64,000 bases of DNA from the IMG/VR virus record IMGVR_UViG_3300044612_002689. The stretch is one strand, 5' to 3'. This stretch comes from an uncultured virus (IMG/VR IMGVR_UViG_3300044612_002689). Taxonomy: Duplodnaviria > Heunggongvirae > Uroviricota > Caudoviricetes. The translations under genes and the position numbers were made by a program. The notes below the pieces were generated by a model, which searched no databases, had not been told where the DNA came from, and was given only the letters and a program-made list of their open reading frames with translations. This document shows, piece by piece, positions 1 through 64,000 of the stretch. Position 1 is the stretch's first letter, and the number at the start of each line of letters is the position of its first letter.

Positions 1-309
1 GAAGGGAGAAGTAAAAACTAAATTTGGAACATATACAATGGAAACAAGAAACAGTACAAAAATAAGTACAGATAAACTCGGAGTGTTTATTGAAAGATTA
101 AAAAAAATTGGAATTGATGTGAAACTATCAGGAAACTTTCCTTGGGTTTATATCGACGAAATCTGTGGTATAAGAGTAACTGAAAGGTTTGCAGCAAATC
201 ACGGGTTTACTGTGATGTTTCTTCCAGGAAGAAATGACTCACCACCATCTGACTTTACAGATATTGCAGAGATATTCAAGTTAATTAGAAAATACACAAA
301 CAAAATAAA

Positions 310-723
310 ATGAAAAAAATATATTTAGATGACGTTAGAACACCGGTTGATAATGATTGGATTGTAGTTCGATCTTACGACGAGTTTGTTGAAAAAATAA
401 ATGAGATCGGTTTAGAAAATATTGAACTTATCTCTTTGGATCACGACTTGGGTGCTAGTGCAATTGATGAATGGAAAAAAAATGTTTATACAAATTACAC
501 AATCAACTACGATAACATCACCGAAAAGACCGGTATGGATTGTGTTAAGTGGTTGGTTAATGAGTGGATGAATGGAAAACGTGTTGTTGATGTTGTGGTT
601 CATTCACACAACGCAATTGGAAGTGGGAATATGATGGGTTATATTAATAACTACCGACACATCAATCGTTTGAAACAAAATTGTGTTAGACTTGAGTGGG
701 ATTATACAATAGAAAAAATATAA
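310..723 (+). CDS. Cyclic-phosphate-processing receiver domain protein
   Basis: Motifs IYLDDVR, ISLDHDLG, TGMDCVKWL, VHSHN typical of this phage receiver-like family. Confidence 0.75.
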   Translation: MKKIYLDDVRTPVDNDWIVVRSYDEFVEKINEIGLENIELISLDHDLGASAIDEWKKNVYTNYTINYDNITEKTGMDCVKWLVNEWMNGKRVVDVVVHSHNAIGSGNMMGYINNYRHINRLKQNCVRLEWDYTIEKI

Positions 724-726
724 AAA

Positions 727-1260
727 ATGGATTTAACTAAACTAACAATGGACGAACTTATTTCTTTAAGAAATAAAATTGAAGGACTTATTTATTCATA
801 TGAAGATGGATATTTGTATATCTGTTCTGTCCGTCAGTTTGGTAGTGTTTGGGAAGAAAGACCATCCAGTTTATATTCATTAAAAGAACTTTGTGATTCT
901 TATTACGGCGACAATGGAATTGTTGATGTTTATACAAATAACCCAAATTTAGAATTTCCTGAAATGGAGTTCTACAATTATGGTGATGTTATGTATATCA
1001 AATCAGAAGATGATTATAGGGAGTGGATTAAACACACTAAGACTAAAAATCTTATTGAAGATGTAACACAACGACTTGATGAGTGGGACAAAAGTAAAAA
1101 TTTACCATTTAAGTATCGTCCTTCTTTCGCTCCACATTGGACAAGAGAAGATGTTAGTGAATGGATTCAGGAGTTTGAAAATACCAAGTGGGATTTTGTT
1201 GAACCAAGGTCAATGAAGAAAGAATATTCTGAAGAAGATAATGACGAACATAAAAAATAA
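727..1260 (+). CDS. Hypothetical phage protein
   Basis: 177-aa ORF in a tight co-directional array. Confidence 0.7.
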   Translation: MDLTKLTMDELISLRNKIEGLIYSYEDGYLYICSVRQFGSVWEERPSSLYSLKELCDSYYGDNGIVDVYTNNPNLEFPEMEFYNYGDVMYIKSEDDYREWIKHTKTKNLIEDVTQRLDEWDKSKNLPFKYRPSFAPHWTREDVSEWIQEFENTKWDFVEPRSMKKEYSEEDNDEHKK

Positions 1261-1471
1261 TAAAAATGAAAAAATTTAGATTACCAAGAAAGACAAAAAA
1301 GAAATTGAAAAAAGATTTTTTTACTTATCCAAAAAGTGAAAAAGACACATACTTAGTTGCTTGGCCATATAAATATGAAGAAGATTATATTGCATATAAA
1401 AAAGGATTGTTAAGAGGTTTAAAAGAAGAATTGAGGAAGAGTTATAAAAAAAATAATAAAAATTAAAATTT

Positions 1472-2380
1472 ATGGGATTAAAAAAAGTCAAATTAGAAAA
1501 TAAAAATTTGGATTTGTCGCTTATCGACATGTTACAATATTATGATATTAGTAAGACAAAAAAATACACCCAGTTTTTGGTTAAAATGTTTAAAGAACTA
1601 ATTCAGAATGATCTTCACCTGACACAACAATACAGGAAAAATGGTTTAGACAATGATGAAAAAATGGATACATTAGTTGATAGAAATTCTTTTGAGGGAT
1701 TTCTCACACATAAACTTGTCGTTGAAAATTTTATTGGATATCAAAAAATTAAATTGTATATGACTTTCTGTGAATTAATGGAAAGAGGGCTTGTAGAAAT
1801 CAAAGACATCTCAACTTACGACTCCTGGGAAATGGTTGAAAATCAAGTATATTTGGCACTCAACAAAGACAACTTAAAAAAAGCAAAGAAAGAAATAAAA
1901 ATTATTTATGAAGATTCATGTTATTTGGTTTTCAAACCATTGACTTATTTAGCATCTTGTACTTACGGATATCAAACTAAATGGTGCACATCTATGATTA
2001 ATTCTCCAGACTATTTTTATGACCATTCTTCAAAAGGAGTTTTAATCTATGTTATAAATAAAAATACAAATGAAAAATATGGGTTTTTTTATGAGATCAT
2101 GGGACTTCTTGATGTTTTTGATGTAAATAAACATCGATATCTTTTTAAAGTTTTTGATAATGAAGATAGACAAGTCGACACATTTCAGACAAATATTCCT
2201 CATAATATTTTGTCCTTAATTTATACTGACATCCAAAATAGTCCAGAAAATTGGAAATTTTTTTCAAAGGTAGAGTTAAAACAAATGGCTAAGCATGTTA
2301 GTATACCCTCTGTTGATCAACCAGTAACAATTCCTTTAAATATTCAATTTGAAGAACCAGGATCAACACCTTTATTCTAA
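1472..2380 (+). CDS. Hypothetical phage protein (ASCxYGxxTKWC motif)
   Basis: 302-aa ORF with PLTYLASCTYGYQTKWC motif. Confidence 0.65.
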   Translation: MGLKKVKLENKNLDLSLIDMLQYYDISKTKKYTQFLVKMFKELIQNDLHLTQQYRKNGLDNDEKMDTLVDRNSFEGFLTHKLVVENFIGYQKIKLYMTFCELMERGLVEIKDISTYDSWEMVENQVYLALNKDNLKKAKKEIKIIYEDSCYLVFKPLTYLASCTYGYQTKWCTSMINSPDYFYDHSSKGVLIYVINKNTNEKYGFFYEIMGLLDVFDVNKHRYLFKVFDNEDRQVDTFQTNIPHNILSLIYTDIQNSPENWKFFSKVELKQMAKHVSIPSVDQPVTIPLNIQFEEPGSTPLF

Positions 2381-2601
2381 AACAGAATTCAAAAACTAAA
2401 TCATTTTTTAAGTTAATTCAGATGGATAAAAAAGAACTTTACGTAAGATTTGCAAATGAAAGTACTTATTATACGAAGATTAAACTGGATTTGAAAAAAG
2501 TTAAAAATATTAGAATCTTTAAAGATGAGGTTTTTTTTACAATTGACAATATTACAGTTGCTACCAGTAGAGATGACTGGGATAAATTAAAATAAAAAAA
2601 T

Positions 2602-2751
2602 ATGAAAAAATTAATTTTAATAATTTTTGTGTTGGTGTTATCTTCATGTAAAACCACAAAAAAAACTAATTGTGATGCTTACGGATCTTTGCCAAATTCA
2701 AAAATAGACACTACAAATTTCGAAATTATAAATAATTTTAAGTTGAATTAA
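2602..2751 (+). CDS. Small lipoprotein (not in ORF track)
   Basis: Manual translation MKKLILIIFVLVLSSC-KTTKKTNCDAYG; signal peptide plus lipobox Cys. Confidence 0.6.
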   Translation: MKKLILIIFVLVLSSCKTTKKTNCDAYGSLPNSKIDTTNFEIINNFKLN

Positions 2752-3310
2752 TCCTTCTTTTTTAATTATTTTATCATATTTTTAAATAAAATACTTTATG
2801 AAAGAAAGAGTAAAATTAATAATCCTTGATGAAAAACCTTATGTGGTTTCAGGTGATGAAATTAAACTTGGCGATGAAGTCATTATTACAGTTAATGGAC
2901 AATACCCATCTAAAGTTTCTTGTGAAAATCAACCGGTCCTGGATTTAATTAAAAACAATCAATTGAAACAAAACAGGGCATTTAAAATTTTTCTACATCC
3001 AGAACAAGTCACCTTCAACAACGAAGAGTTAGAAAAAATTTTAGAAAACGATGGTATTTTCGAAATAGAAATCGAAAATAACCAGATAAAATATTACATC
3101 TGATTCTTCATCTATGAATAAATCTAAAGTCAAAGTTTTAACCCCAAACGGAATTGGAGAAATTCAAGAAATGTACACCAATGATAAAAATGAGTTAATT
3201 ATTGAATTTTTGTTCAAAGATCTAATTACGATCACTTATAATCTTGGTAAGTTTGACACTCATGAAAATATTCTTACCAAAAAAATTAATAAATTGGAAA
3301 ATAAAAATTA

Positions 3311-3529
3311 ATGGATTCATTAGATCTGCATGGTACTCGTCACTTGGATGTCTCAAACAAAATTGATCAATTTTTGTGGGAGTCTATGAAAAAAAATAAA
3401 AAAGAAGTTCATATTATTACAGGACATAGTCAAATAATGAAAAATCTAGTAAAAAATACACTTCACGATTATAATATGAATTATGAAGTTGATTCTATCA
3501 ATCCAGGTATCTTATTAGTAAAACTCTAA
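3311..3529 (+). CDS. Stand-alone Smr domain protein
   Basis: LDLHG and IITG motifs, NPG near C-terminus. Confidence 0.8.
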   Translation: MDSLDLHGTRHLDVSNKIDQFLWESMKKNKKEVHIITGHSQIMKNLVKNTLHDYNMNYEVDSINPGILLVKL

Positions 3530-3841
3530 ACTATGAAAAAAAAACAATCACAAATAGATGTTCCAGAACCTGAAAAACAAGTAATTGAAACTCCCCATGA
3601 AAATTATGAAATAGTTGCTGAAGGATTTTCATTAACATTTTCACAATCCACAAATTTATGTGAGAGACAAAGTTTAATGAATGTTTTAAAAATCTCGACC
3701 GACACATGTCATACAGGACCAAAATTCTGGATTCAAACAGAAAAATGGGACTTTGATGATATTGAAGAATTGATTGAAATTTTAAAAGTTTTTGATAGAA
3801 AATATAAACTAATGTTTGGGGACCAAAACTAATTAATTTTT

Positions 3842-4258
3842 ATGAGAATTGGAATTACTTGCTCTTGTTTTGATTTATTACATGCTGGACATATTTTAAT
3901 GCTCCAGGAATGTAAGGAGGTTTGTGATTTTTTATACGTTGCGTTTCAAACTGACCCTACATCTGATAGACCAGAAAAAAATAAACCGGTACAATCTGTT
4001 TTAGAAAGGTTCATACAACTTAAAGGATGTAAGTTTGTGGATGAAATAATTCCATATGAAAATGAAAAAGATTTGGAAAATATTTTTAAATCATTTAATT
4101 TTGACGTGAGAATCATCGGTGAAGATTATAAGAACAAAGATTTCACGGGAAGACAAATTTGTTTAGAACGAGGTATAGAGATCTACTATAATAAAAGATC
4201 CCACGATTTCTCAACTTCAAACCTTAGAAAAAAAATTGAAAATGGAAAAAAGAATTAA
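3842..4258 (+). CDS. Cytidylyltransferase (glycerol-3-phosphate CTase, TagD-like)
   Basis: FDLLHAGH (HxGH), VDEIIPY, IIGEDY, RSHDFSTSNLR. Confidence 0.85.
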   Translation: MRIGITCSCFDLLHAGHILMLQECKEVCDFLYVAFQTDPTSDRPEKNKPVQSVLERFIQLKGCKFVDEIIPYENEKDLENIFKSFNFDVRIIGEDYKNKDFTGRQICLERGIEIYYNKRSHDFSTSNLRKKIENGKKN

Positions 4259-4488
4259 GAGTTTCAGTAATATCCAAGACTGGATTGAAAAAGTAATCGA
4301 GTCATGTCAAACATTTGAACACACCCAAACTACCAAAAATTTAATTTACAATTTCCAAAAACAAATTATGGAAAAAATCAATGATCATAACTCAATGATT
4401 AGTATTACACAACCTTTATTGTTAAAATTGGAAAAAAAAGAAGAACTAATTTATTTTTCAAACTTAAATTAGTTTTTTACGAAAAAAA

Positions 4489-4520
4489 TTTGATTAATCT
4501 AAATATATGTTTTACATTTG
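4489..4520 (+). promoter_or_regulatory. Bacteroidota-type -33/-7 promoter
   Basis: TTTG-N20-TACATTTG directly upstream of the tRNA cluster. Confidence 0.75.
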
Positions 4521-4532
4521 TAAAAAAAAGTT

Positions 4533-4615
4533 AGTCAGGAGTGTAAAGAGACATGGTGTTGAATCCATCTGTTATAGATGGTTGCTCATTGTAGGTTCGA
4601 ATCCTATCCTGACTT
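4533..4615 (+). ncRNA. tRNA-like element 1 (aberrant D/anticodon region)
   Basis: Acceptor AGTCAGG/CCTGACT and T-arm GTAGG-TTCGAAT-CCTAT; central hairpin CCATCT-GTTAT-AGATGG; no canonical D-arm or U33. Confidence 0.55.
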
Positions 4616-4691
4616 CAACTAAGGAAGCAATATGAGAGTCCTGAATTGTACACAAAATATCCGTATTGACATCTCGGAAAGACGAGAAAAT

Positions 4692-4758
4692 AGTCAGGTG
4701 GCGTTATTGGAGTACGCATCGTAAATGAGGATTACAGGTTCGAATCCTGTCCTGACTG
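4692..4758 (+). ncRNA. tRNA-like element 2 (anticodon arm essentially missing)
   Basis: Same acceptor AGTCAGG/CCTGACT, D-arm GCGT..ACGC, T-arm ACAGG-TTCGAAT-CCTGT; only 16 nt between D- and T-arm. Confidence 0.6.
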
Positions 4759-4770
4759 CTAAATTAACTT

Positions 4771-4843
4771 GGTCCCGTGGTTGAATGGTTACAATTCCAC
4801 CCTGTCACGGTGCGAGATACGGGTTCGAATCCCGTCGGGACCG
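4771..4843 (+). tRNA. tRNA-Asp(GTC)
   Basis: Cloverleaf: GGTCCCG/CGGGACC acceptor, loop CTGTCAC, T-arm ACGGG-TTCGAAT-CCCGT, discriminator G; CCA not encoded. Confidence 0.92.
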
Positions 4844-4867
4844 CAAAACTTATTAAAATTAAAAAAT

Positions 4868-5137
4868 ATGAAAACTTTTGAAGATTTAGAATTTGAACAA
4901 TTAAATGACGAACCATTTATGGTTGGTAAAAAAGGTCGTATGCAATTTGACAACGGCTTTGGTGTATCTGTTGTATCACACACTCATTCATACGGAGGTC
5001 GTGATGGACTTTATGAAGTGGCCGTTTTAGATAAAGATGGTCTTTTGACTTATGAGACTCCTGTGACAAGTGACGTAATTGGTTACTTGAGTGAAGAAGA
5101 TGTAACTGATGTCATGAAAAAAGTTCAAGAACTTTAA
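4868..5137 (+). CDS. Conserved phage hypothetical protein
   Basis: Start reassigned to MKTFEDL after the tRNA; FDNGFGVSVV..SYGG..GLYEVAVL motif. Confidence 0.7.
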   Translation: MKTFEDLEFEQLNDEPFMVGKKGRMQFDNGFGVSVVSHTHSYGGRDGLYEVAVLDKDGLLTYETPVTSDVIGYLSEEDVTDVMKKVQEL

Positions 5138-5148
5138 AAATAAATTTT

Positions 5149-5553
5149 ATGTACGGGATTTGTTTACAATGTAATAATAAATTTTCCTACTTACCCAGTC
5201 AATCCCATGGTAAGTTTTGTTCAAACCGATGTCAAGGAGACCACCATCTCGATAAAAGATTTCAAACAGGGACCACCTGGAATAATGCAATGTCAAAGTA
5301 TGTTAAACGAATCAGAGGCAACACTTGCGAAAGTTGTGGAATAAGTGATTGGAATAAAAAACCTTTAACATTTCAGGTTGACCATGTTGACGGAAATCGA
5401 AAAAACAATAATTTTTATAATTTAAAAGTCTTGTGTCCGAATTGTCATTCACAGACAGAAACATTTGGTCATAAAAACGTGACCAAAGAGGGTAAAAATA
5501 AATTTATAGAGTTAATCAATAAAAATAGAAAACCAAAAAAAATAAAACTCTGA
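5149..5553 (+). CDS. HNH endonuclease
   Basis: CxxC pairs, QVDHVDGNRKNN..NLKVLCPNCHSQT. Confidence 0.88.
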   Translation: MYGICLQCNNKFSYLPSQSHGKFCSNRCQGDHHLDKRFQTGTTWNNAMSKYVKRIRGNTCESCGISDWNKKPLTFQVDHVDGNRKNNNFYNLKVLCPNCHSQTETFGHKNVTKEGKNKFIELINKNRKPKKIKL

Positions 5554-5981
5554 TGGATTACACAAATTACAAAATATTAAAATATTATTATTCACATGGA
5601 GTTGCTGAAATGTCGGAACTTCTATGGGATAAAATGACCCCAGAAGAATCAAAATGGGCCATAGTATTAACGATGACTGGAATAAATGATACCGGAGGAG
5701 ATGATAATAGATCCTGGGATATTTTTTTTCTTGAAGATAAACTAAAAGAAAAAATTGAAAGTGTATTAAATAAGTATAATATTAAATTTACTATTAAAGA
5801 CATAACCGACCAGTTACTATCGAATAATAATGAAATTACGGAAAATTTGATAAGTAAGTTAAACAAACATCTTACTGAGAATTTAACCGTTAATTCTGTT
5901 TTGGATAAAATCATAGACCAGGGAATTAAAAGTCTCTCAGTGTTTGAAAAGTATTATTTAGAAAACAAAACCGAAGAATAA
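5553..5981 (+). CDS. Hypothetical protein with C-terminal DUF6576-like helical motif
   Basis: VNSVLDKIIDQGIKSLSVFEK. Confidence 0.55.
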   Translation: MDYTNYKILKYYYSHGVAEMSELLWDKMTPEESKWAIVLTMTGINDTGGDDNRSWDIFFLEDKLKEKIESVLNKYNIKFTIKDITDQLLSNNNEITENLISKLNKHLTENLTVNSVLDKIIDQGIKSLSVFEKYYLENKTEE

Positions 5982-5985
5982 TTTT

Positions 5986-6306
5986 ATGGGAATCTTTGAT
6001 AAAGATTATTTATTGATCAAATCACAAACTACGGGATTTTCTTCCCCAGCAGAAACATATGTTGATAAAAGATTGGACTTAAATGAATTGATAGTGGATG
6101 ATTCATATTCCACATTCTATTTCAGATATTCTGGACCAAACATTGAAGATATCAAACCCGGTGATACTTTAGTTATCGATAGAAATAAAAAATTAAAAAC
6201 AGGTGACTTGATTATTATTGTTGAAGATGGGGTTTTTAAAATAAAACGTTATGAGGATCAAATTAATATATGGGGGAAAATAACATGGATCTTAAAAAAA
6301 GTGTAA
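5986..6306 (+). CDS. umuD: UmuD-like S24 family protein (catalytic Ser apparently lost)
   Basis: GFSSPAETYVDKRLDLNEL, PGDTLVIDR, GDLII; adjacent to umuC. Confidence 0.8.
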   Translation: MGIFDKDYLLIKSQTTGFSSPAETYVDKRLDLNELIVDDSYSTFYFRYSGPNIEDIKPGDTLVIDRNKKLKTGDLIIIVEDGVFKIKRYEDQINIWGKITWILKKV

Positions 6307-7502
6307 AAGTAATTGGTATTGTGGATTGCAATAATTTTTATTGCTCATGTGAAAGATTGTTTAATCCAGAATCGGTCGGTAAACCAACAGTTGTTTTATC
6401 AAATAATGATGGGGCAATAATTGCCCGATCACAAGAAGCAAAAGATTTAGGAATTAAAATGGGGGAACCATTTTTTAAATCTAAAGAATTCATGGAAGAA
6501 CACAAATTCTGTGTTTATTCTTCAAACTATAACCTTTATGGGGATCTTTCTGACCGGGTAATGAAAGTTATTTCTGAGTTTGTTACCAATATTGAAGTGT
6601 ATTCAATTGATGAAGCATTCATAGACCTATCTCATATACCTTCTAAAAAATTGAATCAAACCTTAATAAAAATCAAGGATGAGGTTCTAAGACGGGTTGG
6701 AATACCAGTGTCTATTGGTGTTGGACCAAATAAAACATTGGCAAAATTGACCTCATACATGGCAAAAAAACAACCAAACTATGATGGAATATGTTCTTAC
6801 TGGAGTTTGAAAAATTTTAAATCAATTTCATACAAAATTGATATTAACGAAGTTTGGGGTGTTGGAAGAAAATGGACAAAAAAATTGAAAAATCTTGGTA
6901 TTGAAAGTATTGGTCAATTCATAGACACTAATGAAAACTTAGTAAAAAAGTTGATGAATATTAATGGTGTGAGAACTAAATTAGAATTACAAGAATTTTA
7001 TTGTTTTCAGATCCAAGAAAAAACTAAGTTGAAAAAAAATATTGCATCCACCAGATCATTTGGAAAAGATGTTGATGATTTTAGTCAGTTGTCTGAGGCT
7101 ATGTTTAGTTATATAGAAACGGGGACTAAAAAATTAAAACAAAATAAAGTATTAAGTAAAAAAGTCACAATTTTTGTTAGTGGTAATTACCATAAGGGAA
7201 ACAAGTACCATTATTCAAAAACAATTTCTTTAAATACACCAACTCGAGATAATCAATTAATCTGGTCGCAAATATATAAATCATTTAAAGAGTTGTGTGA
7301 ACAAAACAAACAATATAAAAAGTGTGGAATAATCTTTAATGATTTAACTCCAGACAATGTCATACAAAAGTCTTTATTTGATGAAGTTTTTGAAACTCAA
7401 TCAGTACCAAACAATCCAGTTAAAAATTGGCACATGAGACAAGAGTTTCTTACACAAAAATATACCACATCCTGGGACGATTTACCTGAAGTTTTTTCTT
7501 AA
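6285..7502 (+). CDS. umuC: Y-family DNA polymerase V catalytic subunit
   Basis: VDCNNFYCSCE, VVLSNNDG, SSNYNLYGDLS, YSIDEAF, GPNKTLAK, C-terminal YTTSWDDLP; start uncertain (6270 or 6285). Confidence 0.92.
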   Translation: MDLKKSVKVIGIVDCNNFYCSCERLFNPESVGKPTVVLSNNDGAIIARSQEAKDLGIKMGEPFFKSKEFMEEHKFCVYSSNYNLYGDLSDRVMKVISEFVTNIEVYSIDEAFIDLSHIPSKKLNQTLIKIKDEVLRRVGIPVSIGVGPNKTLAKLTSYMAKKQPNYDGICSYWSLKNFKSISYKIDINEVWGVGRKWTKKLKNLGIESIGQFIDTNENLVKKLMNINGVRTKLELQEFYCFQIQEKTKLKKNIASTRSFGKDVDDFSQLSEAMFSYIETGTKKLKQNKVLSKKVTIFVSGNYHKGNKYHYSKTISLNTPTRDNQLIWSQIYKSFKELCEQNKQYKKCGIIFNDLTPDNVIQKSLFDEVFETQSVPNNPVKNWHMRQEFLTQKYTTSWDDLPEVFS

Positions 7503-7506
7503 TAGT

Positions 7507-8223
7507 CTAGTCAATATTGAGGATCTTCCAGTTCCCTTTTTTATCCTCGACTAAACAAGTTGAGTTTTCACAAAAATCACCAGAATTCATGTAATCAATT
7601 TCTAATTTCGGTTGGTGAATATGTCCGCAAACTGCGACATCAAATCCTTTTTCCTTGGTTAATCCTTTGGCACCAGACTCAAAATCAGAAACAAAATTTA
7701 TTGCACCCTTAACTGATTGTTTAATATCATTTGCTAGAGAATGATAGTTCAAGTTCAATAACTTTCTAATCTTATTATAAAGAGTATTCAAACGAATGAC
7801 AAAATCATAAGACCATCCACCAATTACTGCCAACCATCGGGCTTTCATTATAACAAAATCCAAAACATCTCCATGAAAACAATAATAATTTCTACAATCA
7901 ATCCCAACGTGATTATACATTCTTACAATTTCAATATTGTTTAATTTAAAAGGTATAAAATCTTTTAAAAAATCATCATGATTTCCCCGAATATAAATTA
8001 CTTGTGTTTTGTTTTCTGAGAGTTTGATAATTTTTCTAATTATTTTAGTGCAATCGTTATTCCATTTTCCACCACTTCTGATTGCCCATCCGTCAATTAT
8101 ATCACCGTTTAAAATTAACTTCTCAGTTTCATTCTCATTAAAAAATTTCAAAATTTTATCTGTTTGAGATTGTCTGGATCCTAAATGTAAATCACTCATG
8201 ATCACGGTTTTCCATTTTTTCAT
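7507..8223 (-). CDS. Metallophosphoesterase, UDP-2,3-diacylglucosamine hydrolase (LpxH)-like
   Basis: SDLHLG, LNGDIIDGW, GNHD, HGD, CGHIH, NSGDF. Confidence 0.85.
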   Translation of the reverse strand: MKKWKTVIMSDLHLGSRQSQTDKILKFFNENETEKLILNGDIIDGWAIRSGGKWNNDCTKIIRKIIKLSENKTQVIYIRGNHDDFLKDFIPFKLNNIEIVRMYNHVGIDCRNYYCFHGDVLDFVIMKARWLAVIGGWSYDFVIRLNTLYNKIRKLLNLNYHSLANDIKQSVKGAINFVSDFESGAKGLTKEKGFDVAVCGHIHQPKLEIDYMNSGDFCENSTCLVEDKKGNWKILNID

Positions 8224-8570
8224 TTATCTTTAACTACTTTAAAAAGGGCTTTTTCGATCGAAAATCCGTTGTTTATGAAATATTTCAAACTATCAACATT
8301 ACAATGGGCATAAATGGTTTTATTAGTTTCATGAATTTTTGAATCCCTATAATTCCAGAGTAATTTATAGATCCCTCTATTTCTATAATCTTCCAAAACA
8401 TAGGCGTGACATAAATAAATTACAGAATCATGTTCTACATAAGAAACAATACCAACTAATTTTTCTTTAATGAAACATCCATAATATGTTGCATATTCAT
8501 CTAATAAATCAGGTTTGATTTCTTTAAAATTTTCATAAACTTCTTTATAAGGTACTTTTGTTATTTCCAT
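8220..8570 (-). CDS. GNAT acetyltransferase
   Basis: YVLEDYRNRGIYKLL acetyl-CoA motif A, C-terminal NGF. Confidence 0.78.
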   Translation of the reverse strand: MEITKVPYKEVYENFKEIKPDLLDEYATYYGCFIKEKLVGIVSYVEHDSVIYLCHAYVLEDYRNRGIYKLLWNYRDSKIHETNKTIYAHCNVDSLKYFINNGFSIEKALFKVVKDK

Positions 8571-9283
8571 TACCAGTAATTTTTATCTTCAGTGAAATAA
8601 GACTTGTTTTTGTGATTGAAAAAAGAACCTAAAAATAATTTGACCATATAGAATACACCTTTGTTCTCAAATCTTCTAGGAGGAGTAAATACAATATTAT
8701 TTATTCTACCGAACTTTTTTGGTTTAATTTGTTTTGAAAAATGATAATCTTCCGCAACTTTTATGTCGGAATCAAATCCACCAAGAGATTTAAATGTTTC
8801 AGACCTAATCATCATAAAGCCACCCAAACAAAAAGGTGTGGACCATTTGGACACCAATTGTAGAAAATCGAACAAACGGTAAATATAATTGTATTTACCG
8901 TTATCACTTCTAAACTTTGTGGTTACTAAATCTAATTTTTGTCTATGTATTCTTAAAAATGCTCTTTTAATTATTTTTGGGTCCAATAAAAACACATCGG
9001 AGTCAACAAATAAAACATATGGTGTCTCAACAAGTTTGAATCCGTTGTTTCTTGCAACCGCAGGTAATCCACCATCCATCAAATAAAGGTCAAACTTATC
9101 TGAGTTAATTTCTAACCTTTCGATTATATCAAATTTAGTTATACCATCATCTGAAGAGTCGCAAACTACAACTTTAACTCCCCAAATATCTGACTGATAA
9201 TTCAAAAGGTCCAAAGTTTTTTGAATTATACTTTTTTCATTTTTACATGGAATAACAATTGTTAAAAAATTTTTTATTTCCAT
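8570..9283 (-). CDS. Glycosyltransferase family 2
   Basis: IVIPCKNE, ARNNG, LFVDSD, GGFD...AED. Confidence 0.9.
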   Translation of the reverse strand: MEIKNFLTIVIPCKNEKSIIQKTLDLLNYQSDIWGVKVVVCDSSDDGITKFDIIERLEINSDKFDLYLMDGGLPAVARNNGFKLVETPYVLFVDSDVFLLDPKIIKRAFLRIHRQKLDLVTTKFRSDNGKYNYIYRLFDFLQLVSKWSTPFCLGGFMMIRSETFKSLGGFDSDIKVAEDYHFSKQIKPKKFGRINNIVFTPPRRFENKGVFYMVKLFLGSFFNHKNKSYFTEDKNYW

Positions 9284-9286
9284 TTG

Positions 9287-9318
9287 TTTGTTTTATAGTT
9301 TAAATATAGGTATTTTTG
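9287..9318 (+). promoter_or_regulatory. Bacteroidota-type promoter (near-leaderless uvrC)
   Basis: TTTG-N20-TATTTTTG, 4 nt before ATG 9323. Confidence 0.7.
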
Positions 9319-9322
9319 TCAA

Positions 9323-10597
9323 ATGATTCAAGAGAAACTCACAAACATTCCCCAGTCAAGCGGTTGTTACCTTTTCAAAAACGAGAAAGGTCAGATCATC
9401 TATGTGGGTAAGTCAAAGTTTTTACCTAAACGAGTAAAATCTTACTTTCAAAAAAATCACAAAGATCAAAAGACTATTTTTCTTGTGAATGAAATCCGTG
9501 ATGTTGAGTTCATGAGTACTAACGATGAGTCTCAAGCACTTTTGTTGGAGGATGAACTTATCAAGTCTTTGAAACCAAAATACAATATCAAAGCAAAAGA
9601 CGACAGATCTCGTCGTTGGTTTATTACTTTGACCGATGAGGACTTTCCAAGACTTTTGGTTTGTAATCCTTCTAACTTTTCAGGTGAGGTTCTTTTGGAG
9701 TCCACAAGTTCCAACTCTTGTTATGAGATCTATGAAATGGTTCATGATATTTTTGATCTTCGTTCTTGTTCTTACAACTTAACTGAAGAAAACATTTCAA
9801 ACGAAAAGTTCAAAACCTGTTTGGAGTTTCATCTTGGTCGTTGTAATGCTCCTTGTGTTTCAAATATTATGAAGTTCTCCTACAAGAAGATTGTAAGTGA
9901 GATGAAAGAATTATTTTCTTTTGAGTTTGACAAGGTTCGTAGTCGTTTGAAAAAATCTATGAAAAACTTTTCTGAATCTATGGAGTTTGAAAAAGCAAAT
10001 GACTTCAAATCTAAAATCGCTGTGGTTGATTCACTTGAAAAGAAACTTGATCCTTTTCGTGTTAGAAAGTATAATGATGTTGCCCGTCAATTCAAAGAGT
10101 CTTTGGGTCTAATCAATGTTCCTACATTAATTGAGGCGTTTGATAATTCCCACACTGCCGGTGATTGTCAGGTATCTGCTCTTGTTCGTTACAAGAATGG
10201 TAAAACTGATAAGTCAAACTATCGTAAGTTCAATATCAAAACTGTTGAAGGTCCAGATGATTACGCATCTTTCTATGAGGTTTTGAATCGTCGTTTTACA
10301 AGACTTTTAAGTGAAAAACAAGAGTTACCTTCACTTGTTGTCATTGATGGTGGTAAAGGTCAGTTGGGTGTTGCAAAACAAGTATTCGAATCTCTTGGTT
10401 TGTTATCTCGTATTGATTTGATTTCTATTTCTAAAAACGACAAACACCAGTCTCAAACAATTCACCTGACTAATGGATCATCAGTTGACATTCCACGAAA
10501 TGAATTTGGGTATCTACTTGCTGAAATTCAAAACGAAGTTCACCGGTTTGTACTATCATTCCATAGAAATAAAAAATTAAAAAAATTATTCAGTTGA
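9323..10597 (+). CDS. uvrC: Compact UvrC-like excinuclease (GIY-YIG, Cys-rich, UVR, RNase H-like; no HhH)
   Basis: GCYLF..IYVGKS, CLEFHLGRCNAPC, MEFEKA, IEAFDNSH, DDYAS, IDGGKGQL, EVHRF. Confidence 0.88.
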   Translation: MIQEKLTNIPQSSGCYLFKNEKGQIIYVGKSKFLPKRVKSYFQKNHKDQKTIFLVNEIRDVEFMSTNDESQALLLEDELIKSLKPKYNIKAKDDRSRRWFITLTDEDFPRLLVCNPSNFSGEVLLESTSSNSCYEIYEMVHDIFDLRSCSYNLTEENISNEKFKTCLEFHLGRCNAPCVSNIMKFSYKKIVSEMKELFSFEFDKVRSRLKKSMKNFSESMEFEKANDFKSKIAVVDSLEKKLDPFRVRKYNDVARQFKESLGLINVPTLIEAFDNSHTAGDCQVSALVRYKNGKTDKSNYRKFNIKTVEGPDDYASFYEVLNRRFTRLLSEKQELPSLVVIDGGKGQLGVAKQVFESLGLLSRIDLISISKNDKHQSQTIHLTNGSSVDIPRNEFGYLLAEIQNEVHRFVLSFHRNKKLKKLFS

Positions 10598-10851
10598 GAA
10601 AGTATCTAATAATTTCCTTTTCGGCCTTTTTACTTGAACTGGGATCCACTTTTTATATAAGTTTTGTTTCTGATCAAAATTTATTTGGTATGATGTTTTT
10701 TGCATTTATAGGACCCTTTTTAAGTTTACCTTTCGTTGGATTTATGATTGATGCGAAAAACTGGAAACAAAGAATTTTATTGTCATTTTCTTCTGCATGT
10801 GGTTACTTAATTGGATCTTTCACATCTTATTTATTTATTAAAATTTTTTGA
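10594..10851 (+). CDS. Small membrane protein
   Basis: Three hydrophobic segments. Confidence 0.6.
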   Translation: MRKYLIISFSAFLLELGSTFYISFVSDQNLFGMMFFAFIGPFLSLPFVGFMIDAKNWKQRILLSFSSACGYLIGSFTSYLFIKIF

Positions 10852-11425
10852 TTATAATTTCAATATGAATGAAAATAAAATACCTTACCTTTCGGACGAC
10901 GTTAATAAGGGTCCTGATGGTGCGTTTGAAGATAAAAATGTAAAAAATAATTATATCGGTTCGGAAGGATTTTACCACGACGATGAAGAAATTTCAATTT
11001 GGGAAAACACTTTAAGAGATGGGCTTGAAGAAATTGAAGTATATGAAACAATTCAAAAAATAAGAAATTACTACAATGGTCATCATAATATTGATGGTCG
11101 ACCACCATCCAAAAAAAATTTCAACGAGTTTCTTGATTCTTTGGATAAAAATTTGTAATTTTGATATTATGGGAAAAATAATAATAGAATTTGATTCTGT
11201 AGAAGAATCACAAGACGCAAGAACCGCACTGGATGGTTACAAATGGAAATTAGCCATGTGGGATTTAGATCAAACGCTAAGATCAACTGTAAAACATGGG
11301 CAAAAATTCAATGGAACAGGTGAAGCATCTAGTGAAGAAGTCGAAATTTGTGACAAATTAAGAGAACAAATCAGAACTATTCTGGATGATTATGGTCTCA
11401 ATATGAATGATTAAAAAGAAATAAT

Positions 11426-11971
11426 ATGAAACAGACAGCAGTAGAAACTCTCATTGAAATATATTACGGCAATGAGGGTCAATTAACAATTAAAGATTTA
11501 GAACAAGCAAAAGCAATGGAGGAAAAAAACCTAAAAGATTCATTTGTAGCAGGTGCAGGTATGGAACAAGATGTTCAAAAAGAAAAACCAACACCGTTAA
11601 TTTCATCAGATGTCAATGAAGTGAAAATTGTGGTGTCAAAAGCAACGGAAGAAGAAAGAGATAAATTAATTAAACATATTGTGGGTCTAATAAAAAATGA
11701 TGAAGAAAAGTTTGATGATGTTGATTTTTTAGAAGAAATTAAAATATACAATTATTTAGACGATTCAATAATTTCTATGAATAAGATTCAGTTAATAAAA
11801 GAAAAAAAAGTTACAACAATTTTTAATTTTATGCAAATGAATGAAAATAACTACTTTAAAGAAAACGACCCAAAAAAATTAACTTGTATGCTCTTTAATA
11901 ATGAAACTTGGCTAATGGATGGAAATAATTTTATAGATATTTCACAAGATGATTTGATTGATATTTTGTAG
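11426..11971 (+). CDS. Hypothetical protein, MKQTAVE family
   Basis: MKQTAVE..QAKAME shared with 11996..12214. Confidence 0.65.
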   Translation: MKQTAVETLIEIYYGNEGQLTIKDLEQAKAMEEKNLKDSFVAGAGMEQDVQKEKPTPLISSDVNEVKIVVSKATEEERDKLIKHIVGLIKNDEEKFDDVDFLEEIKIYNYLDDSIISMNKIQLIKEKKVTTIFNFMQMNENNYFKENDPKKLTCMLFNNETWLMDGNNFIDISQDDLIDIL

Positions 11972-11995
11972 TACAAAAAAATAAAAATAAATAAG

Positions 11996-12214
11996 ATGAA
12001 ACAAACAGCAGTAGAGTGGTTGGTTGAGCAGTATAAAAAAGTTGGTGGAATATCAATAAGTATGTCTAAACAAGCCAAAGAAATGGAGAAAGAGCAGATA
12101 GTTACAACATGGAACACAGCCCATCAGGCAGGTAGGTTTGAAGGTAAAGGTATTGCTGAAGAAAATTGGCAGACATTTGAATCATATTGGAAAGAAATCT
12201 TTAAATCAGAATAA
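11996..12214 (+). CDS. Hypothetical protein, MKQTAVE family
   Basis: MKQTAVEWL..QAKEMEKEQI. Confidence 0.7.
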   Translation: MKQTAVEWLVEQYKKVGGISISMSKQAKEMEKEQIVTTWNTAHQAGRFEGKGIAEENWQTFESYWKEIFKSE

Positions 12215-12451
12215 GATGACAGAAAGAGAAATACAATTACTTGGTTTTGAAAAAAACTATATGGATGAAGATGATGATTACTATTACTTTTTGGATATTG
12301 CTAGTGGTTTAGGTTTTATATCCTGCACAGGTTTTGAAGGACAAAACAACGGTTGGTATGTTGAGGTCTTCAATACAGAACCATCAATTAGATTTAATAG
12401 TTTTGGTGAACTACAGGGATTGATTAATCAACTTTCAAATGCGATAGTGAA

Positions 12452-12697
12452 ATGAGTGATCTTAATAAGACATATCCTAAACCCGGTGAAAAATACCAAC
12501 ATTACAAAGGTGGTCAATATGAAGTTATTTGCATGTGTAATCATACAGAAACTAATGAACCACTTGTAATTTACAAATCACTTTCATTTGGTTCACAATA
12601 CGCAAGACCATTTTCCGAGTGGAATGATCAAGTCGATACTCAAGACTACGGAGTTGAAGAAACTCCAATTTTTAGATTTAAAAAAATAGAACAATAA
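12452..12697 (+). CDS. DUF1653 family protein
   Basis: YQHYKGGQYEV..HTETNEPLVIY..YARP. Confidence 0.85.
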   Translation: MSDLNKTYPKPGEKYQHYKGGQYEVICMCNHTETNEPLVIYKSLSFGSQYARPFSEWNDQVDTQDYGVEETPIFRFKKIEQ

Positions 12698-13734
12698 TGA
12701 ATTCACTCGATAAACAATACCAAGATTTACTCCAAGACATTTTGGATAATGGAGTAAAAAAAGAAACTAGAAATGGAGGAACCAAATCTATTTTTGGTTA
12801 TACAATCCGTCATAATATGAGTGAAGGGTTTCCTGTATTAACAACCAAAAAAATGGCGTGGAAGACGATGGTAACCGAACTTCTCTGGTTCCTTCGTGGT
12901 GATAGTGATATTAGATTTCTTTGGGAAAACAATTGTACAATTTGGGATGGTGATTGGGAAAAACATTATAAAACAACTTGTTCTAAACCATATACACTTG
13001 AAGAAGTTAAACAAAAGGTAAAAGATGGTAACCATAACTTTCACGATTCAATGTTTGATATGGGCCCTATCTATGGTAAGCAATGGAGACAATGGAGTGC
13101 AGGTTCTTTAGAAGATAAACATGGTTTTGGTAAAATAGACCAAATCACAAACCTAATCAACGACCTTAAAACAAATCCTGATTCAAGACGACTAATGGTT
13201 TCGGCGTGGAATCCTGCGGATTTAGAAGCGTCCGTTCTTCCACCTTGTCATTATGGATTTCAAGTTTATACAAGAGAGTTGAGTTTAGAAGAAAGAAGAT
13301 CATTAGTCAGTCAAGAAGTGTTTAATAAAATCTATAATGGGGGAGGACCTGACACTTTATCTCATTCTGAAATTAATCAATGGAATATCCCAACCAGAGC
13401 AATCTCTTTAATGTATAATTGCAGAAGCCAGGACGTACCATTAGGAACACCATTCAATTTAGCGTCTTATGGATTACTTCTAATTATATTGGCGAAAGAA
13501 GTTAATATGGTTCCTGAAGAATTGATTTCAAATATGGGAGATTGTCACATATACCTAAATCAAATTGATGGTGTGAAAGAACAATTAACAAGAGAACCAT
13601 TTGAGTTACCAACTCTTAATCCGTTCCCAAATTATGAAGGGTCAAGACCATCCATAGAATCTTATGTTATTAGTGATTTTACACTTAAAAATTACCAATC
13701 ACACCCAAGTATAAAAATACCACTCTCAAATTAA
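12697..13734 (+). CDS. thyA: Thymidylate synthase
   Basis: FPVLTTKK, ELLWFLRG, GPIYGKQWR, PDSRR, LPPCH, RSQDVPLGTPFN, GDCHIY. Confidence 0.97.
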   Translation: MNSLDKQYQDLLQDILDNGVKKETRNGGTKSIFGYTIRHNMSEGFPVLTTKKMAWKTMVTELLWFLRGDSDIRFLWENNCTIWDGDWEKHYKTTCSKPYTLEEVKQKVKDGNHNFHDSMFDMGPIYGKQWRQWSAGSLEDKHGFGKIDQITNLINDLKTNPDSRRLMVSAWNPADLEASVLPPCHYGFQVYTRELSLEERRSLVSQEVFNKIYNGGGPDTLSHSEINQWNIPTRAISLMYNCRSQDVPLGTPFNLASYGLLLIILAKEVNMVPEELISNMGDCHIYLNQIDGVKEQLTREPFELPTLNPFPNYEGSRPSIESYVISDFTLKNYQSHPSIKIPLSN

Positions 13735-13738
13735 AATT

Positions 13739-13972
13739 ATGAACCAACAAAACGATTGGAATGACCCACAATTATCAGATGGTGATTTCCCACAACAAAA
13801 CAAAACAAAATTCCAAGTAGGAGACAAGGCAATTAAAGTTAAAGGATATAAGTTTCCTTGCACCATCGTATCAGTATTTCAAACCGTAGAAGGTAATGTT
13901 CGAGTAGTAGGTGAGATGGACGAATACGGACTTCTTCACATATTCAACGAAGATCAATTAGAAAAGGTATGA
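13739..13972 (+). CDS. SH3-fold protein resembling type II (DfrB/R67) dihydrofolate reductase
   Basis: FQVGDKAIKVKG..TIV..GLLHIF..QLEKV parallels the R67 pattern F.GD.V.K.G..IV..GSVQIY..LER; directly after thyA. Confidence 0.5.
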   Translation: MNQQNDWNDPQLSDGDFPQQNKTKFQVGDKAIKVKGYKFPCTIVSVFQTVEGNVRVVGEMDEYGLLHIFNEDQLEKV

Positions 13973-14484
13973 AGTTTATAAAATACCTACTACTATGGAT
14001 TTCTGGTAATCTTTCCATACCATTTTGGATGGTTGGGCATGTACATCTAACAATGAACGTCTATCAAGATATACAAGAGATTATTGCATCATTCATTATG
14101 AATATATTAGTTGGTGTTGGTTTTTATATTAGTTGGATGGATTATAAAAAAGAAAATAAATAAAAAAAAATGAAAGAAAAAGAAATTAAAACAGAAAAAG
14201 TAGAAAAGAAAAAAGTTTATCGTAGACCCAAAAGAACTGATAAAGATATTAAAGTAATTGATACAAATGATGAAATTAATGAAATGTTTATGCGTTCCGG
14301 AGAAGTTATCCAGAATGTAATAAAAAAACCCAAACAAATTGGTTATTATCGAGTTGGAAGAGGGTTTAATATTTTTTTTGAAAAAAAACCAAATGGTTTG
14401 AGAAGATTTTTTACCAAAGTATTATTGGGTTGGGAGTGGATTGATCAAAAATAATGTACTCTTATATTTATCAATAAAAATAAG

Positions 14485-15369
14485 ATGAAAGTATTAAAAT
14501 TAGGATCAAAAGGTAAAGAGGTAGAAGACCTCCAAAGGTATTTAAAAATTACAGTAGATGGTGATTTTGGACCAAAAACTGAAGAATCGGTTAAAAAATT
14601 TCAGAAAGAAAATAAATTAACTGTAGATGGTGTTGTTGGTGAAAAAACCTGGAATGTAATGGGATTTGGTATTACCACAGACCTGTCCGAAACAATAACC
14701 ACAACCCCAAAATTAATTATTGACCAAAAGTACATGGATAAAGACGAATATCTGAAAGGTCCAACCAAAAAAGAATATTTGTTTTTACATCATACCGCAG
14801 GTGGTAATAACCCATACCAAGTTATAACCATGTGGAACAACGACACAAGAGGAAGAGTTGGAACTGAATTTGTATTAGGAGGACAATCAGTTTTTAATGG
14901 AAACACAACTTACGATGGAACAATAGTTCAAGCATTTCCTGAAGGTTGTTATGGATGGCATTTGGGTGAAAATGGTTCCCAATATATGCACACAAATTCT
15001 GTTGGTATTGAAACTTGTAACTTTGGACCAATCAAAAATGGTTTAACTTACACCGGACAAAAGGCTGATCCTAAACAGGTAGTCGAATTAAAAAAATCAT
15101 TCAGAGGTTATAAAACTTGGCATCGATATTCTGACAAACAAATTTTAGTATTGAAAGATCTTATTTTATATATTGCAAACAGAGACGGTATTGATATTCG
15201 TAAAGGATTAATTTCTGAAATAAAGTCAAAAGGAGTTGATGCTTTTGAATTTAACAGTGATGCATATTATGGTAAAATAAAAGGTATGTGGACACATACC
15301 AATACAAGAAAAGACAAGTCTGACATGTTTCCACAGCAAGAACTGATAGACATGTTGCTTAGTTTATAA
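14485..15369 (+). CDS. N-acetylmuramoyl-L-alanine amidase with N-terminal PG-binding domain (putative endolysin)
   Basis: DGDFGPKTE..FQ..DGVVG; LHHTAG, WHLG, SVGIE, THTNTRKDKSD. Confidence 0.85.
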   Translation: MKVLKLGSKGKEVEDLQRYLKITVDGDFGPKTEESVKKFQKENKLTVDGVVGEKTWNVMGFGITTDLSETITTTPKLIIDQKYMDKDEYLKGPTKKEYLFLHHTAGGNNPYQVITMWNNDTRGRVGTEFVLGGQSVFNGNTTYDGTIVQAFPEGCYGWHLGENGSQYMHTNSVGIETCNFGPIKNGLTYTGQKADPKQVVELKKSFRGYKTWHRYSDKQILVLKDLILYIANRDGIDIRKGLISEIKSKGVDAFEFNSDAYYGKIKGMWTHTNTRKDKSDMFPQQELIDMLLSL

Positions 15370-15397
15370 AAATTTTGTTTTTTATTCCCAGTGACTC

Positions 15398-15428
15398 TTT
15401 GAAATAATATTTTTTTTTCTTAAATTTG
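15398..15428 (+). promoter_or_regulatory. Bacteroidota-type promoter
   Basis: TTTG-N19-TAAATTTG. Confidence 0.6.
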
Positions 15429-15523
15429 TATAAACGATTAACTACGTTTTAATTAAGATATGAAAAAAATATTTGAATTCTTAACATTTTTAGAAAATGA
15501 AAGAATAAAAACAATGATTCACT

Positions 15524-15919
15524 GTGGAAGAGGAAACTATTAAATCAAAAAAACCCGATAACGTTTCTGATAATCCAGGTATTCTTCCATACGGAAGTAA
15601 TGTTGGGGCACCATCAATTGTTGTTAATGATATACAACATTGGAAAGAACCTAGGGTAATTTCTGTAAATCAACAGTTTGAGGATAAATTTTTGGAACTG
15701 AAAAAAGAGTATGAGAAGTTAATCGAAGAATATAGATGGAATGATTTGGTTTATAAAGCAAAGTTTAGTTTCGAACCAGTCATTGGTAAAGTTTATCATT
15801 TGTACTATAATAAAAAAGGTATAATATTTCTTTCACTTATTTCACCTAGTGAATGGAAATTAGAACATATTGGATCTTTCAAATATAATCACGACAATAA
15901 ATGGATAAAAATAAATTAA
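15524..15919 (+). CDS. DUF2452-like protein
   Basis: LPYGSNVGAP, AKFSFEPVIGKVYHLY, FLSLISPSEW. Confidence 0.7.
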   Translation: MEEETIKSKKPDNVSDNPGILPYGSNVGAPSIVVNDIQHWKEPRVISVNQQFEDKFLELKKEYEKLIEEYRWNDLVYKAKFSFEPVIGKVYHLYYNKKGIIFLSLISPSEWKLEHIGSFKYNHDNKWIKIN

Positions 15920-15920
15920 A

Positions 15921-16613
15921 ATGAAAATCTCAATTATATCTGATACACACAATCACCACAAAAGAATTACAGATGATTTACCGGGTGGGAATTTATTACT
16001 TCATGCGGGTGACATAAGTTCCATGGGTTATGAACATGAAATAACAGAATTTGCTAAATGGCTTGACAGGTTAAACAGTTATGATCATAAAGTATTTATT
16101 GCTGGTAACCACGACTGGGGATTTCAAAATAACGTAGAGAAAATCAAAGGAATACTTACTGGGTATAAAACCGTTGAGTATATTCAAGATGAATTGATTA
16201 CCATACAAGATGGTGATGGACCTGAAGTTAAAATTTGGGGAAGCCCTTGGCAACCTGAGTTTTATAATTGGGCGTTTAACTTACCAAAAAATGGTGAGGA
16301 GTTAAAAACAAAATGGGATATGATACCTGAAGATATTGATATCTTGATCACTCACGGTCCTGCTTGGGGATTCTTAGATGATGTTGAAGGTCGTAGAGGG
16401 GAACATTTGGGATGTGAATTGTTGGCAGAAAGAATCAAACAAATTAAACCCAAGATTCATATTTGTGGACATATTCATACTGGTTACGGACATTATTATA
16501 ATGGTCACACACACTTCTTCAACGCATCTGTTCTGAATGAAAGATATGCTTATGCACATTTACCCTGGAATTTGGATTGGAACCCGGTAACAAATGAGAT
16601 TGTTTTTATCTAA
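15921..16613 (+). CDS. Calcineurin-like metallophosphoesterase
   Basis: SDTH, HAGD, AGNHD, GSPWQP, LITHGP, CGHIH. Confidence 0.9.
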   Translation: MKISIISDTHNHHKRITDDLPGGNLLLHAGDISSMGYEHEITEFAKWLDRLNSYDHKVFIAGNHDWGFQNNVEKIKGILTGYKTVEYIQDELITIQDGDGPEVKIWGSPWQPEFYNWAFNLPKNGEELKTKWDMIPEDIDILITHGPAWGFLDDVEGRRGEHLGCELLAERIKQIKPKIHICGHIHTGYGHYYNGHTHFFNASVLNERYAYAHLPWNLDWNPVTNEIVFI

Positions 16614-16659
16614 TATTGAATAATTGTTGGACTTGTAATATTTATTTAAAAAAAAGAAA

Positions 16660-17220
16660 ATGGATAAATTAACACAAAAAGTATTAGACCAATTAAAAAA
16701 ACGTGGTCTATACGAACAAAACATTGAAGATTTGGATACTGACGATGACGATACAGATGATAATTTTGATGATGAGTCTTCAGACGATGAAGAATCAAAT
16801 GATGAGGATCAAAAAGATGAATTTCAGTCTGTTAATGATGGGACCGAAGAACAATTTTGTGAGATGGTTTGTAAATTACTTCATTCACAAACTCAAGTTC
16901 ACGTATTTCATTTAGGTGTAACCGGATCCGGATCTTATGCCGCTCACAAAGCACTTCAAGGTTATTATGAGGGAATCGATGGATTGGTAGATGGACTTAT
17001 TGAATCTTACCAGGGTAAGTATGGACTTTTAAAAAGTTACAAAAGTTTTAAAATTCAAAGTTTCAAATCCATTAAATCAACAATTCAATATTTAGAAAGT
17101 CTAAATGAGATGATCGAAGAAAACAGAGATTGTTGTGATGATAGTTTTATTCAAAACCAGATCGATACCGTCCAAGAATTATTATTTTCGACACTATATA
17201 AATTAAAGTATCTTTCTTAA
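16660..17220 (+). CDS. Ferritin/Dps-like protein (DUF5856-like) with acidic N-terminal linker
   Basis: HVFHL..SYAAHKALQGYYE..LIESYQGKYG..QNQID..TLYKL. Confidence 0.7.
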   Translation: MDKLTQKVLDQLKKRGLYEQNIEDLDTDDDDTDDNFDDESSDDEESNDEDQKDEFQSVNDGTEEQFCEMVCKLLHSQTQVHVFHLGVTGSGSYAAHKALQGYYEGIDGLVDGLIESYQGKYGLLKSYKSFKIQSFKSIKSTIQYLESLNEMIEENRDCCDDSFIQNQIDTVQELLFSTLYKLKYLS

Positions 17221-17226
17221 TTCACT

Positions 17227-17250
17227 AAAGGGACTCAGGTCCCTTTTTTT
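17227..17250 (+). terminator. Intrinsic terminator between convergent genes
   Basis: AAAGGGAC-TCAG-GTCCCTTT followed by a T-run. Confidence 0.75.
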
Positions 17251-18194
17251 TATTCAAATGAAATATTTAAATTAATATTAACTTTGAATCCCAAAGTGGT
17301 TTTTATAATTTCGTTAATTTTTTCTTTCAAATAATCCTTTACGGTATCACGAGTAACCCCTTCCATTTGATTCATAAAGAAGTCTCCAGAGGACCTATCA
17401 ATTGAATTACCAATAACTTTTTCAACATTGGTTACTCTGACATCTAAATTCAAAGTTTCATTATTTTCATTGACTGATTCATATTTAAATGAAATTCTCA
17501 ATCTTGGATACCAACCTGTTCTTACTTTGATAATTTCTCCAGATTGAATCATATTTTCTATATCATTAAGCAGATCTTGTTTTTTGGATTCTAAACCCTG
17601 CGAAAAGTCTTTCCAACCTTTTCTTAATTTAACCATGTCATTTTGACTCAACTTAATTATGTCACCCCTTGACACACTTGGGTACACGTTACTCATATGT
17701 TTTGCAGTTGACATAGAATATCTCGATTCAACTTCAAACCATTTACCGTATTTATAAATGTAAATTGGGTACCAGTCATATGATAAAACCACGTAACCCC
17801 AGTCACCATAGTTATCATCTTCCCAGTTAGCGGTTAAATTAGATCCCCTAAATGGTTTTAAATTATTGACTAGATCCTTAGCATTTGTATTTGTTGTTCT
17901 TTTTTGAACTGTTTTATCATAAAACTTTTTTAAATTATCTTGAGTTATTAAATCATACCTTCCATCCTCTCTAAAATTTGCGGTATATAGGTCATAATAG
18001 TAGTCTACTTTTTTCGAATCAAGACCAAAATTTCCTATTTGATCCCGAATTAAATTTAATATTTCCTGTCTGGTTGTATAACTTTGTTTACTTTGTTTAA
18101 AAATATTCAGAAATTTGAAAAATAATACTTCGTTCTTAGTAAGAAAAGAATCTTGAGTTTCTTCAAGTAAAATTTTTTTAATAATATTGTACAT
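17250..18194 (-). CDS. Hypothetical protein with IKKILLEE leader
   Basis: 314-aa ORF; upstream ATATTTAT on its own strand. Confidence 0.7.
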   Translation of the reverse strand: MYNIIKKILLEETQDSFLTKNEVLFFKFLNIFKQSKQSYTTRQEILNLIRDQIGNFGLDSKKVDYYYDLYTANFREDGRYDLITQDNLKKFYDKTVQKRTTNTNAKDLVNNLKPFRGSNLTANWEDDNYGDWGYVVLSYDWYPIYIYKYGKWFEVESRYSMSTAKHMSNVYPSVSRGDIIKLSQNDMVKLRKGWKDFSQGLESKKQDLLNDIENMIQSGEIIKVRTGWYPRLRISFKYESVNENNETLNLDVRVTNVEKVIGNSIDRSSGDFFMNQMEGVTRDTVKDYLKEKINEIIKTTLGFKVNINLNISFE

Positions 18195-18228
18195 ATTAAA
18201 TAAATATTGTACTTTTGAAAAAAAAAAT

Positions 18229-18582
18229 ATGGCACATCCAGAATTACACGCAAAATCCTCTGTTAAAAAATTTGGAGGTAAAGAAGAAGATTATATCAAA
18301 ATCCACAACTGGTTTGATGAAACTAAAGGTTGGATTGGACATTCTGATCATAGACTGTTTAGGCATCATTCAGAAGGTATTTTTGAATGTGAAAAAATTT
18401 TTGGAAGTTCATTTTTAAATAGTGACGGTAAATTGGTTTATGTGAGATATATTGGAGAACAACATGTTAGAGAAGACTGTGCAAATCAAATACCAAGTGC
18501 AAAAGATTGGGTTGATGCCTTGAAAAAAAGAGAAAAACCAATCTGGATGATTAAAACTATGAATTTAGAATTTACCGATTAA
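18229..18582 (+). CDS. DUF6915-like protein
   Basis: MAHPELHAKSS..IHNWFDETK..HRLFRHHSEGIF..GEQHVREDC; start reassigned. Confidence 0.75.
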   Translation: MAHPELHAKSSVKKFGGKEEDYIKIHNWFDETKGWIGHSDHRLFRHHSEGIFECEKIFGSSFLNSDGKLVYVRYIGEQHVREDCANQIPSAKDWVDALKKREKPIWMIKTMNLEFTD

Positions 18583-18596
18583 TATATTTATTAAGT

Positions 18597-19325
18597 ATGA
18601 ATAACGAACTAAAACAAATTTTTTTCTTTTTAAAAGTTTCAAAACTAGAAAACATTTATCTTAGAGCATGGTATTCTTTAGATGATTCCGTTGACCATTT
18701 TGATTTTTATTTTGATGACCGCAATCTTTCAAAAGAAATTCTTCCTGAAAATTTTATAAATTTCATGGAAAAAATATGTGACGAACTTTCGGAATCTGAG
18801 GAAATACAACAACTTATTTATGATAATTCAGTTGAAGATACTTACGGTGATTATATAAGAGGTTATATCACATTCAAATTTGATGGAATTGATGAAAAAA
18901 TATATCTAGATTATCATCAATATTACTACGGAGAATCTGAAGATTACCAAGAATTTGAAATAGAAAGAGAAAATGTAATTGAGATTTTCAAAAAAAATAA
19001 AATTAAAGAATTCACATGTAGATATAATGGGGGTGGAGATTCTGGTTATGCGGAAGAATTCGAAATTGATTCTGATAAAAAAATTAGTTGGGAAACTTTA
19101 TCAGAATCAGAAAAATCAATAATTGAGGATCTTGTCTACGAAAGTTTAGAAAATTTTGGCGGTTGGGAAATTAATGAAGGTAGTTCAGGTGATGTACAAA
19201 TTGTTTATGATAGTAATTCTGAATCATGTAATGTTGATATTAATCACACCTGGAATACAGAAGAAGATATGACTATCATTGAAGGTTATGAGATCCCTGA
19301 AAACTTTTTAAATAAATTTGAATGA
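18597..19325 (+). CDS. DUF6878-like protein, paralog 1
   Basis: YNGGGDSG...GWEINEGSSG. Confidence 0.65.
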   Translation: MNNELKQIFFFLKVSKLENIYLRAWYSLDDSVDHFDFYFDDRNLSKEILPENFINFMEKICDELSESEEIQQLIYDNSVEDTYGDYIRGYITFKFDGIDEKIYLDYHQYYYGESEDYQEFEIERENVIEIFKKNKIKEFTCRYNGGGDSGYAEEFEIDSDKKISWETLSESEKSIIEDLVYESLENFGGWEINEGSSGDVQIVYDSNSESCNVDINHTWNTEEDMTIIEGYEIPENFLNKFE

Positions 19326-20032
19326 TTATGAATAATTTTAATTTACTAATTAATTTTATAAAAGCCTCTGGTGCCGAATCTGTTTCGGCTCAAGCCTATT
19401 GGGATTTGGGATGGGAAATAGACGACCTTAATATATCAATAAGTACCCCTGAAAAACATGTGGATTTAACAATTCCCCATATTGAAAACTTTGTTGAAAA
19501 GATTTCTGATAGTTTTTTAGAAAGCACATTTGTTAAAGACATCATTTATAATAACTCAATTTCAGATTTTGAGTACCCAAGAGGATCGGTTTCATTAGAA
19601 ATATTTCCAGATGGAAAAATATTATTTTCTTTCAATGAAGATTATTTGACAGAAGAAGAACAGGAATTTAACAAAGAAATTGACAACTTAGAGTTTTACC
19701 ATGCACTTCATGATCTAGATATTAATGGAATTTCTGCAACTTATAATGGTTACGGTGATAGTGGATATATTGAAAATTTTGAACCGGACTTTTCTGGAAT
19801 TAATAGTAAAAGTTTTGATTATATCGAAGAAGAATTTTATCATTTTTTAAATAATCTTTATCCAGGTTGGGAAATTGATGATGGTAGTCGGGGTGAAATC
19901 AGTGTTGAACAGGCGGATGAAAAATCCAAAATTGATGTTACAATTACACACACTTGGTATAACCCAACTAATGATTATTCTATTCGTGACCTGGACGTGA
20001 CCGAAGAATTTTTAAAGTATATTGACCTATAA
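19322..20032 (+). CDS. DUF6878-like protein, paralog 2
   Basis: YNGYGDSG...GWEIDDGSRG. Confidence 0.65.
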   Translation: MIMNNFNLLINFIKASGAESVSAQAYWDLGWEIDDLNISISTPEKHVDLTIPHIENFVEKISDSFLESTFVKDIIYNNSISDFEYPRGSVSLEIFPDGKILFSFNEDYLTEEEQEFNKEIDNLEFYHALHDLDINGISATYNGYGDSGYIENFEPDFSGINSKSFDYIEEEFYHFLNNLYPGWEIDDGSRGEISVEQADEKSKIDVTITHTWYNPTNDYSIRDLDVTEEFLKYIDL

Positions 20033-20050
20033 CTTTTTTTTTCGTATCAT

Positions 20051-20860
20051 TTGAAGAAAAAAATGTTAAATCTAAAAAAAATTAAACAAGATGAAAACTT
20101 CTGCTTGAATTTTCATCGAATGCTGAAAGATCTTTTTGGTAATTCTAAATATTGGGGATCGATAACAAATAAAGAACTAAATTACACAACAAAAGAAGGT
20201 GTTTTATTATTTCACTCTTTTACTGAATACTCCAATAAATATAAAATTCCTAAGTCAGACTGGTCCGTTTTGAATTTTTTTTCAACCAACAATGCTGTTT
20301 TAGAAAAGTTATTAGAACATTTTAATAAAGATATTAATTTTCCAGTTAAAACGACTCATAATTTTCTGGACTTTATCAGAAAGTTCATCATCGAAAATAA
20401 GAAAGGTGATAAATTAAAAGAACTAGTCAATATTAATTTCTCTATGATTGAATTAGGTACAGAGAAAGAATTTTGTGTTTTTCACGATATAAAAAGTTTT
20501 TTTAAATTAGACACAGAATTCAACTTCTATCCCGGAGGAAAAAAAGATATGTTAGACGGTACTGATTTAATATTCAAAAATCCAAATGGTAAGTTAACTC
20601 TTCAGGTTAAAAAAATATTCGGTCACAAAACTCAAAACGATTCCTATAAAATATCCTTGAAGTCATTTCCAGAAAATGGGTATTCAACATCTTTAGTAAA
20701 TTACCTAGCATTTGTAAATAATCAAAATCAAATACTTTATTTTCCAAATGACGGAGAAATTACTGTGGAAAGTAATTTAATTTCTCAAAAAGGAAATAAT
20801 TATTGTACAGTAGAACTATTTTCTAGTCCTCTTAAAGTATCTGAACTTGAATTTAAATGA
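20051..20860 (+). CDS. Putative PD-(D/E)xK-like nuclease
   Basis: DMLDGTDLIF...TLQVK arrangement. Confidence 0.4.
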   Translation: MKKKMLNLKKIKQDENFCLNFHRMLKDLFGNSKYWGSITNKELNYTTKEGVLLFHSFTEYSNKYKIPKSDWSVLNFFSTNNAVLEKLLEHFNKDINFPVKTTHNFLDFIRKFIIENKKGDKLKELVNINFSMIELGTEKEFCVFHDIKSFFKLDTEFNFYPGGKKDMLDGTDLIFKNPNGKLTLQVKKIFGHKTQNDSYKISLKSFPENGYSTSLVNYLAFVNNQNQILYFPNDGEITVESNLISQKGNNYCTVELFSSPLKVSELEFK

Positions 20861-21084
20861 AAGTGATTATTAGTGAATTACAAAAACACAAACTTTTAGA
20901 ATTAGACATACATATCTTCGATGATCTATTATTTGAAAATGATATTGAAGAAACCTGGTCAAAAAAATACAAAAAGTCAATAAATTGTAATAACCCTAAA
21001 GGATTCTCTCAAAAAGCACATTGCCAGGCACGAAAAAAAAGACAAAGAGGTCAACTTACTAAATCAAAATCTCCATTTAAGTGA
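20857..21084 (+). CDS. Small protein with WSKKYKKSINCNNPKGFSQKAHC motif
   Basis: MKVIISE leader plus a Cys/His motif recalled from large phages. Confidence 0.65.
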   Translation: MKVIISELQKHKLLELDIHIFDDLLFENDIEETWSKKYKKSINCNNPKGFSQKAHCQARKKRQRGQLTKSKSPFK

Positions 21085-21097
21085 TATTTATATTTGA

Positions 21098-21901
21098 ATG
21101 AAACTCAAATTAACTAAAAATCAATTTAAGATTATTGTTGAATCCATTAAAAAAGATCAACTTAAAGAATTTAATCTGGGTGGATTTTCTATATTTTCTT
21201 TATCCCCACAACTAGGAATGGTCAAATCTCTGATTGATTTATTTAATGGTGGATCGTTGACATCTGATGAACTCAAATCTGAACTAAAAAAGGTAAAAGA
21301 AAAAAAAGATGAACCAGAAAAAAAACCAAAGATTGATCAAATTGTACCAAGACCAGTCAAAGTTAAACAAAAACCAATACAAGAGCCGAAGGTAATAAAA
21401 AAACCGACTCAGGATGTCAAACCCCCGGACAATATTTTAATTGGTGATTTTCATGTTTATTATATATCGATTGAGTCAGATTTTTTCAGATTGATTGGTT
21501 CTGATCCTTCAGAAAAGAATCTCTGGAAGTCAGATGCCGATGTTAGATGGTTGATGAAGTCATTAAAAAAAATAGATGGATCTTATGAAAATGTCAAAAA
21601 AGTTGCTATTTCTGTTGGATCTTATTTTGAGTTTAATTTAAACGACCCAATTTATCTTTTAGTTGAAGAACTTGAAAGAGTCTTCCCTAACGCCAGACTA
21701 TATGTGATTCAAGGATCTTATGGTTGGGGATTTTTACAAGGCATTACCGATTATAAAAACCAAGTTTCGGATTATTACCAAGAATTTACTGATTACGAAG
21801 TTTCATTAGTTGAACCCCCAGTTGGTTTTACTCAAGATCCCAAAGATTATTTACCTATTTACCAAAAAATAGCAAATTCACTTGATGATATTTCTATTTG
21901 A
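21098..21901 (+). CDS. SGNH-like domain protein, probably inactive paralog of 47907..48794
   Basis: IGDFHV (vs IGDSQT), IQGSYGWG, PPVG. Confidence 0.55.
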   Translation: MKLKLTKNQFKIIVESIKKDQLKEFNLGGFSIFSLSPQLGMVKSLIDLFNGGSLTSDELKSELKKVKEKKDEPEKKPKIDQIVPRPVKVKQKPIQEPKVIKKPTQDVKPPDNILIGDFHVYYISIESDFFRLIGSDPSEKNLWKSDADVRWLMKSLKKIDGSYENVKKVAISVGSYFEFNLNDPIYLLVEELERVFPNARLYVIQGSYGWGFLQGITDYKNQVSDYYQEFTDYEVSLVEPPVGFTQDPKDYLPIYQKIANSLDDISI

Positions 21902-23808
21902 TTTTTAATATTTTTTTTACTATAATTAAATAAAAAAATGTTGAAAGGTTATCTAAAAAAAACTAATGACAATAAATTTGTTGTTAGACACATATCTACA
22001 CACCAAGAACCCTGGAAGATCATAGATTTTGACCTTAATCCAAATTCTCCGGACGACCAAGGTTTGTCGGATGGTTCGGAAGTGTATTTTATGGTTCAAA
22101 CTATTGCTTTTGGTGAAAATGAATTTGATATTACTGAAAAAGATGTTGCTTCTATTATAGAATTCAATCAAGAAAAACTAATTGATTCAATTATTGAAAG
22201 ATTCCCTGACGACACTTTTCTCAAGGCAGATGGGTTTGATGAAGCAATAATTGGAGTTGAGGAAAACACAGGGAAACTGATTTATTCAATGTCAAAGTGT
22301 TTGGATATTCTCAGACAAGATATGACTGAAGAAGATGCTTTGGAACATTTTTATTATAATGTTCATGGATCGTATGTGGGTGATCAGACACCGATTTGGT
22401 GTTTTGATTATTTTGAATAAACTTTATATTTATTTTATTATGGATAAAACCCCTTTTCAAAAGTTTATAGATCACTTACAAAAAGATGAATCAACAGATC
22501 AGAATGTGTTAGAATTAGCACAAAAATTTCAAAATGATGAAAAAAATCATATAAATAGAATTTATGAAACGGGAGTTTTTCACGGAGAAACAAAGAAACC
22601 AAAAAAGTTTGATTTTTACTCCCGCAATTTTGATAATAATTTAGGACGATTTATTTCAAATTTTTAAGAATCATCTCTAAACTGTAAATTGATTCTTTGT
22701 CCTGTTTAGTTTTATTGGGTTTACTTTTAAGATAATTTAAGGAATCAATTATACTTTGTTTTTTAGGATCACAATCCTCCTCCGTATTTGTATTGTCAAA
22801 TTTTGCGACTTTTTTGATCACTGGTTTTTTGGAACTCTTTGAATTGTTATCATAAATTAGAGAATAAATCTTTTTAGTTTTTTCCGGAGACTTGGTTTCG
22901 AGTCTTATAACAATATAAACTATGATGGAAAACAAATTTGAAATCACTGTCACAAAAAATTCAAACAACCTGAACACTAAAACTTGAAAATTATCCATAA
23001 CTTTAATTTAAAAATTTATATTTATTATAAGATTAGAGTACAAAAATATAAAAAATAACTAACTTTGAGTCAAAAATGAAAAAATTTATTCAGAAACTTT
23101 TAATTTTTTTATCTTTTAAAAAAAAAGTTAGTTATTCTACTAAAAAAAGTTTTCTTGAAATTTGTTCGATCGATGACCTGAACCGAATTTATTATGAAGG
23201 TGTTAATAAATTGAATAAAATTCAGTTAGAGAATCCCGAGTTAATCAAGTTTAATAGTTATAAAAAATTAATAATCAAATTTTTCATAAGGGAACTTTAT
23301 TCCATTAAATTTAAGAATGATATTGATTTAGAAAAAGAAAATCTAAGATTGATTCTTATTGATCATTATTATGAGAAAATTCAAAAAGATTACTTTGAGT
23401 TTAAAACAAAACATAATAGATTATATAATTATTGAAATGGACTTAAAAAGATTTGATGAAATATCTAAAATAATTGAAAAATTCTGTGAATTAATAATAA
23501 CTGGTTACCCTAAAACACAAGTAACGCCAGTTTATTATAAGGGTAAAAGACATTACAAAGTAGATTTACAAGTAAAATTGAAAGGGAATGTTGACCAAGG
23601 ATTTATGAACCACACAATGTTTTACAGCACTTGGTTTTGTGATAATTCCAAAATAAAACTTTTTGATTTAGTTCCATTTCATAGTAATTTTTCGTTAAAT
23701 TATTATTTTGGATTTGAAAGTGAGGAATTGCAAGACTGGGCAAAGATAATATTGAAAAATTACGTGTCCAATCAAATAAACTGTGAGGATGAATATTCTA
23801 ACTAAATT

Positions 23809-25233
23809 ATGGAAAATATTAAATTAACACCAGAAGAATTTTTGTTGTACTTACAATCAACAAACTATAATTACGAAGGACTCAGAAATATAAAAATGTT
23901 TAAAGGTAAGCATTTAATTATAACCGGGGGGTTAGATTTAAGAGGTTTACCTATTAAAGGAAAATTATATGACATTACTGTTGAAGGACCTTTGAATTTT
24001 TCAAATACTGAAATAACATGGATTGAAGATGTCACAAGTACTAGATTAGTATATTACGATACACCCTATGATAGACATTTAAAAAAATTAAAAAAACTTA
24101 GAGAATTAGAACTTGCTAATGAAAGAAGACAAGAAAATGTTTGGGATATCAACGATACGGATAAAGAAGGTGAAATGGCAAATGCTTGTTTTGAGTATGC
24201 ATACATACAAGGGGATATTGGTAAATTTGACCAAGAGGATTTAGAAAGATTGGCCGAACTTCAATCTAGAATAGAAGCGTTAGAAAATGAAAGAGAAAAT
24301 TTAGATTTAAATAACGAATTTGAAAATGAAAAAGATACTGAATTATTTGATTTGATTACTGAACTAGATGATGAAATCACTGAAATAGAAGAAGGTAAAA
24401 CAGATGTATATGATTTTGTAAAAGAAGGAACACATTGGAGTCTTGAAACTTTTCGATCATTGAGTACCGAAAAGTTATATGCAGTTGGAGATGAAGATAT
24501 GGTCCAAAGATCATTAGAAGATTATATTGATTCTATACTCGATGATGTTAAAAACTACTTTGATAATTCTTATCTTGAACAATATGTTGATGGTGATGAG
24601 GTTGCAAATTATTTTGAAGAAAGTGAGAGAGAAAATATTTGGGAAAATCCGGAAAATTACAACATAGAAAGGTCTTTAAGTTCAGATCAAGAGGAAGAAA
24701 TTTGGTTATTAGAAATGGAAAAAGATTTTTATGAAAGATTCGGTGGGCGACCCCCGATTTACGAACCAACACAAGAAAATAGTTTCAATGTCTTTGATTT
24801 TACTGATATTGATGACAATAGGTTTGAATACAAATATGACGGAAATAATTGGATCTTATACAAGAATAAAAAATTAGTCCAACCATTTCAATTATATGAT
24901 GACCAAGATACGGAAGAAATTGAATCGGAGAGAGAAAGTAGAATTTCAGACATAGAATATGAAATTGATGATATTAAAGAAAATCCCGACGGTGAACTTG
25001 ATGAGGATTCGGTGGAAGAAGTTCTAGAAGATTTGCTTTATGAAATAACAAACTACCCAGTTGATAAATTAAGAGACTATGGTTACGAAGATTTTTCAGA
25101 TTTTATTAATTTTGAGGCATTAAAAGATGATTTAAGAGACGAATATGATGCTAGTGAATTAAATTATCACAGTTCAGATTACGAAGAAATCACTATAAAT
25201 GATACCGTATACACTGTTTTTGAAATTGATTAA
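23809..25233 (+). CDS. Large acidic hypothetical protein
   Basis: 474-aa D/E-rich ORF with coiled-coil segments. Confidence 0.7.
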   Translation: MENIKLTPEEFLLYLQSTNYNYEGLRNIKMFKGKHLIITGGLDLRGLPIKGKLYDITVEGPLNFSNTEITWIEDVTSTRLVYYDTPYDRHLKKLKKLRELELANERRQENVWDINDTDKEGEMANACFEYAYIQGDIGKFDQEDLERLAELQSRIEALENERENLDLNNEFENEKDTELFDLITELDDEITEIEEGKTDVYDFVKEGTHWSLETFRSLSTEKLYAVGDEDMVQRSLEDYIDSILDDVKNYFDNSYLEQYVDGDEVANYFEESERENIWENPENYNIERSLSSDQEEEIWLLEMEKDFYERFGGRPPIYEPTQENSFNVFDFTDIDDNRFEYKYDGNNWILYKNKKLVQPFQLYDDQDTEEIESERESRISDIEYEIDDIKENPDGELDEDSVEEVLEDLLYEITNYPVDKLRDYGYEDFSDFINFEALKDDLRDEYDASELNYHSSDYEEITINDTVYTVFEID

Positions 25234-26658
25234 AATATGAGTTTAAAAAGTAAAATATTAAAAATCATAAAAGAAGAAACTTCTTTTCAAAATAAAATTG
25301 AAAATTTACTTGATACTCAAGGAGTGTATAAAACTTCGAATGTATTAGGTGGACTGGATCAATTGGTTTCGGTTTTAGATTTGGATTTGAATGATGAAAG
25401 TACCAGGGATATGCTTGTAATTAATTTTATTGAACACATTGAGGGTTTAAATGTTATTTCTGTAAATCTAGATATTAATCACCTTGGACGAAAAATTTTG
25501 ACTGTTGAAATAGGAGATCCACATTCTCGGTATTTTGGTCCCTACGCTGGGGGAATCTCGCAACTCATAAATGAATTTTTTCCATTCAAAACACAACCTA
25601 TAGGACACCCTGTTTTCAGAAGAAATGATTATTATATAAAAGTTATTAGTTAGAAGAAATATGAATTTATCCCATAAAATAAAAAAATTAATTCAAAGGG
25701 GTGGAATGGCTAAGACTTTAGAATTATTTGGTGGATTAGAACATCTAAAAAACTTTTCATTAAATGATCCGGAATTAAGTGACATACTCAATAATTTGAA
25801 TGGAAAAGTATATTATTCATTTTTGGGAAATAATTATGAGTTTGATTTCGAGATAATTGGTTACAAATTAAATAGATGGGAAACTCAAGGAACCGCATTG
25901 ATAAATGTAATTTATGACCACAAAAAATTAAGTCCAATCCAAAATGAAAAGTTAAAAACGTTCATTGTAATACAAAATGATGAAGTTGAATTTTCTTTCA
26001 AATTAAATACGGAAATTTCTTCTTTTTTTCCTAGAACTCCATTAGTTGATGTTATAAAAATAAATGGTGAAAATTTTGATAATCAGGAAATTATAATTCG
26101 TGGATACAAATTCTATGAATCAGAACTACAAGGAATTTTACATAAGATTCATCCAAAAAACAATAAAGATGTAGTAAATGAAAATAATAAATCTAGGTTA
26201 AAAACTTATTTATTAAACATAATAGAAACCCAGGGATTGATTGCGGCAAGTAAATATGTTGATGGCATTGAAAATCTTTCGAATATTTTTAATATCATAT
26301 CCACAGAGATGATTACGGAATATTTCCAAGAAAGAAAGTTGGATATTCGTGATTTTAATATTAATACTGGAGGATATGAATTTATTTTTAAACTTTTATA
26401 CGTTCAAAATAACGACAATTATCTTTTATTTTTCTATGAGATAGTAGAAGGAACAGTAACCCTCATGATGACAGACGAAACTTTAGATCTTAAATCAAAA
26501 AAATTAAAGGACTTTGAGTTTGCTTGGGAAATACACCAAGAAATTAATGATCTACTTAACGAATTTACTTATAATCTTATGAGAAATCTCAAATTAACTG
26601 GTTTTGACGACGTGTTGATTGATTATACAATTTAACAAAATTACTATTTATTACTAGA

Positions 26659-27573
26659 ATGAATCTACAAAGTTTTATAAAAAAAATATTAAAAGAAGAA
26701 ACTGAATCTGACCTCAATATAGATGGGGGTAAGTTAGAAATGTGTTCCAGGGACCCAATGACAGGTTTTTATAGAGATGGATATTGTAGAACCGGAGACG
26801 ACGATACAGGAAGTCACACGGTGTGTGCAAGAGTTACAAAAAAGTTTTTAGAGTTCACCAATTCAATGGGGAACAATCTTGATATATTGGAACCTGGTGT
26901 TAAGTGGTGTTTATGTGCAAAAAGGTGGGAAGAAGCAAAAAAAGCAGGAGTTGCTCCCAAAATGATAAAAAGTTCAACAAACATTAAAACATTAGACATA
27001 ATAAATGGTGTTGAACAAGAACTTGATGAGTATGCAAGAACATTAAAAAATGCAAGAAGACAAGGTTCCGGACTGAGGTTTCCAAAGTCGGTAGTCAAAT
27101 CAAACCCATCCAGATTCAGAAAATATAGTAGAGAGTACATTAATGAAATCGAGTTTGACGATCGTACAAAAAAGGATTACAAAGTTAAAACAAATTTTAT
27201 TAAAATATTCATTGAAAAAAATTTTGGTGATTTAATTTGCGGGTTTCATTGGGACCCAATTAATTATGTTGTTAACTCCAAAGTTTATTGGCCCGATAAA
27301 AACTTAGGTGCCGCTAGAATTGTCTTACATATACCTAATGATAAGTTTGAAGAACTTGAGACTAATGATTTTTTGAAAAAACAAGACCTCAAAGATCAAA
27401 TACTCCAATTTCCGATGTTCAACCAAGTCTTTGTTACATTTGATTCTACTAAATGTGATGAGGAAATGAATGAGTCAGAACTTACAGAAAAATGTTGGAA
27501 AGGATATACACAAAAAGGTATGAAAACCATGTTTGGGAAAAGATATCCGAATTGTGTAAAGAAAAAAAAATAG
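26659..27573 (+). CDS. DUF2237-domain mosaic protein with MNLQ leader
   Basis: CSRDPMTGFYRDGYC..HTVCA..FLEF..GNNL..WCLCA; C-terminal CWKGY..PNCVK motif. Confidence 0.8.
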   Translation: MNLQSFIKKILKEETESDLNIDGGKLEMCSRDPMTGFYRDGYCRTGDDDTGSHTVCARVTKKFLEFTNSMGNNLDILEPGVKWCLCAKRWEEAKKAGVAPKMIKSSTNIKTLDIINGVEQELDEYARTLKNARRQGSGLRFPKSVVKSNPSRFRKYSREYINEIEFDDRTKKDYKVKTNFIKIFIEKNFGDLICGFHWDPINYVVNSKVYWPDKNLGAARIVLHIPNDKFEELETNDFLKKQDLKDQILQFPMFNQVFVTFDSTKCDEEMNESELTEKCWKGYTQKGMKTMFGKRYPNCVKKKK

Positions 27574-27580
27574 GTTGACT

Positions 27581-27612
27581 TTTGGCAATTTAAAAAACTT
27601 TGCTTACCTTTG
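27581..27612 (+). promoter_or_regulatory. Bacteroidota-type promoter
   Basis: TTTG-N20-TACCTTTG. Confidence 0.7.
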
Positions 27613-27632
27613 TTTAAATTAATTTATTACCT

Positions 27633-28097
27633 ATGGAATTAGAAAGAGCACACTTTTTGGCAAATCAACTTATGAACCAACATGGAATTTCACAAAAAGG
27701 ATGGAAATTTTCATTCGACAATGCGAGAAGGAGATTTGGTTGTTGTTCATATAGAAAAAAACAAATTTCTTTATCCAGACCCTTGACGTTACTGAATTCA
27801 GAGAGTGAGGTTAGGAATACTATTCTACATGAAATTGCACATGCTTTAACTAAAGGACATCATCATGATCGTGTTTGGAAAGCAAAGGCAAAAGAAATTG
27901 GATGCACTGGTGATAGGTGTTATAATTCTAAACTAGTAAAAACTCCTGAACCAAAATATATTGCATCTTGTAAAACTTGTGGCACAATTCACAAAAGAAA
28001 TAGATTAACATCTGGAACATTTTCATGTGGTGTTTGTTCAAGATCAGTTTTTAATCCGGAGTTTATAATTAATTTTGAGTTGAATCCAAAGTATTAA
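27633..28097 (+). CDS. SprT-like zinc metalloprotease
   Basis: RRFGCC, TILHEIAHAL..HH..W, C-terminal CxxC..CxxC. Confidence 0.85.
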   Translation: MELERAHFLANQLMNQHGISQKGWKFSFDNARRRFGCCSYRKKQISLSRPLTLLNSESEVRNTILHEIAHALTKGHHHDRVWKAKAKEIGCTGDRCYNSKLVKTPEPKYIASCKTCGTIHKRNRLTSGTFSCGVCSRSVFNPEFIINFELNPKY

Positions 28098-28117
28098 TTT
28101 TTCAAAATGATTTTGTC

Positions 28118-28151
28118 AAAGGGTAGTTCGTTACTGAGTTACCCTTTTTTT
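28118..28151 (+). terminator. Intrinsic terminator
   Basis: AAAGGGTA..TACCCTTT plus T-run. Confidence 0.7.
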
Positions 28152-28174
28152 ATTTTATTGATATTTATGGTAAT

Positions 28175-29272
28175 ATGAAATCGAACACAACCGAAGATGA
28201 GGGTTACAAACTAGAAGAATTTGAATCACATTTGAATTCTGTTTTGTCTCGGAGTTACGATTGGTTCCATGATATTTCAATTAATAAACTTGAGTATAAC
28301 TCATATTCTAATTTACGTATAGAGGGGGACATTCTAGTAGATGGAAACTGGTTTTACAATCAGTATAAAGAATATCATTACTTCTCAAATGTCCCAGATC
28401 CAAATTTAGAAAAAGTTTTTATTGGTGATATTATAGGAAAACTCCTTGCAGATGAAATACGAAATAAAATTAGATTAGTTTATGGAGGAGTCACTCAAAG
28501 AGTTGCAAACATAATCAGTTTCAACACATTATATGTTTCAGTTTTTGAAGAAGATGATCAATCAAATGAAGACACCCTTAAAGAATCAATTAAAAAAATA
28601 TTAAGAGAGGAAATAACTAAAAAATTCCCAAAACCAAATGAAAGTTTTAACAATTCCGTTTATTCATGGTTGAATTATTATTTCCAAGGTTCACAAATTT
28701 ACAAAGAAGAATATTGGAAATATCACGGGTTCTCCTTCAAATTTTGTAAAAATGGTAGAGAAATTGCAGACCTACGGGTTGAACTTGATGACAAAAGTCC
28801 TGATTGGGGGCCAAGTGATAAAAGACCAACAAGTGAAAGAAGTGTTAAAGAAGTAATGTTATACATTTATCCTATTATGGTCGATCTAATGATGAATGTT
28901 TTTCCAATTAGAAAAAACTATTTATTGTATCTTATTGAAGAATGGTTTGAAGATACAAAATTAAATGAAATCCAACAAGAATTCCACAGAAATGACTTGT
29001 CTTTGGATTATGTTTCCGTGTTTGAACATAGAAAAAAAGGTGATATATGTGTTCCACCAATTTCAAAACCTGAAGATATAACAATGGAAGAAATGATGGA
29101 TTACATTAAAAAAAATTCCTTGTTTTCTTATAAAGACATGGAAGAACACGAAGAAGAAGAACCAGGTTGGATTGAAAACATGTATTTATCATACCTTCAC
29201 TCAAAAGAAAAAGAAAGAGTTAATCAAGAGGATAGAGAAAATAATCCCGAACCATTCAATGATGGATATTAA
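28175..29272 (+). CDS. Hypothetical protein with internal LKESIKKILREE module
   Basis: 365-aa ORF; upstream ATATTTAT. Confidence 0.7.
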   Translation: MKSNTTEDEGYKLEEFESHLNSVLSRSYDWFHDISINKLEYNSYSNLRIEGDILVDGNWFYNQYKEYHYFSNVPDPNLEKVFIGDIIGKLLADEIRNKIRLVYGGVTQRVANIISFNTLYVSVFEEDDQSNEDTLKESIKKILREEITKKFPKPNESFNNSVYSWLNYYFQGSQIYKEEYWKYHGFSFKFCKNGREIADLRVELDDKSPDWGPSDKRPTSERSVKEVMLYIYPIMVDLMMNVFPIRKNYLLYLIEEWFEDTKLNEIQQEFHRNDLSLDYVSVFEHRKKGDICVPPISKPEDITMEEMMDYIKKNSLFSYKDMEEHEEEEPGWIENMYLSYLHSKEKERVNQEDRENNPEPFNDGY

Positions 29273-29277
29273 ATAAT

Positions 29278-30108
29278 ATGAACCTACAAGAACACATAAA
29301 GAAAGTATTAAGGGAAGAAGATTTTATTCCGCTGGAAGATTTGAATACCGTTATAAAAGATTATGAGGATGGGTTTGATGTATTCATTATGAATGGTGAT
29401 AAAAAGATTGGGGAAATATCTTTTGTTAAGGAAAGCATACCGAATCTATATACAATTGTGGATGCAACAATTGATAATGAATACAAAGGAAATAGAATAT
29501 ATCCAAAAACGATTATAAACTTATTCAAAGAAAGACCAAACATTATTATTAATTCAGTATTTAGAAGTCCTGAGGCTGAAAAAGCATGGAGATACATATT
29601 AAGTAATTTACCTTCAAATATAGGAAAGTCGGTAAAATACTATAAGGAAGAAGATACCACATTATTCCAACTTAAATTACGTAACCTACAAGAATCAATA
29701 AGAAGAATATTAAGGGAAGAAACTTATTCACCTGCAGGTGATGAGTACACACCTGGTAGATATGTTGCTCATAAATCCCCCCCACAATGGAGAAAGAATA
29801 TTGGACTAACAGGATTACAAGTATCAGTTGGGGAATGTTATGAGAATCACGTAATGGGTTTATATGGTGAATGGTATACGGAATGTCAACCAGCGATTTT
29901 TGCCACAGATTCATTAAATGAGGAAGATATGTTTGACTCAACTTACAATGATGATACATGGTTAATTGATACGGAATGTGCGGGGGTTACTTGGTATATA
30001 GACGCACATTTTGAAAGTGATGATTATAGTCATCATATTGTAACATTTGAAGACATATCACCTGATTGTTTGAAATTAATACATAAAGGAACAGGTAAAA
30101 GTTGGTAA
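29278..30108 (+). CDS. Two-module MNLQE protein; possible GNAT-like plus ART-like domains
   Basis: Two leader copies; second module has AHKS..RKNI..GL..PAIFAT. Confidence 0.5.
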   Translation: MNLQEHIKKVLREEDFIPLEDLNTVIKDYEDGFDVFIMNGDKKIGEISFVKESIPNLYTIVDATIDNEYKGNRIYPKTIINLFKERPNIIINSVFRSPEAEKAWRYILSNLPSNIGKSVKYYKEEDTTLFQLKLRNLQESIRRILREETYSPAGDEYTPGRYVAHKSPPQWRKNIGLTGLQVSVGECYENHVMGLYGEWYTECQPAIFATDSLNEEDMFDSTYNDDTWLIDTECAGVTWYIDAHFESDDYSHHIVTFEDISPDCLKLIHKGTGKSW

Positions 30109-31114
30109 TATGAACCTACAAGAAAACATAAGAAGAGTATTAAAGGAAGAAACTAATTTTATGAGATTGGTATTACGTAGAGTATCACCAGAAAGATTAG
30201 AAAGTGAGTTTAAGGACTCATTAGATTTTATATCAAAAATGTTTTTAAGAAACTATAAAGCAAACTCACGTAAGTTATCGGAATATGAGTTTACAAGAAT
30301 GGTAATAATTGATTTTATGGACGGTATTGAACTCAAACGTTATTTACCTAATGATGTTGAGTGGTATGGTGAGATACTTAATGGTTTAATGGAACAATAT
30401 AAAGATAGGATATCATCAATGTATAATGTATTAAAGAAATAATGAACCTACAAGAAAACATAAAAAAAATATTAAGGGAAGAGTCAAACCCTAAACAAGA
30501 TCTATATTACGAATTTAAGTGTACTGATGCTGATGAAGATGGAATATTTTACGATACTTGTTTTGGTGAGATTGACTCATCAGAGTTTGCACAATTTATT
30601 GATGATATGGAAAATTATGAAATCTCTGAAGAAGAATTCAAAGATAAATTTACTTTAACAAAATCAATAAATAAAATTATAAACAATCCTGAAAGTGAGG
30701 AATGGTTGGAATTCTACGATAAGTCCGAGGAAGATGGTTATGTTGTAATTTTTGATGGGGATATACATTACATTTATTCAGTTTAAAAATAATGAACCTA
30801 CAAGAAAACATAAGAAGAATTCTGATGGAAGAAAACAAAAATAAGAAATTACCTTCCTTTTTCAACAGAAGAATTGATCATTATAAATTTGAAACAATGA
30901 TGATAAAAGGAATTCCATACATTTTTTATGACACGAACACCCTGGAAGAATTCAAATATAAATTAATCGAATTAACTTTACAGAACTATATTTATTATAA
31001 ATATAATATTGAGATAAGTGAAGAACTTCCAAAAGAAGATATTGATTTGTATGTAAAACATATGATATCAGTTTATAATCCCGTTCTTGAAATGTATTAT
31101 AAAAATATGAAAAA

Positions 31115-32593
31115 ATGAACCTACAAGAATCCATAAGAAGAATATTAAAAGAGGAAATGGAACCAGGTATTTTTATTGAGGTCATCGAAAGGATGTTGGA
31201 ACACTTCAAAAAAAAAGATTGTATATGCGATATAAGAGTTTCTTTTGATGTTGAAGATCCTGATTACAACATTTATTTAGTTTTTAGTCAAGAAGAACTA
31301 CATGATAAGTTTTTAAATTTATACCGAATTAGAAGTTATATTCAAGAAATGCGGGATGAGGTTAAAATGCAATTAGAGGTATTTCTACCTATACGAAATA
31401 TTTTTGTTGGTTATTACACAAAACCAAATTGTGAATGGAGTCCATTAAATGAATCAAAAGGAAAAAAAGAAGATTACTTTCTCAAATTAATCAATGATTT
31501 AATTCAAAGAGTCAAATCCACTAACAATAACATTTGTGACATGTGGGTTGAATATAATTCTGAAGATGGTGACTACGAAATTAGATCTTCTTCACCAATT
31601 AGATACTACCAACTTCATGATTCTGGTCTAAGTGATGTATTAGCATTAATAGATAATACAATTAGTTCCTGGGGTTTAAATGTTTATGTGTTTGCCCCTT
31701 ATTATGTTAAGAAGTGTGGAGAAGAAATTAAATATATAAATGAGTCAAAATTGTCCGGAAATACAAATTTACAAAAAAATTTAATTAAAGGTATAATTAA
31801 TTCTTATGACGTTTCTGATTGCAAACATTTTTGTGGGGTTGATATAATAACTCCTGAAGAAAGAGATGACCAATATTATTATTCGAATAAAGATAAAATT
31901 CCATATTTGGTTAAAGTTTATTTTGTTGGTGGACCAAACTCAGAAGTATGGCCAAGAACTCAAAGAATACTCTATAAAGAATTAGATTTAATGAATAACT
32001 TGCTCAAAACCATTAAATTGTTTGTACCATTTAATACTGAAATTGTAAGATCATATGTTAATTCTTGCGGTGGGTATGACTGGTTAATGAATAGAAAATA
32101 CACAACGGACGATCTTCAAGAATCCATAAAAAGAGTATTGAGGGAAGAAACTGAAGACACCAGTCTTAGAGATACGATATTACGCTCGATCAAATCCATA
32201 GGGGTTGAATTAACTACAAAAGCGGTAGGTGGATTTAAAAACTTATGTAAAATATTAAACATAAATTCACCAATGGATTACCTACACTTATTTGACGATC
32301 TAAAAATTATTCCACTTTCAGAAACGGAATTAAGTTGGGAGTTTGATGATGATCCTGATGTGATTTGTTATGGGTATAATCCCGATAACATTATATTCAT
32401 ACATTTTACAATAAATTATAACTATTTGATCGATATAAAAAGTGAATGTAGAATTAGTTATGAGGAAATATGGAAAATCCTAGCACAAGAATTCGAACTT
32501 ACTCTCAAAGAAATAAAAGAACTTACAAAGGAATGGTTAAATTCCGTGTATGATTTACAGGTGACCAATACAGATAATGACAGTGATTTATAA
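31115..32593 (+). CDS. Multi-module MNLQE protein
   Basis: Repeated IC-D/..C..NES modules; C-terminal domain paralogous to 38880..39275. Confidence 0.7.
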   Translation: MNLQESIRRILKEEMEPGIFIEVIERMLEHFKKKDCICDIRVSFDVEDPDYNIYLVFSQEELHDKFLNLYRIRSYIQEMRDEVKMQLEVFLPIRNIFVGYYTKPNCEWSPLNESKGKKEDYFLKLINDLIQRVKSTNNNICDMWVEYNSEDGDYEIRSSSPIRYYQLHDSGLSDVLALIDNTISSWGLNVYVFAPYYVKKCGEEIKYINESKLSGNTNLQKNLIKGIINSYDVSDCKHFCGVDIITPEERDDQYYYSNKDKIPYLVKVYFVGGPNSEVWPRTQRILYKELDLMNNLLKTIKLFVPFNTEIVRSYVNSCGGYDWLMNRKYTTDDLQESIKRVLREETEDTSLRDTILRSIKSIGVELTTKAVGGFKNLCKILNINSPMDYLHLFDDLKIIPLSETELSWEFDDDPDVICYGYNPDNIIFIHFTINYNYLIDIKSECRISYEEIWKILAQEFELTLKEIKELTKEWLNSVYDLQVTNTDNDSDL

Positions 32594-32609
32594 TAGATAT
32601 TTATAAGAA

Positions 32610-33095
32610 ATGAACCTACAAGAATCCATAAGAAGAATATTAAGGGAGGAACTAAATGAAAATGATTTAATCGTTTATCACGGGACATCAGAAAAACACG
32701 AATTTAACAAAGAAGGTTTAATGTTTAATGGGACATTTTTTTCAATTAGTGAAAATGAAGCAAAATCATATGGGGAATACATTTATAGAGTTTTTTTAAG
32801 AAGAAATTTGAACTTAATTGATACCAATCTATTGAAAGATTGTGAATTAATAATTGACGAGTTTGGAACTTTGATTGACCCATATTACGATGAAGATGAA
32901 GATGATTATTATATAACAGAACCTGAACAATTGTATTACAACTCTGATAGTTGGTCGGCAATTGAAGCGAATGACGATGTAATGGAATGGTTAGAAGGTA
33001 ATTATGATGGTGTTTGGATATATGAAGGTGGGGTAAGAAACTTATTATTATTTAAACCAATAAAAGAAAAGATAGAACGCATTGAACTTATATGA
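32610..33095 (+). CDS. Putative ADP-ribosyltransferase-fold protein (ART-PolyVal-like)
   Basis: VYHGTS..F...GTFFS....AKSYG..IYRVFL...YDGV. Confidence 0.6.
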   Translation: MNLQESIRRILREELNENDLIVYHGTSEKHEFNKEGLMFNGTFFSISENEAKSYGEYIYRVFLRRNLNLIDTNLLKDCELIIDEFGTLIDPYYDEDEDDYYITEPEQLYYNSDSWSAIEANDDVMEWLEGNYDGVWIYEGGVRNLLLFKPIKEKIERIELI

Positions 33096-33569
33096 ACCTA
33101 CAAGAATCCATCAAAAGAATATTAAGGGAAAATTCACTTAAGAATAATTTGAGGGAATTGATTGGTACTGTAGGTATTAAAAAAGCATCACTTGCTGTTA
33201 ATGGGGTCAGTAGATTAATTAGTTTAATAGATCTAAATGATGAAGAAATTAATTATTTTATTTATCAATACCTTACAGAACAGTTTTATCCGGATTATGG
33301 TTGGAGCGACATTTACGATTTTTATAAAGTAGAATTAGAACAATATGGTATATATGATTTTCTAATTGATGATTCACCAGCATACTCATATCTTGGAGAA
33401 TGGGATGGGTATGAATATTTGCATACCTTATCAATAAGTAGGGGGGTTATAAATGAACTGACAACATTATTTGGTGATAAATGGATCCCAATATTTAAAA
33501 CATGGTTTGAGGATAACTCAGGTCTTCTTGTTAGAGAAATAGATTTAGAAAATAGATATAATACTTTTT

Positions 33570-33659
33570 AAGAGTATAAGATCAAATCATTCGGTTCATG
33601 GTCCTTCACTCGTTTCACTTCGTTAAGGAATTCACCTCACAATTTAATCTTATACTCTT
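33570..33659. repeat. Nested inverted-repeat element
   Basis: 13-bp IR AAGAGTATAAGAT/ATCTTATACTCTT around an inner TCCTT/AAGGA stem with TTCACTCGTT/TTCACTTCGTT. Confidence 0.65.
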
Positions 33660-33702
33660 GTCTATTAATTAAATTTTGTTTATACTTTTAAAAAATATAT
33701 AT

Positions 33703-34335
33703 ATGGATCACTTATTAAATGCGTTAGAGTGGAGATACGCCACAAAGAAAATGAATGGGGAAAAAATCCCTCAGGATAAATTAGATACAATTCTAAAAGC
33801 AACCAAACTGGCACCAAGTTCTTATGGACTTACACCTTACCATGTTATTGTTGTCGAAGATCAATCACTTAAAGAACAACTACAAGGAGCATGTTATGGT
33901 CAAACTCAGTTGGTAGATTCTTCTTGTGTTCTTGTATTTGCTACCTGGGATGACATTACAGATAGTTCTGTGGATACTTACATGAATGAGGTTGCAAGTC
34001 AAAGAGAAATACCGGTAGAATCATTAAATGAGTTTTCAAACATGATTAAAGGTACAATATCTTCTATGAACAATGAACAAAAGATTACCTGGGCTCAAAA
34101 ACAAGCATACATCGGTTTAGGTTTTGCTCTGTCAATGGCAGCATATGAAGGAATTGACTGTACACCTATGGAAGGTTTTAATTCCAGTGAAGTAGATAGA
34201 ATTTTAAATTTACAGGATAATGGTTTAAGATCAGCGGTTGTTTTACCTTTGGGTTACAGAGATAGTGAAAATGATTATTTAACAAATCTTAAGAAGGTTA
34301 GAAGAGATGATGAACTCTTTTTTATTAGAAAATAA
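33703..34335 (+). CDS. Nitroreductase family NAD(P)H oxidoreductase
   Basis: WRYATKK, LAPSSYGL, QAYIGLG, IDCTPMEGF, LGYR, KVRR. Confidence 0.92.
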   Translation: MDHLLNALEWRYATKKMNGEKIPQDKLDTILKATKLAPSSYGLTPYHVIVVEDQSLKEQLQGACYGQTQLVDSSCVLVFATWDDITDSSVDTYMNEVASQREIPVESLNEFSNMIKGTISSMNNEQKITWAQKQAYIGLGFALSMAAYEGIDCTPMEGFNSSEVDRILNLQDNGLRSAVVLPLGYRDSENDYLTNLKKVRRDDELFFIRK

Positions 34336-34357
34336 TTAAAGTAATTTATCTAAATAG

Positions 34358-34382
34358 AAAGACTCCACTGGGGTCTTTTTTT
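34358..34382 (+). terminator. Intrinsic terminator
   Basis: AAAGACTCC-ACT-GGGGTCTTT plus T-run. Confidence 0.7.
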
Positions 34383-35709
34383 GTTTACATATCTATTCAG
34401 AATATGTCCCCCAATTTACCACATATACTTTAAAGAAATGTAATCCCCCCCTTTAAAAAACAATTCCCCCCGGTTAGTAGATGACAAATTAAGAACACAG
34501 TTATGGTATAATGGTAAAAGTGGTTTATTACAAAGTCAAAAGACTGGTAAACCATAAACAATATGGTATTATATTTTGGGGTGGTTAGTGGTGGGGGAAT
34601 TAAAGTATATCCGTATTGTCAGGTTTAACCTGACTAGAATGATATAAAACATAATCCCCACTTTTTACCACCATTAAAAAAAGTGTTCATGAAATGTCAT
34701 TTTTTAGTCAAAAATGAGTTGAAGAAGTTACTAAGTAAGTCATTAAGTTGTCTACTAAATGGATCTAAAATGGGGATTCTAACGTCCTAAAGGACTGTCC
34801 CCCGAGTTTGTACCATAACTGTATAGTTTTCGCTGGAAAACGTATGTAGTAAAAAAGTGGTCATATTACTATCACCAGGGGGGAAAAATTAACTCTTACA
34901 CTATTATAAACGTCAAAAGTGGTAAAAAGTGGGATCATTAAAGTGGGATCTAATTTTAGGTGGGGGATTGTGTCGTGTTTAACGTGTCCCCCAACTCTAC
35001 AGAAAAAATGAAAAAATCATATCTTTATAATAAAAAAATGATTGATTTAATAGACAAATTCACAACTTCTGTAACAAAAAGTGGGAGTACCATAACACTT
35101 ACTTATACAAACGGACCATTAAGTGGGTGGTGTGAGTACAACCAGGTAAGAGTTTCTAACCGGTTAAGACAAGAAGTTTTAATTCTAACCCAAAGTGAGA
35201 TGGGGGATATAATAGAATACCTTAATTTAAATGGGGGGATCTCAAAAGATGATATGACAAAAGTGGAGATGACACTTCGAGATCATAACTTAAAAGTTAT
35301 AACTCAAGATCTTGATCTGTAAGAATGTGTTTTTTAATAAACTTAGATAATCTAGACTCAGGATCTTTTCTTATATAGGACACACACCACATCATAACCC
35401 CAATTAAAAATAGAGTAAGACAGATCACACAAAAAACAATTATTTCAAATATATCAGATAGTTTCTCAATCATAACTTAAATACATCCAGCGAGGTAAAA
35501 CAATATGATCATTATAATAATGGATAATAAATCCTTTTCAAAATTAATCTCTCTACATTCAACCTCCCCATCTCTGGTGTAAGAGTTATATAGAAAATAG
35601 ATGAACATAAAGATCAGTAACAACTTAAATATTAACATAACAACTTTTCTTTAATTTTAAAAATAGTAAATTTAAATATAATAAACAAATATTTATAAAT
35701 TAAAAATTA

Positions 35710-36195
35710 ATGATGGGGGATACAAATCTACAAAATATGTCACAAAGTGGTTTAAAAGTAATTTTAAATCAATTAGTAAATAATATAGAGTTTTCTGATT
35801 TAGAAGATAATTTCGATTACTATTTTTTATATGGGTCCGATAAGGATCAACAAATAACCTCTATGGTTGAATCCATGACCGGACAAAAAATGAGTAGAGA
35901 AGATAGAGAGTTTTTATTTGAATTATTACAGTCATTTATGAACACAGGTGAAATTGTTATTCCTGAAAAGAAATCATATTATGTTTTCATGAGTGAAGAT
36001 CAAGTTGTTAATCAAGAAGTTATTTATCGAACTGAAGTTGAATCTTTTTTAACTGAGAGTGTTCTTAGACAATCAGTATATGAGTACATTTCTAATGGTG
36101 AACTAGATCTATTTGATAGTTCTAATCTATTTCGTGAAAACATTTTAGAAACTGAGTATAATGATTACCATATTGTTAAAGTAACAGAAATATAA
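35710..36195 (+). CDS. Hypothetical protein
   Basis: 161-aa ORF preceded by ATATTTAT. Confidence 0.65.
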   Translation: MMGDTNLQNMSQSGLKVILNQLVNNIEFSDLEDNFDYYFLYGSDKDQQITSMVESMTGQKMSREDREFLFELLQSFMNTGEIVIPEKKSYYVFMSEDQVVNQEVIYRTEVESFLTESVLRQSVYEYISNGELDLFDSSNLFRENILETEYNDYHIVKVTEI

Positions 36196-36234
36196 CTTTA
36201 AACCTGGGGGGACATTGATTTATATTTTTATAAA

Positions 36235-36330
36235 GTAGGTTGGAGTGGTCTCACCCGACCACGCACGTGGGAGTCTACCCTCTGCGACCCCCACTGTTGG
36301 TCGAACCCGTCTCGAATCTAATCACCGACA
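36235..36330 (-). ncRNA. Candidate structured small RNA
   Basis: GC-rich, stems GTGGGGGTC/GACTCCCAC and GTGGTC/GACCAC, directly downstream of a consensus promoter. Confidence 0.5.
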
Positions 36331-36333
36331 ATA

Positions 36334-36365
36334 CAAAGGTACAAACTATATTTGACATCCACAAA
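36334..36365 (-). promoter_or_regulatory. Bacteroidota-type promoter (minus strand)
   Basis: Minus strand TTTG-N20-TACCTTTG. Confidence 0.7.
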
Positions 36366-36670
36366 TATTTTCCCCCCCCTTTTTAATATAAAGTTATTAA
36401 CAATTTATACCAGGGGGGTGTTAGTAAGTTTTATAGTGACCGGGGGGGACCCTATAAGTTTTTTTCTTATATACCCCCCTTTTACCCCGGGGGGATCCCC
36501 CTATATCTACCTACCTGGGGGGAGTCCCCTCCCGTATCCCCCCCATATAGACCAAAATTGGGGGTCAAAACCCCCCTCAATCCCCAATGTAACATATGGT
36601 CAAAAAAATTTCTGGAAAAATTTTTGGGAAAAAATTGACATTCGAAATATTAAATATTATATTAAGTAAC

Positions 36671-37150
36671 ATGTGTGACACAAAAAGATGTAATGTATGT
36701 AATGAGATAAAATGTCGAACTGAATTTTATTTCGATAATAAAGAAAAAACAAAAACTGGTAGTAAGTGTAAAAAATGCTTAAATAGAAAAAAGGAAGAAA
36801 AAAGAATGCGTGATCCAGTACTAAGAATTATAGAATATCAAAAAAGAAGGATCCGTTCGATCTGTAAAAAAAAAGGATTAAAAAAAACCATTAACTTTGA
36901 CAAGATATTTGGAATTGATCGAGATGGATTCAGAATATACATGGAAAGTAAGTTTTATGGTGGAATTACTTGGGAAAACTATAGTAAAAAACAAAAAAAG
37001 TGGGAGGTTGACCACGTAATTGCACTGAAGAATATTCAAACTTTTGAGGACCTTATTAGATTATGTCATTATACAAATATCCAACCTTTATTAATTGAAG
37101 ATCATAAGAATAAAAGTAGGGGTGAATTAAATAAAACCCGTATCTTTTAA
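36671..37150 (+). CDS. HNH-like endonuclease with N-terminal Zn finger
   Basis: KRCNVC..CKKC; TWENY..WEVDHVIAL..CHYTNIQPL; start reassigned. Confidence 0.8.
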   Translation: MCDTKRCNVCNEIKCRTEFYFDNKEKTKTGSKCKKCLNRKKEEKRMRDPVLRIIEYQKRRIRSICKKKGLKKTINFDKIFGIDRDGFRIYMESKFYGGITWENYSKKQKKWEVDHVIALKNIQTFEDLIRLCHYTNIQPLLIEDHKNKSRGELNKTRIF

Positions 37151-37196
37151 CTATAACAACCCCCAACTCATAAATGGGGTCGTCGACCCCACATTT

Positions 37197-37487
37197 CTAA
37201 TAAGATAGGGGTTTTTTATTTTCGATTAATTTATTAATTAATTTAATCTCACCCCTATTGAGAACAATCATACTTTTATTTAATAACCAATTTAAATATT
37301 CAACTGGGGATCTATTAACTTCAATTCCTTTGTACTTCCCCTTATTAAAATAACCCCCATTTAAATTTATAAAATTTGAGTTTGGATCGACCGTGTCTTT
37401 CAACCTAAAGTGTTTTGTGTCTTTTAATTTAACAAGGGTATTATCCATCCACTTTTTTTCTTTAATTGTTATTTTCTTTTTTCCCAT
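37197..37487 (-). CDS. Hypothetical protein with GKYKG..YLNW motif (ExoX C-terminal/DUF3820-like)
   Basis: FNKGKYKG..PVEYLNWLL; upstream minus-strand ATTG-N20-TACATTTG. Confidence 0.5.
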   Translation of the reverse strand: MGKKKITIKEKKWMDNTLVKLKDTKHFRLKDTVDPNSNFINLNGGYFNKGKYKGIEVNRSPVEYLNWLLNKSMIVLNRGEIKLINKLIENKKPLSY

Positions 37488-37643
37488 AAGATATATTGAC
37501 AAATGTAGAAATTAAAAATTATTAAATCAATTTATTTTCCCTGGAAACACGACCCCCCATTTCTAATATACCCCAATATTCAAAAAAAAATTTTGGGAAA
37601 AATTTTAGAAAATGGGAGGTATTTATAACTAAAGAAATATATT

Positions 37644-37991
37644 ATGTATAAATTTAGATTTAAACAATTATTAGAATCAACTCTTGGTAATGTAAAACCA
37701 TTATTAACTGAAGGTGATGACGACACTCCAAAAAAGTGGAAACAGTGGGAAAAAGAAGGATATGAATATAGTCCTGGAACAATACCCCCAAATAAGAATG
37801 ATATGTTTTATGGTCAATTAAGTGTCGTGGCCAGAATAAAACAATCGGGTCAAGAACATTTAAGACAAACAATATATTTGAATGCAGATGAAAAAGGATT
37901 TGATAGAAATGTGGACGGGTTAATGGTTTTTAAAAATTTGGATAATGGAACAATTGAATGTAGGTTTTTAACAAAAGAAAAACTATTCTAA
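37644..37991 (+). CDS. Hypothetical protein, FRFKQLLES leader
   Basis: Leader shared with 44474 and 53910. Confidence 0.7.
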   Translation: MYKFRFKQLLESTLGNVKPLLTEGDDDTPKKWKQWEKEGYEYSPGTIPPNKNDMFYGQLSVVARIKQSGQEHLRQTIYLNADEKGFDRNVDGLMVFKNLDNGTIECRFLTKEKLF

Positions 37992-38010
37992 TAAAACTCA
38001 TATTAATTAT

Positions 38011-38039
38011 AACCCCATCTTCAACAGGTGGGGTTTTTT
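38011..38039 (+). terminator. Intrinsic terminator (near-identical to 44063-44093)
   Basis: AACCCCATCT-TCAAC-AGGTGGGGTT plus T-run. Confidence 0.8.
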
Positions 38040-38092
38040 ATTTGACAATTAATTTATTTAGTTTTATATTTTAATAAAAATATTAAAAACAT

Positions 38093-38548
38093 ATGAAAAC
38101 AATTATTTTACTTTTATCTTTATTCTTTATTTCAAACCTACATGGTCAGTGGGTTTATAAAACTATTACCGATGGATTTGATGATCCATATAAGATTGCT
38201 TATACGGACAATCCAACTGGAGCATTTCTAAAAATGGAAAACGTTGATGGTAATCTTGTATTTTATATTAAAGGGGGGTATTATTGTGATGAGAATCCTA
38301 CGTATGATTTTGTTTTTCAACTTGGAGAACAAGTTTATAAAGTAAGTGGTACCGGTATTAAATCTGAATCGAGTGATATTGTATTTTTTACCCCCAATTT
38401 ATTAAACGAAGAATTTGAAACCGTTGATTGGTTTAAAAAATGTTCCAAATTAAAAATTAGAATCAACGAGTCCTATTGTACCACCGAGTATTACGAATTT
38501 AATATGAGCAAATCATCATCAGCACTTGAATTTATGTCTAAACCTTAA
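38093..38548 (+). CDS. Secreted hypothetical protein
   Basis: Signal peptide MKTIILLLSLFFISNLHG-QW. Confidence 0.7.
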   Translation: MKTIILLLSLFFISNLHGQWVYKTITDGFDDPYKIAYTDNPTGAFLKMENVDGNLVFYIKGGYYCDENPTYDFVFQLGEQVYKVSGTGIKSESSDIVFFTPNLLNEEFETVDWFKKCSKLKIRINESYCTTEYYEFNMSKSSSALEFMSKP

Positions 38549-38879
38549 ATAATTTAAAAAATGAAAATTAAAATCTACGCCCAAGAAACATTCACAACAA
38601 CCGTAACAAGATCGTCTATTGTGATTAACACTGAAGATTATCCGGAATTGGAAGGTATGAATGAAAATGAAATTAGTGATTATATTGATAACAATGTCTG
38701 GGATATGAAACCAACCAGTGATGGTGTTTATTCTTCACTTGGTGAAGAACTTTCAGAAACTGATATTGATTATGACGATATCACTGACGATTCGACAGAA
38801 TTTTATGTTGAAGAAGTTTAATTGAAAACCCCCCTCTTAGTTAGGGGGTTTTTTGTTTTCCAGTATATTTATCATTTAT

Positions 38880-39275
38880 ATGAAATACCTCATTACAGAA
38901 AGTCAGAAAAATAATCTTAAGGTTTTATTAAAACAACTTATAAGATCAAAAGGCATTCAAATTGCTTTTAGTAGTGTGGGTGGAAAGGATAACTTTTTTG
39001 AAATCATGGATATAAATTCACCAATGGAGTTTTTACATTTGTTTGATGACTTGGAGCAAGTTCAAAGTGAAGAAGAACCTGATTGGACTTTATATAGATA
39101 TGAACCAAAACGTAATTTGATGATTTACGAGAGAAAATATGATTATGTTTTCATTAATTACGAAGAAATATGGAAACCTTTACTTGACGTTGGTCTTTTC
39201 AATCCTGACATTAAAGAACTTATAAAAGAGTGGTTGTCTGAGGTTTACAATTTAAGGGGATACACCTCTTTATAG
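38880..39275 (+). CDS. Hypothetical protein, MKYLITESQ leader
   Basis: INSPMEFLHLFDDL..YEEIW..IKELIKEWL shared with the C-terminus of 31115. Confidence 0.7.
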   Translation: MKYLITESQKNNLKVLLKQLIRSKGIQIAFSSVGGKDNFFEIMDINSPMEFLHLFDDLEQVQSEEEPDWTLYRYEPKRNLMIYERKYDYVFINYEEIWKPLLDVGLFNPDIKELIKEWLSEVYNLRGYTSL

Positions 39276-39325
39276 TTCATTTACTTTTTGTTTTATTGAT
39301 ATATTTATAATTGAAATAATTTATT

Positions 39326-40324
39326 ATGAAAAAAATTATAAGACTAACAGAAAGAGATTTAACTCGTATTGTTAAAAGAATCATTAAAGAAAATGATGAT
39401 CAAGAAAATGATGATCAATCTATTATTAAAGAAAAAATAGATAGTTTGAAAAAAACCGAAAATAAATATTATAATATTGACAATGATAACGTTGATCTTG
39501 TTGCCAAAAAATTTGGCAAACTGTTAGCGGTAAGCAAAGAATTTTTTTATCCTGGAATTTACAAAATTAATGAAACGGACGAAGATAATTTTAGAGAGAT
39601 TTGGAATAACATAACAAATGATACGGTTGAAAACGTAAAAATAGTTGAGTTTGATTATTAGAGTTTGTTAATTAACATAAACGGTGGGGTTTTTTTAAAA
39701 GTATATTTATAAATAAAAATTATGAAAAAAATAATTAGACTTACAGAAAGAGATTTAACTCGTATTGTGATGAAAGTTTTAAATGAATCTCCCGATCCTG
39801 AAAAAGACTTCATCTTAACTAAAGATGAAATGACTTGTATGAATGGGTATTTCAAAAAACCATACACTAGATCTGAGTACGGATGGTTAAAGAGTGAAGA
39901 TGGAAAACAAATACATTTTGGTAAAATAGAAAATACCTATCTTAAAAATTATTGTAAGTTTGATATTAATAATAGACCAATAAATTCCAATAAAGAGTTT
40001 GGGAGATTTGATTATAACGATACTACAGGTGTTGTAACTTTAGGCCCCCTTAATAGTTTATTTTAATAAAGGAATATAATTATGAAAAAAATAGTTAGAC
40101 TTACAGAATCAGATTTAACAAGAATTGTTAAACTTGTGATCAATGAAGATGTGGACTCTCTTAAAGGAGATGCCCGTAGAATACTTATGAGACTTGGATA
40201 TAGTCCGACACTACTTAAAGATTATACAAAAGAAGAATTGGCCAAAGCACTTAGACGAGAAAACAAAAAAAGGTTTAGTGTACATGATGAATGGGAAAAC
40301 TTGGCCGATAAATTGCATAAGTAA
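39326..40324 (+). repeat. Three tandem genes with MKKI(I/V)RLTExDLTRIV leader
   Basis: 39326, 39722, 40082 share ~50 nt of 5' sequence and then diverge completely. Confidence 0.85.
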
Positions 40325-40880
40325 TATTTAAATCCCCCACCTCATCAGTGGGGTTTTTTGTTTAACAATTTGTGGTGGTATTTATTATAAAAATATTACT
40401 ATGGAAAAATTGAATTTTAATGAAATGTTAAATAAGTGTTGGGAAACTGCACTTGGAATGACAAAAATGGCAAAACTTTACCAGGGTTCATCACCTCATG
40501 ATCTAAGTTTTATCCATTGTATCTTCAGAGGTAACGATGAATATGCGACAATTATGGTTAACTGTACTTGTGAAGGTAAGATCAGCATTCAAACCGTTGA
40601 TAGTCCATACTTGGATGATCTAGTTATTCATCCACCCCTTCAAATGACACAAGAGGAATCTGAACAATATTTGATTGATGCTGGTTATACCGGTCGTTGG
40701 TCAGTTGTTTTGTTGAGAGCCCCGTTGTATTCGGTTAAGTATCCACCACTTTATATCTATACTGTGGAAAATGTCGGATACATTGCCGTCGATTCAACGG
40801 ACGGAACAAATGTTTTTCAATTATATTAAAATTAACCCCCATAATTGGGGGTTTTTTCTTTTATATCATATTTATCTTAT

Positions 40881-41495
40881 ATGAGAAGAATTACAGAATC
40901 AGAGTTGATTAGACTGGTCAGACGAGTTATTAAAGAAGAAACATCCGGTCATGGGGATTTTATTGAAACCTTGAGATCAAACTTTAATATGTCAGATGAA
41001 TTGGTTGGTTTTGTTAGTGACTTCATCGAAAATTCAAATTGTAATAAAATAGAATTTGCAAAATTTAAGTACGCAGCCTTGGGGGCGTCCCTTCATAATG
41101 GGGTATTAATTAATGATGTGGTTTTACGTGGTTCATTGGAAGTTGCATTGTTTTCAATATTTCATGAGATTGCTCATCAGTACCAATATAAGAAATATGG
41201 TATTGAAAAAATGTATGAATTTTATAACGATGAAATATCGGTTATTGAGACCGCAAAATTTATGAAGGAAGTTGAAACGGTTGCCGATAGTTTTGCATCC
41301 CGAAAAATTAGAGAACTTCAAAAAATGGGTTTGATCAGTAGAAACTTTGTTCCAATTGAAATGTATAAAAATGTTTCCGAATCTCAACTTGCTCATTTTA
41401 TTACTAAAATTAGATCAGAACTAAGGTCCAATAATATTTATTCTCCGGATGATATTAGCGAGTATTATTATAACTTGATGAAAGACCAACTTTAG
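40881..41495 (+). CDS. Putative zinc metallopeptidase with leader
   Basis: MRRITESELIRLVRRVIKEE leader; FHEIAHQYQ..E..AD.FA. Confidence 0.6.
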   Translation: MRRITESELIRLVRRVIKEETSGHGDFIETLRSNFNMSDELVGFVSDFIENSNCNKIEFAKFKYAALGASLHNGVLINDVVLRGSLEVALFSIFHEIAHQYQYKKYGIEKMYEFYNDEISVIETAKFMKEVETVADSFASRKIRELQKMGLISRNFVPIEMYKNVSESQLAHFITKIRSELRSNNIYSPDDISEYYYNLMKDQL

Positions 41496-41512
41496 GGTTT
41501 TTTTGAAAAAAA

Positions 41513-41544
41513 TTTGATAATATAGATATTTTCATTTAGTTTTG
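41513..41544 (+). promoter_or_regulatory. Bacteroidota-type promoter
   Basis: TTTG-N20-TAGTTTTG before ATG 41551. Confidence 0.7.
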
Positions 41545-41550
41545 AAAAAG

Positions 41551-42180
41551 ATGGAAAAAAAGGTTTGCACAAAATGTGGTGAAGAAAAAGTTCTCACAGA
41601 GTTTAATAAAAATAAACGACAATCTGATAACTTTTCCCCACAATGTAAATTGTGTAGATCAGCAGAAAGAAAAAAATATTACGCAAAAAATAAAACTCGA
41701 GAACTTGAAAAAATAAAAGAATATCAAGTATTAAATAAAGATTCAATATCTAATCAACGAAAAAAATATAGAAAAGATAATCGAAAGGTTTTATCGGCAA
41801 AACACAAAGATTACATCAAACAAAGAAAATTGATTGATCCCATTTTTAAATTGAAGGAAAGAGTTAGATCCAAAATTCGAAAATCATTGTCCAAATTTAA
41901 GTCATCGAAACAACTCAAGACAATTGAAATTCTTGGGTGTGATCATGGTGAGTTTAAGTCACATATTGAATCCCAATTTGAACTTTGGATGACCTGGGAT
42001 AATTATGGTCTTTATAATGGAAAATTGAATTTTGGTTGGGACCTGGATCATATTATACCTTTGTCATCAGCCGTCACAAAGGAAGATGTTTTTAAACTTA
42101 ACCATTATACAAATTTTCAGCCCCTATGTTCTCACATTAATAGAAACGTCAAAAAAAATTCTTTAACATGGAAATCCTAG
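41551..42180 (+). CDS. HNH-like endonuclease with N-terminal Zn finger (paralog of 36671)
   Basis: KVCTKC..CKLC; MTWDNYG..WDLDHIIPLS..NHYTNFQPLC. Confidence 0.82.
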   Translation: MEKKVCTKCGEEKVLTEFNKNKRQSDNFSPQCKLCRSAERKKYYAKNKTRELEKIKEYQVLNKDSISNQRKKYRKDNRKVLSAKHKDYIKQRKLIDPIFKLKERVRSKIRKSLSKFKSSKQLKTIEILGCDHGEFKSHIESQFELWMTWDNYGLYNGKLNFGWDLDHIIPLSSAVTKEDVFKLNHYTNFQPLCSHINRNVKKNSLTWKS

Positions 42181-42239
42181 GTTGGAACACCCGTTCCGGA
42201 CTTCGTCCGAATATTTTTTAAAAATATTTTGAAAAAAAA

Positions 42240-42271
42240 TTTGACTATTGAAAAAATTAATTCTAAATTTG
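42240..42271 (+). promoter_or_regulatory. Bacteroidota-type promoter for tnpB-CRISPR unit
   Basis: TTTG-N20-TAAATTTG, 4 nt before ATG 42276. Confidence 0.75.
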
Positions 42272-42275
42272 TACT

Positions 42276-43523
42276 ATGAAAAGAGAAAAAAAGGTTGGAG
42301 TATTAAATAAGGGGTTTAAGTATCGAATATACCCCAATAAAACCCAGATTAAACAAATCGAGGGTGCAATACAAGCGGCAAGGTATGTTCGAAACCTAAC
42401 CATCGATCTTGATCGACAAATATATTCTCTGGGTGGAAAACCAAATTTATCACATTTTGGATTAAATAAACATATAACAAATTATAGAAAATCGGCACCC
42501 TTTTTAAATGATCACGATTCACAGATTTATATGTATGAAATGGAACATTTAAGTAAGGCTTGGTCAGATTTTTTTGATAATACAAAAATCTATAAACAAG
42601 TCATTAAAAACAATCCGAAGACCGATATGAAACGTCCCACACCACCGGATTTTACAAAAAAGAATGACCAAAAACAAAGTTTTACAACACGATTAATTAA
42701 TACTAATATACAAAAACACGGAATAAAAGAAGATGGTAAGTTAACTTTACCAAAAATTACTGGAAATATCAAAGTCCAATATCATAGACCAATTATTGGA
42801 ATTCCAAAAAAATATACGATTTCCAAAAAACATGGAAAGTACTATGTGTCAATTTTGGTAGAATATAAGAACGATGTTTCAAAAAAGGAAGTCAAGTCTG
42901 TGGTTGGTATCGATGCGGGTGTAAAATCTTTGATTGTTACATCAGAAAATGAAGTTATTAAAAATCCAAAATACCTGAACCAACATTTAAATCATTTGTC
43001 AAAATTGATAAGTAATAGGGACAAATGTGTAAAGTACTCTAACAACTGGAAAAAGTTGAATAAAAAAGTTCATGTTTTAGAAGAAAAAATATCAAACTGT
43101 AGAAAAAATTATAATCACAATGTATCCAAAAGACTGGTCGATCAATATGATTTGATTTGTATGGAAGATTTGGATCTTGTTGAAATGACGAAATCAAATA
43201 AAGGTACCGTTGAAAATCCTGGTACCAACGTTAAACAAAAATCAAACTTAAATCGAAATATTTTGGACGCTGGTCTTGGGATGTTACGTGAAATGATTAT
43301 TTATAAAAGTGTCTCCAGCGGGAAACACACAATTAAAGTGGATAGATTTTTTCCATCAAGCAAGAAATGTAATAATTGCGGTACGGTGAATGAAAATCTA
43401 CTTTTATCTCAACGGGTTTGGGAATGTAAAAACTGCAAAAGCGAAATTGATCGTGATTACAATGCGGCTTTAAACATTCGGGACTTAGGTAAGAAAATGT
43501 TCTTTGAAAATTTAGAAAATTAG
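42276..43523 (+). CDS. tnpB: TnpB-like RNA-guided RuvC nuclease (candidate miniature type V effector)
   Basis: FKYRIYPN N-terminus; RuvC-I GIDAG, RuvC-II MEDL, CNNC..CKNC Zn finger, RuvC-III DRDYNAALNI; CRISPR array 110 bp downstream. Confidence 0.93.
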   Translation: MKREKKVGVLNKGFKYRIYPNKTQIKQIEGAIQAARYVRNLTIDLDRQIYSLGGKPNLSHFGLNKHITNYRKSAPFLNDHDSQIYMYEMEHLSKAWSDFFDNTKIYKQVIKNNPKTDMKRPTPPDFTKKNDQKQSFTTRLINTNIQKHGIKEDGKLTLPKITGNIKVQYHRPIIGIPKKYTISKKHGKYYVSILVEYKNDVSKKEVKSVVGIDAGVKSLIVTSENEVIKNPKYLNQHLNHLSKLISNRDKCVKYSNNWKKLNKKVHVLEEKISNCRKNYNHNVSKRLVDQYDLICMEDLDLVEMTKSNKGTVENPGTNVKQKSNLNRNILDAGLGMLREMIIYKSVSSGKHTIKVDRFFPSSKKCNNCGTVNENLLLSQRVWECKNCKSEIDRDYNAALNIRDLGKKMFFENLEN

Positions 43524-43633
43524 GAAACAAAAACTGGGTGGTGTGACATCCAATTTAATTGTGGTCAAAACTCAATTTGTGGGTTTATAATGACAACAAG
43601 AGCCTTTCATTTATTATGTTTCCAAAATACACA
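43523..43633 (+). ncRNA. Candidate tracrRNA/omegaRNA-like scaffold
   Basis: Closing stem GGAAACA/TGTTTCC, two hairpins and three patches complementary to the repeat. Confidence 0.55.
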
Positions 43634-44051
43634 GTTGTGTGTGATCTTTATTTGAAGGGTAATCACAACGGAGGAAGAGTGTAGAAGACAACTTATCGCG
43701 TTGTGTATGATCTTTATTTGAAGGGTAATCACAACGGGGATTTGGGTTAGCGCTTCCTTTTTCAAGTTGTGTATGATCTTTATTTGAAGGGTAATCACAA
43801 CGCTCAACGGTTTGCCGATTAATAGAAAACAGTTGTGTATGATCTTTATTTGAAGGGTAATCACAACGAGATGGAAAGTGCTGTATAACAACCTAAAGTT
43901 GTGTATGATCTTTATTTGAAGGGTAATCACAACAAATTAAGGTCGCACAATCGTTTGTTTTGAGTTGTGTATGGTCTTTATTTGTAGGGTAATCACAACA
44001 AATCTATCTACATTTAAATTTTCTGAAAGTTGTATATGATCTGTATTTGAA
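43634..44051 (+). CRISPR. CRISPR array: 6 full 36-bp repeats plus 1 truncated degenerate repeat, 6 spacers (5 x 30 nt, 1 x 29 nt)
   Basis: Consensus GTTGTGTATGATCTTTATTTGAAGGGTAATCACAAC at 43634, 43700, 43766, 43832, 43898, 43964; partial at 44029. Confidence 0.97.
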
Positions 44052-44062
44052 TTTATTATATT

Positions 44063-44093
44063 AAAACCCCATCTTTAACAGGTGGGGTTTTTT
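44063..44093 (+). terminator. Intrinsic terminator closing the CRISPR transcript
   Basis: AAAACCCCATCT-TTAAC-AGGTGGGGTTTT plus T-run. Confidence 0.85.
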
Positions 44094-44127
44094 ATTTATC
44101 GTGATATTTATTTTAAAGAGTTAAATT

Positions 44128-44472
44128 ATGAAAAACGTACTTATATATTTGGTTTTTATTTCATTACTATTTTCATGTAAAAAAAAGGAAGTAGAGCCAC
44201 AAAGAAATGTCACATATAAAATCCAGTGTTCGGATTGTTATGTTTATTATAAAGAAAACGGAAAACCAAAATCAGAATTTCATCAAAACTCAACCTGGTC
44301 TCATAACTTTGTTGGAATGAAAGACAGTTTGGTTTTGGTGTATGCCATGAACACCTCAGGTCAAAATCAATTTGTTTCTGCAACAATTCTATTGAATGGT
44401 GACACATTGAAACACGCGACCGGGAGTTGTCCGATATCTGGAACCGTTGCGGTATCTGATACTCTTCGTTAA
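44128..44472 (+). CDS. Lipoprotein
   Basis: MKNVLIYLVFISLLFS-CKKKE lipobox. Confidence 0.75.
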   Translation: MKNVLIYLVFISLLFSCKKKEVEPQRNVTYKIQCSDCYVYYKENGKPKSEFHQNSTWSHNFVGMKDSLVLVYAMNTSGQNQFVSATILLNGDTLKHATGSCPISGTVAVSDTLR

Positions 44473-44473
44473 T

Positions 44474-45688
44474 ATGGAAAAATTTAGATTTAAACAATTA
44501 ATTGAATCAAAACTGGGGACCGTTAAACCTCTATTGGTGGAAGAATCTGAAACGTCGGCAGATGAGTGTAATGTAAATATTGCTCAATCTGATGAGACCG
44601 CAGATGCTTTCTGGGACAATTTCAAAAAATCAACTTTAGTCAAACCTTATGATTATAATTCTACGGTCAGGTTTCAAAAATGGGTTAAGAAAAATTATCC
44701 ATCGATAAACCTTGGAACCTTCGGAATAAAAAAAGATGGGGTTGATGGGAAATTTGGAAAACTTACCCAATCGGCATGGAATAGAGTGGGAAATGAGTAT
44801 TTGAAAGGAGGTTCCCAATTAAATCTCCCATTAACTTTCACAATTAATGAAGATATTAAAAGATCTATTTCAAAGGCAAGAAACGAATATTTAAAATGGT
44901 TTAGTGATGAAAACACAAGAAAAAAATTCAAAAACCAAAAACTTATTCCCCAACTTTTAAAATATATTAATACCCTTACTTCTTACAAATCATATTATAA
45001 TAAAAATCAATCACCCAATCCGAAAACTTTTGGGTGGGTTAAATATGCAAAAAGTGCTTCCCAACTAAATGAATTAAAATACAAATCAATAAATTTAAAC
45101 GTGTTTAATATTCATAATGGGAAAAATTATATTGCATCACTCGATCAAGTAACAAAACATGAGATGGGACATTTGATTGATAATTTTTTAAGGATTTATA
45201 AAGAACCAACCTATATCTTAACACAAAATACTCCAACTTCCCAACAAGAATACTCACAAACATATATAACCAACGATTCGGAAACTTATAGTAGATTAAA
45301 TAATTTTAGGACAATTATTGAAGCCGGCCCAATGGACGATGGAAATCAAATGTTAAACAAATTTTTTAATAAAATTAGATCTGGAACCATCCAGGTTAAG
45401 GGATTTGATCTATCGGCAATGTATAGTTCCACTAAACCCAGAAAAGCGTCTGTTGACCAAGCAAATGAAATTATGAAATCTTTGAGGAAAATGATTTTAG
45501 TCAACGGTCTTAGTTCTCATAATACCCAACAATTATTTTCCGAGTATGGAATACAATCACAAGGAAACATTTATGTATCGTTTTATTTGTTGGGAAGATT
45601 AAATCAAACTTCTAAAGGTCCGGAAGATGAAAACAAAAAATCAAATTATCTTTATTTGAAATTTACCCCAATCAATCAATCAGTTTAA
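44474..45688 (+). CDS. PG-binding-like plus HExxH metallopeptidase protein with FRFKQL leader
   Basis: FQKWV..DGVDGKFGKLTQSAW; KHEMGHLID..ETYSRL. Confidence 0.6.
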   Translation: MEKFRFKQLIESKLGTVKPLLVEESETSADECNVNIAQSDETADAFWDNFKKSTLVKPYDYNSTVRFQKWVKKNYPSINLGTFGIKKDGVDGKFGKLTQSAWNRVGNEYLKGGSQLNLPLTFTINEDIKRSISKARNEYLKWFSDENTRKKFKNQKLIPQLLKYINTLTSYKSYYNKNQSPNPKTFGWVKYAKSASQLNELKYKSINLNVFNIHNGKNYIASLDQVTKHEMGHLIDNFLRIYKEPTYILTQNTPTSQQEYSQTYITNDSETYSRLNNFRTIIEAGPMDDGNQMLNKFFNKIRSGTIQVKGFDLSAMYSSTKPRKASVDQANEIMKSLRKMILVNGLSSHNTQQLFSEYGIQSQGNIYVSFYLLGRLNQTSKGPEDENKKSNYLYLKFTPINQSV

Positions 45689-45739
45689 ATTATTGAATTG
45701 TTTTTTAAAGTTTCTTTGTATTTATAAATAAAATAAATT

Positions 45740-47898
45740 ATGAAAAAAGTTATAAGATTAACTGAATCCGAACTTGTACGGTTGGTTAAGAGAACCATTC
45801 AAGAAATGGAGAATCAAAATAACGGATCTGTTGGAGGTACTGTCAAAAGTTTGGCAAAACGAGATATGACACCCACAGAAAAAAAAGATTGGGTGGGTTT
45901 GTATGAACTAACTCAAAATGATAATACAAATTTTGAAATTCTGACTGTTAAGGGATCTCCGTCAGTTGGTGGGGTTTCAAAAAACTTGAAAGGAAAATAT
46001 TTAAAACCGACCGATTATATTAAGGTTCCTAACTCTGGGGATGAGGTTTATTTTAAACCGAGTACAGGTTTCAGATATGAGGCATATGTTTATAATGAAG
46101 GTGGTGTCATAAAATTTGGATTTGCAACAGAATAATTTATGAAAAAAGTTATAAGATTAACTGAAACTCAATTGATCCGACTCATCAAAGAATCCATTGA
46201 AAATAATAATTTAAAAAGTGAGGAAAACTTTTTTAAAAGACGAGGGGTTGATCTAGAAAAACTCGAAGAAATGATTTATTTTCAAGAGTCAATTCAAGAA
46301 GTAGAAAATTTTGATGATGGGGATGAGTTTGCCGAATTTTGTATTTATACTGCAGTTGGTTTTTATTTCGGTGGTGAAGGATACACTGATGACGATGATG
46401 ATGATTGGGGTGATAGTTGGGATGAAGATGAAGAAACAGAAAAAAACGAAAATAACTTACCCCCAGAATCGGCATATGAAGTTAGAGATGAATTGGAAGA
46501 ATACTTGTATGAAAAATACTTTAATGAATTAAAAGTGAACTTTGACGACTATATATCCGGAAAATCTTAATTGTATCTAAGTTTAAAAACTCCCCCACCT
46601 CATCAAGTGGGGGTTTTTGTTTTTCATATATTTATAATATATGAAGATTGTTATAACAGAATCTCAATTTCAATTTATTAGAAGATACCAAGAAATTAAA
46701 GATTGGGTTAGTGATGACTATAATTATTTATTGAAAAGAGGACACTCACCATATGATGCAAAAGATATGACAATAGATCACTCCCCATGGACATATTTAA
46801 ATGATTCCGATACTGACATTGAGAACAATAAAAAAAATTTTGATAAGTTACGACGATTCATTGAAAAAAATTTTGAAGATTTAATTAGTTAATATGAAAG
46901 TCATTATCACAGAAAATCAACTATTTATTTTTAGACGAATCCAAGAGTTTATTGATATTGTTGAAAAACAGATTAAAGGATATGAAAAACAAGAAGATAA
47001 TCCGTGGTGGTGTAAACACAACAACCCCGAGTCTTTTTTTGATAATCTTAAAGGAAGATCTATTGAAATATTTGTTGATCAGAATTGGGATTTTTTTCAT
47101 GACGATAGTGAAACTGGGGGAGCCAATATGGACACTCAAATATTGTATGACATTGTTAATAAAGAATATGGAAACTATATTCGAAATCTTTTTGTTCGTA
47201 AATGTGGTTATTCGCGTTTTTAATTAATATTTATAGAATATGAAATTTGTAATCAACGAGTCCCAATACAATTTTATTAGAAGAGTTGGTATCATAGAAG
47301 ACCTTTTTAAAAAATATGTTGACGACGATGAATTTATTTATAGAGTTTTTGACACTGGACCAGGTGCTTTTGGAACACATAAAGTAGGATTAGATGAATT
47401 TATACCATTTGTATCGTACACAATTGCACATCAAATCGCAAAAAGCGAAATGAATCCAAGAGATGACGACGACAACGATGACTTTGTAACTTACAGAAAT
47501 CAGTTACAAAGGTTTATTCAAACAAATTATTACGATTACCTAAAAAAAAGACACCAAGAAACCCTAATGTAAAAATGAAAATTTTAATTTCCGAATCACA
47601 ATATTATTTATTAAGAAGGATGTCATACATGAATGATGTCATAAATAAGCACCTTGATGACTTTAAACACAATTTAGACCCAAAAGATTGTGAAAAAATT
47701 AATTTTGACGACTTACTGGAAGGAGTAAAATTCAAAGTAATAAAAGAATTGGAGGAAAACTATTCTGATTTAAGTGGTGATAAAATTTCCATGGTTGATA
47801 AATTTATTGATAACTATAAAAAACAAGAAATTTATGAATCATACTGTGAAATGTGTAATTTTAATTGTGTTGACATCGATAATTTATACGACTTTTAA
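45740..47898 (+). CDS. Run of six short leader-bearing hypothetical proteins (45740, 46139, 46641, 46894, 47240, 47575)
   Basis: MKKVIRLTE or MK(I/V/F)(V/I/L)IxExQ..RR N-termini. Confidence 0.7.
46591..46618 (+). terminator. Intrinsic terminator (near-identical to 40333-40359)
   Basis: CCCCCAC-CTCATCAA-GTGGGGG plus T-run. Confidence 0.75.
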
Positions 47899-47906
47899 GT
47901 TATTAT

Positions 47907-48794
47907 ATGAGGAATCCCAATCTAAAAATTATCGGTGAAGAGATCGACAGGATTAAAGATCTTATGGGAATTTCTAAAAAAGATAGTATTGTTGTAACGG
48001 GTTTACAAAAATTAATTGATGAAAATAGTACCTTAGAAAGAAAATCAACACCAATACCATATGATAAAAGAGTTGAAATGATACAAATCGCATTACAATT
48101 TCTTGGGTTTTCGCTACCCAAATGGGGTGTAGACGGAAAATTTGGTCCGGAAACTGAAATTTCGGTTGAAAACTTCCAGGAAGAAAACTCCATGGAAGTT
48201 ACAGGTGTTGTTACAAAAGAAGTTCTTCAAAAAATAGTAGAAGAACTAGTTAATAAAAACTTTGAAAATACAGATTTATTAAATATCAAAAAAGACAAAA
48301 CGGAGACAATCCTAGATGATAAAAATATTAAAAGCAATATCGTTATTGGTGATTCACAAACACCATATGTTGCTAACGGTAGTTCGAAGTTTAGTCTGAT
48401 ATCAGACAAAGGATCCAAACGTTCATTGTGGTTGGGGGGTATGGGATTGAATTGGTTATTAGATGCGGTAGAAAATCATCCCGGATCAAAAAAAGTAAAA
48501 AATATTGCAATTTGTATTGGGACAAATGGTGCTTTTAGTTCCAAAGATAATATCCCAGGTTTAGTTTCAGAACTTAGAAATAAATTTCCTAGAGCGAATT
48601 TATTTGCAATCCAAGGATCATGGGGTTGGGGTGGATTAAAAAATATTAAAGAAGAAAAAGTCAAAAAATATTACCAAAAATTTAAAGATCAGGGAGTTGA
48701 GGTAATTGATCCCCCAATTGGAAAAATAGAACCCCATGGTAATAAACCAATCTATAAAACCATCGGATCAGAACTTGATAGTAAATCGAGTTAA
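47907..48794 (+). CDS. PG-binding domain plus SGNH/GDSL-like hydrolase
   Basis: GVDGKFGPETE..FQ; IGDSQT, IGTNG, EPHG. Confidence 0.65.
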   Translation: MRNPNLKIIGEEIDRIKDLMGISKKDSIVVTGLQKLIDENSTLERKSTPIPYDKRVEMIQIALQFLGFSLPKWGVDGKFGPETEISVENFQEENSMEVTGVVTKEVLQKIVEELVNKNFENTDLLNIKKDKTETILDDKNIKSNIVIGDSQTPYVANGSSKFSLISDKGSKRSLWLGGMGLNWLLDAVENHPGSKKVKNIAICIGTNGAFSSKDNIPGLVSELRNKFPRANLFAIQGSWGWGGLKNIKEEKVKKYYQKFKDQGVEVIDPPIGKIEPHGNKPIYKTIGSELDSKSS

Positions 48795-48823
48795 ATTTCT
48801 TTGATCCTACAATATTTATTAAT

Positions 48824-49333
48824 ATGAACCTACAAGAAAATATACAAAGAATCTTAGAAATCATAAAAGAGGACCAAACATCTATTGCCGGATCCACCGG
48901 AGGTTGGGCAATTACTTATAAAAATCCTATGGCACTTATTCAAAACCCCCCGGACGATTGGGATGGTTTGAACGGTGACGTAAATGGAAAACTCAAGTTC
49001 AAAGAAATGAAGTATGGTGTAAGGGCCGGTGTCAAAAATTTAAAAAATACTTATTTTGGAAAAGGATTAACTTCCACGAGTTTAATTAAGTTATTTAAAA
49101 AATATGCACCATCTGGTCATGGGTCAAATGATCCAAACAATTATGCGTCATTTGTTGCAAATCAAATTGGGGTAAAAACAACCGATCTATTAACTTGGGA
49201 TAAATATGGTAAACAAATTGCAAGATCAATAATAAACATGGAAACTGGTATTCCTGTCGGGGGTGAAAAAAATAAAGTTCTTGGTGTGACGGAGGAAGAA
49301 TTTACAACTGGATTTGACCTGGCAAATGGTTAA
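48824..49333 (+). CDS. Lysozyme-like/virion protein with MNLQE leader
   Basis: KNPMAL..KF..GVRAG..KYAP..NDPNNYASFVA..ME pattern. Confidence 0.55.
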   Translation: MNLQENIQRILEIIKEDQTSIAGSTGGWAITYKNPMALIQNPPDDWDGLNGDVNGKLKFKEMKYGVRAGVKNLKNTYFGKGLTSTSLIKLFKKYAPSGHGSNDPNNYASFVANQIGVKTTDLLTWDKYGKQIARSIINMETGIPVGGEKNKVLGVTEEEFTTGFDLANG

Positions 49334-49363
49334 ATAGGTTTTTGTTAATATTTATAATTACAT

Positions 49364-49939
49364 ATGAAAAATTTATTTTCTTTTTTTAAAAAAACAACTA
49401 AAAAAAATTCAATTGACCACGCATTGAGAATATACAACGGTAAGTTTGCTTTTTGTGGTGCGTCAGGTGCGAAACCAACTGGAAAAATAATCGAAGTACA
49501 AGGAAACAAATTCAGAGAAGGAAGATCGGTTTGTCCAGTCATGAATGGAACCTCAATTGCAAATATCGAATTGGTTTCTGATCCATCTATCACTCCCGAT
49601 GGAACAGAAAATACTGTTTGGTCATTTTTTTGGTATTACGATGAAGTTCCACAAGCACCCACTTGGGAAACATTACCAACGGTTAATCGTTCATTTGTAA
49701 TAGGTGAAGGAGAAAGTAATCAAATGAGTAATATGTTTTGTATGCCATGTAGAATATTTAAAAATGTAAATGGGGTTGATTTAGCCGAATGTTTTGGTCC
49801 ACTTAACGAAATGGCAGTCCCTTTACGTAAATCGGTCAGGGTTCACCCAGGACAAACCTCAATTACTCAAGCACCTGAAGGTTCCCCTTTTCCGGTTGGG
49901 ACAATAATACCCAATTTTAATTTGACTAAAACGCTATGA
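49364..49939 (+). CDS. Cys-containing hypothetical protein
   Basis: 191-aa ORF, upstream ATATTTAT. Confidence 0.65.
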   Translation: MKNLFSFFKKTTKKNSIDHALRIYNGKFAFCGASGAKPTGKIIEVQGNKFREGRSVCPVMNGTSIANIELVSDPSITPDGTENTVWSFFWYYDEVPQAPTWETLPTVNRSFVIGEGESNQMSNMFCMPCRIFKNVNGVDLAECFGPLNEMAVPLRKSVRVHPGQTSITQAPEGSPFPVGTIIPNFNLTKTL

Positions 49940-50010
49940 AAAAACAAATTAGACTAAGTGAATCACAATTGATTTCATTGATTAAAAAAATAGTTCCTAG
50001 AGTTAAATAA
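49936..50010 (+). CDS. Leader-only micro-ORF MKKQIRLSESQLISLIKKIVPRVK
   Basis: Manual translation; matches the leader of 54739. Confidence 0.5.
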   Translation: MKKQIRLSESQLISLIKKIVPRVK

Positions 50011-50036
50011 GTAAAAAAACCCAATACCCAACTATT

Positions 50037-50930
50037 ATGAGATTTACTATATCTGAGTCTGAAAAAAGGGAAATTCTTAACATGTATTACTTGACCGAAG
50101 GTTTCTCAGGTGAGGAGCATGAAGGATATAGTAGTATGTCTGCATGTAAAAAAGACATACCATATAATGTTGTGACTAAAGCCGGTTTATCCTGGAAGAA
50201 GGTTCGACAAGAATATGGATCATCTGGAACACATTCTGAAAACACGGAACTTAGAAATAAATTTTGTGAGGGTTGGAGACCCGGAGATTCAAAGACTGAA
50301 GGTAAAAAAAATACCCATAAAGAGAAACCAGAACCATTAGTCAAACCAGAGGATGATGAAGAAGAAGTGGAAGATTTTCCAGAAACAAAAACTTCAAAAC
50401 CATCTAGTTCTTCATCCACAAAAAACAAAGAAGTTGACGACTTAATTTCACGAATGTCTAAAAAATATAATCTGAAAATTACCGCTGATCACATACAAAA
50501 AGAATTAGATCAAGAAGGTACGACAAGAGAAGATGGTGGTGGGATTAATAAAGAAGCGGAGTCTTCAGTTTTGAAGTTAATTAAATTTTGTAGAGGTAAA
50601 TATTCGAATGAAATTGGGTCGGTACAGAATATTGTATCTCATTATAGAAGTTATACCTCCCAAATCGATAATTTTGGAAAAAAGGCACAATCTAGGGGTG
50701 TTGACGATACTCAAAAATGGAATGCCCTTCCTGGGTTTAGCCAACACCACACAGGAAAGGCATTTGATATATTTTCAACTGACCCTGAGTGGTGGAATTC
50801 AAGACCTAATGTCAAATCTTGCATAAGAAATAATGCGTCAAAATATAATCTTGAAGTTACTTACACCGAATCAACAACAAGAGGAAAGGTAAGGGGTCCA
50901 GAACCCTGGCACTTATTTTATATAGGTTAA
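50037..50930 (+). CDS. M15B (VanY-like) D,D-peptidase
   Basis: SHYRSYTSQ, ALPGFSQHHTGKAFDI, EPWH. Confidence 0.85.
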   Translation: MRFTISESEKREILNMYYLTEGFSGEEHEGYSSMSACKKDIPYNVVTKAGLSWKKVRQEYGSSGTHSENTELRNKFCEGWRPGDSKTEGKKNTHKEKPEPLVKPEDDEEEVEDFPETKTSKPSSSSSTKNKEVDDLISRMSKKYNLKITADHIQKELDQEGTTREDGGGINKEAESSVLKLIKFCRGKYSNEIGSVQNIVSHYRSYTSQIDNFGKKAQSRGVDDTQKWNALPGFSQHHTGKAFDIFSTDPEWWNSRPNVKSCIRNNASKYNLEVTYTESTTRGKVRGPEPWHLFYIG

Positions 50931-50974
50931 CCTTCTATAGTAAGTAAATCATTCATAGGGTGTATTTATGATAT

Positions 50975-51550
50975 ATGAAATTTGTTATTTCTAAATCACA
51001 ATTCAAATATCTTGTTGAAGAAATTTCATCAGAAAGTTCTTACAGCCAGGAAATGGATTCTTCTATAAATGAACATCTAAAAAAACTTCACCCATATGTC
51101 CAAAAACAATTTAAAGAACTTTTTGACTATTGGAAATCGAAGGGAATTATTTTTAAGATATCAGAAAGTTATAGAGATTTCGAAAAACAAGAAATTTTTT
51201 TCGATAGAGGAACAAGCAAGGTTCCTGGGGGTTTAGGAATTCATAATTATGGTCATGCAGTTGATGTTTATCATTGGAATGGAACCAAATGGGATAGACC
51301 AACAGATGAGATGTTACAAATTGCCCAAAAAATGGGGTTTGAATCGTATGGGCTTTCATGGGGATGGGACTATTATCACATTCAATTTACTTCAGAATTT
51401 ACAAATCAAAAGGGTGGGGATTTGAAATTCCTCAAAAAATATGGTAGGCAACTTTTAAACACTTACGAAGTACCATCCACTGAAGATAAAAAAAAATATA
51501 TGAATCAATTAAATAAACTAGGTGCCACAAATTTTAATATAAAATTTTAG
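50975..51550 (+). CDS. M15C (L-Ala-D-Glu peptidase-like)
   Basis: SYRDFEKQ, HNYGHAVDV, WDYYHIQ. Confidence 0.8.
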   Translation: MKFVISKSQFKYLVEEISSESSYSQEMDSSINEHLKKLHPYVQKQFKELFDYWKSKGIIFKISESYRDFEKQEIFFDRGTSKVPGGLGIHNYGHAVDVYHWNGTKWDRPTDEMLQIAQKMGFESYGLSWGWDYYHIQFTSEFTNQKGGDLKFLKKYGRQLLNTYEVPSTEDKKKYMNQLNKLGATNFNIKF

Positions 51551-52543
51551 TATTTATAATAAAAACAATGACATGAAAAAAGTAATAAGATTGACAGAAT
51601 CAGATTTAATTAGAGTTGTAAAAAAAACAATCAAAGAAAGTCAGAATATAGAAGATGTGTATAGTGTAGAAGATATGTTTAACTATGTGATTAATATTTT
51701 ATCCACAAAAGGGGATATTAACACTATGAGGAGTATAGAAAAATACAGGGATGATTTTTTGAAATTGGAAGACGAACTCACAAGTGAATTATCTTTGATA
51801 AATTCAGATATAGAAATGCTTAGGTCAACCTCAAGTGAGGATGATTTATGCGAACAAGGGTATGAATTTTTAAATGAAATAATTCAACTTTACAACGAAT
51901 ATATGGGTGAGTATGAGATTGAAATTGAGTTATTGGAATTGGGTCATTTATTTGACGAATCTTTAAATATATTGAAAGGTCTTCTTGTTGAAAATGATTG
52001 CGATATAGACCCTTCAGATTTTCAACTATAACAACTAAAATCCAAACCGTGATTATTGATAAAGAATAACCATTATGAAAATAATTATTAATCCGAAACA
52101 AAAAAAATTATTAGTTGAGTCCCAAGACGAATTTCTCAAAAACTTTTTAATAAAAAATGGTTTAGATTTTACAAATAAAATCTCAATAATTCAATCATCC
52201 TATGATATACCACTTGAATTAAGCAGAGTTTCACCTCCAGAATATACAAGAAGTATGTTAAATTTTTATGGTCCAATGTTTTTGATTGATATTGAGGGTG
52301 AAAAATTTTTATATCAGAATAGACTTGATCAGGAGTGGATTATTAGTGAAAATGGATTTATATATAATTTATATGAAATACCCAAGTTAGAAAAGTTTTT
52401 TGCGTTGGGGTTAAAATTTTCCAAAATTATTGATCTGTTTTGGGAAGATGACTTTTATTGAAAATAAAATCATAAACACTATTGATTATTATATTTATAT
52501 TTGTTAATATTTGTTAACAAATAAACCAATTAATTTTTTATTT

Positions 52544-52720
52544 ATGAAAATGTTAGTTTTGTCAGGTCTTTTGACCATGATTTTCACAATTCTAGTTAGT
52601 TCTTGTGGTTCAGAAAACTCAAAAACTGAGTCAACTCAAAACACCACTACAACAGATACTACTGGAAATGATGATTCAACTCAAAATGCATCTGACAACA
52701 AATCATCCCTTGAAAAATAA
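52544..52720 (+). CDS. Small lipoprotein
   Basis: ..ILVSS-CGSENSK followed by a T/S/D-rich tail. Confidence 0.6.
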   Translation: MKMLVLSGLLTMIFTILVSSCGSENSKTESTQNTTTTDTTGNDDSTQNASDNKSSLEK

Positions 52721-54343
52721 TTTATATTTTATAGAATTATTTAACCCCATTTAATTAATGGGGTTTTTTATTTGAATAAATTCGTATATTTATTATAAAA
52801 AAAAATGAAAAAAATTATAAAGTTAACAGAAAGGGATTTAGAAAAAATTGTAAAACAAGTGATTATAGAAAGTGAAAATCAAGTTGTCAAATATAGGGAT
52901 GTACCACCAAACAATCTACGTAAATTAGAAAAAGAATTAATTAATAATGGTATAGACGCTAAAATAAGTGGTTTGATGAATGATTTTATTGAGGTAAGAA
53001 AACCAGGAGAAGACCTACAAATCACGGTTAATTCAGATGGTAGATATGTCATTCAACCAAGAAGAGCAAGATCAAAAGACGATCAAGTATTGTTTGTGAG
53101 TGTACCAAAACATAACGGAACTTTTGAGGATAATTTGGAGGTTGGGATTCGTTCGGTTCTAAGTTTTTTTAAGTTTGCCAATAAAAAAGAAGAAGGAAGA
53201 ATGCCAGAAGGTGGTAGATTTATGCACAAAAAATTCGATTAATAGTTTTGGAGCCGATATCACTGATTATAAAAAATTTTTTGGAGAAGAATGTTTTAAT
53301 TCGTTATCCAAAAGTTTGTTTTATTAAGGTAGAACAAATAAAAGATGATATCTTCGAACTTAACTCTCTTCATCTAATAGTATATTTTGATAATTCAAAT
53401 TTAGGTTCTTCCCATAAAGATGATTGTCTAAACGAATGTTGGGAACAAGTTCATGACATTTTTAAAATTACTATGGCCGTATATAAGAAAGATGTTGATT
53501 GTGATCAAAAAATAGTCACCGAATCATCAAGAAAAATAATTTCTCTTAATCATATCAAAAGAAGAGAATCAATATTGATAGACATTTTTGAAAAATCATC
53601 AAAAGATCCTGATTTCGACCCATGTACTTATCCCAGATATGAACAATATAAAAGAATATTGTTTAATAAAATTCTATCTGATTTTTTATACACTTATGGG
53701 GATCTGAAAATCAATGGTTCAGAATTTAATGAAGTTCAAAGTTATCTGTCCTCATTATTTTCAAAAAAAACTTACAATACCTATCATAATGCCGATTGTG
53801 AGGAATAAATTTTTAAAAAATTTTATTCATTATTGTTTGTAAATGTTTTTTTTAATATTTATAACAGAATTAGATTTTCTATTTTCATTATTTTATTATA
53901 ATTAATTATATGAATAAAAGTAGGTTCAAACAACTTTTAGAGTCATCTGTTGGGAATGTAAAACCTTTGACAGAAAACAAATTTTCAACTCAAGATATAA
54001 CTTTTGAGAGGGGTGACAATTTCTGTAAACTTAAAATTGGTTATCAAGAAGATACTGAGGGTAGACATTACAACCCTCTTTTGATTTGTAATGACAATTT
54101 TTTAGGTGAAGATTCCATAAGGTTTGTATTTTCAGAACTTAAATCAAGAACCTTTCAAGGGGCTAATGATCTTGTTTGTAAGTACTTGGAACCCTTATCA
54201 GAAAAAATACAAGACATTATGGATAAAGGGGATGGTAGACTTTCGGATGTTGTAGAAAGTACTCAAAGATTTGGTCGTTATGAGGTTTTTGACGACCCGA
54301 TTATTTGTGACAGCAATTTATTTGATAATTAATTAATACATAT

Positions 54344-54523
54344 ATGAATAACGAACAAAAAGCAAAAGAATATGAAAGACTCATGTTTGAATACACAAGA
54401 ATTCAAAATAGAATTTCATCAATCAAAGGGGAATCTATTAACTTGAATGAGATTCAATTACGACAAGTCAGAGAATTAGAGACTAAACTTAGACATATAA
54501 CTGAGTCGGCATCAAGATTATAA
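54344..54523 (+). CDS. Small coiled-coil protein (not in ORF track)
   Basis: Manual translation MNNEQKAKEYERLMFEYTRIQNRISSIKGES.., 59 aa. Confidence 0.6.
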   Translation: MNNEQKAKEYERLMFEYTRIQNRISSIKGESINLNEIQLRQVRELETKLRHITESASRL

Positions 54524-55197
54524 AAAGTAATCTTAAATGAATAAACTGTCTATTTATGTTGCGGCAATCGTCACAATTATTCTATTATTTTTTATTTTAC
54601 CAAATTTTCTAATTTATCTTATCGGGTGTTACCAAATAGGTTCCTGGGTGGGTTCTTGGTTATCGAATCAATTAGATAAACTTGATTAGTATTTTTTGTA
54701 TTTAGGGATATTTATTATTGTAAATAATAATAATAATAATGAAACAAATAAGACTTTCCGAATCTCAACTTGTCAATCTTATAAAAAAGATAATCAAAGA
54801 AAATACCGAATCGGAAAATAAAATATCCATTTTGAAGTCTCAAGCAGGGACTACCCTCAAAAATAATCCATGTTGGTCTCAAGGTTTATGTCCAAAAGTT
54901 GAAAGTGGTTCAGTCATTGAAGGGGAGTGTGAATTTTGTCCGGGTCCATTAGCGGGCATCATAATTCCTGCTATTGGCGGAATTGTTTTGGGGGTAAAAA
55001 TGGCATTAAACCGAAGAGATGATAAAAAACGCCAACAAGAACAATTATGGATAAAACAATTTCCGGATTTGAAAAATCGCGAATTTATATATTTTAAAGA
55101 TGGAAGTGTTCAGGCGGTCAAAACTACCGATAAGAATGATGTTATGATCAAATCCAAAGAAGGTAATTGGGTTAAATTAGATATATAAAAAAAGTAT

Positions 55198-57213
55198 ATG
55201 AAAATAATAGTTTCCGAATCCCAATATAAATTTCTTCTAGAAAATATTCCAGTAATTAATCAAATTATTGATAAAATGTCAGAGGTTGGGTATGATGGTC
55301 TTGACGACAAAGAAAAAACAATACTAAGTGATTATAGTCAATGGTTACAGAGTGGACAAAAAAACGAATTCAAATACGAAGACGATGATGATGTGGGTGA
55401 CCAAGAGGTTGGTAAAAAAATAAAAGCCGCATTGGACTTAAGAGATAACCACAAACAAATAGTCATAAATGGTGAATTACAAAATTTAGGTCCTGTTGAA
55501 TTCGTGACAAATGATGTACCAAAATCATTTGATAAATATATTGAATACGAATCATCAATACGATGGGATGATGAAAACTGGGATGGTTATATTGAAGTTG
55601 ACTATGATGGGAATCTTGTAGGTACTCATTATGGATTGTTACCTAATGATGAAGAATCGGATTATTTATTGTATGAACCAGAGAATTATATTTCTTTGGA
55701 AGAAGAAATGGGATCTTTATGGGATGAACTAACTACATGGATTGAAGAAGTGGTAATTCCACAATTATAAAAACTTTTTCACTATGAAAATAATAATAAC
55801 AGAATCCCAACTCAAAAAAATTAGGTTAATATTGAAAGAAGATGATCAATTGAATGAATATGGTCTTACTGATGACGAAATGCGTGAAGTTGAGAAAATC
55901 GTTGAGGAAGAAGTTAAGGATGATCTTGAAAGACTAAAAAATAATATACAGGAATTACAAAAACAGGTAGATTTATATTCAAATTTTGATTTTTCTAACA
56001 TTTCCGATTTACATGACAGTGTAAAAGATTTTATTATACAAGACTTCATCAAACCAAAGAAAAAAGAATTAGAGAAACTAAAAAATGGGCTTGAGAATTT
56101 CAATTTTGAAGATTGGAAACAAAAAAAAATGCAGTGGCATTTATATAGTGCTGGAGGTGTTGGGTTTGCGTTTAGATATAACAGATATCGAGAAGAAGCA
56201 CTTAATAGAAAACTTACTAAAGAAGATATAATAGATCTATTTGTTACTGCTTTAGAGGGTGGATCTAACTACTGGTATTATATGGACTTACCTGATAATA
56301 TAAAAAGTTATGGGCAGTTTATATCTGAAGCCGTTGGAGAATATATCTTACAAGGAAACAAAGTTTATTTTTATGATGATGAATTAAGATCTGAGGTAAT
56401 TCGTAATTTTAATAGAGGGGAATATAAAATAGAAGGTGATATTATTGATCAAAAAAGATTTGATGAAGATATTGATGAAACATATTTAGGATATGTTGAC
56501 ATGGATAAAATCTTGGACTCAATATCAGTAATAAAAACAGAATACCCTGAAATCTGGGAAAACATACTATTAGAGCAGGCAGATGCTGGAGATGCTGATG
56601 TTTTTTTACAATTGTGTGTTATGGGTGAAATAGTTTTTGGATGATGAAAATAATAATTAAGGAGTCTCAATTTACAAGGTTAGTTGAAAATCAAAATTAC
56701 ATTGATTCTATACTTGATAAAATGTCAGACAAAGGATATGAATCATTAAGTATAGATGAAAAAAAGTTTTTAGAATTTTTTTCCAAACAAGAAAGAATTA
56801 GAGAAAAAGAAAAAACTCATGGTGAAAAAAATTTAAATGATGAAGAAAAAAGTATTTTAAATTTAGATTTATCACCTGAAACCATTTCTTTTAAAGAAGA
56901 AGACCCCAGAGAGGGAACGTCCTTTGAATCTTCGTTTGATAATTTTCCAAAAATTACTTTTATTTTTGATTACGAGGAAAAAGAAGATAATCAAATTCAT
57001 TTATATGGGACTTTATATTTTGATGATATGGAATATCATGGAGTTATTGTAACTAATAAATCACAGAATTTAATTGATTATGATTTTATTGATGCAAATA
57101 TAGACTTTACAACAAGAAACGTCACAAATCTAATGGATGACAATTATGATAAAAGGGGAATGTTTGAAAATTTTTTTGAAAATGAGGTTATTCCTAAATT
57201 ATTATCATTCTGA
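55198..57213 (+). CDS. Three MKIII(T/K/S)ESQ-leader proteins; 55198 and 56641 are paralogs with a DUF6576-like motif
   Basis: IIDKMSEVGYDGLDDKEK / ILDKMSDKGYESLSIDEK. Confidence 0.65.
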
Positions 57214-57237
57214 TATATTTATAAATAAAAACATCTT

Positions 57238-58074
57238 ATGAAAAGATTTATTATAACTGAAGAAGAAAAATCTAGAATTTTAAATTTACATAGTTTAGCA
57301 TCCAAAAAATTTGTGGTTTCAGAGGCATATGAAGGTGGATTAGTAATGCAGGGTGACAAAATTTGTGATATTGTTTGTAAAAACAAATATGCCGGGGTAG
57401 GTGCAAAAGGAGATATTGTAAAAATGATTCAACACCTACTTTCAAATAACGGATTTGGGGGTGATTTTTACGGTGGGGGCATGAAACAGGGATGTGATAC
57501 TGAATACCCAAGTTGTGATGGTGATTACAAAACTAGAACCAAAGATGCTGTGACCTCATTTCAACAAAAATATAGATTATCACCCGATGGGGTTGTTGGT
57601 TACGAAACTCATAAAGCGATGTGTGATAATTTGAAATTCACAAATTCATTACCAAAAGCAACCTTTTGTCCAACATGTAAGTGTGAAAATAACCAAAACC
57701 AAAATGAAATTCCCACAGACCAAGAAGGAAATAATGAAATAATTAATCAAATTCCAAATCTTGATTGTGAAAAAATTAAAAAATGTTTGATTGACAATAT
57801 AAACAACCCATCACAAATTTTTACTTGTTTATTGGGTTCAGATATCCAAATTCCTGGTACTGGAGATATTCCAACAATTCCTGGTACTGGAGATATTCCA
57901 ACAATTCCTGGAATTCCGAACATGTCTGGATGTCAGGTTTGTCAATATTTAATGGATAAAAATACTGGATATATAGATATACAACCCATAACAAATATAG
58001 ATCCTTTACGACAGTATAAAGTAAAGTTTTCGAAATATTGTGCAGAAAACTGTAAAATTGGAACCACACAATAA
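57238..58074 (+). CDS. Cys-rich PG-binding domain protein
   Basis: VKMIQHLL..DG.Y..TKDAVTSFQ..DGVVG. Confidence 0.7.
   Translation: MKRFIITEEEKSRILNLHSLASKKFVVSEAYEGGLVMQGDKICDIVCKNKYAGVGAKGDIVKMIQHLLSNNGFGGDFYGGGMKQGCDTEYPSCDGDYKTRTKDAVTSFQQKYRLSPDGVVGYETHKAMCDNLKFTNSLPKATFCPTCKCENNQNQNEIPTDQEGNNEIINQIPNLDCEKIKKCLIDNINNPSQIFTCLLGSDIQIPGTGDIPTIPGTGDIPTIPGIPNMSGCQVCQYLMDKNTGYIDIQPITNIDPLRQYKVKFSKYCAENCKIGTTQ
57850..57911 (+). repeat. 27-bp tandem repeat (IPGTGDIPT x2 plus partial)
   Basis: ATTCCTGGTACTGGAGATATTCCAACA exact duplication. Confidence 0.9.
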
Positions 58075-58128
58075 AAAACATTTTACTTATTATTTATTTT
58101 TTCATATATTTGTAAAAATTTTTACATA

Positions 58129-58398
58129 ATGAAAAAACCAATTTTATTTTTATCCTTTATTTGTATATCTTCTTTTTACTTTTCTCAGACCAGTTCTAGA
58201 AGTTTTGAAGTAGTACCCAATGACAAGATTATAAAGTCACCGGGGTGTACTCAAAAACCAAACACACTCCCTACTCCAGTGAAGAACATTATTAAAGTTA
58301 CTGATCTTACCGGACAAGAGTGTAATTTGGAATTTAATAAATTTTTAATAATTTATTTTGATGATTCTAGTATTGAAAAAGTTTTCATTGAACAATAG
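58129..58398 (+). CDS. Secreted small protein with T9SS C-terminal-domain-like tail
   Basis: Signal peptide; IIKVTDLTGQE..FLIIYFDDSSIEKVFI. Confidence 0.5.
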   Translation: MKKPILFLSFICISSFYFSQTSSRSFEVVPNDKIIKSPGCTQKPNTLPTPVKNIIKVTDLTGQECNLEFNKFLIIYFDDSSIEKVFIEQ

Positions 58399-58933
58399 AA
58401 TTTTTGAATCGGTTATCCCCAGATTTTTTGGGGATTTTTTTTTGGTTGATATTTATAGTTAAAAATGGAAAGACAAGAATTTGAAGAAAAAATAAAAGTT
58501 ATAAAATATGTAATTTTATCTAAATTAAATTTGCTTAGTGACTATATGAATAAACAAGTAAAATTTAATTTGGAAGACCATATAGGGATGGGTTATGAAA
58601 ATTTTGATGGACACGAGTTTTGGTTTACTTTACAGGTCTCTCTTGACTGTGATGACTGCGGGTTCGAACCTTTACGTATTGGATCCGAGGTGAGACAATT
58701 TATGGGAGATTTACGAAATGCAAGTATTTTTCCAATAGATTCAAGAACACTCAAAGTAAACACTGGAAATGAGTGTGGTGCTGGGACAAAATTAGATTTT
58801 TTAGAGTTCTTCGATAATGATGGAATAATGAATTTAGAGTTAACCTTAAGAATAGATATTAATTAGATCTATTTACTAATCTCATATTTATTTTATTTTT
58901 CAATTAAAATAAACTAAAAAAAAACAAAAATTT

Positions 58934-59410
58934 ATGGAAACACAATCATTTGTTTTGGGTATGCTTATGACTTATGGGGTAACATTGACCGCTCTAGTTG
59001 TTATAGGTTTAGTCAAGATTAGTAGGTTGGTAAAACAACAAAAGTCACTTGAGGATTATATTTCTAACATAAGATTAGAAATGGATTCAAGAGAAAGAGA
59101 TGTTCGAAGAATTATGGACGAGACTAACAGAGAAATTACGTTGGTGGAAAGAACTATTATGCAACGAATTGATAAAGAAATCGATTTAACTAATCGACAT
59201 ATTCATGATGAAGTAGTTATGATTCATAGGCATGAAGATGAGATAGAAAAAACAATTCATGAAATTGATAAAAAACACCAAATGCATGAAGATGAAATTA
59301 TTCGTACTTTAGAAGGGAGAATATCGGATGCCATTTCATATACAGATTCAAGAATCGATAAAGTTGTTTTATCAGGTACTATCACAGGTTCCAAAAGACC
59401 AACTGTTTGA
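58934..59410 (+). CDS. Membrane-anchored coiled-coil protein
   Basis: N-terminal TM helix, coiled coil, SYTDSRIDK. Confidence 0.65.
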   Translation: METQSFVLGMLMTYGVTLTALVVIGLVKISRLVKQQKSLEDYISNIRLEMDSRERDVRRIMDETNREITLVERTIMQRIDKEIDLTNRHIHDEVVMIHRHEDEIEKTIHEIDKKHQMHEDEIIRTLEGRISDAISYTDSRIDKVVLSGTITGSKRPTV

Positions 59411-59962
59411 TAAATTAAACATACAACGAACTAAACCTCATCTTTTTCGATGGGGTTTTTTATTTTTATGATATTTATAAAATATGATTTCTAAAATTAG
59501 ACTATTATTAGAAAATGAAAGTATTAAACAAGAGATTGAAAAATTAATACAAAGATATGGTGTTGTTCATGCGTCAAATGCTGTTGGGGGATTTAAGAAA
59601 TTACACAATTTAACAAAAGGGGAGTCTTCTGGTGACGATTTTGAGGATTTTAATAATTTTATAACAGATAAAGTTTTTAGTTTAAACGATTCTAATGAAC
59701 TCGAAATGAGATTCAAAGTACTATCTTCAAATAAAGTAACCATTGATAATAGTATTGGGTTCATGATGGATTGCGTCGTACTTGAAGGAAGATATTTTGC
59801 TGATAATGATAGATATGAACTCCATTTTGCATCTGGAGATATACCATTGGATGATTTTAGTTCATATTTTGAATTTAAAGAATATGTTGAATATGAAATT
59901 TCTAGTTTTTTATTCAAAATTTGTAATGAATTTAATATAAAAGTAGATTTTATTAATATACA

Positions 59963-61075
59963 ATGGTAGAAGAAGAGAACAATAACTACGGAGATACCTA
60001 TAATTTTTTATTAAATGTGAGTAATGGGTATGATCCATATTACAATTATCCCTCAGATTATATTTATAGACTAGAGTTTAATAAAACAAATCCAAAATTT
60101 TCAAAGGTTTATATTAGATTTGACTCAACTGAAAAATTTTTGAAAACCTTAGGTTTGGATGATTCTGATATTCGAGAATATGAAGATGCATTTTCACCAT
60201 ATTATAACTATTACCAAACAGATGAATATACCTGGAAAGAGGAATGGTTAGATGGGTATATTATAAACTATTTTGATCCGGAAAATCTTAATTTGTTATC
60301 TGAGATATTGAAAATAACAAACCCAACTTTACGTCTTAGTGATCATGCTGAAGTTTCTGAGTTTTTATACAATACATATGGTGATAAAGTTGAAGATATG
60401 TATTTAAGTTTTGGATCGGAAATGGATGATTGCATTACACAACGTGTAAAAGATATAATGATTAGCGAGTGTAAAGATCCTTACAAAAAGATTGGAATCG
60501 AAGAGGAACACTATGGTTATTTATATAGTACAACAGTAGCAAACTTATTATTATGGTACCGAATGAGTCAAAAAGAAAATGAAGATGTTGATCAAGTTTT
60601 GACATATTGGGTCGAAAAACTAGATTCTGATAAAGATATTGGGTTTTGGGATGAACTTAAGTATAACGTAAATTGTCAAATAGAAGATTTAGATATATCT
60701 TCTATTAATAGTACATTTAAATGGTCTTTAGAAAAAATCTTAGAGGACGCAGAATCTAAATTAGATGAAAATTTAGATTTTGAAAATTATTTGGAACTTT
60801 ACAATAAAGTAAATGAAATGGGTGGTTTTGGGTATTGGATTTCTATCCCGAACAAAAAAATAGAGGTTCGTTTTAAAAAGTTAAATTTTGAAAGGCCATA
60901 TCTTGTGTTTGATGTTTATAAACCAAATCCTCAAGGGTCTGATTCTCCATACAGCCAAGGAAGTACAGAAGTGCGAAGTGCAAATAATATAGAGGAATTA
61001 AATTTAAGTTTGTTTGAACCTGAACTATTCGAAAGATATATTTTAATTCAAAATAAACTTCGGCGATTAATATAA
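59963..61075 (+). CDS. Hypothetical protein
   Basis: 370-aa ORF. Confidence 0.7.
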   Translation: MVEEENNNYGDTYNFLLNVSNGYDPYYNYPSDYIYRLEFNKTNPKFSKVYIRFDSTEKFLKTLGLDDSDIREYEDAFSPYYNYYQTDEYTWKEEWLDGYIINYFDPENLNLLSEILKITNPTLRLSDHAEVSEFLYNTYGDKVEDMYLSFGSEMDDCITQRVKDIMISECKDPYKKIGIEEEHYGYLYSTTVANLLLWYRMSQKENEDVDQVLTYWVEKLDSDKDIGFWDELKYNVNCQIEDLDISSINSTFKWSLEKILEDAESKLDENLDFENYLELYNKVNEMGGFGYWISIPNKKIEVRFKKLNFERPYLVFDVYKPNPQGSDSPYSQGSTEVRSANNIEELNLSLFEPELFERYILIQNKLRRLI

Positions 61076-61081
61076 TAAGTT

Positions 61082-61765
61082 GTGAATAGAAAGGCACTTT
61101 TTTCCTATTTATCTTCTTTTGGTGAAGATGTAATTATTGTTGACATGATGTATTTTGGTTATAATTTGGAAGATGTGGAATTATTCGACCTTAATAGAAA
61201 AAAAACTTTTCCAGTTATAGACATAGTTAGAAATTTTTTAAATGAAATAGTCATAGACTATTTACCAGATATACTCAAAAAACTAGAGAATAAATCAAAT
61301 GATAGAACTGACATAATATTAAAAATTAATAAATCAGAATCACCGTTAAGATTTTTAAATCAAATCATACTTGAAAAAGTTCTTTATGAATCGGAGTATG
61401 AAAAATATGACGTTGGTAAATCAAATATTAAAGGTGATGATCATAAAATTGTTAAAAAATTTTTAAATCAAGAATATATTGATAACTTTGTGGTGTTTTT
61501 TGATGGTGAGGGGGGTTATATTTATTGTGACCGTTATTATTTAGAAGTTCCTGACCCAAGTTTGAGAAATCAAAGATGGTGGAATAAACTTACAGATGAC
61601 ATCGAAGACCTTGTAACAAAATTTGTTTTTTATGAGTTTGGTTCAAGATGGGCAGATGATCCTGGAGGAACGGGTTGGATTGAGTTTAAAGAAGATGAAT
61701 ATTATTCGGAGTTAACAACCTTTGGGGTTGATTGGAATAAATTAGAATTAAATATAAAAATATGA
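61082..61765 (+). CDS. Hypothetical protein, possibly a distant DUF6878-like paralog
   Basis: FDGEGG...W.DD.GGTG.I resembles 18597/19322. Confidence 0.5.
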   Translation: MNRKALFSYLSSFGEDVIIVDMMYFGYNLEDVELFDLNRKKTFPVIDIVRNFLNEIVIDYLPDILKKLENKSNDRTDIILKINKSESPLRFLNQIILEKVLYESEYEKYDVGKSNIKGDDHKIVKKFLNQEYIDNFVVFFDGEGGYIYCDRYYLEVPDPSLRNQRWWNKLTDDIEDLVTKFVFYEFGSRWADDPGGTGWIEFKEDEYYSELTTFGVDWNKLELNIKI

Positions 61766-62055
61766 CACTAGGAACAATTTGTGAATTTAAACTCAATTTT
61801 GAAAATGCCGACTTTTGGTTAATTAGAAAAGGTTCGGAGAAAACAGTGGGAACCCCAACTAGATCTTTCAATGAAGAAAACATTGGGGTAAAAGTTCGTG
61901 AAGAATATTTAGACAGAGTTTTACCTGATTTTCTTTTTTATTACTTTCAGTATCTTCAACAGATTGGGATGTTCTCACAATTATCTCATGGAACACTTCA
62001 ATTAAAAAATATTTCATTGAACGACATCAAGAACCTACCTGTGTCTTTCCAATAA
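61762..62055 (+). CDS. Small HsdS/TRD-like protein
   Basis: TLGTIC..LPDFLFYYF..F..GT..NIS..DIKNLPV pattern of type I R-M S subunits. Confidence 0.5.
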   Translation: MTLGTICEFKLNFENADFWLIRKGSEKTVGTPTRSFNEENIGVKVREEYLDRVLPDFLFYYFQYLQQIGMFSQLSHGTLQLKNISLNDIKNLPVSFQ

Positions 62056-62397
62056 TTACCATCTTCTAGATCGTCTTTCATTCATAACCGGAGGTGATGT
62101 ACTAATTTTTTGCAAAACACAATTCATGAATTTAATTCCATCTTGTGGTGTTTTATTTAATTTAGATAATTCCGTACCACAAGCCATTAATTTCACTAAA
62201 TCAGTTGGGATTTTTTTAGAAGTAATAACCCCCATACCTAATTCCTTACAAGTAGGAATTGGATCAAGATTATTTAATGATAATACTTCAGTTGCACAAC
62301 CAATAATTTCTGTTGGAATATCGTTTTGATTTTCTTTAATTACTCGTTTAACAATACGAACTAGATCTGCTTCTGTTAATCTTACAATTTTTTTCAT
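62056..62397 (-). CDS. Hypothetical protein, MKKIVRLTEADL leader
   Basis: Start reassigned; upstream ATATTTATA on the minus strand. Confidence 0.7.
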   Translation of the reverse strand: MKKIVRLTEADLVRIVKRVIKENQNDIPTEIIGCATEVLSLNNLDPIPTCKELGMGVITSKKIPTDLVKLMACGTELSKLNKTPQDGIKFMNCVLQKISTSPPVMNERRSRRW

Positions 62398-62461
62398 ATT
62401 AAGTTTTTTAATATAAATATATGAATTGAAAAAAAACAATAATTTCAGAATATTTATTATC

Positions 62462-63916
62462 ATGAATAATAAAAAACTAATTAAAGAAATTCAAAAAATT
62501 AAAAATTGTTTTGGATTAAATTTGTTGAATGAAAGTGTGGGACCAGGCGATAAATTAATTTTGGGTGCGTTAGATGCATCAAGTACAGGACTTGTAAAAA
62601 CTTTGGGTACAGAACTTGCAACTCAGATTGAAAATTCAATTTTAACCTCCGTAAAAAATTCAGAATTAATTTTGAATAAAATGGGAAAAAAAATTGGTGA
62701 CAATGTAAGTTTTGATGATATCAAAACACTTTATGGTCAAACAACAAAATCTTCAGCCGCAGAAATGGTTTTAAAAGAACTAGGATCGGAAGGTTCAAAA
62801 GTTTTGGATGATCTTTTGTTAAATAAAATTAATCCAAAAAATTTAACTGCTTTAGGAAGTTATGTTAAACAACTTGATAAAACTAATCAACAAGCATTGA
62901 AAACAAGTTTACAAGACTTACAGACACAATTTAGTAAAAGTATAGATGATGAGGCGACTTTTGAAACTGCTTGTGAGGTAATGGAGGCTACAATTCCAAA
63001 ATTAAAAGAACAGTTAAAAACCATCGAAATGGATCAAACTCTAAAAGTAGATTTAGAGAGAGTCTTAGATAGTTTTCAAACACAAATTAATACTCATAAA
63101 TTTTCAAAAGAACTTTCACCTTCTTCAACACCTCAAGTAAAAAATGTTGAGCCTAGTATTGACGACTGGCCCAACATGACTTTTCACGAAAAACCAAGTT
63201 ATACCCCAGTAAATCTAAAAACTTATTCTACGACATTTTCGAATAATAGTTTCGATCCAGAATTAATTGATTTCAATAACATTAAATTTAAGGAAGATGC
63301 ATTCCCTATGGAATGGATACAAAGACTTATTATTCAAGATGCGGAATCAATTGAAAAGTGGGGGTTGAAAAATTGGTTGGAAACAACAATAATCAGATCG
63401 ATTGGTGCCGGACTTCAACTTTTAAAAAGCATAGGTTTAGATATGTCCCCGATTGAAAAGGAGGCGACAATCAGAGATGCTGCCGAACTTTTTCCAATAA
63501 CAGGATTCGAAAAGTTTGGTACTGATAATTTTCGAGATTTCATTATTAAAAAATATAAAGATAATACTTTAAGGATTAATACGTCACTTCCTCCAAGTGA
63601 TTTGGCAAATTTTGACCCACGATGGTCAAGTCCCTTTAGTTGGGATTTTTCTATAGAGCCACCGACAACAAACACAAAAAATCAGTTAAATTATAATCAA
63701 CTTCAAAATTCTCAAGAAATACAAAAACAACTAGACAAATGGGATAAGTGGTACGATATGCCCAAAGAGGGTGATTATAATTATAAAACATGGATGGACA
63801 AACAAAAGAAAGATATGGAAGATTTGAAAAATAAAGGATTTTATAATATCAATACACTTCCTGGTATGAATGAATCATTGAACAGGGAAATAAATAAAAT
63901 AAAAAAACTTTTGTGA
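62462..63916 (+). CDS. Large hypothetical protein with EIxKIK modules at both ends
   Basis: KEIQKIK..LLNES at the N-terminus, MNESLNREINKIKKLL at the C-terminus. Confidence 0.7.
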   Translation: MNNKKLIKEIQKIKNCFGLNLLNESVGPGDKLILGALDASSTGLVKTLGTELATQIENSILTSVKNSELILNKMGKKIGDNVSFDDIKTLYGQTTKSSAAEMVLKELGSEGSKVLDDLLLNKINPKNLTALGSYVKQLDKTNQQALKTSLQDLQTQFSKSIDDEATFETACEVMEATIPKLKEQLKTIEMDQTLKVDLERVLDSFQTQINTHKFSKELSPSSTPQVKNVEPSIDDWPNMTFHEKPSYTPVNLKTYSTTFSNNSFDPELIDFNNIKFKEDAFPMEWIQRLIIQDAESIEKWGLKNWLETTIIRSIGAGLQLLKSIGLDMSPIEKEATIRDAAELFPITGFEKFGTDNFRDFIIKKYKDNTLRINTSLPPSDLANFDPRWSSPFSWDFSIEPPTTNTKNQLNYNQLQNSQEIQKQLDKWDKWYDMPKEGDYNYKTWMDKQKKDMEDLKNKGFYNINTLPGMNESLNREINKIKKLL

Positions 63917-64000
63917 AAAAAAGAACACTTAACGAAGAATTAGAAAAAATATCCCAGATTTTTAATGTTATGGGAATGGGATTTGGAGTTATAAAAGAAT

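Follow-up and report, generated by a model that had tools for sequence, protein, structure and literature searches.

Transposon–CRISPR intermediates, termed TranC, were reportedly described by Jin et al. in Cell in 2025. The available portions of three further sources also treat such intermediates (PMC13565253; bioRxiv 10.1101/2025.09.28.678669; bioRxiv 10.64898/2026.03.27.714800), and in the last of these TranC clade 9 is given a mean size of 414 aa, 38-bp repeats and 5 repeats. One nuclease in that preprint, CauTranC9, is active, comes from a Caudoviricetes genome and has no REC/WED expansion; its PAM was recovered by depletion and its native spacers match phages (bioRxiv 10.64898/2026.03.27.714800, available text). 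According to the accessible sections of Altae-Tran et al. 2023, types V-U6 to V-U45 comprise TnpB clades in which an array downstream of the gene is conserved and cas1/2/4 are mostly missing, and their arrays are said to arise either by duplication of an omegaRNA segment or by insertion beside an existing array (PMC10691335); an excerpt of another paper puts the emergence of type V-U at about 50 independent events (PMC12669027). Cas12n proteins, as characterized in the available part of a preprint, average 544 aa, possess enlarged REC and WED domains and carry their tracrRNA within a C-terminal tail that lacks structure. A phage-encoded type V system, Cas12r-CRISPR of the Thermus Lalka phages, is expressed in infection and aimed at other mobile elements, as far as the accessible text goes (bioRxiv 10.64898/2026.04.20.719267).

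The locus that we analyzed lies in a window of 64,000 nucleotides (the whole stretch of DNA under study) from the record of an uncultured tailed phage, a large phage from lake water whose record is 187 kb long, 64% complete and has a GC content of 30.7%. The cassette occupies 42240–44098 on the plus strand and consists of a promoter-like element, a nuclease gene, a 110-nt scaffold region, a CRISPR array and a terminator, and we conclude that it is probably a CRISPR effector cassette of the TranC / type V-U kind, derived from TnpB and carried by the phage. It is a real case of the transition by which a transposon nuclease becomes a CRISPR effector, of a kind already in print. The reading of the locus as a TnpB-to-Cas12 intermediate, proposed in a first-pass annotation, fits; the label of a candidate new system that accompanied it was dropped, since V-U6 to V-U45 (PMC10691335), TranC and CauTranC9 are already described in the available parts of the sources above.

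The effector gene (42276–43523, plus strand) encodes a TnpB-fold RuvC nuclease of 415 aa, and its stop codon is separated from repeat 1 by 110 nt (43524–43633). The promoter-like element (42240–42271, plus strand) is made up of TTTG (42240–42243), 20 nt and TAAATTTG (42264–42271), which we take to be the Bacteroidota promoter consensus, and it ends 4 nt before the ATG, implying a leaderless or nearly leaderless mRNA. The earlier promoter call gained from the finding of a TAnnTTTG box that 10 of 13 clade loci have 4–5 nt upstream of the start codon, against a background of about 1 per kb, but a sigma-70 scan was not above chance (12 found vs 10.8 expected). The unit is closed by an intrinsic terminator (44063–44098, plus strand), in which a hairpin of 12 pairs, 5 of them G-C (44063–44091), is followed by a T run; it is kept in the related loci L002 and L083. 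Terminator-like sites numbered 4 in the scan vs 0.7 expected, and an Rfam search of 42200–44200 gave nothing relevant, just two weak matches that both fell on the terminator. In two lake metatranscriptome runs, contigs span 42735–43795, including 43526–43729, which takes in the scaffold, and some of them join the scaffold to repeat 2 through repeat 1 and spacer 1; such RNA-library contigs, which may contain DNA and reveal neither the strand nor the ends, are a hint that the cassette is expressed.

The absence of tnpA, cas1, cas2 and cas4, previously noted for the window, was found to extend further, with no Cas1, Cas2, Cas4 or Y1 TnpA detected across the whole 187-kb record at its 64% completeness. 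An HNH / endonuclease VII-like gene (41542–42180) adjoins the cassette, and an ORF resembling it by eye lies 3' of the arrays in the related loci L085–L089. The promoter-like motif and the repeat family together suggest that the host may belong to the Bacteroidota. A gene at 6270–7499 (DNA polymerase in PHROGs) was considered as a host marker and set aside, as it resembles UmuC and gave no indication of the host.

The assignment of the protein to TnpB was apparent from several lines of evidence. Pfam identified OrfB_IS605, Cas12f1-like_TNB and HTH_OrfB_IS605, and the NCBIfam model guided_TnpB matched residues 14–402 at 9.9e-82. In an alignment of 110 sequences the residues D213 (GID), E297 (MED), D394 (DRD), C365, C368 and C384 are invariant and the fourth zinc-finger cysteine, C387, is kept in at least 90%, in agreement with the earlier description of the RuvC acidic residues and zinc finger as intact. 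The AF2 model made from this alignment (pLDDT 90.6, pTM 0.83) superseded one made from 21 close sequences (pLDDT 62.5), and the top Foldseek matches to it were the TnpB proteins of ISDra2 and ISFba1 (8h1j, 8iaz and 8exa; TM 0.71–0.89, E 2e-25 to 8e-22). The protein thus has what marks a TnpB, namely a RuvC fold with the D-E-D triad and a zinc finger in about 400 aa, and the predicted structure is a TnpB fold of canonical size without REC/WED expansion, as had been anticipated when the protein was described as TnpB-like and not an expanded Cas12. Residues 305–323 form a flexible insert, and the C-terminus is modeled as a confident helix (pLDDT 86–98). One detail of the first-pass annotation was in error: the KGTVENPG..QKSNLNR insert, taken there for canonical TnpB, is absent in ISDra2-type TnpB and is common to RdCas12n and a TnpB subfamily. 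The best PADLOC match, 'Cas12u4', was rejected as a class because ordinary TnpBs match the same models, at 1e-52 to 1e-64, and the match is non-specific.

The CRISPR array (43634–43999, plus strand; TRF scores 267–498) comprises six 36-nt repeats, GTTGTGTATGATCTTTATTTGAAGGGTAATCACAAC, with 1–2 changes in repeats 1 and 6. The repeats lie at 43634–43669, 43700–43735, 43766–43801, 43832–43867, 43898–43933 and 43964–43999 with a period of 66 nt, leaving five 30-nt spacers between them and a sixth at 44000–44029. It is followed by a truncated seventh repeat, GTTGTATATGATCTGTATTTGAA (about 44029–44052, plus strand), which holds the 5' 23 nt alone and is likewise found in L002, L083 and L088. None of the window spacers is held in common with relatives at 75–79% identity, and the sole spacer common to near-identical loci of lineage D lies on the side away from the scaffold. 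In DNA run X3, no contig covers spacers 3–4.

Upstream of the array lies a guide-RNA scaffold, omegaRNA- or tracrRNA-like (43533–43633, plus strand), which is supported by folds, covariation, a covariance model and its duplex with the repeat, and which per-lineage folds divide into P1 (43535–43552), a P2 hairpin (43559–43599) and an anti-repeat tail (about 43602–43633). Covariation was found over 22 pairs, with 97.7% of cells paired and 10 pairs changed on both sides, compared with 0 of 500 shuffles as good and 39–55% in slid controls. Across 14 scaffold copies, 13 of them distinct, pairing was 90.8% and 12 pairs had changed on both sides, which again no shuffle out of 500 equaled. RNAalifold on a MAFFT alignment recovered P1 alone because the P2 hairpin was misaligned, and an ungapped subset and the covariance-model alignment were used afterwards. 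A point against is that the A5 covariation alignment is one fitted to the model. Trained on lineages C, E, F and G, a covariance model detects lineages A, B and D at 36–64 bits and scores the window's scaffold at 49.3 bits; it gave 14 matches in 97 sources and nothing in about 80 array-less TnpB loci. The distal arm also covaries, being ATACACA/TGTGTAT in the window and ATTCACA/TGTGAAT in L004. As a single sequence, the fold of scaffold plus repeat 1 is unexceptional (z -1.57; 14 of 200 shuffles as stable).

The 3' tail of the scaffold is computed to act as an anti-repeat that pairs with repeat positions 2–28. This duplex has -7.6 to -21 kcal/mol in 8/8 lineages, values that shuffled repeats equal in 0–17 of every 300 trials, and the anti-repeat follows its repeat lineage by lineage, with a specificity that is partial in the cross-lineage duplex matrix, where just D and F stand out. 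By computation, then, the locus has the tracr-like scaffold with anti-repeat pairing to the repeat that is looked for in TranC / V-U systems. The scaffold runs on into a six-repeat array with variable spacers, where the omegaRNA of a TnpB would have a single guide from the flank. Since the tail pairs with the repeat that it abuts, the first unit would be a natural single-guide RNA. In addition, L091 and L092 each have a second scaffold and array upstream of the gene, without a gene of its own and behind its own TATATTTG box.

Supporting the association of gene and array was its conservation. All 16 relatives with downstream DNA (40–79% identity; L094, cut at a contig end, lies outside this count) have scaffold and array with other spacers, and this recurrent layout implies that the cassette is not due to chance. 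The first-pass annotation had named array-less close homologs as the finding that would count against it, and the close homologs keep theirs; its proposal of one gene–scaffold–array–terminator unit is supported. Among 207 near-full-length TnpB-like ORFs a downstream array was found beside 17: 16 make up the clade, and the remaining one (L122) is unrelated. In a 190-row FastTree the 12 distinct rows with arrays fall into a single clade (SH-like support 100, stem 0.53) that is nested (81/98) among array-less phage TnpBs of IMG/VR; the array label needs 2 changes on the tree, and 0 of 500 shuffles were as low. Each of the clade's arrays begins at a scaffold, and this holds for the upstream unit without a gene in L091/L092 as well. 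A conserved array beside the nuclease gene, as in type V-U and TranC, was therefore found. Residence in a transposon, as for TnpB, was not, with no Y1_Tnp in the 187 kb and the gene in single copy in the record.

Based on these features, we propose the following mechanism. A single transcript, started by the promoter at 42240 and ended by the terminator at 44098, would carry nuclease message, scaffold and array. The scaffold is computed to fold into P1 and P2, with its 3' tail and the abutting repeat 1 forming a hairpin, so that scaffold, repeat 1 and spacer 1 would make a natural single guide, in effect an omegaRNA whose guide became a spacer. The later repeat–spacer units may form the same interrupted duplex (positions 2–28) with scaffolds in trans, as crRNA and tracrRNA do, and about 8 nt (AAUCACAAC) are predicted to stay single-stranded before each guide. 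The nuclease with scaffold and guide would then bind spacer-matching DNA beside a 5' motif, and its RuvC site (D213/E297/D394) would cut the bound DNA. Other phages or mobile elements that share the cells are the most likely targets, and new spacers are most likely inserted in trans by Cas1–Cas2 of the host, adaptation genes not having been found in the record.

The repeats fall in a family of 36-nt repeats and 30-nt spacers with GTTGT...ACAAC ends and a TTTGARRGGTA core, and the same family lies beside cas13b in Bacteroidaceae in all three cas13b-linked arrays compared. At 29 of 36 positions the window repeat equals that of one such array (G419), and lineages G and F compare similarly with two others (28/36 with G779 and 26/36 with G927). 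The exact 3' 14 nt of the repeat also recur beside Cas7fv, Cas6b and Cas3 genes (type I-F-variant-like) on other phage contigs, and 17 of 21 IMG/VR loci whose arrays have this repeat end are without this nuclease, showing that the family is not private to it. These resemblances, together with folds in which the anti-repeat is already paired in cis with repeat 1, which counts against array-wide use, speak for an alternative in which the nuclease uses just the scaffold-fused first guide, in the manner of an omegaRNA, while the other repeats serve a host Cas13b or I-F-variant complex, or act as an RNA decoy that sequesters such an effector. We regard this as improbable given that the anti-repeat changes along with the repeat from lineage to lineage, that every clade array, the gene-less ones of L091/L092 among them, starts at a scaffold, and that no Cas13b, Cas7fv or Cas3 was found in the 187-kb record, the Cas13b search being a weak test in which 14 control genomes were equally silent. 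Cas13b requires a complete repeat on the 3' side of the spacer, and the terminal repeat here is a 5' half alone. The target of an L087 spacer, described below, is likewise unsuited to a guide of the Cas13b type.

Because the repeat family is common to cas13b and I-F-variant-like loci, supply of spacers by a host integrase is suggested, and in Flavobacterium columnare a II-C Cas1 loads a VI-B array in trans, according to the available text of Hoikkala et al. 2021 (PMC8092290). We speculate, as a possibility short of our favored reading, that a phage TnpB hooked its omegaRNA onto a ready-made array circulating among hosts and phages instead of duplicating pieces of its omegaRNA. On this tentative account the family serves both VI-B systems of hosts and I-F-variant-like systems of phages, the ...ACAAC end being common to II-C and VI-B; the anti-repeat would have evolved afterwards, and Cas1–Cas2 of the host would write the guides during infection. 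A search of 401 Bacteroidota genomes for the exact pattern of the repeat end returned just 5 single chance matches and no arrays, and a literature search with a 12-nt stretch of the repeat returned just unrelated primer matches. A Cas13b HMM had no match in 201 Bacteroidia genomes, a silence that is no evidence because the controls were silent as well.

One target was found. A complete phage of 39.5 kb with terminal repeats (57.5% GC) contains an exact match to the first 25 nt of spacer 1 of L087, located in its head–tail module within a 115-aa ORF and on the sense strand; the last 5 nt are mostly mismatched. A transcribed spacer whose target lies on the sense strand could not base-pair with the mRNA in the manner of a Cas13b guide, and the match fits DNA targeting. 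The GC content of this phage, 57.5% vs 30.7% here, is a poor fit to the Bacteroidota-host reading or to its alternative. For the window's own six spacers no target was found in the 187 kb of the phage itself or the related loci compared, in cultured phages (best E 0.4) or in five related phage records, and exact words of spacers 1–3 found none in IMG/VR. Of five spacer words tried in IMG/VR, one, from a 47%-identical relative, matched foreign DNA, and there is a possible match to spacer 1 in one single contig of run X1. The proposed use against other phages has the match of the relative L087 as its single data point, and that against host DNA has no support.

The same mechanism could instead serve a selfish role, in which RNA-guided cutting of related phages without the cassette is followed by repair that copies the cassette in. 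This explanation draws on the homology of L002 and L083, which is confined to the span from promoter to terminator (42210/42226–44111) while their immediate neighbors differ, and on the HNH / endonuclease VII-like gene next to the cassette, with its counterpart after the L085–L089 arrays. Such homing appears quite unlikely to us, however, as no window spacer matches the five related phage records, none of the 74 spacers matches any compared locus outside its own array, the sole target is an unrelated phage of 57.5% GC, and six different spacers exceed what homing needs. That an ordinary IS200/IS605 TnpB, as its size and fold would allow, lies by chance beside an unrelated orphan array is very improbable in view of a layout kept in 16/16 relatives down to 40% identity, a scaffold and anti-repeat that covary, and a single-copy gene without any Y1 TnpA found in the record.

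With the cassette read as a TnpB-derived CRISPR effector, its seven lineages, from 40% to 94% identity, provide a natural series of an effector of TnpB size, and the scaffold structure, anti-repeat and array boundaries of each lineage are usable for guide-RNA design for a very small programmable nuclease. The pairing of an unsplit first guide with split ones in one predicted transcript bears on how an omegaRNA became tracrRNA and crRNA. If the array was indeed acquired ready-made, a single machinery for loading spacers would supply three unrelated effector classes, and the first unit, still unsplit, would record the joining event; if shared repeats mean shared loading, phages would arm their own nucleases against rivals with the adaptation enzymes of the host.

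The locus was compared with known systems. It resembles the ISDra2 and ISFba1 TnpB proteins (8h1j, 8exa, 8iaz) in size, RuvC triad and a guide 3' of the scaffold, and differs from them in that an array replaces the one flank-derived guide, in the extra loop of residues 305–323 and in that no TnpA was found and no transposon ends were apparent. The omegaRNA of ISDra2 TnpB overlaps the 3' end of its gene, whereas the scaffold here starts after the stop codon. By sequence the best solved relative is RdCas12n (PDB 9j09; 1.1e-41 over residues 72–413), with which the KGTVENPG..QKS.LNR insert is held in common; membership in Cas12n (V-N / V-U4) was nevertheless rejected based on the 415-aa length, the ordered C-terminal helix and the position of the scaffold after the stop codon. 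Cas12f (V-F) was rejected as well, with TM 0.58–0.63 to AsCas12f vs 0.71–0.89 to TnpB and a phmmer E of about 1e-10. The arrays are like those of type VI-B in their 36-nt repeats, 30-nt spacers, GTTGT..TTTGARRGGTA..ACAAC pattern and occurrence without cas1/cas2 of their own, but here a TnpB adjoins the array, no cas13b was found, and the guide, 3' of the repeat, would be read by a DNA nuclease. Cas12r-CRISPR, as far as its available description allows the likeness to be drawn, differs in effector lineage and host.

The likeness to type V-U, whose branches were compared by their available descriptions, lies in a TnpB-sized effector with a conserved downstream array. With TranC, as described in the accessible text, the locus has in common a TnpB-derived nuclease with an array without cas1/cas2, and an omegaRNA divided between a tracr-like part and a repeat. 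LaTranC, whose structure is solved, is a distant match (phmmer 4e-13, TM 0.57–0.68). In the available TranC descriptions we found no natural single guide from an unsplit first unit, no second, gene-less scaffold with array and no repeat family common to VI-B and I-F-variant systems. The repeats differ from those given for TranC clade 9 in the same partial sources, at 36 nt here vs 38 bp, and number six plus one truncated here vs 5. To judge by the description available, the locus is like CauTranC9 in its phage origin, its size (415 aa here) and its TnpB-like fold.

The gene, scaffold, array and terminator reported in the first-pass annotation were confirmed as one cassette in the window. The open reading frame of the 415-residue TnpB-fold nuclease was called at 42276–43523 (+) and is preceded by a promoter-like element, TTTG-N20-TAAATTTG (42240–42271, +), that ends 4 nt 5' of the ATG. 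A 110-nt gap (43524–43633, +) separates the stop codon from repeat 1, and repeat finding located six 36-nt repeats with a 66-nt period (43634–43999, +), followed by a sixth spacer, a partial repeat with only the 5' 23 nt (about 44029–44052, +) and a terminator with a T run (44063–44091, +; terminator scan). A sigma-70 promoter scan of the window gave no excess over chance. A TAnnTTTG box occurs at the position of the 42240–42271 element in 10 of 13 related loci, and an element of this type 5' of the nuclease gene corresponds to what we take to be the Bacteroidota promoter consensus.

The window corresponds to positions 97718–161717, minus strand, of a 187,384-base IMG/VR record, estimated to be 64% complete. 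The record is that of a tailed phage, as shown by genes outside the window for the major head (phrog_138, 1.3e-66) and portal proteins, the large terminase and a tail fibre. The absence of tnpA, cas1, cas2 and cas4, previously noted for the window, was borne out across the whole record, which gave no match to Cas1, Cas2, Cas4, Y1 TnpA or Cas3-HD and contains the nuclease and a CRISPR-like array once each. Cas13b and Cas7fv also gave no match in the whole record, these being weak tests because the control genomes were silent too. Directly 5' of the cassette is an HNH/endonuclease VII-like ORF (41542–42180, +; phrog_1035, 6.5e-22), and in the lineage D relatives (L085 from about 3787 onward, likewise L087 and L089) an ORF with a Cys-rich N-terminus that is similar by eye lies directly 3' of the array. 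Several small window ORFs (39722–40324, 40845–41495 and 45740–46570) have a common start motif, MKK(I/V)(I/V)RLTE(S/T/R)(D/E/Q)L.R(I/L)(V/I), copies of which also occur near the cassettes of L002 and L083; these ORFs look like a multi-copy phage gene family surrounding the cassette. The phage also carries a tRNA-Asp(GTC) (4771–4844) and a UmuC-like (Pol V type) polymerase (6270–7499) that PHROGs labels just 'DNA polymerase'.

The nuclease matched OrfB_IS605, Cas12f1-like_TNB and HTH_OrfB_IS605 in Pfam and guided_TnpB in NCBIfam (9.9e-82, residues 14–402). The RuvC acidic residues and Zn finger, originally described as intact, held up in an alignment of 110 homologues, where D213, E297, D394, C365, C368 and C384 were invariant and C387 was present in at least 90%. 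An AlphaFold2 model built from that alignment was confident (pLDDT 90.6, pTM 0.83) and weak only at residues 305–323, which are the KGTVENPG..QKSNL insert. Canonical TnpBs ranked at the top in Foldseek (ISDra2 8h1j, E 2e-25, TM 0.71/0.81; ISFba1 8iaz, TM 0.76/0.81; 8exa, TM 0.74/0.89, rmsd 2.9), with AsCas12f (about 0.58), LaTranC (0.57–0.68) and the partly resolved RdCas12n below them. Among relatives with solved structures, the closest in sequence is RdCas12n (9j09, 1.1e-41), which has the KGTVENPG..QKSNL insert in common with the phage nuclease, followed by ISDra2 TnpB (1.3e-32). Identity with Cas12n was ruled out because both the expanded domains and the disordered tracrRNA-encoding tail are missing, and identity with Cas12f was ruled out by the fold. 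The best PADLOC match, 'Cas12u4' (4e-74), was undiagnostic, since four ordinary TnpBs scored 1e-52 to 1e-64 with the same models.

A protein search identified 22 proteins (P0001–P0022) at 47–100% identity, followed by a gap down to 39% or less. Their alignment was used to scan viral contigs, metagenome contigs and genomes, with 80 loci kept from each; none of the 80 genome loci exceeded 34% identity, so that within this scope the clade was found only in viral and metagenome contigs. Retention of the array by close homologues had been proposed as a check on the initial interpretation. Seventeen distinct loci were at 40–79% identity, one of which (L094) stops at the contig edge, and in all 16 with downstream DNA the array is directly 3' of the gene and is preceded by a recognisably homologous leader, 'ACTGGGTGGTGTGACATCC...'. 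In a census of 207 TnpB-like ORFs of near-full length, taken across all loci, a downstream array was present for 17 (the 16 clade members and the unrelated L122) and absent for 156, two had upstream-only repeats, and the downstream DNA of 32 was too short to judge. A 190-row FastTree placed the 12 distinct rows with a linked array in one clade (SH-like support 100, stem 0.53) nested (81 and 98) within array-less IMG/VR TnpBs, with the reservation that such support is local only and that the program flagged long branches in other parts of the tree. The array label required two changes on this tree, a number as low as which was reached in 0 of 500 shuffles. The TnpB-like gene of L122 (1569–2059) is on a long branch and is followed, about 260 nt on, by four copies of a different, 37-nt repeat (GGCACAACAAGTTTGCAAAACACTAGGTCATTGTCAG), which may represent another independent TnpB–array link. 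Two array-less phage TnpB genes of the sister group also have three to four spaced repeats (seed GTGCGGATGAT) just 5' of them (L017:2784–2957 and L052:2687–2931).

Folding of each lineage of the clade gave a shared plan for the scaffold, consisting of P1 (GGGUGG...CAUCC), a long P2 hairpin closing with UUGU/ACAA, and a tail in which CCUUUCA(AAU) is complementary to (AUU)UGAAAGG in the repeat core and pairs with it. When lineages C, E, F and G (seven sequences, six distinct) were aligned without gaps, the 22 pairs were 97.7% paired and 10 had changed on both sides, a level of pairing reached by 0 of 500 shuffles and compared with 39–55% in slid controls. A covariance model from this alignment, searched over 97 sources (662 kb), matched exactly the clade's 14 scaffold copies, including those of lineages A, B and D, none of them used in its construction (window, 49.3 bits), and had no match in about 80 array-less TnpB loci. 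When the 14 copies were aligned by fitting to the model, 90.8% of cells were paired and 12 of the 22 pairs had changed on both sides. RNAduplex predicted an interrupted duplex between the scaffold tail and an internal repeat in 8 of 8 lineages (-7.6 to -21 kcal/mol; energies matched by shuffled repeats in 0–17 of 300 trials), which covers about repeat positions 2–28 in most lineages, is shorter in B, G and E, and leaves about 8 nt unpaired immediately 5' of the guide. The distal arm covaries, being ATACACA/TGTGTAT in the window versus ATTCACA/TGTGAAT in L004. The scaffold tail directly adjoins repeat 1, so that the fold of the first unit runs from anti-repeat through a 4-nt loop to repeat and guide, and this unit is thereby predicted to be a natural single-guide RNA. 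However, the thermodynamic z of that stretch alone was only -1.57 and the cross-lineage duplex matrix was lineage-specific for D and F only. Two metagenome loci at 40–41% identity have a second, gene-less scaffold and array 5' of the nuclease gene (L091:1979–2310 and L092:2620–2950), from which it follows that the scaffold requires no part of the ORF. This unit sits behind its own TATATTTG box and the nuclease gene has none, giving the order promoter, scaffold, array, gene, scaffold, array. The first unit is the 3' part of the repeat only in lineages G and E, and the last unit is the 5' part only in A and B.

The phage repeat looks like those of type VI-B systems. With a loose pattern, a Bacteroidaceae contig (L252) was reached in which a 1205-aa ORF (PADLOC Cas13b model, 1.2e-80) has an array on either side, both with 36-nt repeats and 30-nt spacers. 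A search with this protein identified relatives in 4 of 401 Bacteroidaceae genomes; three of these (G419, G779 and G927) have an adjoining array and the fourth has none within 14 kb. All three cas13b-linked arrays read GTTGT...TTTGARRGGTA...ACAAC. By hand count of aligned 36-nt repeats, the window repeat is identical to the second G419 array at 29/36 positions, to the first at 25/36 and to G779 at 22/36, while the lineage G repeat matches G779 at 28/36 and that of lineage F matches G927 at 26/36; G779 and G927 were reached via the Cas13b protein, not via the repeat. The G779 array (L262:3490–3970) has a first unit with the repeat 3' part only, the same form as in lineages G and E. A reverse search of IMG/VR with GGTAATCACAAC-N53-55-GGTAATCACAAC gave 21 loci on 14 contigs, only four of which are on clade contigs with nuclease and scaffold. 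At another (L288), an unrelated 401-aa TnpB converges on the array, and the remaining loci have the same last 14 nt of the repeat with different 5' parts. The arrays of L269, L270, L271 and L275 adjoin genes matching type I-F-variant-like models, including Cas7fv in all four (1e-11 to 2e-23), Cas3fv/Cas3 domains in L269, L271 (by Pfam only) and L275, and Cas6b (1.2e-36) in L269 only. These look like phage-borne type I-F-variant-like systems having the repeat 3' end of the TnpB clade. The IMG/VR contigs L269–L275, L278–L281, L283 and L285–L287, some of them 128–282 kb long with 2–3 arrays each, have arrays with up to 21 or more repeats (36-nt repeats and 30-nt spacers) ending in AAGGTAATCACAAC. 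The arrays beside TnpB, Cas13b and I-F-variant-like genes thus constitute one repeat family with a common 3' end and three unrelated effector classes. In F. columnare, a VI-B array with 36-bp repeats is reported to be loaded in trans by the II-C Cas1, and II-C and VI-B repeats to have a GTTGT end in common (PMC8092290). Based on the shared repeat family and this precedent, we infer that a host integrase writes the phage arrays, and a possible, more novel reading is that a borrowed array family would supply the phage nuclease with host-written guides.

No spacers are shared between the window and its relatives at 75–79% identity. Among near-identical lineage D loci, the spacers closest to the scaffold are not the same and one at the far side is common to L085 and L086, a pattern that looks like polarised turnover. 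A comparison of 74 spacers (some being array flanks) with the phage genome and all collected loci returned their own arrays only. Cultured phages gave no target (window array, best E 0.4; L087, no match), five related phage records gave repeat-to-repeat matches only, exact words from window spacers 1–3 had no match in IMG/VR, and one word from L004 spacer 2 matched only its own arrays there. L087 spacer 1 matches exactly over its initial 25 nt at 27690–27714 of a foreign phage (complete, 39,539 bp, direct terminal repeats, 57.5% G+C), with four of the final five nt mismatched; no other spacer matched this phage. A 115-aa ORF located between head-closure and short-tail-fibre/DNA-ejection genes contains the match on its sense strand, and so a transcribed spacer would be unable to pair with the mRNA. 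Together with the 5'-end match and far-end mismatches, this is more consistent with a DNA target of the TnpB/Cas12 type than with an RNA target, in one case from a relative at 47% identity. The G+C of window spacers 1–4 (37–47%, versus 30.7% for the phage) hints at a foreign origin.

The stretch was present in twenty lake-water runs, six of them metatranscriptomes with 42–56% of its words. Contigs of two RNA libraries span 42735–43795, some bridging scaffold, repeat 1, spacer 1 and repeat 2, although their strand and ends are not readable and RNA libraries may contain DNA. The word share was 0.86, identical in twelve runs. Contigs of DNA run X1 cover the whole stretch, and those of DNA run X3 cover repeats 1–3 and 5–7 with none over spacers 3–4 (43796–43897), which may reflect an array variant in the population, contigs being unable to show absence. 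In X1, spacer 1 (43670–43699) has a loose end at each edge, one contig apiece, with flanks ...GTATCCATATCT before and TAAAGGCGGGG... behind. These ends point to a possible contig of that lake metagenome with a spacer-1-like 30-mer outside arrays, a candidate protospacer.

Judged on sequence features, the cassette would work as TnpB-derived CRISPR effectors (V-U*/TranC) do and falls within their definition, and this part of the first-pass annotation stands; its claim of a new system does not, given that V-U* and TranC are already described. Altae-Tran et al. 2023 give 40 V-U* branches, with the array nearly always downstream and mostly without adaptation genes (PMC10691335), and a 2025 classification gives about 50 independent TnpB-to-CRISPR events (PMC12669027). 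The TranC effectors of Jin et al. 2025 are TnpB-derived CRISPR effectors as described in PMC13565253 and two preprints. One 2026 preprint reports 'CauTranC9', a nuclease that is active, originates from a Caudoviricetes genome and lacks expanded domains, for which a PAM was recovered and native spacers match phages, and whose clade averages 414 aa, 38-bp repeats and five repeats (bioRxiv 10.64898/2026.03.27.714800). Compared by description only, CauTranC9 and the window nuclease may belong to the same clade. The cassette is a well-documented further example of the already described TnpB-derived effectors.

Follow-up and report, generated by a model that had tools for sequence, protein, structure and literature searches.

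A predicted tracrRNA-like scaffold between a tnpB-like gene and a type VI-B-class CRISPR array in an uncultured tailed phage

The segment that separates a TnpB-like nuclease gene from a CRISPR array in a large uncultured tailed phage (positions 43523-43633 of the window, the whole 64,000-nucleotide stretch of DNA analysed) probably encodes a tracrRNA-like scaffold that, as part of a dual guide RNA, would serve the 415-aa nuclease next to it, judging from comparison of related loci. The scaffold would correspond to the 5' four fifths of a TnpB omegaRNA. The loop of its hairpin 1 (stem 1), UGUGA, would be pseudoknotted to UCACA close to the repeat's 3' end, hairpin 2 would supply omegaRNA stems 2 and 3, and an 8-nt anti-repeat, GCCUUUCA, would pair with UGAAGGGU of the repeat as the last stem of an omegaRNA with its loop opened. 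The missing 3' fifth and the guide would come from the 3' 17 nt of the repeat and the downstream spacer. Transcription of tnpB, scaffold and array is probably co-directional, stopping at a terminator at 44063-44091. The first unit would fold in cis in the manner of an omegaRNA, later units would pair with the scaffold in trans, and the loaded nuclease would cut DNA matching the spacer. A discrete RNA species, protein binding, cleavage and the targets are parts of this dual-guide model that we infer.

Systems of this kind are already known (TranC, type V-U); the unexpected part is the presence of VI-B-class repeats at a phage TnpB locus. The emergence of type V CRISPR from transposon TnpB is an active question, for which the phage family provides a concrete tracrRNA:crRNA model of a CRISPR-linked nuclease that is still TnpB in size and fold. 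The small size of the system (415 aa and a scaffold of ~100 nt) also makes it of interest for genome editing.

The nuclease gene and its surroundings

The gene at 42276-43523 (plus strand) encodes a TnpB-like RNA-guided nuclease of 415 aa with a short C-terminal tail; its RuvC residues D213, E297 and D394 are intact, as is a CxxC...CxxC zinc finger. The protein matches Pfam families OrfB_IS605, Cas12f1-like_TNB and HTH, and scores 275 bits with NCBIfam guided_TnpB, for which the cut-off is 100. D213, E297 and D394 align with the catalytic D/E/D of ISDra2 TnpB and are invariant among 117 sequences, while residues 9-402 are collinear with residues 4-371 of ISDra2 TnpB. An AF2 model based on 117 sequences (pLDDT 90.9) was used instead of one from 21 sequences, which was poor (pLDDT 62.5). 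The best structural matches of the predicted fold are the TnpB proteins of ISDra2 and ISFba1 (8h1j and 8iaz; TM 0.72-0.82). The tail that follows RuvC-III comprises 21-22 aa in the phage clade, compared with 28-48 aa in the three non-CRISPR relatives listed, and the 22-aa tail of the window protein is modelled as a helix.

No close relative of the protein was found among GenBank phages, where the top identity was 34%. The gene, the scaffold motif and the array are each present as a single copy in the 187-kb phage record, the completeness of which is estimated at 64%. A search of this record for TnpA of the Y1 type found none, and no transposon ends were found for the phage tnpB locus. With one copy and no Y1 TnpA found in the record, the locus does not show the features of a mobile IS200/IS605 or IS607 element.

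The scaffold and its contacts with the repeat

The scaffold occupies the interval from the stop codon (43523) to the first repeat (43634) and shares the plus strand with the gene, the array and the terminator. Its closing stem is formed by GGAAACA (43523-43529), which overlaps the TAG stop codon, and TGTTTCC (43617-43623), both in the MFE fold and by comparison. Within it lie hairpin 1 (43535-43552; stem TGGGTG/CATCCA, loop GTGTGA), which corresponds to omegaRNA stem 1, a near-invariant linker, ATTTAA (43553-43558), and hairpin 2 (43559-43599), the counterpart of omegaRNA stems 2 and 3. Hairpin 2 has a conserved base stem (with one G-A mismatch in the window), an internal loop with an invariant TGA and a variable upper stem. 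The anti-repeat GCCTTTCA (R:AR-2, 43602-43609) follows and pairs with TGAAGGGT at repeat positions 20-27. The tail ATACACA (43627-43633) is complementary to the 5' TGTGTAT of the repeat, making a palindrome that spans the leader-repeat junction, and is lineage-specific. A preliminary description of this DNA had already placed GGAAACA/TGTTTCC, TGGGTG-GTGTGA-CATCCA, the 43559-43599 hairpin, GCCTTTCA and ATACACA correctly.

The same description saw a structured RNA in this segment. The MFE fold does recover the closing stem and both hairpins (-25.7 kcal/mol), but the window fold taken alone is unexceptional and no better than chance (z = -1.74; 8/200 shuffles fold equally well). It cautioned that patches of 7 to 8 nt might pair by chance; 43523-43633 and the repeat share six gapless complementary runs of at least 7 nt (Watson-Crick plus G-U), compared with a mean of 5.1 for dinucleotide shuffles; in this AT-rich sequence six or more runs were reached in 813 of 2000 such shuffles. 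Real and chance contacts with the repeat are separable only through homologous loci. In co-folding of scaffold and repeat, the repeat favours its own hairpin, and the ATACACA tail is the sole part that pairs in the minimum-energy co-fold. An Rfam scan of 41000-45000 (E up to 1) gave three sub-threshold matches, none of them on the scaffold.

The scaffold module, followed by an array of 36-nt repeats and 30-nt spacers (period 66), was present at 17/17 loci that encode a protein at least 40% identical and lie on a contig continuing past the gene. These loci are the window, L001, L083, L088, L004-6, L084, L085-87, L089, L007, L090 and L091-93, and they represent seven lineages on phage or metagenome contigs. 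No CRISPR array was present at any of 91 examined loci with 26-36% protein identity. An IMG/VR scan with the scaffold motif found nothing beyond the contigs already in the locus set. TCACAAC-like ends occur at 10 of 91 distant TnpB loci, which is near chance expectation, and the omegaRNAs of these loci look different.

It is clear that the module is both kept and covarying in the seven lineages. Taken together, hairpin 1, the pseudoknot, the hairpin 2 base and R:AR-2 pair in 94.6% of 336 cells, compared with 41-51% when the partners are slid by one to three columns. In these elements six pairs are changed on both sides, a number attained by 1 of 500 shuffles. RNAalifold alone recovers both hairpins, with compensated changes in 10 of 16 predicted pairs. 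Hairpin 1 pairs in 96.4% of cells, U-A being replaced by C-G in two sequences and G-C by A-U in one. The base stem of hairpin 2 covaries (UUACC/GGUAA, UUAUU/GAUAA), and its upper stem differs in sequence in each lineage with pairing kept. The closing stem is kept as GGAAAC/GUUUCC in the window group, L088 and L004, and occurs in compensated form (GGAAAU/AUUUCC) in L085-89; it was not found in L007 or L090.

In the model of the preliminary description, a tracrRNA would contact the repeat at three patches: TTGTGGT with ATCACAA, GCCTTTCA with TGAAGGGT, and ATACACA with TGTGTAT. All three are complementary in the window, L001 and L083, and the third is compensated once, in L004 (ATTCACA:TGTGAAT). 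However, three patches are what chance would provide, and comparison makes the scheme as a whole extremely unlikely. The first patch pairs in 70% of cells, and at columns 61-63 no pair forms in 11, 7 and 8, respectively, of the 14 sequences; its pairing breaks while the repeat end stays constant, and holds only in the window's own lineage. TTGTGGT covaries with the opposite (3') strand of hairpin 2, and TTGTGGT:ATCACAA is rejected because the segment is a covarying stem of that hairpin. The third patch is lineage-limited: it is kept in two lineages, the window's and that of L004, and absent from 4/7, and the loci without it include L088, L007 and L091-93.

The second patch fared better. Across 14 sequences GCCUUUCA:UGAAGGGU pairs in 89.3% of cells, each lineage forming 6 to 8 of the 8 pairs, and in L007 a change of CC to UU in the anti-repeat accompanies G to A changes in the repeat. 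Counting against it are two central mismatches in the L085-89 lineage and one in L090 and in L091-93. Duplex energies computed across lineages for scaffold tails against repeats likewise show no clear diagonal except for L085-89 (the L088 tail was wrongly cut).

The 3' end of the repeat more likely pairs with TGTGA of the hairpin 1 loop (R:AR-1, 43542-43546), as a putative pseudoknot with TCACA at repeat positions 30-34; in each repeat this TCACA sits 3 to 7 nt 5' of the spacer. UGUGA:UCACA gives 5/5 pairs in 14/14 sequences. Only L007 varies, on both sides (UGUAA with UUACA), and elsewhere both sides are invariant and hence uninformative on covariation.

A fused first unit, in which the scaffold leads into a half repeat and then a spacer, is present in L091 and L092 (two modules each) and in L007. 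Here R:AR-2 closes as a hairpin, ATCGTTCA-loop-TGAAAGGT. From their sequence these units resemble a natural single guide RNA and, standing before a full array, may be regarded as living intermediates. The earlier proposal of a split omegaRNA acting as tracrRNA is thus supported in substance by conservation, covariation, the ISDra2 architecture and the fused first units, although its pairing scheme was one third right.

The array, RNA-library contigs and alternative functions

The CRISPR array (43634-44064, plus strand) contains six 36-nt repeats, starting at 43634, 43700, 43766, 43832, 43898 and 43964, and spacers of 29-30 nt. This six-repeat part has a period of 66 and covers 43634-43999; a seventh, starting at 44029, has a degenerate 3' half. 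A terminator-like hairpin and T run (44063-44091, plus strand) ends the tnpB-tracr-array unit, and an equivalent hairpin lies downstream of the arrays of L001 and L083. Spacers are almost wholly different between phages with the same scaffold (L085, L086, L087 and L089; L091 versus L092). Searches with 74 phage spacers against the 187-kb record and the collected loci returned self matches only, and the best match of the window array in 50,697 phage records had an E of 0.4. Exact 20-mers of spacers 1-3 gave 0 matches each in IMG/VR, and 70 bacterial spacers matched nothing above chance in the phage record and viral loci.

Metatranscriptome contigs from four runs (four studies) bridge the 3' part of tnpB, the scaffold and the first repeats. 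They span 43372-43650, 43293-43614, 43526-43729 and 43536-43722, and are unstranded, without ends or level and open to DNA carry-over. The four runs gave no contig on 42231-42692 or 44002-44155, where cover may be thin.

These contigs bear on whether the segment is a mere CRISPR leader, promoter or terminator, or else a complete cis omegaRNA guided by the first spacer only, with the rest of the array a passenger. Its location is typical of a leader, hairpin 1 and ATTTAATT are flagged as terminator-like, and two sigma-70-like sites lie inside it. However, the promoter scan gave 12 such sites against 10.8 expected, which is chance level, the RNA contigs traverse hairpin 1, and compensated stems and covariation with the repeat are not expected of leaders. 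A cis omegaRNA finds a parallel in the first units of L091, L092 and L007, each a contiguous omegaRNA-like RNA. At each of the 17 loci, nevertheless, several full repeats persist, their spacers change and their 3' half is conserved, which counts against a leader and a self-sufficient omegaRNA alike, and both are improbable.

Scaffold and array might also serve chiefly to counter the type VI-B system of the host, as an RNA decoy or anti-CRISPR that pairs with or mimics Cas13b repeats. Repeat mimics carried by phages can block CRISPR, the phage repeats are of the Cas13b class, and the window anti-repeat can pair 8/8 with all eight of the Cas13b-adjacent repeats examined. Such a function is very unlikely, however, since the module occurs without exception together with an intact TnpB-like gene whose catalytic residues do not vary. 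Degenerate first repeats retain the 3' half, which is needed by an effector with a downstream guide (type V-like), whereas the Cas13b guide has a spacer and then the whole repeat. This spacer-then-repeat orientation is partly backed by the available text of PMC8092290. The fused first units, moreover, make sense solely as TnpB guides.

Relation to known systems and to type VI-B arrays

The ISDra2 TnpB omegaRNA, as described from cryo-EM in the available part of PMC10097598, has a stem 1 loop pseudoknotted to bases -5 to -3, then stems 2 and 3, a last stem and the guide. The same source proposes that tracrRNA-crRNA pairs stem from the splitting of an omegaRNA-like RNA. Compared with this description (8H1J/8EXA), the phage system has the same protein size and fold, the same order of elements and an RNA beginning at the 3' end of tnpB; L091, L092 and L007 likewise have, as first unit, a single RNA of ~100 nt plus guide. 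Differences are the opened last stem of the window, where repeats and spacers provide the 3' strand of that stem, the strand of the pseudoknot and the guide, and a phage ORF that stops short of running into the RNA. The guide of an omegaRNA directly follows the scaffold; this arrangement is found only in the first units of L091, L092 and L007, whereas in the window a full repeat and array follow. The window scaffold shows two features of a type V tracrRNA: it is encoded beside effector and array on the matching strand, and its anti-repeat is evolutionarily kept.

TranC (Jin et al., Cell 2025) are, as described in citing papers, transposon-CRISPR intermediates. The phage family belongs with TranC/type V-U systems in having a TnpB-like protein with intact RuvC that is linked to an array at 17/17 loci (at least 40% identity) versus 0/91 (26-36%). 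CauTranC9, in the available text of the preprint (bioRxiv 10.64898/2026.03.27.714800), is phage-borne and has 414 aa and five repeats of 38 bp; a consistent tracrRNA structure is reported there for TranC clades 3 and 11, not for others. Like the window protein it is TnpB-sized, without enlarged REC/WED and without the C-terminal domain of ISDra2, it belongs to a tailed phage with a short array, and its guide is interpreted as a split omegaRNA, one part being the tracrRNA and the other the crRNA. The two differ, in a comparison by description only, in repeat length (38 bp versus 36 nt) and number (five versus six). The available text of the CauTranC9 preprint (bioRxiv 10.64898/2026.03.27.714800) makes no mention of Cas13b-type repeats, and the accessible part of the PMC10691335 supplement neither describes the phage TnpB group nor contains any of six contig names searched.

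Cas12n (type V-N, formerly V-U4) provides the best PDB sequence match (RdCas12n, 9J09; E 1e-41). It shares with the phage clade an insertion of ~15 aa after RuvC-II (TKSxKGTVENPGxNV), present in 21/21 clade members and 9/96 other relatives. In the excerpts available from PMC12216341, Cas12n is a monomer that depends on a tracrRNA, bases -4 to -2 forming a 3-bp pseudoknot; it averages ~540 aa, its REC and WED domains are enlarged, and the codons of its disordered tail overlap the tracrRNA. The phage protein differs from this in having 415 aa, a 22-aa tail predicted to be helical, a scaffold that begins at the stop codon and a modelled fold nearest TnpB. The likeness to Cas12f drawn in the preliminary description is right in principle, as Cas12f also has two repeat:anti-repeat contacts set apart from each other, one being a pseudoknot at the repeat 3' end (PMC10097598, available part). 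The sequence match to Cas12f is weak (E 6e-4 to 5e-11), and Cas12f differs in being dimeric and having a longer tracrRNA.

Sigma-factor-linked TnpB proteins have a half repeat fused to the tracrRNA, an inactive nuclease and no remaining array, as far as the available text of PMC10691335 describes them. The fused first units of L091, L092 and L007 are similar, a half repeat directly 3' of the tracrRNA remaking an omegaRNA-like single RNA, but the phage nuclease keeps its motifs, and downstream of the fused unit there is a full array.

The window repeat belongs to the class of Bacteroidota type VI-B repeats (GTTG...TTTGAARGGT...ACAAC, 36 nt, spacers of ~30 nt). Phage repeats are identical at 26-33 of 36 positions to repeats adjoining Cas13b genes; the L091/L092 repeat matches that of a Chryseobacterium array at 33/36 and those of other phage lineages at no more than 30/36. 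The phage array thus shares the repeat class and 30-nt spacers of type VI-B arrays, but it is without an adjacent cas13b, its effector is a TnpB of DNA-nuclease type, and the guide would lie downstream of the repeat rather than upstream. The cas13b model NF038190 had no match in the 187-kb record, in a search with no positive control among 14 control genomes; on the bacterial loci it scored 746-915 bits.

Identity of up to 33/36 with the VI-B class suggests array capture or cross-talk with the host. In published models, so far as the available parts of PMC10097598 and PMC10691335 go, an omegaRNA is split, and it is left open whether arrays come from duplicated omegaRNA segments or from the joining of a pre-existing array. 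In the phage family the repeats suggest that a type VI-B-class array was captured. It may be proposed, tentatively, that a phage TnpB lineage captured a host VI-B array instead of duplicating its omegaRNA, that the stem 1 loop and the 5' strand of the last stem were retuned to the 3' 17 nt of the repeat, and that the two systems are still coupled; this proposal as a whole is rather doubtful. If they are coupled, the host adaptation machinery serving VI-B arrays could refill the phage array, and the phage scaffold and nuclease could read host VI-B precursors, turning an RNA-targeting memory into DNA-cutting guides. A functional link to Cas13b would mean that a phage effector shares a guide RNA format, and perhaps a spacer supply, with an unrelated host system. 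Among the literature matches listed, no title or abstract addresses TnpB-linked Cas13b-type repeats. Two Cas13b arrays found via the protein alone (L182 and L183) also carry UGAARGGU at positions 20-27.

The scaffold, its gene and its array

The segment at 43523-43633 (+ strand) very probably functions as a guide-RNA scaffold, amounting to a split omegaRNA. It lies downstream of a 415-residue TnpB-like ORF (42276-43523, + strand), which carries three Pfam domains of TnpB/Cas12f-type nucleases and the NCBIfam name 'RNA-guided endonuclease TnpB family protein' (275 bits versus a cut-off of 100); its scores against the NCBIfam C2c8 and Cas12f2 models are far under the cut-offs. The gap of 110 bases leads to a CRISPR array of six 36-nt repeats with a period of 66 (43634-43999), then a seventh repeat with a degenerate 3' half and, at the end of the array, a terminator-like hairpin (44063-44091). 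Gene, array and scaffold motif each occur once in the 187,384-base virus record holding the window (completeness estimate 64%), where Cas1, Cas2, Cas13b and Y1 TnpA found no match.

Protein searches gave a tight group of relatives at 47-94% identity, with a gap below it down to at most 39%; among GenBank phages the closest protein match was 34% identical. Scans of viral and metagenome contigs yielded 17 loci, the window included, with a protein at least 40% identical and a contig running past the gene (L094, whose contig stops inside the gene, was left out). All 17 have one layout: gene, conserved module, and an array of 36-nt repeats with spacers of about 30 nt. No array was found within 1.2 kb of any of 91 more distant loci (26-36% identity), picked by hand for extending past the gene. 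The C-terminal tail after RuvC-III is 21-22 aa long in all 21 members of the clade (proteins at least 47% identical) and 28-48 aa in three non-CRISPR relatives.

Scaffold and repeat sequences divide the loci into seven lineages: the window with L001 and L083; L088; L004-6 with L084; L085-87 with L089; L007; L090; and L091-93. L091 and L092 each have two modules, one 5' and one 3' of a single tnpB, all complete with scaffold and array (L091, 1982-2307 and 3484-3810; L092, 2123-2446 and 3665-4123). In both, the upstream copy carries some 35 nt with homology to the 3' end of the gene; immediately 5' of its hairpin 1 stands a TATATTTG box that resembles the Bacteroidota -7 promoter motif.

Directly 5' of tnpB in the window is an endonuclease VII/HNH-type ORF (41542-42180, + strand; PHROG 1035, E 6.5e-22), the start of which resembles that of an ORF just past the array in L085, L087 and L089. 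In L086 (2424-2554) the array abuts what appears to be an HNH-type ORF's C-terminal portion. Homing endonuclease genes and the nuclease-array module may travel together.

Scaffold structure and contacts with the repeat

The preliminary description proposed a split omegaRNA with a closing stem (43523-29/43617-23), a short hairpin (hairpin 1, 43535-52), a long hairpin (hairpin 2, 43559-99) and three patches pairing with the repeat. All strings it quoted are in place, and the minimum-energy fold contains the stem and both hairpins. Single-sequence fold and complementarity carry little weight when taken alone. The fold z-score of the window segment by itself is -1.74 (8 of 200 shuffles equally good), and the six segment-repeat complementary runs of at least 7 nt compare with a dinucleotide-shuffle mean of 5.1, with 813 of 2000 shuffles reaching six. 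Both values are near those of shuffles, justifying the caveat on chance pairing attached to the original proposal.

Covariation across homologous loci, suggested there as a check, was found in both counts made. Four helices (hairpin 1, hairpin-2 base, anti-repeat:repeat and hairpin-1 loop:repeat) were counted in alignment A2, a MAFFT alignment of 14 distinct sequences with the second repeat included. Standard pairs occupy 94.6% of 336 cells, versus 41-51% with partners slid 1-3 columns, and 6 of 24 pairs have changes on both sides, a number reached in 1 of 500 column shuffles. Relatedness among the sequences, and the derivation of the structure from them, make these controls imperfect. A separate RNAalifold run on the scaffold only predicted both hairpins and showed compensation in 10 of 16 pairs. 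Hairpin 2 has an upper stem that differs in sequence in every lineage and remains paired. Three lineages have GGAAAC/GUUUCC as their closing stem, and L085-89 have GGAAAU/AUUUCC; a different stem of 5-6 bp stands at its position in L091-93, and none was found in L007 or L090.

The guide-scaffold reading is supported with a revised pairing scheme, in which patch 2 is kept, patch 1 replaced and patch 3 lineage-specific. In every sequence patch 2, GCCTTTCA (43602-09) with TGAAGGGT (repeat positions 20-27), retains between 6 and 8 of its 8 pairs, and in L007 a CC to UU change in the scaffold accompanies G to A changes in the repeats. Patch 1 (TTGTGGT:ATCACAA) fails, with 3 to 6 of 7 pairs left: the repeat end is constant and the scaffold bases vary (TTACCGG, TTATTCG or TTGTTCC across relatives), with the matching changes found instead in hairpin 2, on its 3' strand. 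A contact unlisted in the preliminary description appears to fit the repeat's 3' end better. In 14 of 14 sequences the hairpin-1 loop UGUGA (43542-46) complements the repeat's UCACA (positions 30-34), 3 to 7 nt 5' of the spacer. L007, the sole lineage to vary at these repeat positions, has a matched change (repeats UUACA, loop UGUAA). From these sequences, a hairpin-1 loop:repeat pseudoknot in place of patch 1 is likely, and graded no higher because the covariation is a single event (L007).

Patch 3 (ATACACA:TGTGTAT) holds in the window's lineage and, compensated, in L004 (ATTCACA:TGTGAAT), whereas L088, L007 and L091-93 lack the segment or have a non-complementary one, and in L085-89 and L090 the match is weak. 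The segment may serve as an additional contact, as a processing site or as part of the leader-repeat junction. About 25 nt 5' of the scaffold, the DNA GTTCTTTGA (43484-43500, codons K-M-F-F-E) is conserved, except in L091-93, where it is absent; its F-F pair near the protein's end is invariant in 21 proteins at least 47% identical. Constraint on the protein, or an RNA signal, could account for this.

Six metatranscriptome runs contain 23-42% of sampled words of 42276-44100, and RNA contigs from four runs of four studies bridge the gene's 3' part, the scaffold and the first repeats (43372-43650, 43293-43614, 43129-43547, 43526-43729, 43536-43722 and 43585-43729). These contigs record presence in RNA libraries, not strand, ends or level, and DNA carry-over is possible. 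At 43615, next to the 3' strand of the closing stem, one contig (run X15) has C for T, probably a strain variant.

Likeness to omegaRNAs and known effectors

According to PMC10097598, the ISDra2 omegaRNA scaffold is 116 nt long and comprises stem 1, a pseudoknot and stems 2, 3 and 4; by cryo-EM, the pseudoknot joins bases -5 to -3 with bases in the stem 1 loop. Stem 4 is equated there with Cas12f repeat:anti-repeat 2 and the pseudoknot with repeat:anti-repeat 1. The omegaRNA is termed a natural single guide RNA, from the splitting of which tracrRNA-crRNA pairs are proposed to derive. The phage module has the same element order, with its last stem open between scaffold and repeat.

In all four modules of L091 and L092 the scaffold runs directly into a half repeat, which closes the last stem as a hairpin with an 8-nt loop and is followed by a spacer and full repeats. 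L007 has a similar fused first unit with a longer loop, and the first repeat of L088 has a degenerate 5' half and retains its 3' half. These first units are the intermediates predicted by the splitting model. A half-repeat fusion of comparable kind is described in an inactive TnpB group (PMC10691335); no published description was found of hybrid loci that combine a fused first unit with an array after it.

The protein aligns end to end with ISDra2 TnpB (residues 9-402 versus 4-371), and the catalytic D, E and D of the two line up. Across 117 sequences D213, E297 and D394 do not vary, nor do three of the four zinc-finger cysteines. The structure model from the alignment of those sequences (pLDDT 90.9) is closest to ISDra2 and ISFba1 TnpB (TM 0.72-0.82), which outrank Fanzor2, LaTranC, Cas12f and Cas12p. 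By sequence, the best PDB match (E 1e-41) is an entry identified as RdCas12n (PMC12216341). Both proteins have an insertion of about 15 aa after RuvC-II, which occurs in all 21 clade members and in 9 of 96 other relatives. The phage protein lacks the traits that define Cas12n: enlarged domains and a tail that overlaps the tracrRNA.

CRISPR-linked TnpB-like effectors are an already established kind, of which the phage system is a variant; the TranC concept is reportedly that of Jin et al. 2025. A PNAS survey describes 40 V-U branches, with the array mostly downstream and mostly without cas1 (PMC10691335). A 2026 preprint reports an active, phage-borne 'CauTranC9' of 414 aa, and a consistent tracrRNA structure only for clades 3 and 11 (bioRxiv 10.64898/2026.03.27.714800). 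The present family may be CauTranC9's clade or a neighbour.

Repeats and type VI-B arrays

The system's most interesting lead is its link to type VI-B repeats; no TnpB-linked array of the Cas13b repeat class was found in literature titles and abstracts. One genome per prokaryote species was scanned for correctly spaced pairs of the window's 12-nt repeat end. Of 13 stretches, two are Clostridia coding repeats and two (L168 and L169) overlap; the ten remaining arrays are period-66 and all from Bacteroidota. Beside these stand six large ORFs, five matching the Cas13b (type VI-B effector) equivalog model at E 1e-238 or lower. The sixth, a 1109-aa ORF in a Flavobacteriales MAG (L173, 8662-11991, - strand) beside a Cas13b-type array, matches weakly (E 1.6e-10, under the cut-off) and has no NCBIfam name. 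Within a very low-scoring BLAST segment it has a C-terminal R-N-x-x-A-H motif in common with Cas13b, and it may be a divergent Cas13.

Phage repeats and Cas13b arrays are alike in length, spacer length, GTTG start and the 3' block TTTGAARGGTAATCACAAC. The L091/L092 repeat is identical to a Chryseobacterium Cas13b repeat at 33 of 36 positions (16/19 in the variable 5' half), above its match to other phage lineages (at most 30/36 and 14/19). Cas13b occurred in 3 of 401 Bacteroidota genomes sampled separately. Two new Cas13b arrays, found without use of the repeat sequence, also have UGAARGGU at positions 20-27, and in one of them the 5' half matches that of the window's repeat at 16 of 19 positions. 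Each of the eight Cas13b-adjacent repeats can form 8/8 pairs with the window's anti-repeat, which with the shared block argues that the scaffold is tuned to a repeat block characteristic of type VI-B.

Other phage contigs carry period-66 arrays with only the last 13 nt in common and without the scaffold motif, adjoining a Cas3-like gene or ORFs without a Pfam family. Since these have the same end, the shared repeat end may point to adaptation machinery in common and not to descent from VI-B arrays themselves. Hoikkala et al. (PMC8092290) showed that a VI-B array is filled in trans by II-C Cas1, and II-C and VI-B repeats have their leader-distal end in common. Spacer sets are almost completely different between phages with the same scaffold, which fits ongoing acquisition; recombination is the alternative.

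Scaffold-less arrays ending in the 13 nt AGGTAATCACAAC are found in L184, L187, L193, L200 and L201 (IMG/VR contigs) and in L185, L190, L186 and L202; three large contigs have two to three each. In one group the array is flanked by a 289-aa ORF on one side and a 749-aa Cas3-like HD-helicase ORF on the other. Others come after ORF pairs (375+328 aa, 355+347 aa) or a 410-aa ORF, none of which has a Pfam match. These neighbourhoods may be unrecognised phage CRISPR effector sets. L203 has a 401-aa TnpB gene (3786-4991, - strand) some 900 nt beyond a scaffold-less array and on the strand opposite to it.
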